Source: an uncultured Bacillales bacterium (GTDB lineage Bacteria; Bacillota_I; Bacilli_A; RFN20; CAG-288). From it: DNA of 64,000 nucleotides. The DNA is taken from assembly GCA_949287425.1 (NCBI GenBank), contig CASEGJ010000010.1, forward strand, positions 1,343 through 65,342, read 5' to 3'. The position numbers and the translations under genes were made by a program. The stretch's first letter is position 1. Each line of letters opens with the position of its first letter. Below, piece after piece: positions 1 through 64,000 of the stretch. Below the pieces are notes generated by a model. That model was not told where the DNA came from. It saw only the letters and a program-made list of their open reading frames with translations, and ran no database searches.

Positions 1-98
1 GTATATAAATATAAGGATTATATAGCTGGCTAATATTAACTGCTAACAAATACAATTTACTATTTCAATTATCTTATTGCAAAAAAATTGAAAATATA

Positions 99-128
99 TT
101 GACAAGTAAATAAGCCTTGTAATAAGAT
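99..128 (+). promoter_or_regulatory. sigma-A-type promoter of S10 operon
   Basis: TTGACA (99-104), 18-bp spacer, TAAGAT (123-128), upstream of the rpsJ leader. Confidence 0.65.
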
Positions 129-134
129 ATTAGA

Positions 135-245
135 GCTGGTCTTTTGCCCAGTCGCTGTGAAGTGCGAAATTGTTGATACGCCCATAAGGGTTGTCATGAT
201 ATCAAGAAAATCGTACGGAGCGAATAAGCCAAATATAAGGAGGAA
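135..245 (+). ncRNA. rpsJ (S10) 5' leader, putative ribosomal-protein autoregulatory RNA
   Basis: GC-richer than flanks; GAAGTG..TTGTTGATAC..ATATCAAGAAAAT..GGAG resembles Bacilli S10 leaders; TTGATA/TATCAA can pair. Confidence 0.55.
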
Positions 246-251
246 AAAATC

Positions 252-563
252 ATGGCACAAACAAACAACATCCGTGTTCGTTTGAAAGCTTACGATCACA
301 AAGTTCTTGACGCTGCTGTTAAGAAAATCGTACAAGCTGCAACTTCAACTGGAGCCAAGGTCGTTGGCCCAATTCCGCTTCCTACTGAGAAGCAAGTTTA
401 CACTATCTTACGTTCTCCATTCGTCCATAAGGATTCTAGAGAACAATTCGAGATTAGAACTCACAAACGTCTTATCGATATTGTAAAACCTAGCAAGGCT
501 ACAAGAGATACTTTACAAAGATTAGATTTACCTTCAGGTGTCGATATCGAGATTAAATTATAA
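252..563 (+). CDS. rpsJ: 30S ribosomal protein S10
   Basis: [26 protein letters not shown]; SD AAGGAGG. Confidence 0.99.
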
Positions 564-577
564 GGAGGTAAGAAGAT

Positions 578-1276
578 ATGAAATCTATTATCGGAAGAAA
601 AATTGGTATGACTTCTGTCTTCAGTGTCGATGGAACTCAATATCCAGTTTCTGTTATCGAAGTCTTACCTAACGCTGTCGTTCAAAAGAAGACTATTGAA
701 AAAGATGGATATGAAGCTTTAGTTGTCGGATATGAAGATAAAACTAAGAATGTCAATAAAGCTTTAAAGGGAATTTTTGAAAAAGCTAAAGTTAGTCCTA
801 AAGCTGAATTACATGAATTAAAAGGTGATGAAATCTATTCTTATGAAGTTGGTCAAGAAATCCCTTGCTCAATCTTCGCTGCTGGTGATAATGTCGATGT
901 TACTGGTACTTCTAAAGGTAGAGGATATGCTGGTGTTATAAAAAGATATCACTATGCTATCGGTCCTAAAGGTCATGGTTCTGGTTATCATAGACAAATC
1001 GGTTCTTTAGCTACTAATGGTAGATGTAACAATCGTGTCCATCCTGGCAAGAAGATGTCTGGTCATCATGGTAACTATACAAGAACTACTCAAAATCTTA
1101 CTGTAGTTGCCGTCTATCCTGAAAAGAATGCCATTTTAATTAAAGGTAGTGTTCCTGGTCCTAATAAATCAATCGTCAAGATTAAGACCGCTGTTAAAGC
1201 TCCTAACCTCAAACACGAAGTTAAAGAGCTAGTTAACAACACTCCTAAACAAGAAGCTAGTCAGGAAGCTAAATAA
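578..1276 (+). CDS. rplC: 50S ribosomal protein L3
   Basis: GRKIGMT, DVTGTSKGRG, KGSVPG; operon position. Confidence 0.99.
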   Translation: MKSIIGRKIGMTSVFSVDGTQYPVSVIEVLPNAVVQKKTIEKDGYEALVVGYEDKTKNVNKALKGIFEKAKVSPKAELHELKGDEIYSYEVGQEIPCSIFAAGDNVDVTGTSKGRGYAGVIKRYHYAIGPKGHGSGYHRQIGSLATNGRCNNRVHPGKKMSGHHGNYTRTTQNLTVVAVYPEKNAILIKGSVPGPNKSIVKIKTAVKAPNLKHEVKELVNNTPKQEASQEAK

Positions 1277-1290
1277 GAAGGAGTATAACA

Positions 1291-1971
1291 ATGGATACAA
1301 ATACTATTAAAACTATCGAGTTAGATGTCGTTGATTTTTCTAACAAGAAAGTCGGTACTATAAATCTCACTAACGCTTTATTCAATACTGAAATAAATGA
1401 ATTCTCAGTTCAAAAGGCTGTTAAAGTCGACTTAGCTAACAGAAGACAAGCCACTGCTAAAACTAAAGGCATTTCTGAAGTTAGAGGTTCTGGTAAAAAA
1501 CCTTGGAGACAAAAGGGGACTGGCCGTGCTAGAGCTGGTTCAAGACGTTCTCCTATCTGGGTTGGTGGTGCTACTATCTTTGGACCTACTGGAGTTCAAA
1601 ATTTCAAATTAAAAATTAATAAACAAGAACACTTTATCGCTTTAACTAGCGTCTTAACTGAAAAAGTTAACGAAAAGAAAGTCAGTGTTATTGCCGATGA
1701 GAAGTTTACTTCTCCAAAAACAAAAGACTTCGTTAAATTCTTACAAGATATGAATTTAGCTGATAAAAAGGTCTTGTTTGTTATCGGTGAATACGATGAT
1801 AACTTTGTTAAAGCTTGTAGAAATATTCCTAATTTAACTGTTGTTTCACCTGATAATGTTTCAGTCTATGATGTCTTATATGCTGATCAGTTAGTCTTTA
1901 CTAAAGGTGTTATTGAAGAATATAACGAAATCTTCAACTATGAATTAGGATTTGAAGGGGAGGCTAAATAA
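1291..1971 (+). CDS. rplD: 50S ribosomal protein L4
   Basis: KPWRQKGTGRARAGSRRSPIWVGG. Confidence 0.99.
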   Translation: MDTNTIKTIELDVVDFSNKKVGTINLTNALFNTEINEFSVQKAVKVDLANRRQATAKTKGISEVRGSGKKPWRQKGTGRARAGSRRSPIWVGGATIFGPTGVQNFKLKINKQEHFIALTSVLTEKVNEKKVSVIADEKFTSPKTKDFVKFLQDMNLADKKVLFVIGEYDDNFVKACRNIPNLTVVSPDNVSVYDVLYADQLVFTKGVIEEYNEIFNYELGFEGEAK

Positions 1972-1973
1972 CC

Positions 1974-2639
1974 ATGGCAGAAGAAATTTTAAATCAAGAA
2001 GAAGTTAAGCCTGCTAAGGCTAAAAGAGCTTCTAGTAAAAAAGTAGATAATAAATCTGAAGAAGAAAAACCTGTTAAGAAAGCAGCTAGCAAAAGAACTA
2101 AAAAAGCTAGTGAAGATGCTTCAGAAGTAAAAGAAGTCAAAAAGACTACTAGAAAAACTACCAAGAAAGTAAGTGAAGAAAAAGTTGAAGCTGAAGCTAA
2201 AGTTGAAAAGACTGAAGAAGTTAAACCAGCTAAAGTTAAAAAGTCAACTAAAAAAGCTGAAACAAGTGAAGAAGTTAAACCTGAAGTTGTTGAATCTAAA
2301 TCCGAAGTCACTTTCAAATATAGACCAGCAACTAACAAAGATTACGATTTATTATTAAATAACATCGTTACTGAAAAAACTCAAAATTTATCAATCAATA
2401 ACAACACTATTACTTTAAAGGTTTCTAATAAAGCTACCGCTAATGAAGTTAAAGCTGCTGTTCAAGCTGTCTTCGGTGTTAAAGTTGATAAAGTAAATAT
2501 TGTTAAAGTCTTACCAAGAGCTAAAAGAGTTACTAGATATCCTGGTCATGTTCCTGGTTATAAAAAAGCTTACGTTAAAATCAATAAAGACTTTAATTTA
2601 GGAGAAATAGCTAAAGCTACTTCAACTGAAAGTAATTAA
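1974..2639 (+). CDS. rplW: 50S ribosomal protein L23 with long K/E-rich N-terminal extension
   Basis: C-terminal ~100 aa is uL23 (VTEK, FGVKVDKVN, YKKAYV), between rplD and rplB; SD GGAGG before the ATG at 1974. Confidence 0.95.
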   Translation: MAEEILNQEEVKPAKAKRASSKKVDNKSEEEKPVKKAASKRTKKASEDASEVKEVKKTTRKTTKKVSEEKVEAEAKVEKTEEVKPAKVKKSTKKAETSEEVKPEVVESKSEVTFKYRPATNKDYDLLLNNIVTEKTQNLSINNNTITLKVSNKATANEVKAAVQAVFGVKVDKVNIVKVLPRAKRVTRYPGHVPGYKKAYVKINKDFNLGEIAKATSTESN

Positions 2640-2668
2640 CAGATTGCAAATTATAGGAGGAAAAATTA

Positions 2669-3502
2669 ATGGCTATTAAAACATACAAGCCTACTAGTGC
2701 TGGTAGTCGTCATAAAACTTCTACTGACTATAGTATGCTAACTAAAAAGGCTCCTGAAAAAGCACTGTTACGTCCATTAACTAAAAATGGCGGCCGTAAC
2801 AATCAGGGCTATATTACTTGCCGTCATAGAGGTGGTGGTAATAAAAGAATGTATCGTATCATTGACTTTAAGAGAATTAAAGACGATGTCCCTGGAAAGG
2901 TAACTGCCTTAGAATACGATCCAAATAGAAATGCTTTTATCGCTTTGGTTCAATATGATGATGGTGTTAAAACTTATATCATCGCTCCAAGTGGATTAAA
3001 AGTTGGTGATGTCGTTGTTTCTGGAAGAAATAAGGATATTAAAACTGGTAACTGCATGCCTTTATCTGATATTCCTGAAGGTATCATGGTTCACAATATT
3101 GAATTTGAACCTGGAAAGGGCGGTCAAATCTGCCGTGCTGCTGGTACCTCTGCTCAAATCTTAGGTAAAGAAGGTAAATATGTTACTTTGAGATTACAAT
3201 CAGGTGAAGTTAGAAAAGTCTTAGCTACTTGTAGAGCTACTATCGGTGTTGTTTCTAACGAAGATTATAACCTCGTTCACTTTGGTAAAGCTGGTAAGAC
3301 TAGATATCTCGGCTTTAGACCTACTGTTAGAGGTTCTGTTATGAACCCTAACGATCACCCTCATGGTGGTGGTGAAGGTAAATCACCTGTCGGTAGAGAT
3401 GCTCCTAGAACTCCTTGGGGTAAAAGAGCTCTCGGTGTTAAAACTAGAAAACACAACAATCGTTCTAACAGATTGATCGTTAGACGTATCAATGACAAAT
3501 AA
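2669..3502 (+). CDS. rplB: 50S ribosomal protein L2
   Basis: [19 protein letters not shown]. Confidence 0.99.
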
Positions 3503-3516
3503 TAGGAGGAAAAAAG

Positions 3517-3798
3517 ATGCATCGTTCTGTTAAAAAAGGACCTTACTGCGAAGCTAAGCTCTTATCAAGAGTAGAAGCTCAAAAGGCCTCTAATAAAAAA
3601 AGTGTCATCAAAACTTGGTCAAGAAGAAGTACCATTCTTCCTCAATTTGTCGAGATGACTATTGCTGTTTATAACGGCAAGACTCACGTTCCTGTATATA
3701 TTACTGAAGATATGGTCGGTCACAAATTAGGTGAATTTGTTCCTACTAGAACTTTCAAAGGCCATGGTGGTGATTCTACCACTAATACTGGCAAATAA
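3517..3798 (+). CDS. rpsS: 30S ribosomal protein S19
   Basis: [18 protein letters not shown]. Confidence 0.99.
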
Positions 3799-3816
3799 GA
3801 TTAAGGAGTAAGTATA

Positions 3817-4203
3817 ATGGCAAAGAAACAAAAAGAAGAAAAGAAAGTTGAACCTACTCGTAATCAAGCTAAAGCCATAACTAGAAATATCGGTGTAACT
3901 CCTAGAAAAGTTCGCCTAGTTATCGATTTAGTTAGAGGTAAAGGTTTACAAGAAGCTTATTCTATTTTAGAAAATACTAACAAAGCCGCTAGCAATGTGG
4001 TTTTAAAGACAATCAAGTCCGCTGAAGCTAATGCTGTTAACAATTTCCATATGAATCCTAGCGATTTATATATCTCAAAGATTTTTGCTGGTGATGGACC
4101 TCGTCTTAAAAGATATTTACCTAGAGCTAAAGGTAGCGCCTCTGGCTTAGTTAAAAGAATGTCAATGTTAACAGTTGAAGTTTCTATGAAAGGAGTTAGA
4201 TAA
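3817..4203 (+). CDS. rplV: 50S ribosomal protein L22
   Basis: PRKVRLVIDLVRGK, SAEANA, PRAKG. Confidence 0.99.
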   Translation: MAKKQKEEKKVEPTRNQAKAITRNIGVTPRKVRLVIDLVRGKGLQEAYSILENTNKAASNVVLKTIKSAEANAVNNFHMNPSDLYISKIFAGDGPRLKRYLPRAKGSASGLVKRMSMLTVEVSMKGVR

Positions 4204-4206
4204 CTT

Positions 4207-4983
4207 ATGGGTCAAAAAGTTAATCCTACTGGACTTAGAATTGGTATTACCAAAGATTGGTCTTCTAAATGGTATGCTGAGAAAAATGATTTTTCTAAGT
4301 ATTTAGGTGTTGATTTAAAGATTAGAAATTTCTTATCTAGCGCCTTAGAAGCTGCTATGTTATCTCATATTGATATTGAACGTATCAAAGATAGAATTAA
4401 GGTTTCAGTCTTTGTTGCTCGTCCTGGTGTCGTCATCGGTCAAGATGGTAGCAATATCAAAAAGATCAAAGAAGGCTTAGTTAAAATTACCGGCTTAACT
4501 GATCAAAATATTCAGTTAACTGTCGTTGAAATTAAAAATCCTGATTTAGACGCTACTTTAGTTGCTAAATCAATCGCTAAACAATTAGAAGAAAGAGCTA
4601 GCTTCCGTGTTGTTCAAAAGAAAGCTATTAAATCTGTTATTTCTAGCGGTGCTAAAGGCTGCAAAACTATGGTTAAAGGTAGAGTTGGTGGAGCTGAAAT
4701 TGCTAGAACCGAACAATATAGAGAAGGAACTCTTTCCTTACAAACTTTATCTCAAAATATCGACTATGGTTTTGCTGAAGCTAAAACCACTTATGGTAGA
4801 TTAGGTGTTAAAGTTTGGATTTCTTTACCTGAAGCTTTCAATAACGTCATAGCTTCTGGTGAAAAAGTTAGAACTAATAGAAATGATCATCGTCCTAACT
4901 TGAGAAAGAATTTCAATAGAAGCAACGCTTCTAAAAAACCAGTTGAAGCTGCTCCAGTTCCAGCTGATAAGAAAGGAGAGTAA
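4207..4983 (+). CDS. rpsC: 30S ribosomal protein S3
   Basis: MGQKVNP, RPGVVIG, GAEIAR, GVKVWI; basic C-terminal tail. Confidence 0.99.
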   Translation: MGQKVNPTGLRIGITKDWSSKWYAEKNDFSKYLGVDLKIRNFLSSALEAAMLSHIDIERIKDRIKVSVFVARPGVVIGQDGSNIKKIKEGLVKITGLTDQNIQLTVVEIKNPDLDATLVAKSIAKQLEERASFRVVQKKAIKSVISSGAKGCKTMVKGRVGGAEIARTEQYREGTLSLQTLSQNIDYGFAEAKTTYGRLGVKVWISLPEAFNNVIASGEKVRTNRNDHRPNLRKNFNRSNASKKPVEAAPVPADKKGE

Positions 4984-4985
4984 GC

Positions 4986-5405
4986 ATGTTACAACCAAAA
5001 CGTGTTAAATATAGAAGACCGCATGGATTATCCTACGAAGGTCTATCTAAAGGCGGTAATACTGTTATCTATGGTAGTTATGGTTTACAAGCTACCTCTG
5101 GAAATTATGTCTCTAACCGTCAAATTGAAGCTTGCCGTATCGTTTTATCTAGATATACTAGAAAAGGCGGCGATGTATATATCAGAATTTTCCCACAATT
5201 AGGTAAAACTAAAAAACCTGCTGAAGTTCGTATGGGTTCTGGTAAAGGTTCTATTGATAGTTGGGTTTGTCCAGTCAAAGTCAATAAAATCTTATTCGAA
5301 ATCGGTGGAATTGATGATTCTATTGCTATGGAAGCTCTCCGTCAAGCTGGATATAAACTTCCATGTAGAACTAGAGTTGTTAAAAAAGGACAGGAGGATA
5401 GATAA
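4986..5405 (+). CDS. rplP: 50S ribosomal protein L16
   Basis: MLQPKRVKYR, EVRMGSGKG. Confidence 0.99.
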   Translation: MLQPKRVKYRRPHGLSYEGLSKGGNTVIYGSYGLQATSGNYVSNRQIEACRIVLSRYTRKGGDVYIRIFPQLGKTKKPAEVRMGSGKGSIDSWVCPVKVNKILFEIGGIDDSIAMEALRQAGYKLPCRTRVVKKGQEDR

Positions 5406-5407
5406 AT

Positions 5408-5614
5408 ATGAATATTCAAGAAGTTAGAAAACTATCCGATAAGGAACTTGTCGAAAAAGTTTCTGAACTTAAAGGTAATCTTATGGTCTTAAGATTCCAA
5501 CAAAAGTCTGGAAATTTAGATAATGGTAAAAAGATTACTGAAGTTAGAAAATCCATTGCTAAATGTCTAACTGTTCAGAAAGAAAGAGAAATTGCCTCTA
5601 AGGCCGCTAAATAG
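5408..5614 (+). CDS. rpmC: 50S ribosomal protein L29
   Basis: LRFQ..G.L, VRKSIA; operon position. Confidence 0.97.
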   Translation: MNIQEVRKLSDKELVEKVSELKGNLMVLRFQQKSGNLDNGKKITEVRKSIAKCLTVQKEREIASKAAK

Positions 5615-5628
5615 GAAGGAGATAGGAA

Positions 5629-5886
5629 ATGGCTGAAACTAAATCAAGACGTACCTTACAAGGTATTGTTGTCTCCGACAAAATGAACAAAACCATTACT
5701 GTCGAAGTTAAAACTTATAAAAATCATCCTATATACGGCAAAAGAGTCGAATATAGAAAGAAATACAAGGCTCACGATGAGAAAGAATTAGCTCATGTTG
5801 GTGATACTGTCGAAATCGAAGAAACCAGACATATTGCCAAAACTGTTTATTTCCGTCTTATCAAAGTAGTCAGTAAGGGGGAATAG
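5629..5886 (+). CDS. rpsQ: 30S ribosomal protein S17
   Basis: [22 protein letters not shown]. Confidence 0.99.
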
Positions 5887-5889
5887 TAT

Positions 5890-6264
5890 ATGGTTCAAAA
5901 CGAAACTAATCTCGTTGTTGCTGATAATTCTGGTGCTCAATCTGTTAGAATTTTCCGCTTATTAGGCGGTTCTAAAAGAAAGTCCAGCTCTATTGGTGAT
6001 ATCGTTATCTGCGCTGTTAAACAAGCTATACCTAACGCTAAAGTTAAAAAAGGTGATGTTGTTAAAGGCGTAATCATTAGAGTTAAAAAAGCTTATCAAA
6101 GAAAAGATGGTTCAACTATCAGATTCGATGATAACGCTATTGTTCTATTAAATGATGACTTAACTCCAAAAGGCACTCGTGTCTTTGGTCCTGTCGCTAG
6201 AGAATTAAGAGATAAAGGAGAAGGCTTTATGAAGATCATCTCCTTAGCTCCTGAAGTTATTTAA
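5890..6264 (+). CDS. rplN: 50S ribosomal protein L14
   Basis: [26 protein letters not shown]. Confidence 0.99.
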
Positions 6265-6279
6265 TGGGGAGGAAAGATA

Positions 6280-6588
6280 ATGAAAATTAAAAAAGGTGAT
6301 AATGTAATTGTCATTTCTGGTAAAGATAAAGGCAAAACTGGCATCGTTCAAAAAGCCTTCCCAAAAGCTGGTAAGGTCATCATTGATGGTGTTAATTTAA
6401 GAAAGAAACACGTTAAACCAACCCAAGCTAATCCTGATGGAAGTATAGTTAATATCTATGCTCCAATCTATGCTTCTAAAGTTGCTATTGTCGATCCAAA
6501 AACTAAAAAAGCAACTAAGGTTGGATATAAATTCGTTGACAATAAGAAAGTCCGTTACGCAAAAGATAGCGGCACTATAATTGACTAA
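6280..6588 (+). CDS. rplX: 50S ribosomal protein L24
   Basis: [19 protein letters not shown] motif. Confidence 0.99.
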
Positions 6589-6598
6589 GGAGGTATTT

Positions 6599-7198
6599 AT
6601 GGCTGAAACTAAAAAAGTTAAAAAGACTTCTGGAAATGGTAATAAAGCTCCTAAATACGTCTCCAGAGTTCAATTAGATTATGTTGAAAGAGTCGTTCCT
6701 AAATTGATGAAACAATTTAACTATTCATCAGTTATGGAAGTTCCTCACCTTGAAAAGATTGTTATTAATATGGGCGTTGGAGAAGCGGCTGCTAATTCAA
6801 AAGAAATCGAAGATGCTGTTAACGATTTAACTCTTATCGCTGGTCAAAAACCAGTTGTAACTTATACTAAGAAAGCTATCGCTAATTTCAAAATTAGAGA
6901 ACATCAAGCTATCGGATGTAAAGTTACCTTACGTGGAATTAGAATGTACGATTTCTACGATAAATTAGTTAGCATCGCTTTACCTAGAGTTAGAGATTTC
7001 CGTGGTGTTTCTAAGAATTCATTCGATTCTAGAGGTAACTACGCTTTAGGTATCAAAGAACAATTGATTTTCCCAGAAATTGATTATGATAAGATTTCTC
7101 ACATTCGTGGTATGGATATTATCATCGTCACTTCTGCTAAGACCGATAAAGAGGCATATGCTTTATTAGAAGAGCTCAAGATGCCTTTCAAGAAATAA
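6599..7198 (+). CDS. rplE: 50S ribosomal protein L5
   Basis: [23 protein letters not shown]; start moved to ATG 6599 after SD AAGGAGG. Confidence 0.98.
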
Positions 7199-7209
7199 GG
7201 AGATAACTT

Positions 7210-7395
7210 ATGGCAAAAAAATCATTAAAAGTTAAATGTGCTGGTCCTCAAAAGTTCAAGGTTAGAGAATATAACCGTTGTCAAAGATGCGGACGTCCAC
7301 ATGGTGTTTATCGTAAGTTCGGTCTTTGCCGTATCTGCCTAAGAGAATTAGCTTATAAAGGCGAAATCCCTGGCATGAAAAAGTCATCTTGGTAA
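7210..7395 (+). CDS. rpsN: 30S ribosomal protein S14 (Zn-binding type Z)
   Basis: 61 aa, CQRC..CRIC, ends KSSW. Confidence 0.99.
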
Positions 7396-7413
7396 AAAAG
7401 GAGGTATAGAATA

Positions 7414-7806
7414 ATGTTAACAGATCCTATCGCAGATATGCTCACTCGTATCCGCAACGCTAACAAAGTAAAAGATCCTACTGTCTCTATGTCTTCTTCT
7501 AACGAGAAAGTTGAAATTGCTAAAATCTTAGCTAATGAAGGCTATATTTCTAGCTATAAAGTTGAAGGCGACAAAGTTAAAACATTGACAATCACTTTAA
7601 AATATACTGCTAAAGGTGAAAGAGTCTTAACTGATTTAAAAAGGATTTCCAAACCTGGTTTAAGAGTATATTCTAACGTTGAAAAATTACCTAGAGTTTT
7701 AAATGGCTTAGGTATTGCGATCGTTTCTACTTCAAAAGGCTTATTAACTGATAAGCAATGCCGCTTACAAAATGTCGGCGGTGAAGTTATCGCCTACGTC
7801 TATTAA
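7414..7806 (+). CDS. rpsH: 30S ribosomal protein S8
   Basis: [27 protein letters not shown]. Confidence 0.99.
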
Positions 7807-7818
7807 GGAGAATAAAAA

Positions 7819-8373
7819 ATGTCAAGAATCGGTAAAAAACCAATCGTCGTCCCTGAAGGCGTCGAAATCAGTGTCAATGGTTCTGAAGTCACTGTAAAAG
7901 GACCTAAAGGAACCTTGACCCAGAGTTTCAATGCGCACATGAGCTATGAAACTAACGGGAATGAATTCATAGTCAAGCGTCCCGATGATGCAAAAGAATC
8001 TAAGATGATTCATGGTACCACCCGTGCTCTTATTCAAAATATGGTTACTGGTGTCAAAGACGGATTTACTAAGACTCTTTCCATCATTGGTATCGGTTAT
8101 GCTGCAAGTATGCAGGGTAAAAATTTAGTCTTAAGAATCGGCTTTGCCAATCCAATAACTATCGTTCCTATGGATGGAGTTACTATCTCTTGTCCAGATG
8201 CTAACACTGTTGTTGTTACTGGTATTGATGCTCAAAAAGTCGGTCAACAAGCTGCTGTTATTCGTCAAGTTAGAAAACCTGAACCTTATCATGGAAAAGG
8301 TATTCGTTACAAAGATGAAAAAGTTGAACTCAGAGTTAGTAAGGCTAAGAAGAAAGAGTCAGCTACTAAATAA
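7819..8373 (+). CDS. rplF: 50S ribosomal protein L6
   Basis: MSRIGKKP, KGPKG, PEPYHGKGIRY. Confidence 0.99.
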   Translation: MSRIGKKPIVVPEGVEISVNGSEVTVKGPKGTLTQSFNAHMSYETNGNEFIVKRPDDAKESKMIHGTTRALIQNMVTGVKDGFTKTLSIIGIGYAASMQGKNLVLRIGFANPITIVPMDGVTISCPDANTVVVTGIDAQKVGQQAAVIRQVRKPEPYHGKGIRYKDEKVELRVSKAKKKESATK

Positions 8374-8391
8374 TAAGGAGGCAAGTGAAAT

Positions 8392-8748
8392 ATGTATAAA
8401 CAAATCGATAAAAACGACGCTCGTCTTCGTAGACATTTGCGTCAAAAAGGTCATATCCAAGGCACTGCCTCTAAACCTAGAGTTTCAGTTTTTCGTTCTA
8501 ACAAGCAAATCTATGCTCAGTTAGTTGACGATGAAAAACGCGTTACTCTCGCTTCTGCTAGTTCATTAGTATTAGGCTTAGAAAATGGTTCTAATATTGA
8601 AGCTGCTAGCAAAGTTGGTGAAGCTTTAGCTAAAAAAGCTAAAGAATTAAAAATTGAAGAGGTTGTTTTTGATAGATCTGGATATGTCTATCATGGTAGA
8701 GTTGCCGCTTTAGCTGAAGCCTTGAGAAAAGGCGGACTAAAGTTCTAG
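8392..8748 (+). CDS. rplR: 50S ribosomal protein L18
   Basis: PRVSVFRSNK, FDRSGYVYHGRV. Confidence 0.99.
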   Translation: MYKQIDKNDARLRRHLRQKGHIQGTASKPRVSVFRSNKQIYAQLVDDEKRVTLASASSLVLGLENGSNIEAASKVGEALAKKAKELKIEEVVFDRSGYVYHGRVAALAEALRKGGLKF

Positions 8749-8765
8749 TAGAAAGGGATAAAGAA

Positions 8766-9374
8766 ATGGAAAACGAAGAAATGAAAACTCCTAGCGAAGT
8801 TAATTCTCCTGCTAGTGAAGAAAAAGTTGGCGAAACTAAACGCGCTGATAATCAAAAACATTCTAATCCTAGACGCAATTCTAGACCTAGAAGAACACCT
8901 GTTCAAAAAGATTATGAAGAAAGAATAGTCCATATTTCTAGAATTTCCAAAACCGTTAAAGGTGGTAGAAGAATGAAATTCTCCGCTTTAGTTGTTATCG
9001 GTAATGGAAAAGGTAAATATGGATATGGAATCGGTAAATCTATCGAAGTTCCTGAAGCTATTAAAAAGGCTTTAGCTAGTGCTAAAAGAGATTTAAGAAC
9101 TCTTCCAATCGTTAAAAATGATACAATCCCTCACACTGTGAATGGTCATTTCGGCGCTTGTAAAGTTTTCTTAAAACCTGCTCCTGCTGGTACTGGAATT
9201 GTCGCTGGTGGTCCTGTTAGAGCCATCTTAGAATTAGCCGGTGTTAAAAACGTCTATTCTAAAGTTTATGGTTCAAGATCATCTATCAACGTCATTAAAG
9301 CTACTGTTGATGGTTTAATGCAATTAAAGACAGTTTCTTTAGCTCAAGAGTCTTTGAAGAAAGATGAGGACTAA
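8766..9374 (+). CDS. rpsE: 30S ribosomal protein S5 (N-terminally extended)
   Basis: KTVKGGR, PAPAGTGIVAGG. Confidence 0.99.
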   Translation: MENEEMKTPSEVNSPASEEKVGETKRADNQKHSNPRRNSRPRRTPVQKDYEERIVHISRISKTVKGGRRMKFSALVVIGNGKGKYGYGIGKSIEVPEAIKKALASAKRDLRTLPIVKNDTIPHTVNGHFGACKVFLKPAPAGTGIVAGGPVRAILELAGVKNVYSKVYGSRSSINVIKATVDGLMQLKTVSLAQESLKKDED

Positions 9375-9377
9375 TAT

Positions 9378-9806
9378 ATGAATTTAAACGAACTTAAGAT
9401 TCAAGAAGGCTCTACTCATTCTGGCAAAAGAGTTGGTAGAGGCTTAGGCTCTGGTATGGGTAAAACTTCTACTAGAGGTCAAAAAGGTGCTGGCGCTAGA
9501 TCAGGTGGTGCTATCAATCCTGGATTTGAAGGTGGTCAGTTACCAATTTATAGACGTATTCCTAAACGTGGCTTTAAAAATATCAATCGTAAGGAGTATA
9601 ATGTTATTAATCTTTCGCAGATTGATGCTTTAGGCTTTGAAGATGGCACTGAAATTGATGTTAAGGTCTTCATCAAAGATAACGGCCCTGTGAAAGTACT
9701 TGGCGATGGTGAATTAAATTGTAAAATCACTATTATCGCTGATGCTTTCTCAAAAACTGCTAAAGAGAAGATTGAGAAAGCTGGCTCTATAGCCAAGGTA
9801 AGATAA
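9378..9806 (+). CDS. rplO: 50S ribosomal protein L15
   Basis: RVGRGLGSG, FEGGQLP, RRIPKRGF. Confidence 0.99.
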   Translation: MNLNELKIQEGSTHSGKRVGRGLGSGMGKTSTRGQKGAGARSGGAINPGFEGGQLPIYRRIPKRGFKNINRKEYNVINLSQIDALGFEDGTEIDVKVFIKDNGPVKVLGDGELNCKITIIADAFSKTAKEKIEKAGSIAKVR

Positions 9807-9807
9807 T

Positions 9808-11163
9808 ATGAAAAAAATAGCCGCCATTTTACACAATAAAGATGTTCTAAACCGTATCATGTTTACGTTTGCCATCTTTCTGATTTTCAGAATAGGATCG
9901 GCTATAACCATACCTGGTGTTTCTATTTCATCTACTGGAATTGAATCAAGTGATATTTTATCGCTTCTTAATTTGATGGGTGGGGGAGCTTTGCAACAAT
10001 TTTCATTGTTTGCGTTAGGCGTTTCCCCTTACATCACTGCTCAAATTATCGTCCAGTTACTGCAAACTGATGTTCTACCGACATTAACTGAACTTTCTAA
10101 AGAAGGTGAATCAGGGCGTCATAAAATTGAAATGACAACTAGATATCTAACTATTTTATTAGGTATCGTTCAGGCTTATGGTATTATTGTTACAATGCAA
10201 AATTCTCAAGGCTTAACCTTGGAAGATAGTTCCGCTTGGGGCTTTACTAAAATTATCATCTACATGCTAGGTGGAACAATGCTACTTATGTGGTTAGGTG
10301 ATCAAATAACTGAAAAAGGTATCGGTAATGGTATATCTATGATTATCTTCGCTGGTATTGTTTCAGCTTTACCTCAGCAAATTATTGCGGCTTTCCAAGA
10401 ATATTTAGGTCAAAAAATCTTAACCAATGATGCGACTTTAATTTTGGAAGGTTCAGTACAATTGGCTTTGTATATAATTGGATTTGTAGTAATTATTATC
10501 TTTGTTACTTATATAGAGATTTCTGTAAGAAAGTTGCCAGTTTCTCATTCAGCTTCATCTCAATCGAAGACTTCTGAAACCGCTCAATCTTCTTTCTTAC
10601 CATTAAAGATAAACTCCGCTAGTGTTATTCCTGTAATTTTCGCCTCATCATTAATGATGGCTCCTGGTATTTTAGTATCATTTATAGCTGGTAGTAACCC
10701 ACCTAACTGGGCTAAACAGATGACTAATGTCTTCAACTATCAGATTTTAACTGAAATGCCTGGAATCAATGATGAAGTATGGTATATGCCATGGGGATTA
10801 ATTATCTATCTAGCCTTGATTGTCTTCTTTACTTTCTTCTATGCTAACCTTCAGATTAATCCTGAAAAGATGGCCCAAAATTTCCAAGAATCTGGAACCT
10901 ATATTACTGGTTTACGTCCTGGATTAGAAACTCAGCGTTATATTAGTAAAGTATTGAATAGAATCACTTTCCTAGGCGCTATGTCATTGATGTTAATCGC
11001 TGCTTTGCCAGTAGTATTATCGTTAACTGGTGCTGTTCCGACTTCGATGTCATTAGGCGGAACTGGTCTAATTATCGTTGTTGGTGTTACATTAGAAATT
11101 TCAAATCAAATTGATGGATTATTAGCTGGTAACAGCTATTCTCAAGGAGCAATTAGAAGATGA
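9808..11163 (+). CDS. secY: preprotein translocase SecY
   Basis: ALGVSPYITAQII, GIGNGIS, VIPVIFA, GGTGLIIVV; multi-TM. Confidence 0.99.
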   Translation: MKKIAAILHNKDVLNRIMFTFAIFLIFRIGSAITIPGVSISSTGIESSDILSLLNLMGGGALQQFSLFALGVSPYITAQIIVQLLQTDVLPTLTELSKEGESGRHKIEMTTRYLTILLGIVQAYGIIVTMQNSQGLTLEDSSAWGFTKIIIYMLGGTMLLMWLGDQITEKGIGNGISMIIFAGIVSALPQQIIAAFQEYLGQKILTNDATLILEGSVQLALYIIGFVVIIIFVTYIEISVRKLPVSHSASSQSKTSETAQSSFLPLKINSASVIPVIFASSLMMAPGILVSFIAGSNPPNWAKQMTNVFNYQILTEMPGINDEVWYMPWGLIIYLALIVFFTFFYANLQINPEKMAQNFQESGTYITGLRPGLETQRYISKVLNRITFLGAMSLMLIAALPVVLSLTGAVPTSMSLGGTGLIIVVGVTLEISNQIDGLLAGNSYSQGAIRR

Positions 11164-11819
11164 GTGAACAAAAATTAAATATTATTCTTATGGGTCCTCC
11201 TGGTGCTGGTAAAGGTACTCAGTCTGAACTCATTGTTTCTAAATTCGGCATTAAGCATCTATCGACGGGGGATATGTTTAGAGAAGCTATTTCTAAACAA
11301 ACCCCGCTAGGGCTTGAAGCAAAGTCATATATATCAAAAGGACTTCTTGTCCCTGATAGTGTGACTATAAATCTAGTTAAGGATTCTTTAGCTAATGATG
11401 AATGTGCAAATGGTTATCTCTTAGATGGATTTCCTAGAACAATCGTTCAAGCAGACGCTTTAGATGAATTAACTAAAAAAATTCAGCGTCCAATATTTAA
11501 AGTAATAAATATTCAAGCTGATGAAAAAATCTTGATAGAGAGAATAGTTTCTAGAAGAATCTGCCCTAATTGCGGAGCTAGTTACAATCTTAAATCTAAA
11601 AAACCTCTTGTCGATGGTGAATGTGATTTATGCCATAGTAAACTAGTCCAACGCGCTGATGATACTGAAGCTTCTTTCAAAACAAGATTAGATGCTTATC
11701 ATCAACAAACTCAACCTTTAATTGATTATTATCAAAAGAAGGGCTTATTGGTTAACGTCGATGGTTTGCAAGAAATTGATAAGGTCTTTAATGACATCTG
11801 CAAAGGATTAGGAAGGTAG
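11160..11819 (+). CDS. adk: adenylate kinase (Zn-lid)
   Basis: GPPGAGKGT, LDGFPR, CPNC..CDLC. Confidence 0.99.
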   Translation: MSEQKLNIILMGPPGAGKGTQSELIVSKFGIKHLSTGDMFREAISKQTPLGLEAKSYISKGLLVPDSVTINLVKDSLANDECANGYLLDGFPRTIVQADALDELTKKIQRPIFKVINIQADEKILIERIVSRRICPNCGASYNLKSKKPLVDGECDLCHSKLVQRADDTEASFKTRLDAYHQQTQPLIDYYQKKGLLVNVDGLQEIDKVFNDICKGLGR

Positions 11820-11824
11820 TATTA

Positions 11825-12610
11825 ATGATATATATTAAAACTGATTCTGAAATTCAAAAGATGATAGAGGCTGGTAAAATTCTCGGTCAGTGCTTCGATT
11901 TTCTAAAAGAGCATATTAAGCCAGGAATTTCTACTTGGGAACTAGATCATCTTGCAGAAAAGTTTTTAAAGCATCACCACTGCATCCCTTCTTTCAAAAA
12001 CTATGAAGGATATCCAGGGTCGATCTGTGCCTCGGTTAATGATGTATTGATTCATGGGATTCCTTCTAAGGATATCATCCTTAAAGAAGGAGATATTATT
12101 TCAATCGATATGGGGAATATCTATCATGGTTATCAAGCAGATGCGGCGAGAACTTACGGTGTTGGTGAAATTTCAAAAGAAGCTCAAAGATTAATTGAAT
12201 GTACACAAAAATGCTTCTTTGAAGCTTATCAACAAGCTAAAGTTGGAAATCATCTTTCCGATATATCCGCTAAAATTAGCGATGTGGCTAGTGAATATGG
12301 TTATTCTACTACTAAAGAATACGGCGGACATGGTATTGGAAAAGAAATGCACGAAGATCCATTTATCTTCAACTATGGTGAAAAAGGTCATGGTGTCATA
12401 TTAAGAAGAAATATGTGTCTAGCTATTGAACCTATGATTCATCAAGGTAGCGATAAGATAAGACAACTCGATGATGGTTGGGGGGTCGCTAGTGAAGATG
12501 GCAAATTAACCTGTCATTTTGAAAATACAATATATATCGATAATGATGGGCCACATATCACTACTATCGATTCTATTGTGGAAGGATATTTAAGTAATGT
12601 CGAGAGATAA
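11825..12610 (+). CDS. map: methionine aminopeptidase type I
   Basis: HGIP, IDMG, DAAR, GHGIG..MHEDP, IEPM, HFE. Confidence 0.99.
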
Positions 12611-12815
12611 TTTTATTGTTGTAGAGGCTACTGTTGAGGAAATTTTCCCTCAATACTATTCATTGAAACTTGAAAACGGAACAGTGATTAAGGCTACCGT
12701 TTCCGGTAAAATGCGCATGCACAAGATCCGTATCTTACCGGGTGATCGTGTCACTGTTGAACTCTCGCCATATGATTTAACACGGGGCCGAATTACTTAT
12801 CGTCATAAGAACTGA
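12597..12815 (+). CDS. infA: translation initiation factor IF-1
   Basis: [26 protein letters not shown]. Confidence 0.99.
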
Positions 12816-12841
12816 TAATCTAGGAGGAAAAATTAAATACT

Positions 12842-12955
12842 ATGAAAGTCAGACCATCAGTTAAACCTATTTGTGATAAGTGTAGAGTTATTAGAAGAAA
12901 AGGACGCGTTATGGTCATTTGTTCTAATCCTAAACACAAACAAAGACAAGGTTAA
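12842..12955 (+). CDS. rpmJ: 50S ribosomal protein L36 (not in ORF track)
   Basis: Manual translation [37 protein letters not shown]; SD AGGAGG. Confidence 0.99.
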
Positions 12956-12981
12956 TATTTTTGAAAGGAATTTATTAAGAT

Positions 12982-13362
12982 ATGGCAAGAATTGCTGGGG
13001 TTGATATCCCTAATGATAAATTAGTTGAATATTCTTTAACTTATATCCATGGAATTGGCATTTCCACAGCTAAAAAGATTGTTGCTGAGGCTAAAGTCGA
13101 TCCTACCAAAAGAGTTAAAGACTTATCTGAACAAGAAATCACCGCTATTAGAAACACTATTGCTAATGGCAATTATAAAGTTGAAGGTGATTTAAGAAGA
13201 GAAGTTAATCTCAATATTAAAAGGCTTATGGAAATTGGTTGTTACCGCGGTAATAGACATAAGAAAAATTTACCATGCCGTGGTCAAAGAACCAAGACCA
13301 ATGCTAGAACCTGTAAAGGTCCTAGAAAGACTGTAGCTAACAAGAAAGTTGCTACCATGTAA
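12982..13362 (+). CDS. rpsM: 30S ribosomal protein S13
   Basis: [21 protein letters not shown]. Confidence 0.99.
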
Positions 13363-13378
13363 TTAAGGAGCATGTAAA

Positions 13379-13786
13379 ATGGCAAGTACAAATAAGAAAA
13401 AGACTGGCAAGAAATTATCTAAAAAAGCCAGCAAGTTAAATTTCCAACGTGGTATAGCTCATATTCACGCTTCATTTAATAACACTATAGTATCAATTAC
13501 TGATCCTAACGGTATGGTTATCGCTTGGGCATCTGCTGGTACTATCGGTTATTCCGGTTCTAAAAAATCTACTCCTTTTGCTGCTCAGGTTGCTGCTGAT
13601 CAAGTTGCTAAAGCTTGTATCGATAGAGGTTTAAAGCAAGTTGATGTTAATGTTAAAGGACCTGGTTCAGGTCGTGAATCAGCTGTTAGAGCTTTGCAAG
13701 CTGCTGGCTTACAAATTCTTTCTATCTCTGATGTAACTCCTGTTCCACATAATGGATGCCGTCCACCAAAGCGCCCTAGAGGCTAA
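13379..13786 (+). CDS. rpsK: 30S ribosomal protein S11
   Basis: [26 protein letters not shown]. Confidence 0.99.
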
Positions 13787-13805
13787 TAAATAAGGAGGGA
13801 AATAA

Positions 13806-14765
13806 ATGAAAACATTTCACGATAGTCGTTTTGAATTAGTCGCTTCTAAACCAGAAGAAAATTTCGCTACATATACTTTATCACCTTTAGAAGGTGGTTT
13901 TGGTATTACAATTGGTAATGCGATGAGAAGAGTCTTACTCTCTTCTATTCCTGGTGCTAGCATTTTTTCTATCCAAATTGATGGAGCTAGACATGAGTTT
14001 ACTCCTCTTGATGGTGTTGAAGAAGATGTTACTGCCATCGTCTTAAATATGAAATCTTTAGTTATTTCTATCGATTCAGAAGAAGATGATGACACTCCAA
14101 GAATATTAACTGTCGATGTTAATGGACCTAAGACTGTCACTGCTGGTGATTTAGTTGTCCCTCACGATGTTAAAGTTATCAATCCTGATTTAGTTATCTG
14201 TCATGTTGCCGAAGGTGGTCATTTTAAAATGGAAGCTCAAGCTAACAAAGGTAGAGGCTATATCAGCTATGATACCAATAAAAAGATTTACAATTTCCCA
14301 AACGGGGTTATTGCTACTGATTCACTTTATTCACCTATAGTTAAAGTAAATTACACCACTATTCCTACCCGTGTTGAACACGACACTAATTACGATACTT
14401 TACGTTTAGATGTATGGACTAATGGTGCTATTACACCTGAAGCTGCAGTCGCTCTAGCTTCTAAGATTCTCATCGAACATTTCAAAAAGTTCGAAGAATT
14501 AGATGATAAGATTGCTGATGTTACTATCTTTGATAGTCATACTGAAAATCCTGCATCTAAAGCTGACGATATGACTATTGAAGATTTGGATTTATCTGTC
14601 CGTTCTTACAACTGCTTAAAGAGAGCTTCAATTTCAACAGTTTCTGAACTTTGTTCTAAGACTGAAGAAGAGATGATTAAAGTTAGAAATCTCGGTAAGA
14701 AATCACTAAAAGAAGTCAAAGAAAGACTAGCTGCTATGGGTAAATCTTTCCGCGACTCTAAATAA
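13806..14765 (+). CDS. rpoA: RNA polymerase alpha subunit
   Basis: GITIGNAMRRVLLS, LSVRSYNCLKR, NLGKKS. Confidence 0.99.
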   Translation: MKTFHDSRFELVASKPEENFATYTLSPLEGGFGITIGNAMRRVLLSSIPGASIFSIQIDGARHEFTPLDGVEEDVTAIVLNMKSLVISIDSEEDDDTPRILTVDVNGPKTVTAGDLVVPHDVKVINPDLVICHVAEGGHFKMEAQANKGRGYISYDTNKKIYNFPNGVIATDSLYSPIVKVNYTTIPTRVEHDTNYDTLRLDVWTNGAITPEAAVALASKILIEHFKKFEELDDKIADVTIFDSHTENPASKADDMTIEDLDLSVRSYNCLKRASISTVSELCSKTEEEMIKVRNLGKKSLKEVKERLAAMGKSFRDSK

Positions 14766-14778
14766 GGAGACTATATAA

Positions 14779-15183
14779 ATGAAAACTCAAGGTCGTAAAA
14801 ACGTACATGGTAAAGGTGGTGTTCGCTTTAAGGCTGCATATACCACTTCTAAAGACAAATCAATGTTAAGAAACGTCGTTACTCAACTTATCATTTCTGG
14901 TAAAGTTGAAGTTACATATACTGTTGCTAAACAAGTTTCACCAATCGCTGATAGATTAGTAACATACGCCAAGAAAGGTGATCTTGCTAGCATTAGACAA
15001 GCCGCTAGATTTGTTAGAGATGTCTATACTGATAAAACTGAATCAATGACCGCTTTACAAAAGCTATTCAAAGAAATTGGTCCTAAGTTTAAAGATAGAA
15101 ATGGCGGATATACTCGTATTCTTAAACTCGACAACAGAAAAGGAGATAACGCCCCTATCTGTTTAGTTAGCTTTGTCGCTTAA
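14779..15183 (+). CDS. rplQ: 50S ribosomal protein L17
   Basis: RNGGYTRILK, RKGDNA; follows rpoA; divergent N-terminus. Confidence 0.97.
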   Translation: MKTQGRKNVHGKGGVRFKAAYTTSKDKSMLRNVVTQLIISGKVEVTYTVAKQVSPIADRLVTYAKKGDLASIRQAARFVRDVYTDKTESMTALQKLFKEIGPKFKDRNGGYTRILKLDNRKGDNAPICLVSFVA

Positions 15184-15198
15184 TTAAAATCTATTTAT

Positions 15199-15230
15199 AG
15201 CTAGCATCATACTAAGGTGCTAGCTTTTTT
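15199..15230 (+). terminator. intrinsic terminator of the r-protein superoperon
   Basis: AGCTAGCATC-loop-GGTGCTAGCT followed by T-tract. Confidence 0.9.
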
Positions 15231-15248
15231 AGTATAATTATTTTGTAT

Positions 15249-16469
15249 ATGAAATCGTTAAAAGAGCTTTTAATTAAAGGTCCTGGTCCTTCTTCATCTC
15301 ATACTATCGGTCCATATAGAATTTGTTTAGATTTTTTATCTAAATTAGATAAATCAAAGGTTTATATTTCTTATAAGGTTACTTTATATGGATCACTAGG
15401 TTTAACAGGGAAAGGTCATTTTACAAATAAAGTAATTAAAGATGTTTTTAAAGATAAAGATATTGAAATTGTTTTTAATCCATCTTTTGAAGGATTAGTT
15501 CATCCAAATACGATGGAATTAATCGCATATGATAGTTTTCACAAGCAATTTAAGTTAAGATATATTTCTATTGGTGGAGGATCTTTTTGCTTAGAAAATC
15601 AGTCATTACAAACTAACGATTGTTATCCATTTAACAGTTTTGAAGAACTAAAAAAGATCATGATGGATGATAAAATTGAGGATATATATAAACTTATTGA
15701 AAAATATGATGAAAAAGATATTTTTAATTATGGAAAAGAATTAATAGAATTTTCATTTCAAACAATTGAAGATGAAATAAATTCTGAAAGTGTTATTTTA
15801 CCTCCGTTTGGATTAAATACTGTCGCAAATAAAATATATAAACAAGCAAATACAATCAAAAATATAGAAGAAAAAAGAAGTATGTTGTTAACTAGTTTTG
15901 CATATGCAGTTGCAGAGGCAAATTCGCAAGGAAAGCAAATTGTAACTACACCTACTTGTGGAGCTAGTGGGGTAGTGCCTAGTTTACTTTATTATGAGTA
16001 TAAATATAAAAATAAATCTATCGATGAAATTACTAAAGCTTTTTTAGTCGGCGGATTAATATGTAATTTTATAAAGACAAACGCCTCAGTTAGTGGAGCT
16101 TTATTAGGCTGTCAAGCTGAAATAGGTTCAGCCAGTTGTTTTGCTAGTGCTAGCTTAGCTTACTTAAATAAATTAAGTGTTTATCAAATTGAATATGCTA
16201 GTGAAGTAGCGATGGAACATTTTTTAGGATTAACTTGCGATCCAGTCGGTGGTTATGTTCAAATTCCGTGTATTGAAAGAAATGGAATTGCAGCAATTCA
16301 CGCTTACTCTTCTTATTTATTTGCTAAAAATATTTCTTTATATAGGACAAATAAAATTTCATTTGATAATGTTATAAAAGCGATGAAAGAAACCGGTATG
16401 AAAATGGATGTCGCTTTAAAAGAAACAAGTCTAGGTGGATTAGCTAAATTATTTACAAATAAATGTTAA
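15249..16469 (+). CDS. sdaA: Fe-S L-serine dehydratase, single-chain
   Basis: GPGPSSSHTIGP, GSL..TGKGH, PTCGASG, GCQAEIG, GLTCDP, QIPCIERN, ETSLGGLA. Confidence 0.95.
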   Translation: MKSLKELLIKGPGPSSSHTIGPYRICLDFLSKLDKSKVYISYKVTLYGSLGLTGKGHFTNKVIKDVFKDKDIEIVFNPSFEGLVHPNTMELIAYDSFHKQFKLRYISIGGGSFCLENQSLQTNDCYPFNSFEELKKIMMDDKIEDIYKLIEKYDEKDIFNYGKELIEFSFQTIEDEINSESVILPPFGLNTVANKIYKQANTIKNIEEKRSMLLTSFAYAVAEANSQGKQIVTTPTCGASGVVPSLLYYEYKYKNKSIDEITKAFLVGGLICNFIKTNASVSGALLGCQAEIGSASCFASASLAYLNKLSVYQIEYASEVAMEHFLGLTCDPVGGYVQIPCIERNGIAAIHAYSSYLFAKNISLYRTNKISFDNVIKAMKETGMKMDVALKETSLGGLAKLFTNKC

Positions 16470-16470
16470 T

Positions 16471-16496
16471 AAAAAAAGATGTTAATTATAACATCT
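16471..16496 (-). terminator. terminator after tRNA-Thr (convergent with sdaA)
   Basis: AGATGTTA/TAACATCT inverted repeat with A-tract on + strand. Confidence 0.65.
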
Positions 16497-16569
16497 GGTG
16501 CCGCTTGGTCGAATCGAACGGCCAATGGAGGTTTACGATACCTCTGTTTTACCATTAAACTAAAGCGGC
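16496..16569 (-). tRNA. tRNA-Thr(CGU), atypical
   Basis: Reverse complement folds GCCGCTT/AAGCGGC acceptor, GAGGT-ATCGTAA-ACCTC anticodon arm, TTCGATT loop, ACCA end. Confidence 0.9.
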
Positions 16570-16607
16570 GTCTAGTTAATTTTATTATATTGATATTACT
16601 TTTTCAA

Positions 16608-16637
16608 TAAAAAAGGAAGGCTAGTTAAACCTTCCTT
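16608..16637 (-). terminator. mscL terminator
   Basis: AAGGAAGG/CCTTCCTT stem with A-tract on + strand. Confidence 0.8.
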
Positions 16638-16655
16638 AAATGCGATAAATTTTAA

Positions 16656-17429
16656 TTATTTACCTTGTTTTTCTAACAACTCTTTAATAGCTTTTAAGGT
16701 ATCGAGTTGCTCTTGCTTCATATTTTCTTCTTTTTCTAAAGCGAGTTTAGCTTGGTTAGCAGCTTCAGCATCTTTAGCTTGTTTTTCTAATTCAGCTTTC
16801 TTGGCATTATAAGCATCTTCATACATAAATCCAGATTTAAGTTGCATTTGAGCTTCATAGTTCTTTCTTTTAGCTTGTAAATAAGTGAAGACTTTTAAAA
16901 TGACAAATAAAGTTAAAGCAATAATTAAGAAGGAAATTACAGCGTTGATAAATGCACCCCAATTAATGGTGGCAGATTGATTGTAGACATAGGTAGTTCC
17001 ATAAAGAGAATATTTAGATAAAATAGTAGTCTTCATAGATTCAATGATAGCAGCAGTAGGATTAGCATCACCATATAAAGAAACAGCGTAGGCTTTAGCT
17101 AAATCTTGTAAGTCGGCAGCTTGGAAAGTTTGACCTAAACCAGTAGCAGCGCTTAAACCTTTTTGAGAATTATTTAAAGCAGGTAAGACAGTAATTAATC
17201 CAGATAAACCACCTGGGACAGACCAAGTACAAACAGAAAGTAAGATGTTAGTAACAGAAGTAACAATGCTACCAAAGGCAGCACCCATGATAACACCAAC
17301 AGCCATGTCAACGACGTTACCTCTAGTAATAAAACTCTTAAATTCTTTTACTAGTTTTGATTGCTTTTTAATTTTTAGATTGTTAGGATTAGCAGGATCA
17401 TTAACAACTTCAGTTTTCTTTTCTTCCAT
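16656..17429 (-). CDS. mscL: large-conductance mechanosensitive channel with expanded loop
   Basis: [25 protein letters not shown]; [16 protein letters not shown]; L..IKELL; start after SD AAAGGA. Confidence 0.92.
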
Positions 17430-17470
17430 AAAAAAATCCTTTCGATAATATATCAACAAAAAATATTATA

Positions 17471-18409
17471 TCAATAAATGAATTTATTTATAAAGGAAAT
17501 AAGAAATTCCTTATATTTTTTTTCGCTGACAATTATTCCCATACCATGATAAGCGTTTTGCAATATCAATTTAGATTTGAAAATATTTTCATTGATGGAA
17601 TTATAATTTTCATCAAGCATATAGAAAGGGACTATTTTATCTATGGTACCATGTATTAATAAAACAGGTAATTTAGACGATTTAAGCGATTTTTTTGGAT
17701 AAATTTTGCTAATGGGAATTTTATGTAGAAAGCATTGAAACAATATTGAAAAATATATGAAATGAATAGCGATGGATGAATGAAATTTTTTGGAGATGGA
17801 ATATTTTAAGATTTCTTTAGTTGATGAATAAGCAGAATCGGCAATTAAACACTTTACGTTTTTGGGTAAATTGAAACTTGCGATATTTAGGCAAGTTGCA
17901 GCCCCCATTGAAAAGCCAAAGACAGCAATTTTAGATAAAGGATCATATTCGATTATTTTGTTAATCCACTTTTGCAAATCAAAAGATTCATAATAACCAA
18001 AGCTCGTATATTTAGCTTTTGATAGATTATGAGCTCGTTGCTCAATCATAAGAATGTTAAATCCATTATCATACATGTACTTTGCATGCAAAGATACTTC
18101 TTTGTAAGTACCTTTATAACCATGTAAGCACACAAAATATTTATGTGAGTTATTTTTTAAAAAATGAGCATAGAAATTAGTGCTTTTGTTGATTTTTAGT
18201 TCCCATAGTTCAAAATTAGGATTATTTAAGAAATATTTGTCGTATTTTAAAACCTGTTTTTTATCTGGTGAAGTAAGTTCGTGAATGTTTCTATTTGGAT
18301 TTATTTTAAAAATTAAATTGAACATTTTCAAAGAAAAAGCCAAAAAGATAGCAATAAGTATTATTAATAAAATCGATATAACGATAATTATGTAAGTGAC
18401 TATATCCAT
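17471..18409 (-). CDS. membrane-anchored alpha/beta hydrolase
   Basis: N-terminal TM, LHGY, GFSMG nucleophile elbow, HGTID, YH; start uncertain. Confidence 0.88.
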   Translation of the reverse strand: MDIVTYIIIVISILLIILIAIFLAFSLKMFNLIFKINPNRNIHELTSPDKKQVLKYDKYFLNNPNFELWELKINKSTNFYAHFLKNNSHKYFVCLHGYKGTYKEVSLHAKYMYDNGFNILMIEQRAHNLSKAKYTSFGYYESFDLQKWINKIIEYDPLSKIAVFGFSMGAATCLNIASFNLPKNVKCLIADSAYSSTKEILKYSISKKFHSSIAIHFIYFSILFQCFLHKIPISKIYPKKSLKSSKLPVLLIHGTIDKIVPFYMLDENYNSINENIFKSKLILQNAYHGMGIIVSEKKYKEFLISFINKFIY

Positions 18410-18425
18410 GTTAATAAGCATTAAT

Positions 18426-18446
18426 AAAACCGACATATTGTCGGTA
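18426..18446 (-). terminator. terminator after tRNA-Gly(CCC)
   Basis: ACCGACA/TGTCGGT hairpin with T-tract on minus strand. Confidence 0.75.
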
Positions 18447-18452
18447 AAAAAA

Positions 18453-18526
18453 TGGAGCAACCAACGGGAATCGAACCCGCATCAAATGCTTGGGAAGCAT
18501 TAGTTTTACCACTAAACTATGGCTGC
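18453..18526 (-). tRNA. tRNA-Gly(CCC)
   Basis: GCAGCCA/TGGTTGC acceptor, AATGC-TTCCCAA-GCATT, U73, CCA. Confidence 0.96.
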
Positions 18527-18723
18527 GTAACTAAATTTTACCATAAAAATTGACAATTGCAAAAAAACATAATTTAGAAAGAGCAATTTTGTGTAAAAAA
18601 AGTTAGAAAAATATTAAAAACGATGTTAATTTTTATTGTAAATATGTTATATTTATTATAGATGGTGATAGCCATTTTTCGATGTTTATTCATTAGTTTA
18701 TTTAAGAAAGATTTTAGTATAAT

Positions 18724-19500
18724 ATGCCAAATATTCAGTTTTATATAGATTTAGGTTTTTCAGTAGCAATAGCTGCGTTATTTATGTTCTTAATCATATA
18801 CAAAGTCAAGAAAAAGTTCGTTTGGTTGACTTTTGGAATTGAACTTGTTCTTATGATTATTTTTGGGTTTACTGGTTTAACTATTTCCACGTTCATTGTC
18901 TTAGGCGTTTTTATAGTTACAGGTTGTTTAGTCGTTTTTGTTAATCTTGGTGAATTGAGAACTTATTTTTCAAATTCTATATCTCACGCTAGAGTTAATT
19001 CCAAAGAATTGAGTCAGGTATCACGTGAAAAGTTGGCTAAAAATATCACTACAGCGGTCAAATGGCTTTCTGATACTAGAACAGGGGCTTTAATAACTTT
19101 TGAAAGAAGCGATTCATTAAATAAATATATTGATTCAGGAACAATCATTAATTGTCCAGTAACTCCTGAAATTATTGAAACTATATTTTATGAAGGGACC
19201 CGTCTTCATGATGGTGCTATTATAATTAGAGGTAATATTATTGTCGCAGCTAGTGTATTTTTTACAGCAACTACTAGAAATTTAGTCGGTAAATATGGTG
19301 CTAGACATCGTGCTGCATTAGGAGTAAGTGAAGCTACTGATTCAATTACTATTGTTGTTTCTGAAGAAACTGGAAGAATTTCAATCGCTTATGCTGGAAT
19401 TTTAGAGTCAGTTAAATACGATGAATTTGAAAAGGTCTTTTCCACATTTATGCTTTCACCTTCGATTGAGTCTAAAAAGAAGGATATCGATTCTTTATAA
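18724..19500 (+). CDS. dacA: diadenylate cyclase (CdaA/DacA)
   Basis: 3 N-terminal TM segments, GALI, LHDGA, GARHRAA, VSEETG. Confidence 0.95.
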   Translation: MPNIQFYIDLGFSVAIAALFMFLIIYKVKKKFVWLTFGIELVLMIIFGFTGLTISTFIVLGVFIVTGCLVVFVNLGELRTYFSNSISHARVNSKELSQVSREKLAKNITTAVKWLSDTRTGALITFERSDSLNKYIDSGTIINCPVTPEIIETIFYEGTRLHDGAIIIRGNIIVAASVFFTATTRNLVGKYGARHRAALGVSEATDSITIVVSEETGRISIAYAGILESVKYDEFEKVFSTFMLSPSIESKKKDIDSL

Positions 19501-19507
19501 TAGTCTT

Positions 19508-20116
19508 ATGATTAAAAATGATATTGTAGATTTTTTAATTAAAGTAGAAGAAATTTCTAAAATTGGTTTAAAGTATTCTAAAGATCCATATGCTATTGAT
19601 AATTATACGCAGCTAGAAAAATTAACTTGCGATTTTATTAATAACAAATTTTCAATAAAATTAAATAGACCTAACTTTTTTTCAAGGGATATATATCCTA
19701 CACCATCAGTTAGCGTGAGAAGTGTTATCTTTTCAAAAGATAGAAAAAAAGTGCTTCTCGTTCAAGAAAGAGCAGATGGAGGATATTCTTTTCCAGGAGG
19801 ATGGACTGAACTTGGATTATCACCAAGTCAATCTGCTTTAAAGGAATTAAGAGAAGAAGCAGGATTAGAATGTAAACTCGTTAGACTAGTTGGTATTTTA
19901 GATCGTTATAATAATATTCCAACTACAGGAGTTCCTGAATATATAGTCGTTTTTGAAGCTGAGCCGATTAAAAAGCTAGGTCCATTTTGTTATGAGATTA
20001 CTGATGTTAATTATTTCGATATTGATAATTTGCCAAATTGGTCAATAAAAAACAATCCTGAACAAATGAAAAAAATTATTCAAGCGTGTTTAAATGGTAC
20101 AACTATATTTGATTAA
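19508..20116 (+). CDS. Nudix hydrolase with Nudix_N domain (ADP-ribose pyrophosphatase-like)
   Basis: GLKYSKDPY, YPTP, Nudix box GGWTELGLSPSQSALKELREEAG; start set to ATG 19508. Confidence 0.9.
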   Translation: MIKNDIVDFLIKVEEISKIGLKYSKDPYAIDNYTQLEKLTCDFINNKFSIKLNRPNFFSRDIYPTPSVSVRSVIFSKDRKKVLLVQERADGGYSFPGGWTELGLSPSQSALKELREEAGLECKLVRLVGILDRYNNIPTTGVPEYIVVFEAEPIKKLGPFCYEITDVNYFDIDNLPNWSIKNNPEQMKKIIQACLNGTTIFD

Positions 20117-20130
20117 GAAAGGAGAAAATT

Positions 20131-20832
20131 ATGTCTACACCACACAATCAAGCAAAATTAGGAGAAATCGCTAAAACTGTTCTATTGCCAGGAGATCCAT
20201 TAAGAGCTAAATTTATCGCTGATACTTTTTTAAAGGATGTCAAGCAATTTAATACTGTTAGAAATATGTATGGTTATACTGGAACTTACAATGGAAAATT
20301 GGTTTCTGTTATGGGTTCAGGTATGGGAATGCCTTCTTTAGGAATATATGTTAATGAACTATACAAGTTTTATGGTGTTGAAAAAGTTATTAGAGTAGGT
20401 TCAACCGGTTCATATTCACCTGATTGTAAACTTTTTGATGTTATTATTGCTCAAGGAGCATGTACAGATTCAAATTTTGCATATCAATTTAAATTACCTG
20501 GTACATTTTCTGCAATCGGCAATTTTGACTTATTGTTAAAAGCGTATCAAACCGCTAATAAGATGAATGTACCCGCTCATGTTGGAAATGTCTTTTCTAG
20601 TGATTTATTTTATTCTGCTAGTCCAGATGAATGGAAGAAATGGGCAGATATGGGATGTTTATGCGTTGAAATGGAAACTTACGCTTTATATTGTTTAGCC
20701 AGCTATTATAAAAAACAAGCTTTAACTATTTTAACGGTTTCTGATTCATTTATTACTAAACAAGAAACAACTCCTGAAGAAAGACAAACAGGTTTCATCA
20801 ACATGATGAAAATCGCTTTAGAACTCATTTAA
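20131..20832 (+). CDS. deoD: purine nucleoside phosphorylase DeoD
   Basis: PGDPLRA, GMGMPS, RVGS, VEME, TVSD. Confidence 0.98.
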   Translation: MSTPHNQAKLGEIAKTVLLPGDPLRAKFIADTFLKDVKQFNTVRNMYGYTGTYNGKLVSVMGSGMGMPSLGIYVNELYKFYGVEKVIRVGSTGSYSPDCKLFDVIIAQGACTDSNFAYQFKLPGTFSAIGNFDLLLKAYQTANKMNVPAHVGNVFSSDLFYSASPDEWKKWADMGCLCVEMETYALYCLASYYKKQALTILTVSDSFITKQETTPEERQTGFINMMKIALELI

Positions 20833-20835
20833 TAT

Positions 20836-21516
20836 ATGCAGACTTTTATTTATGTGTTAATAGGAACCTTGGCTATTATTTTTGTCGTGGCCTTAATTTT
20901 AGGTTTCCTATTATCACATAAATATGCTGATAGTATTTTTAAGTATTTGCTTTGGAGAAAATTATATTCTTTAGTTCAAGATAAAGATTATTTTTTAATA
21001 AATAATTTAAATATTTCTATTGATAAAAACCAAGCGCCACTAAAAATATCTCATTTAATTATTGGCGATAAATATATATATGTTATTGCCAGTAGATATT
21101 ATGAATCGGATTTAAAAGGCGAATCTTATTCCTCTCAAAATTGGGAAGTTGTTAGCAATGATGTCAGTTTAAGAAAAATATCTAACCCAATGTGGTTTAA
21201 TGAACAAAGAACCATAATGTTAGCTAAATATCTCGGCTGGGATGAAACTAAGCCGCCGTTATTTGTTTCTATTGTAGTAACTAACAATAAAATAGATTAT
21301 AAAATTAGAAAAGATGACAATATTAAATTTTCTTATATTTGTCATAAGTCTGAAGTTAAGAAATTGATTAAAAACATTGAAAAAATGGATAATCATGTAG
21401 TCTTTGATAATTCTAGAATGGAACATATAGTAAATCAGTTGTACGATTTATCAAAAGTAAATAATTATTACGATGAAAAAAACAAGTATTCTATTATGAA
21501 TAAAAAAGGAAAATAG
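20836..21516 (+). CDS. membrane-anchored NERD-like protein, catalytic residues degenerate
   Basis: N-terminal TM; LINNL, ISHLIIGDKYIYVI, NPMWFN pattern like NERD. Confidence 0.6.
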   Translation: MQTFIYVLIGTLAIIFVVALILGFLLSHKYADSIFKYLLWRKLYSLVQDKDYFLINNLNISIDKNQAPLKISHLIIGDKYIYVIASRYYESDLKGESYSSQNWEVVSNDVSLRKISNPMWFNEQRTIMLAKYLGWDETKPPLFVSIVVTNNKIDYKIRKDDNIKFSYICHKSEVKKLIKNIEKMDNHVVFDNSRMEHIVNQLYDLSKVNNYYDEKNKYSIMNKKGK

Positions 21517-21546
21517 AGTATTATATTCTTATCGTGCGGAGGTAAA

Positions 21547-22761
21547 ATGAATCAAAATCTTTTAAAAGTTATAAAGCAAAATTTAAATACTTATTTAAAA
21601 TCGACACCGATAACTTCATTTTTATATGTTTTGTTAGCCTTTGTATTGTTTTCTGCAGTGTTGTTAGTTAACACTATAAATTTCAATATTAGCAATTATT
21701 TTTTAAATTTGTTTCTTTCTTTCGTTTTAACTTTTATCTTTATCTTTGCAATTTTTTATGTCGTTTGTCCTATTTTATATGCTTGCAGCTTACAAAATAG
21801 TGAAGTGTCTCGTTTTTCTAATAAGAAAATATCATTAAAAGCAGCTTTTATTAATTATTATAATTTCAACAAGAATCCATTTAGAATTTTTAATGTTTTT
21901 TTATTTGCTATACTTTTTTCATTGTTAGGTAGTATTGTTAGTAATTTGATTATTATTTTACTAGAAGTTAGTATTTCTCCTGATATGTATTCAGCTTATT
22001 TAAATTTGACTAATGATATTTCAAGCCAGGAAGCTTTTTTAGAAACTTACGGAGATTTATTTTATAGATATAATTCGCTATATATGTCTTTATCTTTTGT
22101 TGCTCCTGCAATCTATGTTTTATATTCACTTAGAAAAAATGAATCTACCTTTTATGTCAGCAATATTTTGTTAACTGATAATAAAATTAATACACTTTCT
22201 AGCCAATTTACTGTACTTTTAAGAAAAGGTGTCATTTCTAATGTCAGCAAAGAACATTTTCAATTAGATATATCTGTTAACTATATAGGATATATCGTTT
22301 TGTTTGTCGTTTATTTTGGGTTGTCAATAGGCTTGTTATTCATTCAAGGTATGGCTTATGAATTTATTCCGTTTATTGCTGTTATAGCTAGTTTATTGTT
22401 ATACGTGCCTTTTTATGTAAAAGAAAGGTTGTTTGATATTTTATTTTATACCGCTTACTCTGATTTGATGTTAAAAAGAGTTTCTCCGAGTTTGAAAATT
22501 ATTTTAGCTCAAGCCAAAACAGCCTATTATGCTAAATATGATTTAAATAGAGAAAACGACGAGGATGAAAAAGCTACTTATCAAGAAGTTAAAGAAAATG
22601 AAAGTAGTGCTAAAGATGATTCAAATAATTCGTCTCAAAGCCAAGTAGAAAGTAAACCTTTAGATAAGGATGCTCCTAAAAAAGGTGAATTAGATCAAGA
22701 AGGTATTATTGATTTTACTAAATCTGAAGATGAAGACGATTCTTCTAATAATAAAAAGTAA
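21547..22761 (+). CDS. hypothetical polytopic membrane protein with acidic C-terminal tail
   Basis: ~6 hydrophobic segments; D/E/S-rich tail; SD GGAGG. Confidence 0.8.
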   Translation: MNQNLLKVIKQNLNTYLKSTPITSFLYVLLAFVLFSAVLLVNTINFNISNYFLNLFLSFVLTFIFIFAIFYVVCPILYACSLQNSEVSRFSNKKISLKAAFINYYNFNKNPFRIFNVFLFAILFSLLGSIVSNLIIILLEVSISPDMYSAYLNLTNDISSQEAFLETYGDLFYRYNSLYMSLSFVAPAIYVLYSLRKNESTFYVSNILLTDNKINTLSSQFTVLLRKGVISNVSKEHFQLDISVNYIGYIVLFVVYFGLSIGLLFIQGMAYEFIPFIAVIASLLLYVPFYVKERLFDILFYTAYSDLMLKRVSPSLKIILAQAKTAYYAKYDLNRENDEDEKATYQEVKENESSAKDDSNNSSQSQVESKPLDKDAPKKGELDQEGIIDFTKSEDEDDSSNNKK

Positions 22762-22828
22762 ACTTGTTTATATTAGTAAATAATATTAAAATAATTAATA
22801 GTGCTAATAGAACGGAAGTGGTTATTAT

Positions 22829-23269
22829 ATGATTAAAATATTTGTTTCGCCATCGTGTTCATCTTGTCGAAAGGTTAAAGAGTGGTTTGATAATGAAAAA
22901 ATCCCTTATAGGCTGATTAATATACTTTCCCCGATGTTAACTAAAGATGATATTAAAGAGATGATATCTAAATCTCTAGATGGAACAGATGAAGTTATTT
23001 CTAAACGTTCAAATGTTATTAAAGAGAATAAAATTGATCTAGACACTTTGACTTTTTCAGAACTTATAGATTTTATATATAAAAATCCTACCTGTTTGAA
23101 ACGCCCGATTATTGTCGATGATAATAGAATACAAGTTGGATATAATTCAGAAGAAATTCGCGTATTTATTCCAAGAGAAAAAAGGATATTGTTATATAAA
23201 ACAAAAACTAATTTTGATGTTAAACCACTCAAGTTAGTTAGTAAAGAGAAAAACAAAATAGCTAGTTGA
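22829..23269 (+). CDS. spx: Spx/MgsR family transcriptional regulator
   Basis: SPSCSSCRK, RPII, VGYN, FIPR. Confidence 0.92.
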   Translation: MIKIFVSPSCSSCRKVKEWFDNEKIPYRLINILSPMLTKDDIKEMISKSLDGTDEVISKRSNVIKENKIDLDTLTFSELIDFIYKNPTCLKRPIIVDDNRIQVGYNSEEIRVFIPREKRILLYKTKTNFDVKPLKLVSKEKNKIAS

Positions 23270-23294
23270 AGAGAGGAAATTATTATTTTATAAT
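23266..23294 (+). promoter_or_regulatory. sigma-A promoter of ileS leader
   Basis: TTGAAG-N17-TATAAT. Confidence 0.8.
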
Positions 23295-23300
23295 AAATCG

Positions 23301-23487
23301 ATGTGGCGTTGAGAAGACAGACGCATCTTTACTTTTATCTAAGCGAGTCATAGTTGGTGAAAGATGATATAAAAGGAAGATAAACGGATCACTTCGAGCT
23401 GAAATAAATTAAGTGCAAAGAAACATATAGTCTTTGAAAAAGGGTGGTAACGCGGTAACTCGTCCCTTTGTAGAAGACTTTTTATTT
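23301..23487 (+). ncRNA. T-box riboswitch (Ile, specifier AUC)
   Basis: AGCGAG and GGTGAAAG stem-I motifs, ATC specifier at 23388-23390, T-box AGGGTGGTAACGCG (23441-23454) pairing with CGTCCCT. Confidence 0.93.
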
Positions 23488-23497
23488 AGGAGGAAAT

Positions 23498-26221
23498 ATG
23501 GAATTAAAAAAGACATTATTAATGCCAAAAGGCAAGTTTCAGATGAGAGCTAATTTACCTCAAAATGAACCATTAAGATTAAAACAATGGGATGATATGC
23601 ACCTATATGAAAAAATGGTTGAAAAAAATAAAGGACAAATGAAATTTTATCTTCACGATGGTCCTCCATACGCTAATGGTCCAATTCATACTGGACATGC
23701 ACTAAATAAAATTATCAAAGATGTCATTAATCGTTATAAATCATTAAAAGGTTATCAAATTAAGTTTATTCCAGGTTGGGATACTCATGGTTTACCTATT
23801 GAAAATGCTGTTACTAAACAAGGAGTCGATAGGAAAAATATACCTGTTTCAGAATTTAGGAAAGCTTGTATGAAATATGCATATAAGCAAGTAGAGGGTC
23901 AAAAGAAAGGCTTCAAAAGGCTAGGTGTTGTCGCTGATTGGCAACATCCATATATTACTATGGATAAAGAATATGAAGCTTATGAAGTTGAAATTTTTGC
24001 TGAGATGGCTTTAAAAGGTTATATATATAAAGGATTAAAACCAGTTGCTTGGTCACCTTCAAGTGAGTGTGCATTAGCGGAAGCAGAAATTGAATATCAA
24101 AATGATGACGCCACAACTTTATATGTTAAAATGCCAGTTAAAAAGGGAAATTCTTTAATTTCTCAAGGTGATAGTTTTGTAATTTGGACTACTACTCCTT
24201 GGACAATTCCAGCTGATACAGCTGTTAGTTTAAATCCAAATATGGAATATGGATTATATTCGACAGATAAAGGTAATTTAATCTTTTTAAAAGATTTAAA
24301 AGACAAGGTAGTTAGTGAGTGCAATTTATCTAAATGCGAATTATTAAAATCGTTTTTAGGTAAAGAAGTAGAATATTGTGTGGTTCAACATCCTTTATAT
24401 GAAGAAAAAGAATCTTTAGTAATTGTTGGTGAACATGTTACTAGTGATTCAGGTACAGGATGTGTTCATACTGCTGGTGGTCATGGTTTAGATGACTATA
24501 AAGTGTGTTTAAAATATAATATTCCTCCGTTTTGTCCAGTTGATGAAAAAGGTTATATGACTAAAGAGGCTGGTTCAAGATTGCAAGGCTTATTTTATGA
24601 AGATGCTAATAAGGAAGTAATTAAAATTCTCGAAGAAAATAACTACTTGTTAGCTAGCAAAGTTATTAATCACTCTTATCCTCATGATTGGCGTACTAAA
24701 AAGCCTATTATCTTTAGAGCTACTCCTCAGTGGTTTTGTTCAATTTCTAAGATTAGAAACGATATATTAAATGAGGTTGATCAAATTAAATATAAACCAA
24801 GTTGGGGTAAAATTCGACTTCAAAAAATGATAGAAGGTAGAGAAGATTGGTGCATTTCTCGTCAAAGAGCTTGGGGAGTTCCTCTTCCTATTATCTATAA
24901 TGAAGATGGTTCACCTATTATCGAAAAGAAAGTTTTTGATCATATTATTGAATTAATTAGACAATACGGTTCAAATATTTGGTTTGAAAAAGATGCTAAA
25001 GATCTTTTGCCTGAAAATTATTCTAATCCTAAATCCCCAAATGGAAGGTTCACTAAGGAAAAAGACATAATGGATGTTTGGTTTGATTCTGGCTCTTCTT
25101 GGCTATCAGCTCAAAAAGCTTTAAATAGTAAATATCCAGCAGATTTGATTTTTGAAGGAACAGATCAATATCGCGGTTGGTATAATTCTTCTTTGACATT
25201 AGCAGTTGCAACTGGCAATAAAACACCATATAAGATGATTTTGACACATGGATTTATCGTCGATCAAAATGGTGAAAAATTTTCTAAATCTAAAGGTAAT
25301 GGAATTTCTCCAGAAGAAATTTGCAATACTTATGGAGCAGATATTTTAAGACTGTGGACTGCTTCTATCGATTTTACTATGGCTGAAATTAAATTATCTA
25401 ACGATTTAATTAAAGTTGTAAGTGATTCTTATAGAAAAATTAGAAACACTTTCAAATTTATGCTTTCAAATTTATATGATTCTGATGAAGAATTGATAGA
25501 TATGTCTAAGCCATATAAATATTCACCATTAGATGATTTAATATTAAATAAACTTTATCAATTAGAAGAAAAAGTTGATAAAGAATATGCTGATTTCGAT
25601 TTATTAGGTGTTACATCATTAATTGAAAACTTTATGATTAATGATTTATCTAGTTTTTATCTAGACCTTTCTAAAGATATTTTATATTGTGAAGATAAAG
25701 ATTCTTTACTTAGAAAAGGATGTCAGCATACTATTTTAGAAATTAGCAAAAAACTTGCTATTATGCTTTCTCCTATATTGCCGTTTACTATGGATGAAGT
25801 TAACGATAATTTACCTTCAAAAGTAGAAGGAAATATAGCTTTAGCTAGTTTCCCTAACGATAAATACGATCTTGATAAGATCAATTATTACGATACTTTC
25901 TTAACAATTAGACAAAAGATATTCCGCCAATTAGAAAAAGATAGAACTGCAAATAAGTTTGACTCTAATTTACAAGTTGAAGTTAATTTTTCAACTTTAG
26001 ATGAAAATGAAATTAAATCCATTAAATTTATCGGATTAGAAAATGTCAAAGATTATTTGATGATTGCTAAATTTAATTTGATTGAAGCAGAAGAGAAAAT
26101 TGAAACTTGTAAAACGAGTTATTGCAAATGCGAAAGATGCTGGAATTATAGAGAAGATGTTAGTGATTATAATGAACATAAAGTATGTTCACGTTGTCAA
26201 AAGGTTTTAAATCATGAATAA
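23498..26221 (+). CDS. ileS: isoleucine--tRNA ligase type 1
   Basis: DGPPYANG, HTGH, WTTTPWT, DWCISRQR, KFSKS, C-terminal Zn finger. Confidence 0.99.
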   Translation: MELKKTLLMPKGKFQMRANLPQNEPLRLKQWDDMHLYEKMVEKNKGQMKFYLHDGPPYANGPIHTGHALNKIIKDVINRYKSLKGYQIKFIPGWDTHGLPIENAVTKQGVDRKNIPVSEFRKACMKYAYKQVEGQKKGFKRLGVVADWQHPYITMDKEYEAYEVEIFAEMALKGYIYKGLKPVAWSPSSECALAEAEIEYQNDDATTLYVKMPVKKGNSLISQGDSFVIWTTTPWTIPADTAVSLNPNMEYGLYSTDKGNLIFLKDLKDKVVSECNLSKCELLKSFLGKEVEYCVVQHPLYEEKESLVIVGEHVTSDSGTGCVHTAGGHGLDDYKVCLKYNIPPFCPVDEKGYMTKEAGSRLQGLFYEDANKEVIKILEENNYLLASKVINHSYPHDWRTKKPIIFRATPQWFCSISKIRNDILNEVDQIKYKPSWGKIRLQKMIEGREDWCISRQRAWGVPLPIIYNEDGSPIIEKKVFDHIIELIRQYGSNIWFEKDAKDLLPENYSNPKSPNGRFTKEKDIMDVWFDSGSSWLSAQKALNSKYPADLIFEGTDQYRGWYNSSLTLAVATGNKTPYKMILTHGFIVDQNGEKFSKSKGNGISPEEICNTYGADILRLWTASIDFTMAEIKLSNDLIKVVSDSYRKIRNTFKFMLSNLYDSDEELIDMSKPYKYSPLDDLILNKLYQLEEKVDKEYADFDLLGVTSLIENFMINDLSSFYLDLSKDILYCEDKDSLLRKGCQHTILEISKKLAIMLSPILPFTMDEVNDNLPSKVEGNIALASFPNDKYDLDKINYYDTFLTIRQKIFRQLEKDRTANKFDSNLQVEVNFSTLDENEIKSIKFIGLENVKDYLMIAKFNLIEAEEKIETCKTSYCKCERCWNYREDVSDYNEHKVCSRCQKVLNHE

Positions 26222-26825
26222 AAATATAGATTCAAAGTTAGTAATTGAAAAGTTAAAATGGTTTTTTAAATCGTTAATTTGGTTAGTGCCTATTTTAATA
26301 GGTCTAGATCAAATGACAAAATGGCTGTTTGAAATATATGTTCCTATGGGAACTTCAATTACTGTAATTCCTAATTTCTTTTATTTTGATGTTATTCATA
26401 ATACTGGTGCTGCATGGGGTTCATTAGCAGGGAATAAAGCACTGTTAATTTCCATTTCAAGTATCGCTTCTATTTTATTAATTGCTATGCTAGTATGGAA
26501 ATGGAAAAAGTTATTAACTATTTATCGTATCTCTTTATTGTTGATGCTATCAGGATGTGTTGGTAACTTAATCGATAGAGCATTTTATCCTTTTGGGGTT
26601 ATTGATTTTATTCGCTTCCAATTTGGCAATTACAATTTTCCTACTTTTAATTTAGCAGATTCATATTTAGTTATCGGATGTATTATTTTATTAGTTGCTA
26701 TTATATTTGAGGATTACTTTTCAAATAAGAAAGTAAGAAAAAGCAAAAATAATTTAACTAACGATACGATTAATGAAGTTAAAAAAGAAGATAATTTAGG
26801 AGATAGTAATGAAAATAAAGATTGA
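26214..26825 (+). CDS. lspA: lipoprotein signal peptidase II
   Basis: DQMTK, NTGAAWG, GNLIDR, VIDF, FNLAD. Confidence 0.97.
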   Translation: MNKNIDSKLVIEKLKWFFKSLIWLVPILIGLDQMTKWLFEIYVPMGTSITVIPNFFYFDVIHNTGAAWGSLAGNKALLISISSIASILLIAMLVWKWKKLLTIYRISLLLMLSGCVGNLIDRAFYPFGVIDFIRFQFGNYNFPTFNLADSYLVIGCIILLVAIIFEDYFSNKKVRKSKNNLTNDTINEVKKEDNLGDSNENKD

Positions 26826-27705
26826 GTTTGAAGGTCGACTTGATCAAGTTTTATCTAATCAACTAAATCTTTCCCGTAGTAAAATAAGTCAGATTATTAA
26901 AGAAGGTATTTTACTTAATTCTAAAAAAATTGATAAACCATCAACTAAAGTTAAAATCGGCGATCTTGTTGAATTTGAATATACCGAAGTTGATCTAAGT
27001 AAAATTACTCCAGTTAAAATAGACTTTAATATTTTATATGAAGATGAATATCTTATGGTTGTAAATAAACCACGCGGTTTAGTTGTTCATCCTTCTAGTG
27101 GACATTATCAAGATAGTTTAGCTAATGGATTAGCTTATTATTTTAACAAAGATAATGAAAGTATGGATGATGAATTTCGTATGGGGATAGTTCATAGAAT
27201 TGATAAAGATACTTCAGGATTATTGATTGTCGCAAAAACTTTATTAGCGAAACAGAAGCTTTCTGAAATGATAAGTAAACATTTAGTTGATAGACAATAT
27301 TTTGCTCTAGCTTATGGCTTTTTTAGCAACAAAAAGTTTAAAGTTGATGCTCCTATTGGTAGAGATAAATCAAATAGATTAAAGATGGCTGTAACTGACG
27401 ATGGAAGACCAAGTGTTACACATTTTAAACTTATCAGGCAATTTAATGGTGCAGGCTTATTATCTTGTCAGTTAGAAACTGGTAGAACTCATCAAATTAG
27501 AGTTCATCTTTCATATATTAAACATCCTATTGTCGGTGATGAATTATACACAAATAGGAAATGCGATTTTGCTAATTGTGGTCAATTACTTCACGCATAT
27601 AAAATTAAATTCATCCATCCTTTTACGAATAAGGAAATGGTGTTTTATGCTGATTTAGATGATTATTTTAAAAAGGCGATTGTTAAATTTGGATTAGCTA
27701 TCTAA
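26809..27705 (+). CDS. rluD: RluA/RluD-family pseudouridine synthase
   Basis: S4 domain, NKPRGLVVHP, HRIDKDTSG, TGRTHQIRVH. Confidence 0.93.
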   Translation: MKIKIEFEGRLDQVLSNQLNLSRSKISQIIKEGILLNSKKIDKPSTKVKIGDLVEFEYTEVDLSKITPVKIDFNILYEDEYLMVVNKPRGLVVHPSSGHYQDSLANGLAYYFNKDNESMDDEFRMGIVHRIDKDTSGLLIVAKTLLAKQKLSEMISKHLVDRQYFALAYGFFSNKKFKVDAPIGRDKSNRLKMAVTDDGRPSVTHFKLIRQFNGAGLLSCQLETGRTHQIRVHLSYIKHPIVGDELYTNRKCDFANCGQLLHAYKIKFIHPFTNKEMVFYADLDDYFKKAIVKFGLAI

Positions 27706-28605
27706 CTTGTAATTTCTAAAAAAGTGTTTAACATATGGGTCAACTTCTTGTTGACCATATTTTTTTACTAATGCTTTATATGTTTTATCGACTTCACTAG
27801 AGGCACCTTTAGGAATTTCCATATTGAAATGTTCGTTCATTTTTTTCCAATCTTCTAAGAAAAAATATCTCGCTAGACAGCTGCTTGTTGCAATAGATGG
27901 ATAAAATGATTCACCTTTAGTTTTAAAAATAAGTGGATTTTTAAGACGAGGATTAGCGTATTTAATGTAGTTATTTTCCATTTCAAATTGGTCTATATAT
28001 ATTGGGATATCACTAGATAACTTATATTTTTTTATAAGTTCTTCATGGCAAAAATTGTGAGCTTTAGCTAAAATAACATGAGTAGAGAAATTTTTAGCTT
28101 TATATTCATCTAGTTTAGTGGGTGAAATACAAATGGCGTGTTTTTTTATTCTTTTTAATAAAATTGGCGCAATTTCTTCAATTTTTGAATCAGATAATTT
28201 TTTTGAATCTTTTACGCCTAAAGAATCTATAAACTGAATATCTTGATTATCTAAATAACAAGAACAAATATAAAAACCAAGGAAAAAATCACCGATACCG
28301 ACTTCATCAGATCCGATTTGAAAAGAATTATCTTCCCATTCACCATTAATAGCATTTTCACTTTGAGTAATTTTAATGGCATTTTTAAAAAATATCTCCA
28401 CTTCAGATTTAACAGCGTCTTTTTCTCCTGAAAAAACAATTGTATATTGATTTTTAGATCGATAACAAGCAATATGGACTTTATCGTAAGTGGTTATATC
28501 AAAAACATCATACGGCCTTTTACTAGACTCGATTAATTCCGCATTATAAAAATCGCGTATTTCTTCCATTTTTGATTCGTCTATTTTAAATTTATAATAA
28601 TCCAT
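27694..28605 (-). CDS. rnhC: ribonuclease HIII
   Basis: N-terminal TBP-like region, GSDEVG.GD, DSKKL, IDQF, KGE. Confidence 0.93.
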   Translation of the reverse strand: MDYYKFKIDESKMEEIRDFYNAELIESSKRPYDVFDITTYDKVHIACYRSKNQYTIVFSGEKDAVKSEVEIFFKNAIKITQSENAINGEWEDNSFQIGSDEVGIGDFFLGFYICSCYLDNQDIQFIDSLGVKDSKKLSDSKIEEIAPILLKRIKKHAICISPTKLDEYKAKNFSTHVILAKAHNFCHEELIKKYKLSSDIPIYIDQFEMENNYIKYANPRLKNPLIFKTKGESFYPSIATSSCLARYFFLEDWKKMNEHFNMEIPKGASSEVDKTYKALVKKYGQQEVDPYVKHFFRNYKLDS

Positions 28606-28667
28606 CGCCTTTTATTATAACATGATAATTTAGATTAATCTTTGTGATAATATATTATTGTTAACTT

Positions 28668-30980
28668 ATGTCAAATTTTACAAGTTTAGAAATCAATAGA
28701 ATCGAAGAAATGGTTAAACCGTATTTCAATTTTGAAGATGCATTGACTCAATATGAAAAGTTAGGTTTAATATATCGACAATCTGAAATTGAAAAAGAAC
28801 ATGCATTTATGGAAGAAATGTTAGAGTTTTTCAATTTAGGAAATACAATTAATTTTAAAAGAGTAAACAGTTTGCATGATAGTTTTGACTATGTAAAAAA
28901 AGGTGGAATTCTTTCGAGTGAGCTTTTGTATAATTACGCTAATTTCTTTGCAAATTTACATGAATTAAAAAGAGGATTTATATCATTAAATAACAATAAA
29001 TTCGATAAAATTTTAGATATTGTATATGATTTTCAAGATTATTCATCTTTGGAAAATAGACTATATGAATCTATATTGGCTGATTTTACTATTTCATCTA
29101 ATGCATCTATTAAATTATCGACAATTCGTAAAAGTCTAGAGCAACTGAAAAATTCATATTCATCAATTATTAAAAACTGCGTTAATAGGTATGCAAATTA
29201 TCTTTCTGAGGAAAAAGAGGTCATTAAAAATGGTTTACCTAGTTTAGCGGTAAAATCTATGTATAAAAATAAAATTAATGGAATAGTAAGTGATGTTTCT
29301 AATACTGGAAATACAATATTTATAATTCCTATTGAAATATTGAATTTAGAAAATAAAATTTTGGAATTAAAAAAAGAAGAAGAAATTGAAATTCAGCGCA
29401 TATTAGAAGAATTTACTAAAATTATTTCTAGTAGACTTGATGAAATTGAATTTGATTATAAATATTGTTTAAAGCTTGATTCATTATATGCGAGAGTTAG
29501 TTTTGGCTTATCATATAAAGGTAGTATCGCTAAAGTAAGTGAAGATATTTATTTGCCTGAATTAGGAATATTGATGATTGAAGAATCAAAATTGGTCAGG
29601 AACAGTTTATATTTAGGTGGTAATAATTCAAAAATTCTAGTAATTTCCGGGCCTAATGCTGGTGGTAAGACAGTCTTTATAAAAGCGATAGCATTAGCGT
29701 GTTATATGAATCAAAGATTACTGATGGTAGATTGCTTGCAGCAAGCAAGATTAAAAGTTTTTGACAACATATTTTTTATTTCAGGGGATAACCAATCTAT
29801 TATTGATAATTTATCGACATTTTCTTCCCACATCGCAATGATAAATGATTCGCTAAATAACATTACTAAAAATTCTTTATTGATTATTGATGAAATAGGG
29901 CAAGGAACTTCTCCAAATGATGGTGAAGCTATAGGTGTTGGTGTTATTAAATTAGTTGAAAAAATTGGATTATTTTCAATATTAACTTCACATTATGAAG
30001 GTATAAAAAATTTGGCTTTAAGCGATAGTAAAATTCTTACAGGAGCAATGATTTTTGATGAAAATACAATAGCGCCAACCTTTAAATTTAAAGAGGGATT
30101 AATTGGAAAATCGTACGCTTTAGAAGTTGCTAAAAATATCGGATTTAATAATGATGTATTGGCGTATGCTAAAAAATATTTATCAGATGTAAATTCTTCA
30201 AAACAAAATTTAGCAATGGATAAGCTTTCTAAATTGCAATTGCAAAATGAAAAGTTAAAAGAAAAATACAATTTAAAATTACAAGAGCTTGAAAAATTGT
30301 CAAATAGAAGAAAGGAAGCGATACTTGCTTTGTCAAAAGAAAAAGAAAATATCGCTGAAAAAGCCAACAAAAAAATCGAAAGTTTAGTTGACCAAGAACT
30401 TGAAAAAATCGAATTGGCTTATAAGGCTAATAAGATAAATTTAAATCAATTAGCGCAAATTAAAAATATTTTGCATAATATTACCAAAAAGAAAGAAGAG
30501 AATAAGTCAAAGCCAAAAAGCAATCATGTTTTTTTAATAGGTGATAAAGTTAAAGTGATTTCAATGGATAATATCGGATATATAACTAGTCTAAATTTAT
30601 CTAAGAAGACGTTAGTAGTTAATTTAGAAGGTGTTTCTATTAAAACAAAATTTGACGATGTTATTTATATTCCTAATATTGAAAAAGTTGAAAAACCACT
30701 TTCAAATCTCGATAAGATGATTGTTAGAAAATCTTCTGTGCCTTTAGAATGTAATTTGATAGGATTATATGAAAAAGAAGCATATGACAAACTTGATAAA
30801 TATATGGATGATGTAATTTTGGCTAAATATCATCAAGTTAGAATTATTCATGGTTTTGGCTCAGGAATACTAAGAAAAATGGTTCAAAACTACTTATCTA
30901 AAAATAAAAATGTAGAATCATTTAGACCTGGTGGTGAACATGAAGGCGGATTAGGAGCAACTGTTGTATATTTGAAATGA
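28668..30980 (+). CDS. mutS2: endonuclease MutS2
   Basis: GPNAGGKT, LSTFSSH, DEIGQGT, KOW, Smr (IIHGFGSG, GATVV). Confidence 0.96.
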   Translation: MSNFTSLEINRIEEMVKPYFNFEDALTQYEKLGLIYRQSEIEKEHAFMEEMLEFFNLGNTINFKRVNSLHDSFDYVKKGGILSSELLYNYANFFANLHELKRGFISLNNNKFDKILDIVYDFQDYSSLENRLYESILADFTISSNASIKLSTIRKSLEQLKNSYSSIIKNCVNRYANYLSEEKEVIKNGLPSLAVKSMYKNKINGIVSDVSNTGNTIFIIPIEILNLENKILELKKEEEIEIQRILEEFTKIISSRLDEIEFDYKYCLKLDSLYARVSFGLSYKGSIAKVSEDIYLPELGILMIEESKLVRNSLYLGGNNSKILVISGPNAGGKTVFIKAIALACYMNQRLLMVDCLQQARLKVFDNIFFISGDNQSIIDNLSTFSSHIAMINDSLNNITKNSLLIIDEIGQGTSPNDGEAIGVGVIKLVEKIGLFSILTSHYEGIKNLALSDSKILTGAMIFDENTIAPTFKFKEGLIGKSYALEVAKNIGFNNDVLAYAKKYLSDVNSSKQNLAMDKLSKLQLQNEKLKEKYNLKLQELEKLSNRRKEAILALSKEKENIAEKANKKIESLVDQELEKIELAYKANKINLNQLAQIKNILHNITKKKEENKSKPKSNHVFLIGDKVKVISMDNIGYITSLNLSKKTLVVNLEGVSIKTKFDDVIYIPNIEKVEKPLSNLDKMIVRKSSVPLECNLIGLYEKEAYDKLDKYMDDVILAKYHQVRIIHGFGSGILRKMVQNYLSKNKNVESFRPGGEHEGGLGATVVYLK

Positions 30981-32749
30981 ATTTAATTTTGCAATCAAAA
31001 ATTGATCTTTTGCCTGATAAGCCAGGTTCTTATCAAATGAAAGATAAAAATGGAAAGATTATCTATGTTGGAAAGGCAAAATCACTCTTAAAAAGAGTGA
31101 AACAATATTTCACGCGTCCTCAAGAAGGTAAGGTCCAAAGGATGGTCCATGAAATAGATGATTTTGATATTATTGAAACTAATACTGAAAAAGAAGCATT
31201 TTTATTGGAAATTAATCTTATTCATAAATATTATCCAAAATATAATATCATGCTTAAAGATGGAAAAATGTATCCATATATCGCTTTAAAAAAAGATAAT
31301 GATCCGTTTTTAAAAATATCTTATAAGGATAAAGAAAAAGGATATTATTATTTTGGACCATTTCCATCTTCTAAATCATGTTATACAATGGTTAATTTAT
31401 TAAATAAAATCTTCCCGCTAAGAAAATGTAAACATATTCCCAATAAACCTTGTTTGTATTATTATCTTGGTCAATGTTTAGGCCCATGCATTAATAAAAT
31501 AAATAAGAATGAATATAAAGACATCGTAGAAGGTATAACAAAGCTTTTAAATGGCGATACTTCTGAAATGATTTCTAATTTGAAACAAAAAATGAAAGAT
31601 TGTTCAGAAAAACTAGAATTTGAACGCGCTTTAGAATATAAGCAGCAAATTGAAGCTATCAATCACATTGTTTCTCAACAAAAGATAATGATGCAAGATC
31701 ACATTGATAGAGATATTGTCGGATATTCAATTCGCGAAGGTTATGTTTCAATTGTTTTTTTCTTATATAGAAGAGGAATTTTACTAGGTAAAAATTTGTT
31801 TGTAATCGAACTATATTCAGATATTAATGAAGTTTTATCTACAGCTATAATGCAATTTTATGAATCTCATCCTAAACCTAAAGAACTAATTATATCAGCA
31901 AAAGATATAGCTAACTTGTTAGAAGAAACATTGTCAATTAAAGTAGTTGTTCCAGAACGAGGATTTAAAAAAGATCTTTTGTTTATGGCTTTAGAAAACG
32001 CTAAACAGGGATTAGATCAGCATTTTCAAACTGCGAGGCTTGAAGATGATAAGCTTGCTTTGTTAGAAGAACTAGGAGAAAAACTCGAATTAAATACTAC
32101 ACCTTTAGATATTGAATTATATGATAATTCACATTTACAAGGATCTGATGCAATTGGTGCTATGGTTAAATTTATCAATGGTGAAAAGGTTCCTTCATTA
32201 TATAGAAAATATAATATCAAAGGTGAGAATAAAAAAGACGATTTGGCATCTATGCAAGAAGTTTTAACGCGTAGATTAACTAGACTAATTAACGAAAATC
32301 AAAAAAAACCGGATTTAATTATTCTCGATGGTGGCGAAAATCAAATTAACATCGCTTTAGATGTTGAAACAAAGTTAAACCTATTTATACCATTATGCGG
32401 TTTAAAAAAGAACGAAAAACATGAGACAGATGCATTAATCAATGGAATGACTGGTGTTGAGATTCCTCTTGATAGAAAATCCCCTTTATTTTTCTTTTTA
32501 ATGCGTATGCAAGATGAAGTTCATAGATTTGCAATAACATCATTTAGAAGTAGACACACTAGAGATCTTTATCAGACAATTTATGATAATGTTCCTGGTA
32601 TTGGTAAAAAAAGAAAGAATATGCTTTTAGAAGCATATCCGACAATTGAATCATTAAAACAAGCTTCAATTGAAGAATTGAGTCAATTAATAAATAAGAA
32701 ATCGGCTGAAATATTAAAAGCAAAATTGAATCAAAAAATTGACAAATAA
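30977..32749 (+). CDS. uvrC: excinuclease ABC subunit C
   Basis: GIY-YIG (IYVGKAK), UVR, DNSH, DGG, DEVHRFA, HhH. Confidence 0.98.
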   Translation: MNLILQSKIDLLPDKPGSYQMKDKNGKIIYVGKAKSLLKRVKQYFTRPQEGKVQRMVHEIDDFDIIETNTEKEAFLLEINLIHKYYPKYNIMLKDGKMYPYIALKKDNDPFLKISYKDKEKGYYYFGPFPSSKSCYTMVNLLNKIFPLRKCKHIPNKPCLYYYLGQCLGPCINKINKNEYKDIVEGITKLLNGDTSEMISNLKQKMKDCSEKLEFERALEYKQQIEAINHIVSQQKIMMQDHIDRDIVGYSIREGYVSIVFFLYRRGILLGKNLFVIELYSDINEVLSTAIMQFYESHPKPKELIISAKDIANLLEETLSIKVVVPERGFKKDLLFMALENAKQGLDQHFQTARLEDDKLALLEELGEKLELNTTPLDIELYDNSHLQGSDAIGAMVKFINGEKVPSLYRKYNIKGENKKDDLASMQEVLTRRLTRLINENQKKPDLIILDGGENQINIALDVETKLNLFIPLCGLKKNEKHETDALINGMTGVEIPLDRKSPLFFFLMRMQDEVHRFAITSFRSRHTRDLYQTIYDNVPGIGKKRKNMLLEAYPTIESLKQASIEELSQLINKKSAEILKAKLNQKIDK

Positions 32750-32757
32750 TATTAAAT

Positions 32758-34626
32758 TTATTTAATTACTGATATGTAAATGTCGATATTTAAGTCTTCA
32801 CTAGGGCAAATGGTAGGAAGATTGATAATTTGTGATTCACTTTTTACTAGATTTAATTGATAATCTTTAGCGTTTTCTAAATTATATGATTGACCATAAA
32901 TGATTATATTTGAATCAGTGAATGAAATTGTATCTTCTAAAATAGTTTCATTTTGATAATTTGAATATGTTCCAGAAGCGATAAATTCAGTTTCATCGGT
33001 ATCTATATTAGCAATATATAAAGAATAATTGATATTTATTTTTTTGCTAATTACACAAGCAAATGAATTAGAAGGATTGATTTCACATGAAATTGGGTAA
33101 TTGAAATACACTTTTTGATTATTTTCATTTAAATAATATTGATTTGTAACTTTATATAAATCAGGAGAAGTTACGTTTAATGTACTATTAACATAATTAT
33201 TAATTTCAGTTTCAACATCAGTACTAACTGTATTAAAAGCTTTAGTTTGATAATTTGATATTAAATTAGAAAGAGAATTGTCGTAAGGATCTTCAAATGA
33301 AAAAGTTAAATCTAAATAATTTTCAAAATCGAGATATATTTTTAAATCTGAATTAATTTGATAATTAGAGTAGTTATCTATTGGTACAACGTTATCATCT
33401 GCATCGTAAAAATAGAAATAATTGAAATGTCTATTTGATAATTGTTGTTGTTCGATGTAATTAGATATTGTTAAATTATTATCAATAAATACATCCATTA
33501 AATTAAATGTTTGCTCAGGTTTAGAGTAAAAAAATGTAATTAATGTATCATTATCGTAGATTTCAACGCAATATTTATTACCTAATTTTGGATAGAGAGT
33601 AATATCGCCATCTCCTTTTGGCATTATATGATTATTTTCAAAAAATGGAGTATCTAAAAATTCGCCATTTTCGTCATGTTCATACCATGAGATAAAATAG
33701 TGAAAATTAGTGTCTAACAAGGTAGATGAAGATAGACTAGGAGCTTGAATACTATCACCAGGGAAACAAGTTATATCGTCTATATAAATATCATTATCGT
33801 AGATAGATGTATCAAAATGAATAGTGCGCTTTGATACAAAATCGGCGTATAAAGTAAATGAAGTCTCAGGCATAGTAGTATCTAAATTAAATGTGTCTGT
33901 ATATTCATCGGAAGTAGACCAACCATAAAATTTAAAATCTTCACCTTTATCTAATTTAGAATCATCAATAATTTGTTTTTCTATAAGAGTATTTAATATA
34001 TTATCGCCAGGTCTAATTGAAACATCGGGAATTTGGTATGATTCAATATTAGTAACAAAGCTAATTGTTGGATATAAAGTAAAAGAAGGAATCAATGTAA
34101 TGTCTTCACTAGGATAAAATTTAGTAGAGAATTTTTCACCAGTATCTTTATTAACCCAGCCTGAAAATGAATAACCTGGTTTATCAGGGATGGGGAATTC
34201 ACCATCAATTTCTTCTCCTTCAACACCTTCAAAAAAATAAATATCGTTTTCAGAACTAGGATAGCTAGCATCATTATCTGATTTTTCCAAACTTATGCTT
34301 ACGTGATTTGCAAAAAAACCATAGAATATTTTTTCATCTTCCATTGGATAATATTTGATATTGACTTTTTTTGTATAATCGATATCAGAATACCAACCTT
34401 TAAAAGTAGTGTTGTCTTTAGATTGATAACTAGTTAATTTAGTTAGGTTTTCACCATCGATTTTACTGCCTTTATTACCTGAAATTTCACCGATAGTAGT
34501 TTCTTCATCTTTTAAAATAATTTTAGATTGTTCGCTAAAAACATTTGGATTTTGGTTACAGGAAACTAAGCAAAATAAACTGATAATAGCAAATGATAAA
34601 AAGGACAGCTTAGAAATTCGTTTCAT
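32758..34626 (-). CDS. lipoprotein with InlB B-repeat-like domains
   Basis: Lipobox LVSC; repeated F.GW..D..F..MP..D.TLY units. Confidence 0.82.
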   Translation of the reverse strand: MKRISKLSFLSFAIISLFCLVSCNQNPNVFSEQSKIILKDEETTIGEISGNKGSKIDGENLTKLTSYQSKDNTTFKGWYSDIDYTKKVNIKYYPMEDEKIFYGFFANHVSISLEKSDNDASYPSSENDIYFFEGVEGEEIDGEFPIPDKPGYSFSGWVNKDTGEKFSTKFYPSEDITLIPSFTLYPTISFVTNIESYQIPDVSIRPGDNILNTLIEKQIIDDSKLDKGEDFKFYGWSTSDEYTDTFNLDTTMPETSFTLYADFVSKRTIHFDTSIYDNDIYIDDITCFPGDSIQAPSLSSSTLLDTNFHYFISWYEHDENGEFLDTPFFENNHIMPKGDGDITLYPKLGNKYCVEIYDNDTLITFFYSKPEQTFNLMDVFIDNNLTISNYIEQQQLSNRHFNYFYFYDADDNVVPIDNYSNYQINSDLKIYLDFENYLDLTFSFEDPYDNSLSNLISNYQTKAFNTVSTDVETEINNYVNSTLNVTSPDLYKVTNQYYLNENNQKVYFNYPISCEINPSNSFACVISKKININYSLYIANIDTDETEFIASGTYSNYQNETILEDTISFTDSNIIIYGQSYNLENAKDYQLNLVKSESQIINLPTICPSEDLNIDIYISVIK

Positions 34627-34656
34627 AATTTATAGTATAGCGAAAAACAACAAAAA

Positions 34657-34694
34657 TAAAAAGTACCTCATTTATATCAATTTATTGAGGTACT
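34657..34694 (-). terminator. terminator after DUF2188 gene
   Basis: AGTACCTCA/TGAGGTACT stem, A-tract on + strand. Confidence 0.75.
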
Positions 34695-34708
34695 AATAAC
34701 ACAATCGG

Positions 34709-34936
34709 CTATTTGTTTTTTACAAATTTACCAGCGCTTTTGCCTTTAGATGCTTTTAATTTAATTGACGCATCATTACGTTCAGCTAAGCCATTAACAT
34801 AATCTACGGCTTCGACTTTAGTAGAGAAGGTTTTAATAACCTTATCACTTCCTTCTAATTTAATACACCATTTTCCATCTTTGGGTCTTTTATGAACGTG
34901 ATAAATTTTGTTTTTTAAGGTTCTTTCTTCTGCCAT
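34709..34936 (-). CDS. DUF2188-domain small protein
   Basis: YHV.KR..GKW.IK.EGS.K..KTF.TK.EA pattern; SD AAAGGGG. Confidence 0.8.
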   Translation of the reverse strand: MAEERTLKNKIYHVHKRPKDGKWCIKLEGSDKVIKTFSTKVEAVDYVNGLAERNDASIKLKASKGKSAGKFVKNK

Positions 34937-35111
34937 AGTAAATAGCCCCTTTCTTAATTAAATTATATATAAATATTTTTTAATTGTAAACGCTTTAGAA
35001 TGCGAGAAATCAAATTTATATTTTGATAAAAATTGATAAAAAGTTCGAAATTACAGCAAAATTTTAGAAAATAATTCAAAGAAAAAAAGTTTGAATAATC
35101 AAACTTATTAG

Positions 35112-35185
35112 TGGAGCAGGCGACGGGAATCGAACCCGCGTGATCAGCTTGGAAGGCTGAAGTTCTACCATTGAACTACGCCTGC
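35112..35185 (-). tRNA. tRNA-Gly(UCC)
   Basis: GCAGGCG/CGCCTGC, TCAGC-CTTCCAA-GCTGA, U73, CCA. Confidence 0.98.
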
Positions 35186-35247
35186 AAATATAAGCGTTAA
35201 ACTTAACGCCTATATATAATTGCACATTTATAGATAAAATGCAAGAG

Positions 35248-35559
35248 TTATTTGTTTTGATCGATGATTTCTTGTAATTCTTGACTTCCTCTATATCCGA
35301 TAAATTTATCGACTTCTTGACCACTTTTGAAGATGTTAACCTGAGGAATAGAATAAACACCATATTTACTGGCTAATTCTGGAAAAGTATCAACATTTAC
35401 TTTTAATACTTTTAAATCGGGATTTTTTTCATCTAATTCTTCAAAAATTTGTCCAAGCATTCTACATGGATTACACCAATCGGCATAAAAATCGACATAT
35501 GTTGTACCTGTTGAAATTTCATTTTGAAAGTCGTTAATATTTTTTAAATAAACAATCAT
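35248..35559 (-). CDS. trxA: thioredoxin
   Basis: VDFYADWCNPC, KVNVD, SIP; SD AGGAGG. Confidence 0.95.
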   Translation of the reverse strand: MIVYLKNINDFQNEISTGTTYVDFYADWCNPCRMLGQIFEELDEKNPDLKVLKVNVDTFPELASKYGVYSIPQVNIFKSGQEVDKFIGYRGSQELQEIIDQNK

Positions 35560-35620
35560 TTTCTTACCTCCTACTTAATAAGTATAATTGAGAATTTTTA
35601 TTTAAACAAATTATATGCTT

Positions 35621-36451
35621 TTAAATAAAATATGAAATTATATAAAAGATTAAAATATGCAATGGATAATATATGTAGAAAGAATATTTTAATATCTTGT
35701 TACTATAGCCTAATTTTCCATTATATAAAAGGATAAAAACAGCTGATAATACACCATATGATTGAATTGCAAAAGATAAAGTGTTCTCAACTGGATATTG
35801 ATTTAGTTGATACATATCTATAAGCATCAAAATTAAATATGAAGTTAACATAAATATGCAGGCGAGGATATTTATTTTGCTTTGAAGATAATTCGCTTTA
35901 TACAATTGGATAGTTTCATTAGAAAATCCCGAGCTTTTCCCGACGTATTCTGCATATTTTTCCGCGACTAATTGAGCTAAAAAGAAAGAGACAAATAGCA
36001 AAGCAGATAATAAGCCATCATCCATTCTTATTGGAAAAAATGAAAAGCTAGAAAGAGCTAAAATCGATAGTGGAATAATAGAAACAAGTGAAAGTAAATT
36101 TCTTTTATTTAAAAAATAAACAGCAAAAACACCTAACGATAAACTAGTTAATGCGTTTCCATAATACATGTTTCTATCATAAATAACCATGCAAGCATCG
36201 ATTAAAACACCAACAATAAGCAATCTTATCGCATAGATAATCGGTTTATGCGATTTTAAAGCACCCTGTGTGCTTAAAAAGCAAAATATAGGCATTGCTA
36301 AACGTCCAATTATTCGAAGAATTTCATATGCAAAAGTAGGCTCAGGAATAAAAAATAAACCTATGTGATCTATTGTCATTAAAATTATTGCAATAATCTT
36401 TAGTGAAAAATTATCCAAAATTTTTAAATTGATATTTTTAATATTAGACAT
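35621..36451 (-). CDS. TraX-family membrane protein
   Basis: LKIIAIILMTIDH, GRLAMPIF, YNGKLG, FY.YYPLH. Confidence 0.88.
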   Translation of the reverse strand: MSNIKNINLKILDNFSLKIIAIILMTIDHIGLFFIPEPTFAYEILRIIGRLAMPIFCFLSTQGALKSHKPIIYAIRLLIVGVLIDACMVIYDRNMYYGNALTSLSLGVFAVYFLNKRNLLSLVSIIPLSILALSSFSFFPIRMDDGLLSALLFVSFFLAQLVAEKYAEYVGKSSGFSNETIQLYKANYLQSKINILACIFMLTSYLILMLIDMYQLNQYPVENTLSFAIQSYGVLSAVFILLYNGKLGYSNKILKYSFYIYYPLHILIFYIISYFI

Positions 36452-37265
36452 TAATTAAATTCTCCAATAGCAAAATAATTGTACTAATTAAATTAACCAT
36501 GAAATGCATGCTGATTGATTCAGTGACTAAATGGTGCTTTTTATATGCTAAAGATAGTGCGATGCCCGCTAATAAATAAGCGGGGAAATTTAATAGTTCA
36601 TTAATTAGTAAGTCAGTAGAAAAATCCAGGCATATTCCTATAATATCAACATGAATTAAGCTAAAAATTAACGCGGTTAAAATAATAGCGAGATTTTCAT
36701 TTTTTCGAGAAAGGACTTCATATAATCCTTGGCGATAAGTTAATTCTTCACAAATTGGGGCGAGAATTACTGTAGTTATCACTATGGGAATTGGATTAAC
36801 TGATAAAAGAGTTTCAATTGTCGATTGATTGTTATTAGGACTTAATTGAATATTTCCAAGATTAATAATTACTTGTTGGAGTATTGAATATGCAAAATTT
36901 AATAGATAATATAACCCAAGAAAAATAATCGCAGTTTGGAAAGTCGATGCCTGTTTAAACGTTTTGATTTTTCTAATAAAACCATCGCGATCAAATAAAT
37001 AAAAACAAGAGACAATTATCGCAAATAAAACTAGATAAACTGCCATTTGAAAGTAAGCCTGTAAAGAAATATTAGCATTAAATTCTTCAATACCGACAAA
37101 CGATAGAAAAATAAGCTCAACTAAATAGCCAATAGCTTGGAAACCTAGCCAACCAATTAAAAATAAAATAATACAAGAAGTGTTTGATAAAGAATATAGA
37201 GTTTTATGTTTATCAGGTGGTAAATTGAATTTATCTTTTCCGTATATTTGCATAATTGATTCCAA
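36444..37265 (-). CDS. CPBP (CAAX/Abi) intramembrane metalloprotease
   Basis: APICEELTYR, FSLIH, HFMVN; start TTG 37265 or ATG 37253. Confidence 0.92.
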   Translation of the reverse strand: MESIMQIYGKDKFNLPPDKHKTLYSLSNTSCIILFLIGWLGFQAIGYLVELIFLSFVGIEEFNANISLQAYFQMAVYLVLFAIIVSCFYLFDRDGFIRKIKTFKQASTFQTAIIFLGLYYLLNFAYSILQQVIINLGNIQLSPNNNQSTIETLLSVNPIPIVITTVILAPICEELTYRQGLYEVLSRKNENLAIILTALIFSLIHVDIIGICLDFSTDLLINELLNFPAYLLAGIALSLAYKKHHLVTESISMHFMVNLISTIILLLENLINV

Positions 37266-37389
37266 TAATCATGATTATAATAATTTATCGACTTAAAAGA
37301 AAGTTAAAATTTATGTTTATTATTTCTAGATAGTATTATATATATAATATGTTTTTTTGTATAATAAAATAAGCTACAGGGAGGAGAAA

Positions 37390-40300
37390 ATGATGTTGAT
37401 ACTTGCTGATTTACAACAAATATTAAATTACGTCAATTGGAACTACCTTTTCTTGTTTTTGCTATTAGGTACGCTAATAGGAGGGATTTGGGCCTTATTT
37501 AGAGGTATTTATAGGACTACCTGTAAATATATCGTTGAAGGTATTTTAATCGTCATACTTGTTTTATGTATGCCTGGAATTGTTAATCAACTCACTTCAT
37601 TAGATTTTAGTCAGTGGTTCAATTATTCAATACAAATTCAACCAGCACAAGGTGAATTAGTCAGTGTTCAATTTACAAGTGTCGATAAGACTATTGTCGA
37701 TATAATAAACGCTTTAGGTTTAATTGAATCAACATCTAATCCTGCTTTATATCAAACGGCTATAGGATTAGTTCATTCTGCTCTCGGCTTAGTTTTATTG
37801 ATAGTCGGCATGATTTTGGTAGTAATTATTACACCAGTATTAACTTGGCTAATCTATTTAGTGACTTTTGTTGTTTTTGTTTCGAAAGATAGAAGAAAAA
37901 ATAAAAAACACAGATTGTTATCTGGACTTGAAGGAGCGATATGTGGAACTTTAATTGCGGCAATGTTTATTTCGCCATTATCTTCAATGCTATCACTTGC
38001 GTCACAAGCAGCAGATGAAATTAATAAGTCAACTACTCAAGATGGAACTTCGACAATTGAAAATAAAGATTTCCAAGCCATTTTGAATTTATTGGCTTCA
38101 TATAATGATTCTGCCTATTATTCAACTATTTCATTTGGCAATTCTGATCCATCTTCTGTATTAGATAATAAGTTAATGACTCAAGTTACTGAAACGACGA
38201 TTAATGGAGTAAATACATCAATATATGATGAATTAGGTTCTTTAATTAATTTGTTAACTTCACTTTCCGATGCTTTTACTTTTAGTGATGAAACTGGTAA
38301 TTTAACTGTTTCTATCGATTATGATAAATTAGTTTTGCCCGAAACTATTTCTAGTGCTTTAGATAGCATTACAACGTGGAAAACAATCATGTATATTGTT
38401 CCTGCTTTAGCAGAAATTGGTTTTAATATTTTAGATGGTCAAACATCTACTGATATGTTGGATTCAGTTGATTTATCTAACGTTAATTGGAATGACACTA
38501 TTTCTAATATAAAAGAAATTTATTATCAATTGTATCAAACTGGTTTAATTGATTCATATTTAGTTCCGATGTTAGAAGGAGATAAAAATTCTAGTTTTAA
38601 AATTGATTTTACTAAGAGAGAAAATTATAAAAAAGCAGTTTTATTGGTTGTAAATAGCGATTTAATAAAGAATAATCTGCCAAATATTTTAGCTAATGCA
38701 GCTCGTTCGATGAATGTAGATTACATATCTAGTTTGTCATATAAGTATGCCAATTTAAATTACGATAATCTCTTTTCAAATATAATTGATTTCATTTTTT
38801 ATAGTTTAGAGTTTTTAGATATTGATACATTATCTAACGATGTTTCATGGTCATCTATTATCGATACTATATTTGAAAGATTATCTAATCCAGATAATAC
38901 AAATAATGTTAAAGTGTTAATTTGTGGCGGACAATTAATTCTAAATAATTCGCAGACTGGAGAAGTTGATACATATGATTATGACGGTTTGTTATCAATT
39001 GATTTGTTTTCGAAAGAAAAAGGCATTGTTGATGTTTCTCAAATGCTAGTTGATGTTGCTGCTCAAATAGAAGGTATTAACGAATATATTAGTGATGACG
39101 ATTTAGTTTATATCGGTAATTTTATTTCTGATTCTGATAAGTTGAAAGATGAAATTGGTTATGTTATCGATGTTTCTTCATCGATTTTAACACTTAATGA
39201 TTTAATTGAACAAAATGGTAATAAGATTGATTTTTCTAATCAAGAAGTAATCGATTGCATGAATGAATTATTAGATCAAGCTCAAAAGACTCAATTAATT
39301 TCGAAGATAATGCCAAATGTAATTGAAAATTTGCTTTCCAATCAATTAGAATTGAACCAAACTTTGTTTGGCTTAAAAATTTATGATTTAGATTTTGAAC
39401 CAGTTGATAGTTCAAATAACCCAATTTTTATAACTGAAATGAAAAAAATCATTGAAATTTTACCAGACATTGATGAATTGTCTAAATTAGTAAATGATAG
39501 TGATTCTTCAACAAGTGAGCTTTTAAAGAAGTTAGATTTAGTTAAATTGGAAAATATATTAAATGTTATTTTAGAAAATAAAATACTTAACCCAGTTAAA
39601 AATCTTTCAGGTGGTAATGGGGAAGTTTATCAAGTTAATAATTACAATTTTAATACTTTGTTAAAAGGTATATTTAACTCTTCTAATTTTTCAAATTCAG
39701 GATTTTATTTACCTGAAGATTTATCTAATATAACTTGGTTAGGCGAGAATGGAGAAGTTAAAAATTTAATTAGGGTTTTGGAATTTGCTAAAGAAAATTC
39801 CTACTTGTTTGAAAATAAGAATTTGACAATTAACGATATTCCAGCTGGGGCAATAAGTACACTCTTTTCATTAGTTAATTCTTCATCGCTTTTAAAAAGT
39901 AGCTTACCAAGCATTTTACAAACTAATTTATCCAGTAGTTTATCTGGATTAGGTGTTAGCGTTAATTTTTATGCTATTACTAATTGGGAAAAAGAAGGGC
40001 AAGCATTTGAGGAAGTTATCGCTAATTTAAAAAATTTACCGAGCACTGATTTTTCACAAATAGATTGGTTCTCACTCGATGCTAATCAAGTTAATAACTT
40101 ATTAGTATCTTTAGCAAAGATGGAATTGTTTGGTATTCAAAAAGATAATTCTGGTCGCACTATTGATAAGTTTGGAAATTTGGTTTATTACATATTATCT
40201 AAATCCAACGATATTAAAGAGATTCTTGGCGATGGTTTTTCTATTGATAATTTTTCTAGAGTAGATCAAAATGGTCAAATTAAATCAGGTTTTGAAAATT

Positions 40301-42543
40301 GGTATGGTCAATTAGTCGATGGCGAATATAGTTTAGTTGACGAAGATGGTGAGATAACTATCATTAATTCTCAAATTGATAGCGATGGTGAAATTTCAAA
40401 AATCGCTAATTTATTTGACTTAGTTAAGCAGACTAGAATTAACGAATTTGATTTTGATTATTCTAAAGATTTAACACCAGCAATATTTGACGAAATGTTA
40501 ACTTGTATAAATTCATCTAAAGTATTAAATACTTGTCTAGCTTCTATTATTAACTATGCTAGTGAAAAAGTCGGAAGTGTTTATATAGGTACTATCGATA
40601 ATGAAGATCAATATATGGATTTTGATTCTTTAGATTCTAGTTTGTTATATCAAATGACTCAGCAAGAAAGAGAAAAAGAAATTGATTGTTTAGTTGAAAT
40701 ATATGAATTTATTTATAATAGACAAGTTGAGACATTTAAAAACATTTTAAGAAGTGATGGTACTATCGGAGTAAGTCAAGCGCAAATTGGTATTATTGAA
40801 AATCTTTTAAACTCTTTAGTTAATTTAAAAATGGCAAATAGTATAAAACAAGGGTATTCAATTTCGCTATTTGACGATTGTATTTCTAAATTGCTAAATC
40901 TTTCAAGTATCGATCAAATTATTACTAATGCGAGTGATGCTAAAACTGCAAAGATTATGATGCTACCATATATCAATCAGATAAGTCGCAATACTTCGCT
41001 AGAATTTACTTGGAAATTTTCGTGTTCAAGTCAAGATGTAGATGATTCAGCAACTTCTGAAAGATACAATTATGTAATTAGCAATAAAACTTCTCAAATT
41101 TTAGCAATCACAAAACTAATTAGATATGCTAGAGCCAACAATTTAAAGATTGACTTTACTTCAAATTTAAGTGATATAAATAGTATTACAGGTGATAATT
41201 TGCATTTTATCTTAACTAGTTTTAATGAGTCTTATTTATTTCACAGCGGAGTTTCTAGATTATTTAAAGTCATGTTTGAAAATTTATCTTTTGATAAGTA
41301 TTTAGTTGATGGGTATGGTAATCAATTAGTCTTAGATTTTAACACTCATACTAAATTTGATGCTAATTTAGTTGATAGCAATCAAATAGAAGGTGAAAAT
41401 ATTGAGTATTGGCAAAGAAATATAGATTCTTTGGTTGATTTATATTCTTCATTGATTGATTTAATAGAGGAAGGGGAATTAAACTTAGATAATATTCAAA
41501 TTGGTATTGGAGAAGGTAAAATAGCTAGTTATGATATAATTTCACCTTTATCTAAGATGCCATTATTCAATCAAAAACGCGAATATTTAATTTATAATTT
41601 ATTAATTAATAATCAGAGTGTTGACTTTAATATTCAATCGTATATTAGACCATATCCAAATATTGTTAGTGATGATGAAGCTGTGATATTTGAAATGAAA
41701 GTTGCTAGAATTAGAAATCTCTTATTTAAAGACGGCATAGATGATAGTGAGGTTAAGATACAATGTAATATTTTAGATAATATGGTAACTTATGCTGATA
41801 AATTAACTAACGTTAGTTTTGAAGGTGATTCTATATTAAATATTGATAATCAGGAAGTTAATTTATCTGATTATATTTACGATATTATTATGTCAAGTTT
41901 TAGTTATCAAGTAAGTAATAATCAACTTGTTTCATATCAAAGAGGATATTTATCTCAAGAAATTCTATCTAATATTATCGTCGATACTTTAAGTAAAATA
42001 TTGCCTGATAATTTAGAATTACAATCGTTATTTTTCAAACAAGAAGGCTCAGTATTTGATGTGGATTATCGTTATTTAAATCCAATTGAAGCTAACGGAA
42101 TTAAAGGTTTAATTAAATTGTCTTCTTTCGATAGTGAATATTTTGCTGATTCTAATAATAAATCTAATAATTATAAAGAATTTGCTGACGCAATATCATT
42201 ACTAGGCCGCAATATAGAAAAGGAAGATAAATTCGTTTATCCAGGAACTAGTAATGATGATATAGTTTTCTTAGGAAATTTTGAAAATGATTTAACTTTG
42301 AAAAAATATTTTGCTAAAAATCAGCCAAATCAACGATTAGTTAATTCGCGTTTAGCCATTATTTTATTTGAAAATTATGCTAGTAAAGTTATTTTAGGTG
42401 AATATCAAGGTCAACAGATTAATTTATCTCAAGCGATAGATGTTATTAATAGTCTTTCATCTAGTAAAATTGATTTTGAAAATACGCCATTTGAAGATTC
42501 AGCAGATGCTATAGTTCAATTTATCATTTCAATTAATAGTTAA
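37390..42543 (+). CDS. giant membrane-anchored acidic helical-repeat protein with CvpA-like N-terminus
   Basis: 4 N-terminal TM segments (FRG..R; HRLLSGLEG) then ~1500 aa D/N/S/I/L-rich repeats; SD GGAGGAG before ATG 37390. Confidence 0.75.
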   Translation: MMLILADLQQILNYVNWNYLFLFLLLGTLIGGIWALFRGIYRTTCKYIVEGILIVILVLCMPGIVNQLTSLDFSQWFNYSIQIQPAQGELVSVQFTSVDKTIVDIINALGLIESTSNPALYQTAIGLVHSALGLVLLIVGMILVVIITPVLTWLIYLVTFVVFVSKDRRKNKKHRLLSGLEGAICGTLIAAMFISPLSSMLSLASQAADEINKSTTQDGTSTIENKDFQAILNLLASYNDSAYYSTISFGNSDPSSVLDNKLMTQVTETTINGVNTSIYDELGSLINLLTSLSDAFTFSDETGNLTVSIDYDKLVLPETISSALDSITTWKTIMYIVPALAEIGFNILDGQTSTDMLDSVDLSNVNWNDTISNIKEIYYQLYQTGLIDSYLVPMLEGDKNSSFKIDFTKRENYKKAVLLVVNSDLIKNNLPNILANAARSMNVDYISSLSYKYANLNYDNLFSNIIDFIFYSLEFLDIDTLSNDVSWSSIIDTIFERLSNPDNTNNVKVLICGGQLILNNSQTGEVDTYDYDGLLSIDLFSKEKGIVDVSQMLVDVAAQIEGINEYISDDDLVYIGNFISDSDKLKDEIGYVIDVSSSILTLNDLIEQNGNKIDFSNQEVIDCMNELLDQAQKTQLISKIMPNVIENLLSNQLELNQTLFGLKIYDLDFEPVDSSNNPIFITEMKKIIEILPDIDELSKLVNDSDSSTSELLKKLDLVKLENILNVILENKILNPVKNLSGGNGEVYQVNNYNFNTLLKGIFNSSNFSNSGFYLPEDLSNITWLGENGEVKNLIRVLEFAKENSYLFENKNLTINDIPAGAISTLFSLVNSSSLLKSSLPSILQTNLSSSLSGLGVSVNFYAITNWEKEGQAFEEVIANLKNLPSTDFSQIDWFSLDANQVNNLLVSLAKMELFGIQKDNSGRTIDKFGNLVYYILSKSNDIKEILGDGFSIDNFSRVDQNGQIKSGFENWYGQLVDGEYSLVDEDGEITIINSQIDSDGEISKIANLFDLVKQTRINEFDFDYSKDLTPAIFDEMLTCINSSKVLNTCLASIINYASEKVGSVYIGTIDNEDQYMDFDSLDSSLLYQMTQQEREKEIDCLVEIYEFIYNRQVETFKNILRSDGTIGVSQAQIGIIENLLNSLVNLKMANSIKQGYSISLFDDCISKLLNLSSIDQIITNASDAKTAKIMMLPYINQISRNTSLEFTWKFSCSSQDVDDSATSERYNYVISNKTSQILAITKLIRYARANNLKIDFTSNLSDINSITGDNLHFILTSFNESYLFHSGVSRLFKVMFENLSFDKYLVDGYGNQLVLDFNTHTKFDANLVDSNQIEGENIEYWQRNIDSLVDLYSSLIDLIEEGELNLDNIQIGIGEGKIASYDIISPLSKMPLFNQKREYLIYNLLINNQSVDFNIQSYIRPYPNIVSDDEAVIFEMKVARIRNLLFKDGIDDSEVKIQCNILDNMVTYADKLTNVSFEGDSILNIDNQEVNLSDYIYDIIMSSFSYQVSNNQLVSYQRGYLSQEILSNIIVDTLSKILPDNLELQSLFFKQEGSVFDVDYRYLNPIEANGIKGLIKLSSFDSEYFADSNNKSNNYKEFADAISLLGRNIEKEDKFVYPGTSNDDIVFLGNFENDLTLKKYFAKNQPNQRLVNSRLAIILFENYASKVILGEYQGQQINLSQAIDVINSLSSSKIDFENTPFEDSADAIVQFIISINS

Positions 42544-42544
42544 T

Positions 42545-43111
42545 ATGTATGTAATTAAAAGAAATTTAACTTCGCAAATTGAAGTTAAAAAAAGCAAATT
42601 TATAACGTATATCTTTCAAGTTGATTCTAAAAATGTTGTAAAAGAGAAATTAAATTTTATTAAACAAGAGCATTTACAGGCTAAACATATTTTATATTGT
42701 TATTTATTGAAAGATAATTCCATGGAAGCAAGTGAAAATAAAGAACCGATATCAAGCATGCATAAATGTTTAGATTTATTGACTAAGAAAGACTTAAAAA
42801 ACATTTTGTGTATAGTTGTTAGATATTTTGGCGGAATTGAATTAGGCGCTAGCAATTTAGATAGGACTTATATTAATTGCATTTTCAATTTGCTAACAGA
42901 TGATAATATTCAACAAGAGGTAGTTTACTATGAATATTATATAAAGTTTAAAAACAGTTATTATGCTTTAATTAAAAAAAGATTGGAAGTTGCTAATGCT
43001 AAAATTTTAGAAAGGGAATTTAATTTAGATTTAGTCAATATAAAATTAAAAATTTCACATTTACCTGATGATATTTTGCCGTATTTAATTCAGGTAAAAA
43101 AGATATTGTAG
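42545..43111 (+). CDS. YigZ/IMPACT family protein
   Basis: EVKKSKFI, AKH, EP, VVRYFGGIELG. Confidence 0.9.
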   Translation: MYVIKRNLTSQIEVKKSKFITYIFQVDSKNVVKEKLNFIKQEHLQAKHILYCYLLKDNSMEASENKEPISSMHKCLDLLTKKDLKNILCIVVRYFGGIELGASNLDRTYINCIFNLLTDDNIQQEVVYYEYYIKFKNSYYALIKKRLEVANAKILEREFNLDLVNIKLKISHLPDDILPYLIQVKKIL

Positions 43112-43114
43112 CTG

Positions 43115-43123
43115 TGGTATAAT
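43115..43123 (+). promoter_or_regulatory. extended -10 promoter for mrp/HEPN-CBS
   Basis: TGGTATAAT 17 nt before the mrp ATG. Confidence 0.6.
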
Positions 43124-43140
43124 TTTACGAGGGATTTTTT

Positions 43141-43989
43141 ATGGAAAAAGATGAAAAATTAAGTGAAAATTGCGACGAAAAATGTTCTTCTTGTCCGCTT
43201 CATGGAAAATGTGCCAAAGAAGAAATAAAAAAAGAAAAGATGGAGCAACATTCTTCTGCTAAAAAGATTATCGGTATCTTGTCTGGAAAAGGTGGAGTAG
43301 GCAAGTCTTTTGTCAGTTCTTATCTAGCTGTTTTACTAGCGAGAAAAGGTTATAAAGTCGGTATTTTGGATGCAGATATTACTGGCCCTAGTATTCCTTA
43401 TGCATTTGATTTAAAATATCAAGCATTAGCTAATAACGAAGGAATAATTTTACCTGGTTTATCAAATAAATATAAAATTAGAATAATATCTTCCAATATG
43501 CTTTTAGCTAATCAAGATGATCCAATAATGTGGAAAGGACCACTAATTGGGGATTTGGTTATTCAATTTTTTACCAAGGTCTATTTTGGAGAATTAGATT
43601 ATCTATTAATCGATATGCCTCCTGGGACTAGTGATGTAGCTTTAAGTGTCTTCCAACAAATTCCATTAGATGGTATTGTTACTGTTACTACTCCTCAATC
43701 ATTAGTATCTTTAATTGTTGAAAAAGCTAGTAATATGTCAGTTAAAATGAATGTTCCTATTTTAGCTTTAGTTAATAATATGGCTTATATTAAATGTCCT
43801 AAATGCTCAGAAAAAATTTATATGTATGGGCAAGCTAATAGTGATATTGCTAGTCAATATAATATTCCTATTAGTATCGATGTTCCTTTTGATAGAGATA
43901 TTTCATCATTTATAGATGCGGGGAGAGTAGAAGACCTAAGTGTCGATTATTTAGATAGGTTAGCTGCTTATTTAATTGGAGAAAATTAA
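43141..43989 (+). CDS. mrp: Mrp/NBP35 (ApbC) Fe-S carrier ATPase
   Basis: N-terminal Cys cluster, SGKGGVGKS, DADITGPS, DMPPGT, CPKC. Confidence 0.94.
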   Translation: MEKDEKLSENCDEKCSSCPLHGKCAKEEIKKEKMEQHSSAKKIIGILSGKGGVGKSFVSSYLAVLLARKGYKVGILDADITGPSIPYAFDLKYQALANNEGIILPGLSNKYKIRIISSNMLLANQDDPIMWKGPLIGDLVIQFFTKVYFGELDYLLIDMPPGTSDVALSVFQQIPLDGIVTVTTPQSLVSLIVEKASNMSVKMNVPILALVNNMAYIKCPKCSEKIYMYGQANSDIASQYNIPISIDVPFDRDISSFIDAGRVEDLSVDYLDRLAAYLIGEN

Positions 43990-43990
43990 T

Positions 43991-44722
43991 ATGTCAAATG
44001 ATTATGCTAATAAGTTTTTAAATCGTTTTAAAGATTTAGAAGAGAAATTAGTTTCATTATCTAATTTAAAAGGAGGATATATCGGTTATTCTCGCGCTTT
44101 AGATGAATGTAGGAAAAGACAAAAAATACCTCTTTTAAAATCAAATGATATATATCAGTTTTTACGTACTGCTTCTGATTTAAGAAATATTCTTTCACAT
44201 CAAAATAATGTATGTATTCCAACCGAAGGATTTTATAAAAAATTTGATGATATTGCTGAAGAAATAATTAATCCTTTGGATGCGTATGATATTTGTGTTC
44301 CTAAAAATAAAATTGTCTATGCACAATTAGGTTCAAATGTGAATGATATTATAGAAATGATGATTGAATCTCACCTTTCACATGTCCCAGTTATGGAAAA
44401 AGGAAGAGTAATTGGCGTTTTTTCTCAATCGACTTTTTTTCAATATGCTTATTTACATAAGTCTTTAAAATTAGATGATACTTTTACTATAAGAGATTTC
44501 ATTAACGTTGGAGAATATAATGGAATTAACGATAATTTCTTATTCGTCGATAGAAATTTAAAAGCGTATAAATTAGTTCAATATCTCTATAAGAAAAATC
44601 CATCTGAAAAAAGGACAAGTGTTTTATTTATTACTGAGCATGGTAAACCAGATGAAGAATTATTAGGTTTAATTACGCCTGTTGATATATTAAAGATTTC
44701 GCTATATAAAGAAAATATATAA
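43991..44722 (+). CDS. HEPN-like + tandem CBS domain protein
   Basis: Helical N-terminal region with LE..L and RNILSH; SHVPV..GRVIGVFS and LLGLITPVD CBS motifs; start after SD GGAG. Confidence 0.8.
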   Translation: MSNDYANKFLNRFKDLEEKLVSLSNLKGGYIGYSRALDECRKRQKIPLLKSNDIYQFLRTASDLRNILSHQNNVCIPTEGFYKKFDDIAEEIINPLDAYDICVPKNKIVYAQLGSNVNDIIEMMIESHLSHVPVMEKGRVIGVFSQSTFFQYAYLHKSLKLDDTFTIRDFINVGEYNGINDNFLFVDRNLKAYKLVQYLYKKNPSEKRTSVLFITEHGKPDEELLGLITPVDILKISLYKENI

Positions 44723-44731
44723 TGATTTCAT

Positions 44732-44761
44732 AAAAAAATTTCTAGCAGTTGCTAGAAATTT
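44732..44761. terminator. bidirectional terminator between convergent genes
   Basis: AAATTTCTAGCA/TGCTAGAAATTT inverted repeat. Confidence 0.8.
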
Positions 44762-44764
44762 AAT

Positions 44765-45124
44765 TTAGAATTTTTTGTTCCACAAACCGTGCAAATTGCA
44801 ATATTCATACGCTGCAATAACTTTTTCATCGTCATCAATAGTAAATATCGCTATTGGTTTTTCATTAGCAGTTAAATGTTTATGCAAAATTCTTTTATCA
44901 GTTTCTAAGAAAATATCTTGAATTAAATGTTCTTCAGTCATCGGATGTAAGATTGAACCAACTGTAACATTGATTTCATTTTGGTTAGCAGTAATTACAG
45001 GGACGTGTTTTTCACCTTTTTCTTCTTTTTCATCGTGACAAACTAATAATTCAGCTTTTCTATTTGTGTCTTCGTTTTTAAATGCTTCTAAAATGTTTTT
45101 AGAATTTTTGTAGATATATAGCAT
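44765..45124 (-). CDS. superoxide reductase (desulfoferrodoxin-like, lacking centre I)
   Basis: EKHVP, HPM..EH, CNLHGLW ligands; SD GGAGG before ATG 45124. Confidence 0.92.
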   Translation of the reverse strand: MLYIYKNSKNILEAFKNEDTNRKAELLVCHDEKEEKGEKHVPVITANQNEINVTVGSILHPMTEEHLIQDIFLETDKRILHKHLTANEKPIAIFTIDDDEKVIAAYEYCNLHGLWNKKF

Positions 45125-45244
45125 GTTTTTAACCTCCAAAAATATTATTGCACGAAAAAAGCTTTGCTGCAAATTATTTGCATTATAAATAAATCCTAAA
45201 AAATAAAAAGTTTGCAATGAGTTGCAAACATAGAATCAATATAG

Positions 45245-45321
45245 TGGTGACCCAGGGGGGACTCGAACCTCCGACCCACAGCTTAGAAGGCTGTTGCTCT
45301 ATCCAACTGAGCTACTGGGCC
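45245..45321 (-). tRNA. tRNA-Arg(UCU)
   Basis: GGCCCAG/CTGGGTC, ACAGC-CTTCTAA-GCTGT, D-loop AGTTGGATA, ACCA. Confidence 0.98.
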
Positions 45322-45447
45322 ATACATTTAGACTGCTTAATTAGTCTATATAATCCGATGCAAAAAATCAAGAAAAAAATCATTTTTTCAAAAAAATTTG
45401 TATATGGTATACTTTATAGTAACGATTTTATAGATATGGAGGAAAAC

Positions 45448-46461
45448 ATGATAGTTAGAAATGATGAATATTACATTCAATTAAAGCGTGAATTTAAAGC
45501 GATATTTAAACAAATAAAATTAGCTGAAAGAATAGTTATTTTTCGTCATGAGTCACCTGATTTTGATGCTTTAGGAACTCAAATGGGACTATATGAATAT
45601 ATTAAAAAGTGGTGGCCCGAAAAGGAAGTTCACTATGTGGGAGATAATTCTAAAACATACATGCCAAGAATCTTTCCATATAGTGAGATATTGGATGAAT
45701 CTTTTTATACTAAGCCGTATTTAGCTATTGTTGTAGATGTTGGTGATACTAAAAGAATATCGATGAAAAATTTTAAAAATGCCACGTGTATTATTAAAAT
45801 TGATCATCATCCTGAAGTTGAAAGATTTGCTAATATTTCATGTGTTCATCCTGAAATGTGTGCTGCTAGTGAACTAACTTGTTTATTATTAGAATCTATG
45901 GGTGGAAGAAGATATCCATTAAATAAAGAAGCCGCAAGATATTTCTATATAGGTATTGTTGGAGATTCAGGTAGATTTATGTATCCTGAAGTTTCTTCAA
46001 TGTCTATGCGTTTAGCTGCTGATTTACTCGATACTGGTATAAACAAAGAGGAAATTTATCACCAAATGTATTTGACTAGCCAAGATGAATTTAATATGAA
46101 AAAGCACATATTGACTAGCTATAAAATTACTCAAGGTGGAACGTGTTATTATATTGTTAATGATGAACAACTTAAACAATTTAATTTAGAAGTAAGCGAT
46201 ACAAAAGTTGGAATTGAATTGTTTAGAAATCTCGAGGGAATAAAAGCTATCGTTACTATTACTCAAGATATAAGTAAAAACGAATATAGAGTATCATTGC
46301 GTTCTAATCAAAAGCCAGTTAATAAGGTCGCTAGTATGTATAATGGTGGTGGGCATGTTTTTGCGGCTGGTTGTAGATTAAAATCTCTTGAACAGCTTCC
46401 AGGATTATTAAAAGCTGTCGACGAATTAAATGAGGTGGATGCTAATGCTACAGATTTCTAA
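45448..46461 (+). CDS. nrnA: DHH/DHHA1 phosphoesterase (NrnA/Pde2-like)
   Basis: HESPDFDA, VDVG, IDHH, GIVGDSGRF, GGGH..AAG; start after SD GGAGG. Confidence 0.92.
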   Translation: MIVRNDEYYIQLKREFKAIFKQIKLAERIVIFRHESPDFDALGTQMGLYEYIKKWWPEKEVHYVGDNSKTYMPRIFPYSEILDESFYTKPYLAIVVDVGDTKRISMKNFKNATCIIKIDHHPEVERFANISCVHPEMCAASELTCLLLESMGGRRYPLNKEAARYFYIGIVGDSGRFMYPEVSSMSMRLAADLLDTGINKEEIYHQMYLTSQDEFNMKKHILTSYKITQGGTCYYIVNDEQLKQFNLEVSDTKVGIELFRNLEGIKAIVTITQDISKNEYRVSLRSNQKPVNKVASMYNGGGHVFAAGCRLKSLEQLPGLLKAVDELNEVDANATDF

Positions 46462-48040
46462 TCTTTCAATGCAATTTGGTGGTAGAGTCTTATTTAAAGA
46501 TGTAAACATCAATTTTACTAGTGGTGAATGTTATGGAATAATTGGCGCAAATGGTGCTGGAAAATCAACTTTATTAAAAATTATATCTGGTGAAATAGAA
46601 CCGACTAGTGGTCAAGTTGTTATTTCTGATAAAGAGAGAATGTCAGTTTTAAAGCAAGACCATAACGCCTATGATAATCAGGAAGTTTTAAGAACGGTCT
46701 TATTAGGTCACAAACGTCTAGTAGAAATAATGGATCAAAAAGAAGAATTGTATTCTAAACTTGACTTTAATGAAGAAGATGGTGAATTGGCAGGTCAATT
46801 AGAAAATGAATTTGCTGAATTAAATGGCTGGAATGCTGAATCAGATGCCGAGACATTATTAAATTCTCTAGGTGTTGATTCTTCATATCATCATTTAAAA
46901 ATGAAAGAACTCGATTCTAGGTTAAAAGTTAAAGTTTTGTTAGCTCAAGCTTTGTTTGGTAATCCAGATATTCTAGTTTTGGATGAACCAACTAACAATC
47001 TCGACGCTCATGCTTGTCACTGGTTGGAAGAATTTTTAATTGATTTTCCAAATACAATTTTGATAGTTTCTCACGATAGATATTTCTTAAATAGAGTTTG
47101 CACCCGAATTTTGGATGTAGATTACAATCAGATTAATCAATTTATAGGCAATTATGATTTTTGGTATTCTTCATCTCAATTAATTCAAAGACAAATGAAA
47201 GAGCAAAATAAGAAAAAGGAAGAAAAAATTAAAGAATTAAAAGAATTTATCGCTAGGTTTTCAGCTAACGCTTCAAAATCTAGGCAAGCAACTTCTAGAA
47301 AAAAGGCTCTTGAAAAGATTGAATTAGATGATTTAAGACCATCATCTAGACGCTATCCATTTATCGATTTTAAATCCGAATATAACATCGGTAATGATGT
47401 TTTAAAATTAGAAGATATTTCTATTACTGGATTTATAAGAGATTTAAACATCAATTTTGTCAATACTGATAAAGTAGCTATAATTGCTGAAAATAATTTA
47501 GCAGTTAGCAAATTTATGGATTGTTTAATGGAAAAAAGCAATTTTGACAAGGGAAAATATAAATTTGGGATTACTATTCATAAAAGTTATATTCCTTCAT
47601 CATTAGAAGAATTTAATGATGTGGATTTGAGTTTAGTTGATTACTTGCGACCATATGCTAAGGTTAAAACAGATTCTTATATTCGTTCATATTTAGGTAG
47701 AATGTTATTTTCAGGTGAAGAAGCTTTAAAACCAGTTAAAGTTCTTTCTGGTGGAGAAAAAGTCAGGTTGAGATTTGTAAAAATTATGTTAGATCCTGGT
47801 AATTTAATTATGTTAGATGATCCAACTAATCACCTTGATCTAGAATCTATTGAATCTTTAAATAGAGCGATGAGCGAAACTAAAAGCGTACTGCTATTTT
47901 CTTCTCACGATAGACAGTTATTAAATTCTATTGCTAATAGAATTTTATATATTAAGGAAGATGGAACTTGTATTGATAAATATATGAGTTATGATGAATT
48001 TGAAGAAGATTACTATTCTAAAACAGGTAAATCAATCTAA
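46445..48040 (+). CDS. ABC-F family ATPase (YbiT/YkpA-like)
   Basis: GANGAGKST, LDEPTNNLD, SHDR, ARFSANASK linker, LSGGEK; second Walker A degenerate. Confidence 0.93.
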   Translation: MLQISNLSMQFGGRVLFKDVNINFTSGECYGIIGANGAGKSTLLKIISGEIEPTSGQVVISDKERMSVLKQDHNAYDNQEVLRTVLLGHKRLVEIMDQKEELYSKLDFNEEDGELAGQLENEFAELNGWNAESDAETLLNSLGVDSSYHHLKMKELDSRLKVKVLLAQALFGNPDILVLDEPTNNLDAHACHWLEEFLIDFPNTILIVSHDRYFLNRVCTRILDVDYNQINQFIGNYDFWYSSSQLIQRQMKEQNKKKEEKIKELKEFIARFSANASKSRQATSRKKALEKIELDDLRPSSRRYPFIDFKSEYNIGNDVLKLEDISITGFIRDLNINFVNTDKVAIIAENNLAVSKFMDCLMEKSNFDKGKYKFGITIHKSYIPSSLEEFNDVDLSLVDYLRPYAKVKTDSYIRSYLGRMLFSGEEALKPVKVLSGGEKVRLRFVKIMLDPGNLIMLDDPTNHLDLESIESLNRAMSETKSVLLFSSHDRQLLNSIANRILYIKEDGTCIDKYMSYDEFEEDYYSKTGKSI

Positions 48041-48042
48041 TT

Positions 48043-49002
48043 TTAATCTAGTAATAAAGAATATATATTAGTTATTTCATCTATTTCTTCTTGGCTATTA
48101 TGTTCATATCTAATAGCCTTTTTAATTTGGCTATTTTCATAGTAGATTAAACTTGGGACCCAGCCATTAATGTTTTCTGAGTTTAGTCCAAATTCGGATT
48201 GAAATTCATTCCATATACTGGGATTTTCATTTTTTTGTTGTCTAAAATATGAAGTTTCAAAGCAATATATTTCACCAGAGTAATTTTTAGAAAATTCAAA
48301 AAGGAAATTGGAATAAAGGTTTGCACAATCAATACAGCGATTCCAAACAAAAAAGACGGCAATTTTTCTTTTGGAATTGATAAATTCTTTTAATTGTGAA
48401 TAGCTGGTGTAATCGATAGATACAAAATTAGAATCGTTATTAGTTGATGAAGTTATATTGTTTAAATAGTAGATTCTTTCATCAGAAAAAAAGCGATGTA
48501 ATGCAATGGTAAAATAGTCTAACGATTGATAATATGAATCGACTAATGGATTAACTTGGGCATTAACCTTACCATCTTTATTTGAATAATAAATAAAAGT
48601 TGGATAACTAGCTATATATGGGAAATAGCTGTTGTAGTTTGAGTCTTTAGAATATATATCATAAAGTTCATTTTTATAAGTAGTATAGTTAATTCCATAA
48701 ATTAAAACATTATCCTGTTTAGCTAATTGAGCGATATAATATTCAACATTTTGACAAGTTTGACAATCCAATGAATAAATCATAACTAAAAAATTATTGC
48801 TACTTGAATGATTTGATGATAAAAGGGTAACTTTATCTAGATATTCTTGGCTAGTTAGATTAACTAAGCTAGTTACAAATTTATTTCTAGGTAAAAAATT
48901 TTTACCAACATAGCTTTCAACTTCGCTGATACTACATGAATTTAAAGCAAGTAAACTTGTGCTAATTAAAGATAATTTTAATGATTTTTTAATTAATTTC
49001 AC
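48043..49002 (-). CDS. lipoprotein with two thioredoxin-like domains
   Basis: Lipobox LNSC; CQTC..YPTF and CIDC..VPSL; GTG start. Confidence 0.8.
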   Translation of the reverse strand: MKLIKKSLKLSLISTSLLALNSCSISEVESYVGKNFLPRNKFVTSLVNLTSQEYLDKVTLLSSNHSSSNNFLVMIYSLDCQTCQNVEYYIAQLAKQDNVLIYGINYTTYKNELYDIYSKDSNYNSYFPYIASYPTFIYYSNKDGKVNAQVNPLVDSYYQSLDYFTIALHRFFSDERIYYLNNITSSTNNDSNFVSIDYTSYSQLKEFINSKRKIAVFFVWNRCIDCANLYSNFLFEFSKNYSGEIYCFETSYFRQQKNENPSIWNEFQSEFGLNSENINGWVPSLIYYENSQIKKAIRYEHNSQEEIDEITNIYSLLLD

Positions 49003-49025
49003 ATTTATATTTTAAAAAAACAGTT

Positions 49026-49053
49026 AAAAAAAACAAGAGGGAAAGTCCCTCTT
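49026..49053 (-). terminator. ackA terminator
   Basis: CAAGAGGGA/TCCCTCTTG stem, A8 tract on + strand. Confidence 0.88.
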
Positions 49054-49083
49054 GAATGATTTTAGGATAAATTATGATTGAAA

Positions 49084-50286
49084 TTAAAGCTTTAATAATC
49101 TAACAGTATCGCGGCAAATCATAATTTCTTCATCGGTAGGAATAACTACCATTGGGATAGAAGAATCTTTGCTAGAGATAATACCTTCTTTGCCGAGGAC
49201 GATTTCTTTATTGAGATTTTCATCGAGTTTTAAGCCTAAGAATTCGCTGCATTCTTCAATGACTTTAGTTCTGTAGAATGGGGCGTTTTCACCAATTCCA
49301 GCAGACCAAACTATTAAATCGACATGACCTAATCTACAAGCGTAACTTGCAATAAATTGAGCGAGTTTTCTCGACCACATAGTAACTGCTAAAATGGCAT
49401 TTTTATCGCCTTTATGATATCCAGCTTCAATATCTCTAGTATCGTTAGAAATTTCAGAGACGGCAAGTAAGCCAGATTGTTTGTTAAATTCGTTGTAGAG
49501 GTCTTCGCATGTTCTACCAGTTTGAGTAACTAAATAATTTAATACAGAAGGATCTAAATCGCCTGTTCTTGTACCCATCATAATTCCACCAAGAGGGGTT
49601 AATCCCATAGAAGTGAGAATTGATTTACCATCTTTAATAGCGGTTAAAGAAGCACCTGAACCGATATGTAAAGTTATGATTCTAGAATCTTTTTTATCGT
49701 GAAGATATTTGTGAATAGCAACTTCAGAAAGATATTTATGAGAAGTACCATGAGCACCATATCTTCTGCATTTATACTTTTCATAATATTCGTGTTTAAT
49801 CGGGAAAAGGTAATCGGCTTCTTCCATTGTTTGATGGAAAGCAGTATCGAAAACGGCAATTTGACCTACGTTAGGTAAAGCTTCTTTAAAAGCGTGATAT
49901 CCAATTAAATGAGGACGATTGTGAAGAGGAGCAAGAGGAATTAACGATTCGATTTTCGCTTCGACATCAGGAGTAAATATAGCTGAATCAGAGAAGTAAG
50001 GTCCACCTTGAACTACTCTATGACCGATACCTTTAATTTCATCAAGCGAGGAAATGATGTGTTCATTTAACATGCCATCAATAATCAATTTAACAGCGAC
50101 TGAATGATCTTTGATAGGTAAAATTTGAGTGTGTTTTTTACCATCTAAACCTTTAATAGTAAAAATACCATCATCATGACCTATTCTTTCGCAAATACCA
50201 GAAGTTATTGCTTTTTCTTCAGGCATTTCATAGAGTTTGAATTTCATACTGGATGAACCAGCGTTGACTGCCATTACTTTATACAT
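49084..50286 (-). CDS. ackA: acetate kinase
   Basis: NAGSSS.K, GHRVVQGG, APLHN, FDTAFH, GTRTGD, PTDEE; start after SD AGGAG. Confidence 0.98.
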   Translation of the reverse strand: MYKVMAVNAGSSSMKFKLYEMPEEKAITSGICERIGHDDGIFTIKGLDGKKHTQILPIKDHSVAVKLIIDGMLNEHIISSLDEIKGIGHRVVQGGPYFSDSAIFTPDVEAKIESLIPLAPLHNRPHLIGYHAFKEALPNVGQIAVFDTAFHQTMEEADYLFPIKHEYYEKYKCRRYGAHGTSHKYLSEVAIHKYLHDKKDSRIITLHIGSGASLTAIKDGKSILTSMGLTPLGGIMMGTRTGDLDPSVLNYLVTQTGRTCEDLYNEFNKQSGLLAVSEISNDTRDIEAGYHKGDKNAILAVTMWSRKLAQFIASYACRLGHVDLIVWSAGIGENAPFYRTKVIEECSEFLGLKLDENLNKEIVLGKEGIISSKDSSIPMVVIPTDEEIMICRDTVRLLKL

Positions 50287-50381
50287 TAAAAAAATCTCCT
50301 TTTTCAATATTTTATTTTAATTCCTAATAGATATATTTTCAATAAAACTTTATAATTGAAGTATAAAAGGTGGAGTAGTTT

Positions 50382-52313
50382 ATGGATTTAAAATGGTTTG
50401 ATGACTATCTTATGGGTAATTCACATGATGCTTATAAGCATTTTGGCGCCCATTTTGCTAAAGATGCTGATGGCAATTCTGGAGTTGAATTTTTAGTTTA
50501 TGCTCCTAGAGCTAGACAAATCAATGTGTTAGGTGATTTTAACAATTTTTCTATTTATGGTTCTTTGATGGAGAAAATTGATTATCGCGGATTGTTTAGA
50601 TATTTTGCTAAAGGTGCTAAAAATTATCAATCATATAAATTACATATTCAAAAAGCAGATGGTCATTGGGTTGAAAAATCTGATCCATTTGCCTTTTTTA
50701 ATGAACTTAGACCATCGATGTATTCACGCGTCTTTGATTTGAATGACTTTGTTTTTCACGATGATGAATTTATGAGTAATCGCGATAGGGGATTTGATAA
50801 GCCAATTAGTATATATGAGCTCCATCTTGGTTCCTGGAAAGGCAGAAAAGCAGATGGGACTTTCTATTCATATGAAGAAATGGCTGATATGCTAATTCCA
50901 TATTTGTTAGAAAATGAATTTACTCATATTGAGTTAATGCCAGTAACTCAATATCCTTACGATGGTTCTTGGGGCTATCAACCAACAGGTTATTTTTCAA
51001 TCGATTCTCGTTATGGTAATCCAAAACAACTTATGTCGTTTGTCGATAGAATGCATCAAGCGGGAATTTCAGTTTTGTTAGATTTCGTTCCTGTTCATTT
51101 TGCAACTGATAATTATGGCTTAGGCGATTTTGATGGCTCTAAAGTCTATGAATATGATAATGAAAATGAATATTCTCAGTGGGGAACTAAGAACTTCGAT
51201 TTAGGTAAAGATCCTGTTAGAAGTTTTCTAATTTCTTCAATGTGTTACTTTTTAGAAGTTTACCATTTTGATGGGGTTAGATTTGATGCAGTTAGCAATA
51301 TCATTTACTATGATGGAAATTCTTCTAGAGGAACTAATCAAGGTGGTATTGATTTTTTAAAAAGAGCTAACTGGACTGTCCATGAGTTTTATAAAGGTGC
51401 GATAACTATCGCTGAAGATTCTTCTTCATATGGTTTAGTTACTAAAGGCTTTTCAAATCAAGGGTTAGGTTTTGACTATAAATGGGATTTAGGTTGGATG
51501 AACGACACTTTAAAATATTATAAACTCGATCCTGTTTATAAGCGCTTTAATCATAACTTAATTACATTTTCTATGATGTATTTTTATTCTGAAAACTTTA
51601 TCTTGCCGTTATCTCACGATGAAGTTGTTCACATGAAAGGCTCAATTTTGAATAAGATGTGGGGAGATCAATATCAAAAATTCGCCCTAGTTAGAAATCT
51701 TTACGCCTATCAGTTTGCCCATCCTGGGAAAAAACTTAACTTTATGGGAAATGAATTAGCTACTTGGGATGAATGGTCTGAAAAGAAGTCGTTGTCTTGG
51801 AATTTAACTTCTTTTCCAAGTCACGATTCTGTCAAACGCTTATTTAGAGATTTAAATAGAGTTTATAAAAACCACAGGTGTATGTATTATCAAGAATATA
51901 ATCCAGATCATTTTAAATGGATTAAAGTTGATGACGCCGATCAATCTGTCTTTGTTTTTAAAAGAGAAGTTGAAGATGAAGTCATGTTGTTTGTTTTTAA
52001 TATGACACCTAATTTTTATCCGGAATTTAGAATTGGTGTACCATATCGAGGTATCTATGAAGAAGTTTTAAATACTGATAAAGATGTTTATGGTGGTTCG
52101 AATCAATATAATGGTGGAGAAATAATTAGTGATGATACTTTAGCTGATTATTGCTATAATTCAATAGTGATTAAATTAGCTAGCTTTGCAGCTTGTTATT
52201 TAAAGTTGGTTAAAAAGGTGCCTTATGTCGAGCCTAAAAAGAAGAAAATCACAAAAAAGAAGGTGGAAAAAGTTACTGCTAAGCAAGTTAAAACTAAGAA
52301 AGGTGGAAAATAA
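50382..52313 (+). CDS. glgB: 1,4-alpha-glucan branching enzyme
   Basis: IYELHLGSW, SWGYQ, RFDAV, IAEDS, SHDEVVH. Confidence 0.98.
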   Translation: MDLKWFDDYLMGNSHDAYKHFGAHFAKDADGNSGVEFLVYAPRARQINVLGDFNNFSIYGSLMEKIDYRGLFRYFAKGAKNYQSYKLHIQKADGHWVEKSDPFAFFNELRPSMYSRVFDLNDFVFHDDEFMSNRDRGFDKPISIYELHLGSWKGRKADGTFYSYEEMADMLIPYLLENEFTHIELMPVTQYPYDGSWGYQPTGYFSIDSRYGNPKQLMSFVDRMHQAGISVLLDFVPVHFATDNYGLGDFDGSKVYEYDNENEYSQWGTKNFDLGKDPVRSFLISSMCYFLEVYHFDGVRFDAVSNIIYYDGNSSRGTNQGGIDFLKRANWTVHEFYKGAITIAEDSSSYGLVTKGFSNQGLGFDYKWDLGWMNDTLKYYKLDPVYKRFNHNLITFSMMYFYSENFILPLSHDEVVHMKGSILNKMWGDQYQKFALVRNLYAYQFAHPGKKLNFMGNELATWDEWSEKKSLSWNLTSFPSHDSVKRLFRDLNRVYKNHRCMYYQEYNPDHFKWIKVDDADQSVFVFKREVEDEVMLFVFNMTPNFYPEFRIGVPYRGIYEEVLNTDKDVYGGSNQYNGGEIISDDTLADYCYNSIVIKLASFAACYLKLVKKVPYVEPKKKKITKKKVEKVTAKQVKTKKGGK

Positions 52314-52317
52314 AAAG

Positions 52318-54735
52318 ATGCTATTTGATAACAAAAAGACATTTATTAAGGAATTTACAACACGCGCTCAAGAAAAATTTGCTCATGAGCCTAGTGAAAT
52401 GGATTCATTAGAAATCTATGATATCTTAGGTGGAATGGTTCGCGACTATATGACTAGTCAGCAAATGGTATGTAAAAAAGCTATCGTCAAAGAAAACACT
52501 AAGCAACTTATATATTTCTCAATGGAATTTTTAGTCGGTAGACTTTTACAAGCTAATATGGTTAATTTAGGTATTAACGAAGTTGTTGAAAAAGGTCTAA
52601 AGGATTTAAATATCGATTTAGCAAATATAGTTGAACAAGAACCTGATGCTGGTTTAGGAAATGGTGGCTTAGGTAGATTAGCTGCCTGCTTTATGGATTC
52701 AATCGCTTCTAATGGCTTAGTTGGACACGGAAATTGTTTAAGATACGACTATGGTTTCTTTAGACAAAAAATCAATCAGTATGGCGAACAAGAAGAATAT
52801 CCAGATAACTGGTTATTAAATGGTTGCGTTTGGGAAATTAGAAAGCCTCAATTAGCGCAAAAAATTAAATTTTACGGTAGAGAAGAGACATATACCGATG
52901 TCGATGGTAATATTAAAAGAAGAACTGCCGATGCTATTAATGTATTAGCTATTCCATGTGATGTTTCTATCCCTGGTTATAAAAATGGCGTTGTCAACAC
53001 TTTAAGATTATGGACAGCTGAACCATCTGTCGATGATTTGCCAAAAGGCGTTTCTTTTGATGATTATCTTCAATTTGTAAGAAACATCACTCATGGTCTT
53101 TATCCTGATGATAGAACTGAACAAGGAAAGATGCTTCGTTTACGTCAGCAATATTTCTTAGTTTCTGCTGGATTACAATCGACTTTGTTTTCTCATTATA
53201 AGCAGTTCCATACTTTTGATAATTTATCTGATTTTTACGTTTTCCATTTAAATGATACTCATCCTATTTTAGCTATTCCTGAATTGATGAGATTGCTTAT
53301 GGATGACTATTCATATACATGGGAAAAAGCTTATTCTATTTGTCAAAAATGCTTTGCTTTTACTAATCATACTATTATGCCAGAAGCTTTGGAAAAATGG
53401 CCTACTCAATATATTTCTTCTTTATTCCCACGCGTATATATGATTATTGAAGAAATCAATAGAAGATTGTTAATCCAATATCGTGAAAATAATATTCCTC
53501 AAGAACAAATCGATAACGATATCATAATTAAAGATGGCATGATTAGAATGTGTCAATTAGCTATTAATGTCTGCTATTCTGTTAATGGTGTTGCTAAGAT
53601 ACATACTGAAATTTTAAAAGATCAAACTTTTAAAGATCTTTATACTATGTATCCAAATAAATTTAATAATAAGACAAATGGAATTTCACATCGTCGTTTC
53701 TTATTGGTCGCTAATCCTGAATTAGGTAAATTTATTTCTGACCGCGTATCTGAAAATTGGGTTTTAGATCCCCAAACTTATTTACCTAAATTGCTCGATT
53801 ATGTCGATGATGAAAAGTCATTAAAGAAACTTATTGAAATTAAAAAGCACAATAAGCAAAATCTCGTTAAATTTATCGAGAAGCACAACCATATAACTAT
53901 CGATTCGAATTCAATTATCGATACACAAATTAAACGTCTTCACGCTTATAAACGTCAGTTAATGAACATTTTTAGAATTATTTATCTTTCTAAAAAATTA
54001 AAATCTGATCCTGATTTTACAATGCAGCCTCACACTTACATTTTTGGCGCTAAAGCTGCTCCAAGCTACTTATTAGCTAAAAAGATTATTGAATTGATAA
54101 ATTGCGTTGCTAAGAAAATCAATTCTGATAAAAAATTATCTAAATATATTAAAGTAATTTTTATTGAGAATTACGATGTTTCTAAAGCTATGAAAATCAT
54201 TCCTGCCAGTGATGTTTCTGAACAGATTTCTCTTGCTGGTAAAGAAGCTAGTGGTACATCAAATATGAAGTTTATGATGAATGGCGCTTTGACTTTAGGT
54301 ACTTTAGATGGTGCTAACGTTGAAATTGCTGATTTAGTTGGACAAGAAAATTGCGTTATTTTTGGTATGACTGAACCTGAAGTCAATCAATTGAGATATT
54401 CTAATTCATATTCTGCTATGGAAATTTATAATAGCGATAGTGAAATTAAAGAAGTTATGGATTCATTAATTGATGGAAGCTTTGATCCTGATATAAATAG
54501 ATTTAGAATGATATTCGATGATATCTATTATAAAGATGAGTTCTTTGTCTTAGCTGATTTAAAGAGTTATATTCAAGCATCTTATAAAATTGACGAACTT
54601 TATAAAGATAAATTATCATGGGCTAAAAAGTGCTTAATTAATATTGCTAAATCTGGCTATTTTAGTTCAGATCGTACTATTGATGAATATAATAAAGACA
54701 TTTGGCATCTTCAAAAGCTCGATTTATCTAAATAA
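52318..54735 (+). CDS. glgP: glycogen phosphorylase
   Basis: GLGNGGLGRLAACF, NDTHP, IKRLH.YKRQ, EASGTSNMK; start ATG 52318. Confidence 0.98.
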   Translation: MLFDNKKTFIKEFTTRAQEKFAHEPSEMDSLEIYDILGGMVRDYMTSQQMVCKKAIVKENTKQLIYFSMEFLVGRLLQANMVNLGINEVVEKGLKDLNIDLANIVEQEPDAGLGNGGLGRLAACFMDSIASNGLVGHGNCLRYDYGFFRQKINQYGEQEEYPDNWLLNGCVWEIRKPQLAQKIKFYGREETYTDVDGNIKRRTADAINVLAIPCDVSIPGYKNGVVNTLRLWTAEPSVDDLPKGVSFDDYLQFVRNITHGLYPDDRTEQGKMLRLRQQYFLVSAGLQSTLFSHYKQFHTFDNLSDFYVFHLNDTHPILAIPELMRLLMDDYSYTWEKAYSICQKCFAFTNHTIMPEALEKWPTQYISSLFPRVYMIIEEINRRLLIQYRENNIPQEQIDNDIIIKDGMIRMCQLAINVCYSVNGVAKIHTEILKDQTFKDLYTMYPNKFNNKTNGISHRRFLLVANPELGKFISDRVSENWVLDPQTYLPKLLDYVDDEKSLKKLIEIKKHNKQNLVKFIEKHNHITIDSNSIIDTQIKRLHAYKRQLMNIFRIIYLSKKLKSDPDFTMQPHTYIFGAKAAPSYLLAKKIIELINCVAKKINSDKKLSKYIKVIFIENYDVSKAMKIIPASDVSEQISLAGKEASGTSNMKFMMNGALTLGTLDGANVEIADLVGQENCVIFGMTEPEVNQLRYSNSYSAMEIYNSDSEIKEVMDSLIDGSFDPDINRFRMIFDDIYYKDEFFVLADLKSYIQASYKIDELYKDKLSWAKKCLINIAKSGYFSSDRTIDEYNKDIWHLQKLDLSK

Positions 54736-54815
54736 CAGGGTATAATTTATTATCTTTATTGCTAAATTTTAATTCTTGTTATAAAATTAAAAAGGTTTTT
54801 ACTTACGGAGGAATT

Positions 54816-56120
54816 ATGGAAAAAGTATTTAAAAATAACAACGATGGAACACTTAGTGTAACTTGTACTTATCAAAAGGAAGAATATGCTCCTATTGCTA
54901 GTAAAGTACAAATTAATCTTTGCAAAAATGTCACTGTCAAAGGTTTTAGAAAAGGTAAGGCTCCAATTGAAACTGCTATTAGATATATCAAACCTGAAGA
55001 TGTTTATAATGGAATGATCAATAAGCTTATAGATAAGGATTTTGCTAGTCTATTAGATGGCTATGACGCTTCAACTGTCGCCAATATTCACCCTTCATTA
55101 AAAGTAGATTACGATGATAAAAAGAAAGAATATAAATTAGCTTATACTTTCTATTTATTACCTACTAGTGAAGTTAAAAAATCCACTGATTTAAAAGTTA
55201 AAGCTACTAAGAAAAAAGTTACTGATGAAGAAATAAATAGCAAGATTGACGCTTTGTTAGTTGATAATGCCGAACTTGTTCCTAGTGAAGATAAAGCTAG
55301 CGAAAATGGCGATCATGTCATCATTGATTTTACTGGCTATGTCGATGGCAAAGAATTTGATGGTGGTTCTGCTAACGATTATGAATTAGTATTAGGTTCT
55401 AATTCATTTGTTCCTGGTTTTGAAAGTCAATTAATTGGGATGAAAGAAGATGAAAAGCGCACTATTGAAGTTACTTTCCCAGAAAATTATGTCGCTTCAT
55501 TAGCTGGTAAAAAGGCTAAGTTCTCAGTTAAATGTAAAGCTGTTAAAAAGGTAGTTAAACCTGAGTTAAATGATGATTTTGCTAGTAGCTTAGATTCTTA
55601 TAAGGTTAAAACTGTCGAAGAATTAAAAGCTAAGATTAAAGAAGATTTAGGTAAGCAACACGAGCAAGAAGCTAGAGACGAAAAATTAAATAAAGTCTTA
55701 CAAGCTATTGCTAAAGATACTAAAGCTATTTATTCTCAACATTATTTAGATGTAATGAGCAAACAAATTCAAAACAATCAAGTTAATCAAATTAAGCAAT
55801 ATGGTCTCGATTTAGATTCCTATTTGAAATTGATTGGCTTATCTAAAGAACAATTTGAAACTAATTGCAAGAATCAAGCTGTTCAAGAAGCTAATTCGTT
55901 TGCTATTTTGCAAGGTGTTGCTAAAGCTAACAAATTAGAAGTTTCACAAGAAGAATTAGAAAATTACTTTGGCGGTAAAGAAAAGTTTGATCAACTTATG
56001 GATACTGCTAAAAAACAACAAGGTAAAAATCCTAACTTCTCAATTGAAGCTTACCTTGATAATGTTAAGCAATCCTTATTAGATCAAAAGGTCAAAAACT
56101 TCTTGATTGATAATAACTAA
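54816..56120 (+). CDS. tig: trigger factor
   Basis: GFRKGKAP signature, FKBP domain (IDFTG, FVPGFE); start after SD GGAGG. Confidence 0.97.
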   Translation: MEKVFKNNNDGTLSVTCTYQKEEYAPIASKVQINLCKNVTVKGFRKGKAPIETAIRYIKPEDVYNGMINKLIDKDFASLLDGYDASTVANIHPSLKVDYDDKKKEYKLAYTFYLLPTSEVKKSTDLKVKATKKKVTDEEINSKIDALLVDNAELVPSEDKASENGDHVIIDFTGYVDGKEFDGGSANDYELVLGSNSFVPGFESQLIGMKEDEKRTIEVTFPENYVASLAGKKAKFSVKCKAVKKVVKPELNDDFASSLDSYKVKTVEELKAKIKEDLGKQHEQEARDEKLNKVLQAIAKDTKAIYSQHYLDVMSKQIQNNQVNQIKQYGLDLDSYLKLIGLSKEQFETNCKNQAVQEANSFAILQGVAKANKLEVSQEELENYFGGKEKFDQLMDTAKKQQGKNPNFSIEAYLDNVKQSLLDQKVKNFLIDNN

Positions 56121-56133
56121 ACGCGATTTGACT

Positions 56134-56160
56134 AAGGTGGGAAAAAATCCCACCTTTATT
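56134..56160 (+). terminator. tig terminator
   Basis: AAGGTGGGA/TCCCACCTT stem + TATT. Confidence 0.85.
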
Positions 56161-56251
56161 CTTGATGTAAATAACTAGCATTGTTAATAGAAATATAGTA
56201 AATTATTTTTTATAGCTTATTTTAAATGATATTAAGTAAGCTAACAGATAA

Positions 56252-56278
56252 TTAGCAATCACATCTTGACATTGCTAA
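56252..56278. promoter_or_regulatory. CIRCE element 1 (HrcA operator) overlapping -35
   Basis: TTAGCAATC-N9-CATTGCTAA versus consensus TTAGCACTC-N9-GAGTGCTAA. Confidence 0.75.
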
Positions 56279-56293
56279 TTTGCTATGTATAAT
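56266..56293 (+). promoter_or_regulatory. sigma-A promoter of lon
   Basis: TTGACA-N16-TATAAT. Confidence 0.85.
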
Positions 56294-56297
56294 ATTA

Positions 56298-56324
56298 TTA
56301 GCACTTATTAGCTTTGAGTGCTAA
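56298..56324. promoter_or_regulatory. CIRCE element 2 (HrcA operator)
   Basis: TTAGCACTT-N9-GAGTGCTAA, 1 mismatch to consensus. Confidence 0.93.
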
Positions 56325-56354
56325 TAATTCAATCTAAATAAAGGAGGAATTAAT

Positions 56355-58790
56355 ATGGATCAAAATTTCATACTACCTATTTATCCTGATTCTCAAGATG
56401 TACCTTTACCATCTATTTCATACAAGATTAGAGTTTATGATAGTTATGGCAAACGTTTATTTGATTATTTAAATAACGGCGATCATTTTGTGTTGACTTC
56501 CACTAACATGGATTTTGCTTTTAATAATTTATCCGATGCTAATTTAAGTCAAATTTTAAATACTATTGAACCGGTTGCTACAATCTGTGAAATTGATAAA
56601 ATTACTAAGAATAAAGCCAGTTATACTATTGAATTTACTGCTGTTGATGCTTGTAGCTTGCAAGGAATCCGCTTAATGGATGATCAAGCTATTGTTTTAG
56701 GTACAGGTAGATTTATTAAATCAGCTACCACTGATAAATTTATGCTGATGCCTTTTATTAATGATATAAGAAATAAATACGCTCAAATTAGTAAGAAGAT
56801 ATCTGGTTTTCCTGAGTTTCCAAATGATGATGTTTTTGAAAAATATGAACCTTCTTTCTATTTAGCTTATTTTTTAAATCTCTCAAGAGAAGTTAAGTTA
56901 ACCTTACTTAACGAAGTCGATCCTACTAAAAGATTGCAAATTGTCTTGAAAAACATGAGCCTTTTAGCTAGTGATCCTCAAATTGAAAATACCATTAATG
57001 CCAAAGTTGAACGCGCTATTGAAAAGAATCAAAAAGAATTCATTTTGCGTGAAAAAATGAAGGCTATTAAAGATGAATTAAAGCCATATGATGGTCCTAG
57101 CGATGAAGATAAATATCAAGCAGTTATTGATGATAAAACTGATAAATATCCTCAAAAAGTCAAAGATAAGGTTAAACAAGAGTTATCAAGAATGCAAGCT
57201 ATGCCAGCTGGTTCGCAAGAATTTGCTGTAATTAAGACATATCTTGATTTGTTAATTTCTATGCCATGGAAAAATGCTACTCAAGATAATGAAAATATGG
57301 CAGAAGTTAAAAAAGTCCTTGACGATGATCATTATGGACTTGAAAAGCAAAAGGCTAGAATCAGTGAATATTTAGCTGTTAAATCTTTAACTCATTCTTT
57401 AAAAAGCCCTATTTTATGCTTATATGGCCCACCTGGAACCGGTAAAACTTCCTTAGCGATTTCTATTGCTAAAGCTTTAGGTAGGAAATTTGTAAAGATT
57501 TCTTTAGGTGGTGTTTCTGATGAATCAGAAATTAGAGGCCATAGAAAGACATATGTCGGTGCTATGCCTGGCAAGATTATTTCTAATTTAAATAAAGTTA
57601 AAGTTAATAATCCGGTTATGCTACTTGATGAAATTGATAAGTTGAAAGATGGCGGCTATCATGGAGATCCCGCTTCTGCTTTATTAGAAGTTCTCGATCC
57701 TGAACAAAACGTCAATTTCCAAGATAATTATCTTGAAGAGACTTTTGATTTGTCCAATGTCTTATTTATTTGTACTGCTAATAATATTAGAGATATTCCT
57801 GCTCCATTATTAGATAGATTAGAGCTAATTGAATTAAATACTTATACTACAATTGAAAAGTTCCATATCGCTATGGGGCATTTGATTCCTTTAGAATTAG
57901 AAGCTAATGGCCTAAATAAAGAAAACATTACTTTTAAAGATGAAGCTATCTACTATATTATTGAAAATTACACTAGAGAAGCTGGTGTTAGAGGCTTAAG
58001 AAGATGTATCGGCTCGATTATGAGAAAATTTGCCGTTGAATTTTTAACTGAAGGCAAATCTATTTCTGAAGCTCATATCGATATCGGAGTTAAAGAAGTT
58101 GAGAAATATTTAGGTAAACCTATATTCGTTCATACTAAATCTGTATTAGCTCCTCAAGTCGGTGTTGTTAATGGACTTGCCTATACTGACTTTGGTGGGG
58201 AAATTTTACAGATTGAAGTTAATTATTACGGCGGTAGTGGTCAGCTTCTTTTAACTGGTAATTTAGGAAAAGTTATGGAAGAATCTGCTCGTACAGCTTT
58301 CTCGTTTGTCAAATCAATTTCCGATAAACTTCACATTAAAGATGATTTTTGGAAAACACACGATTTCCATATTCACGCTCCCGAAGGTGCTACTCCTAAA
58401 GATGGACCTTCAGCTGGTGTCGCTTTAACTATGGCTATTATGTCTGCTGCTTGCAATATTCCTTTAAGAAACGATGTTGGAATGACTGGTGAAGTCGATT
58501 TACGCGGTAATTCAATGCAAATTGGTGGCTTAAGAGAAAAATCATTAGCGGCCTTACGTGAAGGGTTAAAATTAATCCTAGTTCCAAAAGAAAATCACAA
58601 CGATGTTCTTGAATTACCAGAAGAAGTTAAAAAAGGACTTCAAATTGTTGAAGTTAGCACTGCTTTAGAAGTAGTTAAATACTTATTTACAAAAGATCCT
58701 TTCGATGAAAACAATTCAAATCAAATCGGCGGGAATGAAAAAATATTAAATATTAACGATGATAAACCTAGCGAACAGTCAATTTGTTAA
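56355..58790 (+). CDS. lon: ATP-dependent Lon protease
   Basis: GPPGTGKT, LLDEIDK, PKDGPSAG, GGLREK. Confidence 0.99.
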   Translation: MDQNFILPIYPDSQDVPLPSISYKIRVYDSYGKRLFDYLNNGDHFVLTSTNMDFAFNNLSDANLSQILNTIEPVATICEIDKITKNKASYTIEFTAVDACSLQGIRLMDDQAIVLGTGRFIKSATTDKFMLMPFINDIRNKYAQISKKISGFPEFPNDDVFEKYEPSFYLAYFLNLSREVKLTLLNEVDPTKRLQIVLKNMSLLASDPQIENTINAKVERAIEKNQKEFILREKMKAIKDELKPYDGPSDEDKYQAVIDDKTDKYPQKVKDKVKQELSRMQAMPAGSQEFAVIKTYLDLLISMPWKNATQDNENMAEVKKVLDDDHYGLEKQKARISEYLAVKSLTHSLKSPILCLYGPPGTGKTSLAISIAKALGRKFVKISLGGVSDESEIRGHRKTYVGAMPGKIISNLNKVKVNNPVMLLDEIDKLKDGGYHGDPASALLEVLDPEQNVNFQDNYLEETFDLSNVLFICTANNIRDIPAPLLDRLELIELNTYTTIEKFHIAMGHLIPLELEANGLNKENITFKDEAIYYIIENYTREAGVRGLRRCIGSIMRKFAVEFLTEGKSISEAHIDIGVKEVEKYLGKPIFVHTKSVLAPQVGVVNGLAYTDFGGEILQIEVNYYGGSGQLLLTGNLGKVMEESARTAFSFVKSISDKLHIKDDFWKTHDFHIHAPEGATPKDGPSAGVALTMAIMSAACNIPLRNDVGMTGEVDLRGNSMQIGGLREKSLAALREGLKLILVPKENHNDVLELPEEVKKGLQIVEVSTALEVVKYLFTKDPFDENNSNQIGGNEKILNINDDKPSEQSIC

Positions 58791-59337
58791 ATCGTGTGCG
58801 AGTAAAAAAGACTTTTTAACTGATAAAAAGCAAGTCGTCTTTTTGGGTCGCTCTAATGTTGGTAAATCTTCTTTAATTAACGCTTTAACTAACAATAAGA
58901 AATTGGTTTATGTTTCTTCTACTCCTGGAAGAACTAAACTGATTTCTTATTTTTCTATAGGTGAATTAGCATACTTAGTCGATGCACCAGGTTATGGTTA
59001 TTTTAAAGATGGTTCATTGGATTTTGAAGATATGATTTTGGATTATTTTTCCTTGGGACCAAAATATATTAAAAGGGTATATTTATTGCTAGATTCAAGA
59101 CGAGAATTAACTGACGATGATAAAAAGGCAATAGAATTAATTTCTTCATACGGATTAAAGATTAGATTTGTCTTTACGAAATTAGATAAATTAAACATGT
59201 CTGAGAAAGCAAAATTAATGAAACGAATTGAGGATAATTTCCCAGATATTTCTATTTATCTAACTTCTTCAAGTAAAAAAATTGGTTTAGATAAAATAAT
59301 TAGCGATATAAATGCCGCCATCAAAGAAAGGGATTAA
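58759..59337 (+). CDS. engB: ribosome biogenesis GTPase YsxC/EngB
   Basis: GRSNVGKSS, PGRT, DAPGYG, TKLD; follows lon. Confidence 0.96.
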   Translation: MINLANSQFVKSCASKKDFLTDKKQVVFLGRSNVGKSSLINALTNNKKLVYVSSTPGRTKLISYFSIGELAYLVDAPGYGYFKDGSLDFEDMILDYFSLGPKYIKRVYLLLDSRRELTDDDKKAIELISSYGLKIRFVFTKLDKLNMSEKAKLMKRIEDNFPDISIYLTSSSKKIGLDKIISDINAAIKERD

Positions 59338-59338
59338 T

Positions 59339-60688
59339 ATGGAAGATACAAAAGCGATTAGTTTAGAGGAATTATCGAATTTAAATACTAATTATTTAAG
59401 TGATAAATCTCATACAGCTATTAGACATAGTTTAGCTAAAAACAAATTAAAAGATGTTGTTTATTCTTTAGATGATGCGATAAATCAGCAATTTACTTTT
59501 TCAATAGATCTTCCTAGCTTACCAGTAACTAATCAAAAGCAATCTGGTCGCTGTTGGATTTTTTCCGCCTTGAATTTACTTAGAGAAAAAATTGCTAAGG
59601 AATTAAATATTAAAGGTCAATTTGAAATTTCACAAAACTATATTGCTTTTTACGATAAGCTTGAAAAAATTAATTATACGTTAGAAACTATCATTTCTTT
59701 ATTAAATGAAGGAGCTAATTCGTATTACAGGATGTTTATTTTGCAAAATGGAATTAGCGATGGCGGGCAATGGGATATGTTTGTTAGCTTAGTTAAAAAA
59801 TATGGAATTTGTCCAAAAGCAAGCATGGTTGAAACTTGCCAATCTTCATATACTATTGAGATGAATAGGCTTATCAATTCTTCTATTAGAAAATTCGCTT
59901 ATGAAGTTAATAATTTATATAAATCTGGATCTACTTACAAAGCTATAGAAATATTGAAAAAAGAATATTTAACTAGATTCTATAACTTATTAGTTGATTG
60001 TTTTGGTATTCCACCTAAACATTTTGATTTTGAATATATAGATAAGGATAATAATTATCATATTGAAAAAGAGTTAACCCCTGTTTCCTTTTTTAAAAAA
60101 TATATTGGCGATTCAATTTTAGATTACGTTTCTGCTATTAACGCTCCAACTGATGATAAAAAATATAATACTTCATATACTGTTAAATATTTAGGTAACG
60201 TTATTGAAGGAAGAAAAGTTACACATTTGAATTTAGAGATGTCTAGAATGAAGCAGCTTATTATCAATCAACTAAAAGATGGAAATATGGTTTGGTTTGG
60301 TAGTGACGTTTCTAGATATAATATTAGAGAAAACGAACTTGGGCTTTGGGATGATAAGCATTTTGACTATCAATCTTGTTTTGAATTAGATGTATCTTTT
60401 GATAAAAAAGCTATGTTAGATTACTTTGATTCAGCTATGAATCACGCAATGGTTATAACTGGTGTCGATATTAAAAATGGCAAACCAATTAGATGGAAGA
60501 TACAAAATTCTTGGGGAAATGATACTGCTAACAAAGGTTATTTTGTTATGTCAGATACTTTCTTTGATAAATTTGTATATCAAGCAGCTATCTTGAAAAA
60601 ATATTTATCTAAAAATGAGCTTGAAGCATATAATAAAACGCCAATTGAGCTTGAACCTTGGGATCCATTTGGCACATTGGCTGATTAA
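59339..60688 (+). CDS. pepC: aminopeptidase C (peptidase C1B)
   Basis: QKQSGRCW, DGGQW, NHAM, NSWG, PWDPFG. Confidence 0.96.
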   Translation: MEDTKAISLEELSNLNTNYLSDKSHTAIRHSLAKNKLKDVVYSLDDAINQQFTFSIDLPSLPVTNQKQSGRCWIFSALNLLREKIAKELNIKGQFEISQNYIAFYDKLEKINYTLETIISLLNEGANSYYRMFILQNGISDGGQWDMFVSLVKKYGICPKASMVETCQSSYTIEMNRLINSSIRKFAYEVNNLYKSGSTYKAIEILKKEYLTRFYNLLVDCFGIPPKHFDFEYIDKDNNYHIEKELTPVSFFKKYIGDSILDYVSAINAPTDDKKYNTSYTVKYLGNVIEGRKVTHLNLEMSRMKQLIINQLKDGNMVWFGSDVSRYNIRENELGLWDDKHFDYQSCFELDVSFDKKAMLDYFDSAMNHAMVITGVDIKNGKPIRWKIQNSWGNDTANKGYFVMSDTFFDKFVYQAAILKKYLSKNELEAYNKTPIELEPWDPFGTLAD

Positions 60689-60692
60689 TTTC

Positions 60693-60721
60693 TTGAATAA
60701 TAATTTACATGCTGATATTAT
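60693..60721 (+). promoter_or_regulatory. sigma-A promoter of valS leader
   Basis: TTGAAT-N17-TATTAT with TG extension. Confidence 0.7.
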
Positions 60722-60726
60722 TTTAA

Positions 60727-60920
60727 TGTCTAGAGTTGTTTACCGATATTTAAATTAAATAGAGAGTCTTCGTTAGGTGAAAGTAAGACAATTTAAATGG
60801 AAACTTGTCGCTAGAATATTCTATATTTAAAAATTAAGCTAAAGTGTGGAGAGAAATCTCTGAACTGAGGTGGTACCGCGTTAATTATGACGTCCTCAGA
60901 TAACTGAAGACGTTTTTTAT
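60727..60920 (+). ncRNA. T-box riboswitch (Val, specifier GUC)
   Basis: TCTAG/CTAGA stem-I base, AGAGAG, GGTGAAAG, GTC at 60807-60809, T-box GAGGTGGTACCGCG, terminator ACGTCCTCAG/CTGAAGACGT + T-tract. Confidence 0.93.
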
Positions 60921-60936
60921 TTTGGAGGTTGAAAAT

Positions 60937-63519
60937 ATGTTAATGGAAAAAAATTACAATCACAAGCAAGTAGAAGAGGGAAAATTTGAAAAATGGAAAA
61001 AAGATGGATATTTTGATTCATCTAATGATTTATCTAATAAAAAAGAGAAATTTTCAATGATTGTTCCACCTCCTAATATTACTGGTGTATTGCATATTGG
61101 CCATGCATTAGATACTTCCATATATGATATCTTTGCTAGATATAAAAAACTTCACGGCTATGACGTATTCTTTTGTCCAGGCACTGATCATGCTGGAATT
61201 GCTACTCAAGCTAAAGTTGAAGCTAATCTTGCTAAACAAGGATTAACTAGATACGATTTAGGTAGAGAAAACTTTGTAAAAGAAGTTTATAAATGGAAAG
61301 AAACTACTTCTTCAACAATTCATAAACAATGGGCTAGTTTAGGAATTGGTATGGATTATAAAAAAGAGCGCTTTACTATGGATGAAAAAACAAGTAAGGC
61401 AGTTATGGTGGTTTTTAAACAGCTTTATGATGAAGGATTAATCTATCAAGGTGAAAGGATAATTAACTGGGATGTCGAACTTCAAACAGCTTTATCTAAT
61501 ATTGAAGTTGAACATAAAGATATACCGGGAAAATTCTATTATTTTAAATATAGATTAGCTGATGATTTAGATAAGTATTTTGTAATTGCAACCACTCGTC
61601 CTGAAACTATGTTTGGCGATGTTTGCGTCGTATTTAATCCTAAAGATGAAAGATATAAAAAATATGAAGGTAAATATGTAATAAATCCAGCTAATGGTGA
61701 AAAATTAATCATGATTTCTGATTATTATGTCGATAAAGATTTTGGAACAGGCTTAATGAAATGTACTCCTGCTCATGATCCTAACGATTTTAATATTGCT
61801 AAAAGGCATAATTTAGCTATGCCAGTTTGTATGAATAAAGATGGAACTATGAATGAACTTGCTAAAGAATTTAACAAGTTAGATAGATTTGAATGCCGCG
61901 ATAGATTAGTAGAAAAAATTAAAGCTAACGGCGATTTAGAAAAAATTGAAGATATCGTTCATTCTGTCGGTCATTCTGAAAGAAGTCACAGCATAGTTGA
62001 GCCTAGATTATCTAAACAGTGGTTTATTAAAATGAGACCATTAGCTGATAAAGTTTTAGAATTACAAAAAAACAAAGAAACAAAGATCAATTTCTTTCCA
62101 AAGCGTTTTGAAAGATTATTTGAACAATGGTTAGTCAATACAGAAGATTGGTGTATTTCTCGTCAATTGTGGTGGGGACATAGAATACCTATCTATACCA
62201 ATAAAAAGACTGGTGAAATTGTTTGTTCTATTGAAAAATTAGATGAGAATGAATACGTTCAAGATGAAGATGTTTTAGATACTTGGTTTTCGTCTGGATT
62301 ATCTCCATTTGCTTTAAATGATTGGCCAGATGTTGAATCTAGTTTATATAAGAGATATTATCCGTTAGATTTGATGATTACCGGTTATGACATTTTATTT
62401 TTCTGGGTTGCTAGAATGGCTTTTATGGGAGCTCATTTTACCTCTAAATTGCCATTTAAGAACTGCTTTTTGCACGGACTAGTTCGCGATGAACAAGGTA
62501 GAAAGATGTCTAAATCATTAGGTAATGGTATCGACCCGATTAAAGTTATAGATGAATATGGCGCTGATTCACTTAGATATGCTTTAGCAACTAGTGTAAC
62601 TCCTGGTCTTGATATGTCATTTGGTTATGATAAGATCAAACAGGCTCATATTTTCTTAAATAAAATTTGGAATGCAGCTAGATTTGCTATTATGAATTTT
62701 GACGATTCATTTTTCGAAGAAGATATTTCTAGCTTAAAATTAAATTTTTTGGATAGTTATGTGTTAGAGCATTTAAATCGCACCATTAAAAATGTCGAAA
62801 GAAATTTTGATAAATATGAAATTGGGCAGGCGGCAAATTATTTGTATTTATTTATCTACGATGTTTTCTGCTCCAATTATATTGAACAAATTAAAGTTGA
62901 TCTTTCTAACTTGGAAAGAAAAAATACCGCTTTAAACGTCTTATTATATGTTATTAAGTCTATACTTATTATGTTGTTCCCATATGCGCCATTTATTTCT
63001 GAAGAAATATACTCATATTTACCAAATCACAAAAACTCCATCTATGAAGAAGCTTATCCGCATCTTATAAAAATCAAGGCTTCCAGTTTGGGAGATCATT
63101 TAGTAGATATGATTAAAGAAATACGACGTTTTAAAGCTGATAATAAACTTTCTCCTACTTTTAAAGTCGATGTTGATTTGTATGCGAGTAAATCAAATTT
63201 TGACAAGTTAGTTCCATATTTGACAAAAGTTGGATTTACCAATCAAATTAAACTTGTCAATAAAGATGAGATTGATTCTAATTTCCGCTATTTTACTAAA
63301 AATATCGCGATGAAAGTATATTCACTGCAAGCTAGTAAAGCTTTAGAGGAAAGAATTAATAAACGAATTCAGGAATTAAAATTTGAGATTGATAGAATTG
63401 ATAAAATGTTCGCTAATCAAAACTTTGTTTCCAAAGCTCCTAAGGCTAAGATAGATTTAGAAAAGCAAAAGCGCGAAAAGTATCAAGAAGAGCTGGATTC
63501 TTATTTATCAAAATTATAA
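60937..63519 (+). CDS. valS: valine--tRNA ligase
   Basis: PPPNITG.LHIGH, TTRPET, DWCISRQLWWG, KMSKS, C-terminal coiled coil; start after SD GGAGG. Confidence 0.99.
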   Translation: MLMEKNYNHKQVEEGKFEKWKKDGYFDSSNDLSNKKEKFSMIVPPPNITGVLHIGHALDTSIYDIFARYKKLHGYDVFFCPGTDHAGIATQAKVEANLAKQGLTRYDLGRENFVKEVYKWKETTSSTIHKQWASLGIGMDYKKERFTMDEKTSKAVMVVFKQLYDEGLIYQGERIINWDVELQTALSNIEVEHKDIPGKFYYFKYRLADDLDKYFVIATTRPETMFGDVCVVFNPKDERYKKYEGKYVINPANGEKLIMISDYYVDKDFGTGLMKCTPAHDPNDFNIAKRHNLAMPVCMNKDGTMNELAKEFNKLDRFECRDRLVEKIKANGDLEKIEDIVHSVGHSERSHSIVEPRLSKQWFIKMRPLADKVLELQKNKETKINFFPKRFERLFEQWLVNTEDWCISRQLWWGHRIPIYTNKKTGEIVCSIEKLDENEYVQDEDVLDTWFSSGLSPFALNDWPDVESSLYKRYYPLDLMITGYDILFFWVARMAFMGAHFTSKLPFKNCFLHGLVRDEQGRKMSKSLGNGIDPIKVIDEYGADSLRYALATSVTPGLDMSFGYDKIKQAHIFLNKIWNAARFAIMNFDDSFFEEDISSLKLNFLDSYVLEHLNRTIKNVERNFDKYEIGQAANYLYLFIYDVFCSNYIEQIKVDLSNLERKNTALNVLLYVIKSILIMLFPYAPFISEEIYSYLPNHKNSIYEEAYPHLIKIKASSLGDHLVDMIKEIRRFKADNKLSPTFKVDVDLYASKSNFDKLVPYLTKVGFTNQIKLVNKDEIDSNFRYFTKNIAMKVYSLQASKALEERINKRIQELKFEIDRIDKMFANQNFVSKAPKAKIDLEKQKREKYQEELDSYLSKL

Positions 63520-63526
63520 AAAAATT

Positions 63527-63562
63527 AACTCCTTTAGCTATATCATAGTGAAAGGAGTTTTT
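63527..63562 (+). terminator. valS terminator hairpin containing the SD of the next gene
   Basis: AACTCCTTT (63527-35)/AAAGGAGTT (63551-59) stem followed by T-tract. Confidence 0.75.
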
Positions 63563-63566
63563 ATAT

Positions 63567-63746
63567 ATGAAAAAATTGAACGATTTTGAATTGGAAATGG
63601 TTGAAGGTGGGGAAGCAATCACTTTATCAGCGGTGATGGCTGTTTTGGCAATTTCAATTGTTGCGATGGTTTGCTATAGATTTTTCTTATCTAACAAAGG
63701 TGAAGTTGAATTGCCAGGTGGTTTTACATTTAAATGGGGTAAATAA
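63567..63746 (+). CDS. 59-aa double-glycine-leader peptide (bacteriocin/pheromone precursor-like; not in ORF track)
   Basis: Manual translation MKKLNDFELEMVEGG|EAITLSAVMAVLAISIVAMVCYRFFLSNKGEVELPGGFTFKWGK*; SD AAAGGAG; TAATG overlap with radC. Confidence 0.85.
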   Translation: MKKLNDFELEMVEGGEAITLSAVMAVLAISIVAMVCYRFFLSNKGEVELPGGFTFKWGK

Positions 63747-64000
63747 TGATATTGAAAGAATATCCTCTTGAGCTTCAGCCTCGTGAAAAGGCAATTAGAT
63801 ATGGAATTAAATCACTTTCTGAAACTGAATTGTTAGCGTTGATATTACAATCAGGCTGTCATCAATTAGACGCTTTAGAAGTTTCAAAAAATCTATTAAT
63901 TAATCATGGTGGACTTAAAAATTTATCTAAATCAAATTTGTTTGAGCTATATTCACCAGGGATTAAAAAAGCAAAGGGATTAAAGTTAATGGCAGTATTT
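63746..64000 (+). CDS. radC: RadC family protein, 5' part (runs off window)
   Basis: Manual translation MILKEYPLELQPREKAIRYGIKSLSETELLALILQSG..GGLKNL..PGIKKAK. Confidence 0.9.
   Translation, partial: MILKEYPLELQPREKAIRYGIKSLSETELLALILQSGCHQLDALEVSKNLLINHGGLKNLSKSNLFELYSPGIKKAKGLKLMAVF

Follow-up and report, generated by a model that had tools for sequence, protein, structure and literature searches.

Introduction

The closest described systems to the locus reported here are PCAT1 of Clostridium thermocellum together with its substrate CtA (PDB 6v9z, 4ry2) and, more broadly, PCAT/AMS transporters such as ComA and LahT. The protein that we propose below as the partner of a small peptide shares with them the C39 fold with its Gln/Cys/His residues and, judged from its structural model, the six-helix exporter membrane domain, with PCAT1 chains as its best structural matches; the peptide carries a double-glycine leader of the kind that such peptidases cut. 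Unlike PCAT1, however, the partner lacks a nucleotide-binding domain (and, in some families, the membrane domain, too), the gene for the peptide is not linked to that for the peptidase, each residing in a housekeeping operon—valS-radC and ybeY-cdd-era-recO, respectively—and the putative cargo, instead of being variable and secreted, is a single-pass membrane peptide that is conserved.

Among bacteriocins, the lactobin A/cerein 7B (TIGR03949) and Bacteriocin_IIc (PF10439) families have the leader motif and the ensuing hydrophobic stretch in common with the peptide. Yet, in contrast to class IIb bacteriocins, only 10 of 59 members match TIGR03949 (E ≤ 0.01) and 11 of 59 match PF10439, the latter weakly, and the gene has no adjacent partner, immunity, or transporter gene. 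A further relative is the Mbov_0121 family (NF045998), the best NCBIfam match both of the 390-aa C39 protein encoded in the genome of our window (23 bits) and of the ybeY-linked PCATs of related families (128–327 bits). Its equivalog cut-off of 500 bits was passed only in f28, a family using genetic code 4 (19 of 400 class genomes), whereas our protein falls far below it and is ATPase-less. For the C39 ABC transporter MMSYN1_0401 of JCVI-syn3A and those of other mycoplasmas, Breuer et al. 2019 (PMC6609329) know of no double-glycine peptide and speculate about another function.

In Nostoc, the PCAT HetC is reported to function in cell differentiation (PMC10986499). It resembles the system proposed here in being a peptidase-containing ABC exporter that serves the physiology of the cell itself instead of antagonism, but it is a full transporter from another phylum and with another cargo. 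In Firmicutes, the N-terminal extension of ribosomal protein L27 is removed by the cysteine protease Prp. This resemblance is an analogy only (a housekeeping protein, a short pro-sequence, and a dedicated cysteine protease from a core operon), with unrelated fold and substrate.

A conserved small gene between valS and radC

Close to its 3′ end, the window—the whole 64,000-nucleotide stretch analysed—encodes a 59-aa product, MKKLNDFELEMVEGG-EAITLSAVMAVLAISIVAMVCYRFFLSNKGEVELPGGFTFKWGK (63567..63746, + strand; Table 1). The first-pass annotation had described this ORF as an unannotated gene with a strong Shine-Dalgarno sequence, joined to radC by a TAATG overlap and filling a slot in a core locus. 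These observations held: sequence and Shine-Dalgarno match, a GGAGG-type Shine-Dalgarno precedes nearly all homologues, and the last A of the peptide's TAA (63744–63746) is the first A of the radC ATG. RadC was confirmed by the UPF0758_N domain within the window and, for the complete 226-aa gene extending past it, by both RadC JAB and UPF0758_N. Genes for Lon, a GTPase, a C1-like aminopeptidase, and ValS lie 5′ of the peptide gene, radC and a Sel1-repeat protein gene downstream; no transporter, kinase, immunity-like gene, or bacteriocin partner peptide adjoins it.

Table 1 Features of the peptide locus, in coordinates of the window
Feature	Position	Strand	Basis or remark
valS, conserved upstream neighbour	60922..63519	+	Pfam tRNA-synt_1, Anticodon_1, Val_tRNA-synt_C
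Terminator-like hairpin after valS, then T-run	63527..63559	+	3′ arm is the peptide Shine-Dalgarno
Shine-Dalgarno AAAGGAG	63551..63557	+	Read directly; spacing of 9 nt to ATG
Whole peptide gene including stop codon	63567..63746	+	59-codon ORF; sequence read and homologues
Double-glycine leader, residues 1–15 (MKKLNDFELEMVEGG), predicted cleavage after G15	63567..63611	+	Conservation, model
Predicted mature N-terminus EAITL and TM helix, residues 16–41	63612..63689	+	AlphaFold, column conservation
C-terminal amphipathic β-hairpin, residues 44–58, L-P-G-G-F-x-F-x-W	63696..63740	+	Model, conservation
radC, 5′ part	63746..64000	+	Start overlaps peptide stop; 681-nt gene continues beyond window

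The hairpin between valS and the peptide gene had a predicted folding energy of −14.4 kcal/mol (z −4.26), and none of 200 shuffles was equally stable. At 51 of 60 related loci the Shine-Dalgarno was paired in the minimum-energy fold, with differing arm sequences. A simple promoter/terminator scan did not call the hairpin as a terminator and found no promoter on the + strand from valS to the peptide ATG.

The window's order was represented by 61 genomes, and translated searches recovered the peptide, usually in single copy, from 59 of them (eight families, 26/26 genera); the two genomes lacking a match are 65% and 88% complete. In a class sample, all 49 in-order genomes carried it. The valS-peptide-radC order was kept nearly always, with radC downstream in 52 of 60 loci and, within the flanks retrieved, a co-oriented ValS match 5′ in 49 of them, such that the conservation and synteny on which the original proposal hinged were borne out with a nearly fixed position. 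The peptide also occurs in Erysipelotrichales-type families—including named cultured species—and in two code-4 mollicute families; presence in a whole order and beyond contradicts the suggestion that it is lineage-specific in a narrow sense. In the code-4 family f28, 52 of 61 genomes encode a homologous GG peptide. Four tandem paralogues were found in one genome, and some homologues of 41–45 aa are leaderless yet retain the TM helix and tail. A real conserved gene is hereby added to genomes whose annotations mostly miss it or list it as a 'hypothetical protein'; only four proteins matched in a word-index search with the peptide, and we found no account of the family in the published literature, supplementary files aside.

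A double-glycine leader ahead of a constrained core

As a double-glycine leader we counted a stretch of 15–25 residues that shows the hydrophobic/acidic consensus and carries G-G, G-A, or G-S at positions −2/−1. Among 59 homologues, L-12 was present in 45, E-8 in 48, G-2 in 54, and G-1 in 55; the leader glycines G14 and G15 were each conserved to at least 90%, with exact GG in 46. These counts, together with the co-variation with the C39 gene described below, support the earlier view that the leader is genuine. The other 13 of the 59 order sequences have GN, GY, GK, VG, PG, AG, or G-x-G in its place—an observation that counts against the pathway proposed below—and some of these substitutes would, from their sequence, be poor C39 sites.

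The AlphaFold model (mean pLDDT 80.8) places a short helix at residues 6–11 within the leader, a hydrophobic helix of 26 residues at 16–41, and tail strands at 44–49 and 53–58. The helix ends in the motif Y37-[KR]38-x-F40-x-S42, and an extended juxtamembrane motif, Y-[KR]-x-F-x-S-x-x-G, is conserved. Conservation is highest in the tail, where G45, P50, G51, G52, F55, and W57 each reach at least 90%. Mean column entropy fell from 2.53 bits for the leader to 1.52 for the TM helix and 1.33 for the tail, with 0.5 at the GG itself; pN was 0.40 in the leader versus 0.16 in the core, both well below the pS of ~0.75 (76 pairs). The comparison of leader and core that had been called for thus returned a leader GG conserved to at least 90% and a core more conserved than the leader, which is the reverse of the bacteriocin and pheromone pattern.

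A fold search with the peptide model gave no match at E ≤ 0.001, and for the 59 members Pfam matching listed 25 families, none of them a pilin family. A prepilin/Flp-type signal was considered and dropped, with no match to PF01478 (Peptidase_A24) in the 94% complete genome of the window.

A single ATPase-less C39 protein upstream of ybeY

The search for a C39 peptidase gene, proposed as a check at the outset, yielded a single hit in the window's genome that exceeds the PF03412 cut-off. It is a PCAT-derived ORF of 390 aa, with the peptidase at residues 2–127 followed by a six-helix membrane domain; the ATPase is missing, since the ORF stops at 390 aa, ybeY comes next, and there is no ABC_tran match. 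The gene lies on a contig other than that of the peptide, directly 5′ of ybeY in the operon ybeY-cdd-era-recO, and no histidine kinase or response regulator adjoins either gene. The structural model of the protein (pLDDT 86.4) has six long helices, and its top Foldseek match was substrate-bound PCAT1 (6v9z_A, E 4.7e-13). By sequence, the protein had no match among solved structures, and a word-index search matched only the protein itself.

C39 was detected in 58 of the order's 61 genomes and in 49 of 49 of good quality; among 13 loci representing seven families, 11 have it directly 5′ of a ybeY confirmed by Pfam. Cys10 and His85 were invariant in 24 order sequences and in all 12 architectures compared, including peptidase-only forms, and Gln4 was conserved to at least 90%; our protein has F in place of the D of the D-P motif found in most relatives, a point against the pathway proposed below. 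The proteins form a length series from ~680 aa with the nucleotide-binding domain, via 590 aa, to ~390–430 aa without it and ~120–210 aa with the peptidase only; in most genomes of the order the open frame is ~390–440 aa long. These peptidase-only forms have no TM segment, and therefore export-free cleavage would be the sole role left for the PCAT remnant there. Full PCATs are kept in related families outside the order; together with the four tandem paralogues, they fit export and an extracellular role in those families, which speaks against the proposed pathway.

The leader follows C39

Outside the order, C39 was encoded by 15 of 15 carriers of a leader-bearing peptide and by 0 of 9 leaderless carriers (24 genomes). 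A first set had given 12/12 and 0/5; for a second, the outcome was predicted beforehand and came out as 3/3 and 0/4. As leader and C39 may have been lost together in perhaps one or two evolutionary events inside one family (RadC tree), the nine leaderless cases do not amount to nine independent trials. The leader tracks C39, not RadC.

These data bear on whether the peptide might instead stay uncleaved as a small membrane protein, its GG being just a helix break and its co-occurrence with C39 a coincidence. We think this quite unlikely: exact GG is indeed absent from 13 of 59 order sequences, the proposed cleavage is argued from sequence comparison, and the C39 gene is unlinked, but the wider consensus includes L-12 and E-8 besides the GG, the 24 out-of-order genomes show zero exceptions, and no second TIGR03949-type peptide was found in the window's genome. 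Since the peptidase Cys/His pair is invariant even in peptidase-only forms, some substrate should exist.

They likewise bear on an ordinary class II (two-peptide-type) bacteriocin exported against competitors. The peptide scores 22.3 bits with TIGR03949 against a cut-off of 21.5, some homologues match this model or PF10439 as noted above, and full PCATs in related families and four tandem copies in one genome would suit an exported toxin. The TIGR03949 match, however, spans just the leader and the helix start (model positions 2–37 of 45), and the gene is a single-copy core gene throughout the order and beyond, has valS and radC for neighbours and no gene for immunity or transport beside it, is constrained more in the core than in the leader, persists where the exporter is ATPase-less or reduced to a peptidase, and is leaderless where C39 is missing. 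A bacteriocin is thus improbable, as the first-pass annotation had surmised from the locus.

Relation to radC and competence

Peptide and radC are tightly arranged. Of 57 loci with a called downstream ORF, 28 have stop/start overlaps (15 of one nt, 13 of four nt), a further 11 have gaps of 0–14 nt, and the adjacency extends to Erysipelotrichales-type families. JAB metalloprotease domains in other systems cut after Gly-Gly. All this would suit a dedicated RadC partner, such as a membrane anchor or a substrate of the JAB metalloprotease, which we nonetheless deem unlikely. PF04002 was not found in seven genomes of the order (87–93% complete) and in 3/3 genomes of the code-4 family f23, two positive controls having matched in the same run, and all ten keep an intact peptide, which is therefore not RadC-dependent; moreover, RadC is widespread without the peptide, and the leader follows C39 rather than RadC. 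RadC as leader protease or obligate partner was accordingly set low.

The first-pass annotation had suggested a secreted or membrane signal linked to competence or DNA uptake. A secreted ComC/BlpC-like pheromone would be in keeping with the double-glycine leader, with radC being reportedly competence-induced in streptococci, and with ComEC, which the suggested com gene check located in the window's genome. ComEC is unlinked to the peptide, however, and its presence aside we obtained no evidence for such a link, the peptide being kept in the ten genomes in which no RadC was found. Against a diffusible signal stand the hydrophobic, strongly conserved core with its 26-residue helix in the mature part (AlphaFold model), conservation among families rather than divergence into pherotypes, and the absence both of a kinase or regulator beside the peptide and C39 genes and of any exporter ATPase linked to the C39 protein. 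We consider a pheromone very unlikely.

MreC and MreD from an Erysipelotrichales locus had no tblastn match in the window's genome, nor did Pfam MreC, and a role tied to MreC/D is therefore impossible in this organism. The radC/mre neighbourhood, whose function is called an open question in PMC8136486, gains a member.

A proposed maturation pathway

The reading we favour as the likelier, though by no means a settled one, is that this gene's product is a precursor, matured by C39 into a small conserved membrane protein of the cell's own that acts in cis. The peptide would be translated from an mRNA common with radC, and its 15-residue leader would be recognised and removed after G15 by the single PCAT-derived, ATPase-less C39 peptidase of the genome; that the double-glycine leader is cut by this PCAT relative encoded elsewhere is probable. 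The predicted 44-residue product, EAITL..., would remain in the producer's membrane with one TM helix, the juxtamembrane segment, and the LPGGFxFxW hairpin. Instead of being secreted to act as a toxin or pheromone, it may work in cis, either regulating some membrane process or contributing a subunit to it. As to its topology, the positive-inside rule favours N-out/C-in, and PCAT ancestry favours N-in/C-out.

Ancestrally, a full PCAT probably threaded the tail across the membrane, a state retained in Erysipelotrichales-type and code-4 families. The window's order would then have shed the ATPase, and some of its families also the membrane domain, leaving leader cleavage alone. The outcome would be a double-glycine system serving the physiology of the cell itself, along with a loss series—full PCAT, no ATPase, peptidase only, and finally no C39 with a leaderless peptide—in which leader cleavage is uncoupled from export.

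The peptide is a concrete candidate substrate for C39 proteins without one, namely the ATPase-less form of gut Bacilli and the transporters of mycoplasmas, and it may account for the orphan peptidase transporters found in mycoplasma-like bacteria. That the family is the missing natural substrate of the orphan C39 transporters kept beside ybeY by genome-reduced Bacilli and mollicutes (among them the Mbov_0121 family and the ATPase-less form of uncultured gut Bacilli), serving housekeeping pro-peptide maturation, is a tentative proposal to which we give slightly less than even weight. If so, and we hold this corollary just as loosely, a small membrane protein would be important enough to have survived extreme genome reduction while its transporter was progressively stripped to a protease. 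The code-4 family f18 shares the PCAT-ybeY locus; there, the peptide profile found the peptide in 0 of 24 genomes, TIGR01847 gave 0 of 5 with nothing near the cut-off, and the PCAT loci themselves contained no GG peptide. The connection to syn3A therefore stays putative. Cultured carriers of the peptide do exist, among them Kandleria vitulina, Eggerthia catenaformis, Intestinibaculum porci, and Dielma fastidiosa, which renders the proposal testable.

A coupled peptide gene between valS and radC

An unannotated 59-codon ORF with a strong Shine–Dalgarno (SD) sequence and a stop overlapping the radC start, as proposed in the first-pass annotation, was confirmed from sequence and Pfam. An AAAGGAG SD lies 9 nt 5′ of the peptide ATG, and the last base of the TAA is the first base of the radC ATG. 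The radC gene matches UPF0758_N (Pfam) within the window and continues on the contig past it; its full 226-aa product carries RadC JAB and UPF0758_N. Genes for Lon, a GTPase, a C1-like aminopeptidase and ValS lie 5′ of the peptide in this uncultured gut bacterium of the Bacilli, which has a reduced genome, and only a Sel1-repeat protein is encoded between radC and the contig end. A terminator-like hairpin follows valS (−14.4 kcal/mol, z −4.3), with the peptide SD as its 3′ arm and a T-run next. The hairpin recurs at the same place in related loci (L007–L065), 51 of 60 of which have a paired SD, with arms whose sequences co-vary, suggesting either that valS termination is coupled with peptide–radC translation or that an mRNA has its 5′ end in the loop.

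Coordinates of the peptide gene and of neighboring or related features
Feature	Location	Strand	Remarks
Peptide ORF	window 63567–63746	+	59 codons; MKKLNDFELEMVEGG / EAITLSAVMAVLAISIVAMVCYRFFLSNKGEVELPGGFTFKWGK
Hairpin after valS	window 63527–63559
Sel1-repeat protein	contig C10 65812–66771 (past window)		3′ of radC in the window's family
Two ORFs before the C39 gene	contig C1 135805–138058		434 and 315 aa
Small membrane protein between peptide and radC	L073 2629–3042		Erysipelotrichales-type locus
Small membrane protein between peptide and radC	L169 2438–2818		Erysipelotrichales-type locus
Small membrane protein between peptide and radC	L077 287–649		Erysipelotrichales-type locus

That the ORF is conserved was borne out by a six-frame search of eight families of the order, which found homologues in 59 of 61 genomes, 26/26 genera and 49/49 good-quality genomes (the two genomes without a match are 65% and 88% complete); an independent, evenly drawn class sample gave 49/49 in-order genomes. 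Among 60 loci inspected, the peptide is followed by a same-strand radC in 52 and preceded by ValS, within the flank fetched, in 49, and a GGAGG-type SD precedes nearly all homologues. In the 57 loci with a downstream ORF called, stop and start overlap by 1 nt (15) or 4 nt (13) or are 0–14 nt apart (11 more), start calls being crude for some of the remainder. Across 76 moderately diverged pairs, pS was ~0.75 (saturated), with pN at 0.40 in the leader (residues 1–15) versus 0.16 in the core. One locus (L023, genome G020) has a TAG in frame at the position of the conserved Trp codon, perhaps the mark of a pseudogene or of a shorter form, or else a sequencing error; in another (L040, genome G025) peptide and radC share a frame with one stop codon between them.

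The nearly invariant columns of a 59-sequence alignment are G14, G15, G45, P50, G51, G52, F55 and W57. Column entropy averages 2.53 bits for the leader and drops to 0.5 at GG, with 1.52 for the helix, 1.6 for the juxtamembrane segment and 1.33 for the tail. Leu at −12 (45/59) and Glu at −8 (48/59), both classical double-glycine positions, are prominent; GG is exact in 46 sequences, the other 13 having GN, GY, GK, VG, PG, AG or G-x-G. An AlphaFold model (pLDDT 80.8) predicts a leader helix (6–11), a break at GG, a long helix (16–41) and a β-hairpin (44–49/53–58) with its turn at P-G-G; the hairpin would be amphipathic, because hydrophobic and polar residues alternate in the sequence. A fold search with this model against solved structures gave no match. 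Residues N-terminal to the helix carry a mean net charge of −0.4 and those C-terminal to it +2.1, which by the positive-inside rule favors a predicted N-out/C-in topology.

Could the peptide be a bacteriocin? It has no Pfam match, and the NCBIfam model TIGR03949, for class IIb bacteriocins of the lactobin A/cerein 7B family, gives it 22.3 bits (cut-off 21.5), in an alignment restricted to the leader and helix start. This model matches only 10 of 59 homologues, and PF10439 weakly matches 11; the likeness therefore lies in the leader rather than in the family, and we regard a bacteriocin as improbable. Among public proteins, one profile search retrieved 293 proteins and another 138 clusters at 50% identity. 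Apart from a single 520-aa entry they are 35–185 aa long; none bears a name other than 'hypothetical protein', and none has a Pfam domain. The peptide's ESM Atlas neighbors are likewise Bacillota clusters labeled 'hypothetical protein'.

The tight coupling to radC might point to a RadC partner. However, no RadC domain was found anywhere in seven order genomes (87–93% complete) whose peptide is followed by a Sel1 protein, nor in 3/3 genomes of family f23, which reads TGA as Trp (code-4), in a search that matched both control genomes. The peptide is thus kept where RadC was not found, and its coupling looks like shared expression in an old valS…radC–mre neighborhood rather than dependence, making a RadC partner unlikely. 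A passage in PMC8136486 assigns radC to the ancestral MRE/MIN cluster; MreC had no match in the window's own genome. The proposed competence link went unsupported: ComEC is present in that genome but unlinked to the peptide, and a pheromone, though the leader is of a kind that would suit one, has little in its favor. No prepilin peptidase was found in that genome. In some genomes without RadC found (L025, L027, L034, L039), the Sel1-repeat protein directly follows the peptide; it is possibly a binder of the conserved peptide tail.

An ATPase-less C39 protein at a second core locus

The earlier remark that no transporter is present holds at the peptide locus only; genome-wide, a single PF03412 match over the cut-off lies on another contig, in a 390-aa ORF between replication-initiation-type genes and ybeY-cdd-era-recO-glyS-dnaG-rpoD. 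Two ORFs preceding it look, by position, like replication-initiation/helicase-loader genes, the 315-aa one having no Pfam match at E ≤ 0.001. Pfam places C39 at residues 2–127 and matched no ABC ATPase. The predicted structure (pLDDT 86.4, pTM 0.73) combines a C39 domain with six long helices, and its best structural matches are chains of the peptidase-containing ABC transporter (PCAT) PCAT1 (first 6v9z_A, E 4.7e-13), which it would resemble in this arrangement but without the ABC ATPase.

The same single gene occurs in 58 of 61 order genomes (those without a match are 61–86% complete), with open frames of ~390–440 aa in most families and ~120–210 aa in two, and a Pfam-confirmed ybeY lies directly 3′ in 11 of 13 loci from seven families. 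Neither Cys10 nor His85 varies among 24 order sequences or among 12 sequences that cover all architectures; Gln4 is conserved at ≥90%. These architectures run from a 670–690-aa full PCAT through ~590 and ~390–430 aa to a bare 120-aa peptidase—wherever the leader is present, the peptidase is the sole part never lost.

Leader and C39 co-vary outside the order

The peptide profile also matches several families outside the order. Named carriers of Erysipelotrichales type are Dielma fastidiosa, Intestinibaculum porci, Kandleria vitulina and Eggerthia catenaformis, all with the peptide annotated as 'hypothetical protein'. In such loci it precedes radC, a Pfam-confirmed mreC and an mreD-like ORF without a Pfam match, and some peptides have a GG leader while others begin at the helix (41–45 aa). 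C39 was matched in 12/12 leader-bearing and 0/5 leaderless genomes of a first set, and in 3/3 and 0/4, respectively, of seven new carriers whose outcome was predicted beforehand. In the RadC tree, 1–2 changes suffice to explain the leaderless group; the pattern is clean and rests on few events. Together with the leader consensus and the near-universal C39 gene, this co-variation indicates that the leader/C39 idea of the first-pass annotation was probably right.

The most economical reading is that a dedicated cysteine peptidase derived from a PCAT would trim a pro-peptide to the cell's own single-pass membrane protein; we infer cleavage, location, topology and role. The 13 of 59 non-GG variants and the few co-variation events are the main weaknesses of this reading. 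The variants would also suit a peptide that is never cleaved, an option left at low odds by the co-occurrence of leader and C39. What is new here, judged from sequence, is a putative housekeeping use of a double-glycine peptide/C39 system whose genes occupy two separate core loci and whose C39 protein lacks the ATPase.

One Erysipelotrichales-type genome (G392; L167, L168) has four peptide paralogues: a tandem run of three lies 5′ of radC-mreC-mreD, and the fourth follows valS at the edge of a contig. The small membrane protein between peptide and radC in some Erysipelotrichales-type loci exceeds the Pfam cut-off for SPOR in two of four loci tested, falls below it in one and has no match in L070.

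Candidate substrates in code-4 and genome-reduced bacteria

Two families have TGA within conserved frames. In f23, the peptides have 103–107 aa and are flanked by greA-like and rplU-like genes (identities read from ORF starts), and a reduced PCAT precedes ybeY. In f28, PCATs exceed the cut-off of NF045998 ('Mbov_0121 family peptidase domain-containing ABC transporter'), passed in 19 of 400 class genomes, all f28. A profile from six code-4 peptides gave one match each in 52/61 f28 genomes (14/16 genera); 19 of 20 matches read out had the leader, helix, S-x-S-G-E-I-K-T-K and K-W. Of these 20 (L184–L203), 15 encode the conserved tail Trp as TGA, so that table-11 gene calls would truncate them; most of the 20 end in PIYF(I/V)Y or GFHYC.

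Breuer et al. 2019 (PMC6609329) state that JCVI-syn3A retains a C39 ABC transporter (0401) for which, as in other mycoplasmas, no double-glycine peptide candidate is known; the literature passages mentioning Mbov_0121 merely list it. The peptide is a credible candidate for the substrate that orphan C39 proteins of genome-reduced Bacilli and mycoplasma-like bacteria have lacked; syn3A itself lies outside this evidence.

In the code-4 families f18 and f35 (L176–L179, L181, L183), a PCAT of 652–680 aa is followed by a 117–144-aa TM protein and, next, by ORFs whose starts resemble those of ybeY, dgkA and cdd. Profile searches there gave no GG peptide in 0/24 genomes or in a set of five, and none turned up in the PCAT loci themselves. 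Small-genome Bacilli of families f13 and f14 (L172–L175, L182) encode a full PCAT, a ~140-aa TM protein and, just 3′, two to four GG-leader peptides, which differ and form conserved pairs ending in …HPKKC… and …C-P-(L/I); this set is a second conserved, putative double-glycine system, unlinked to ybeY.
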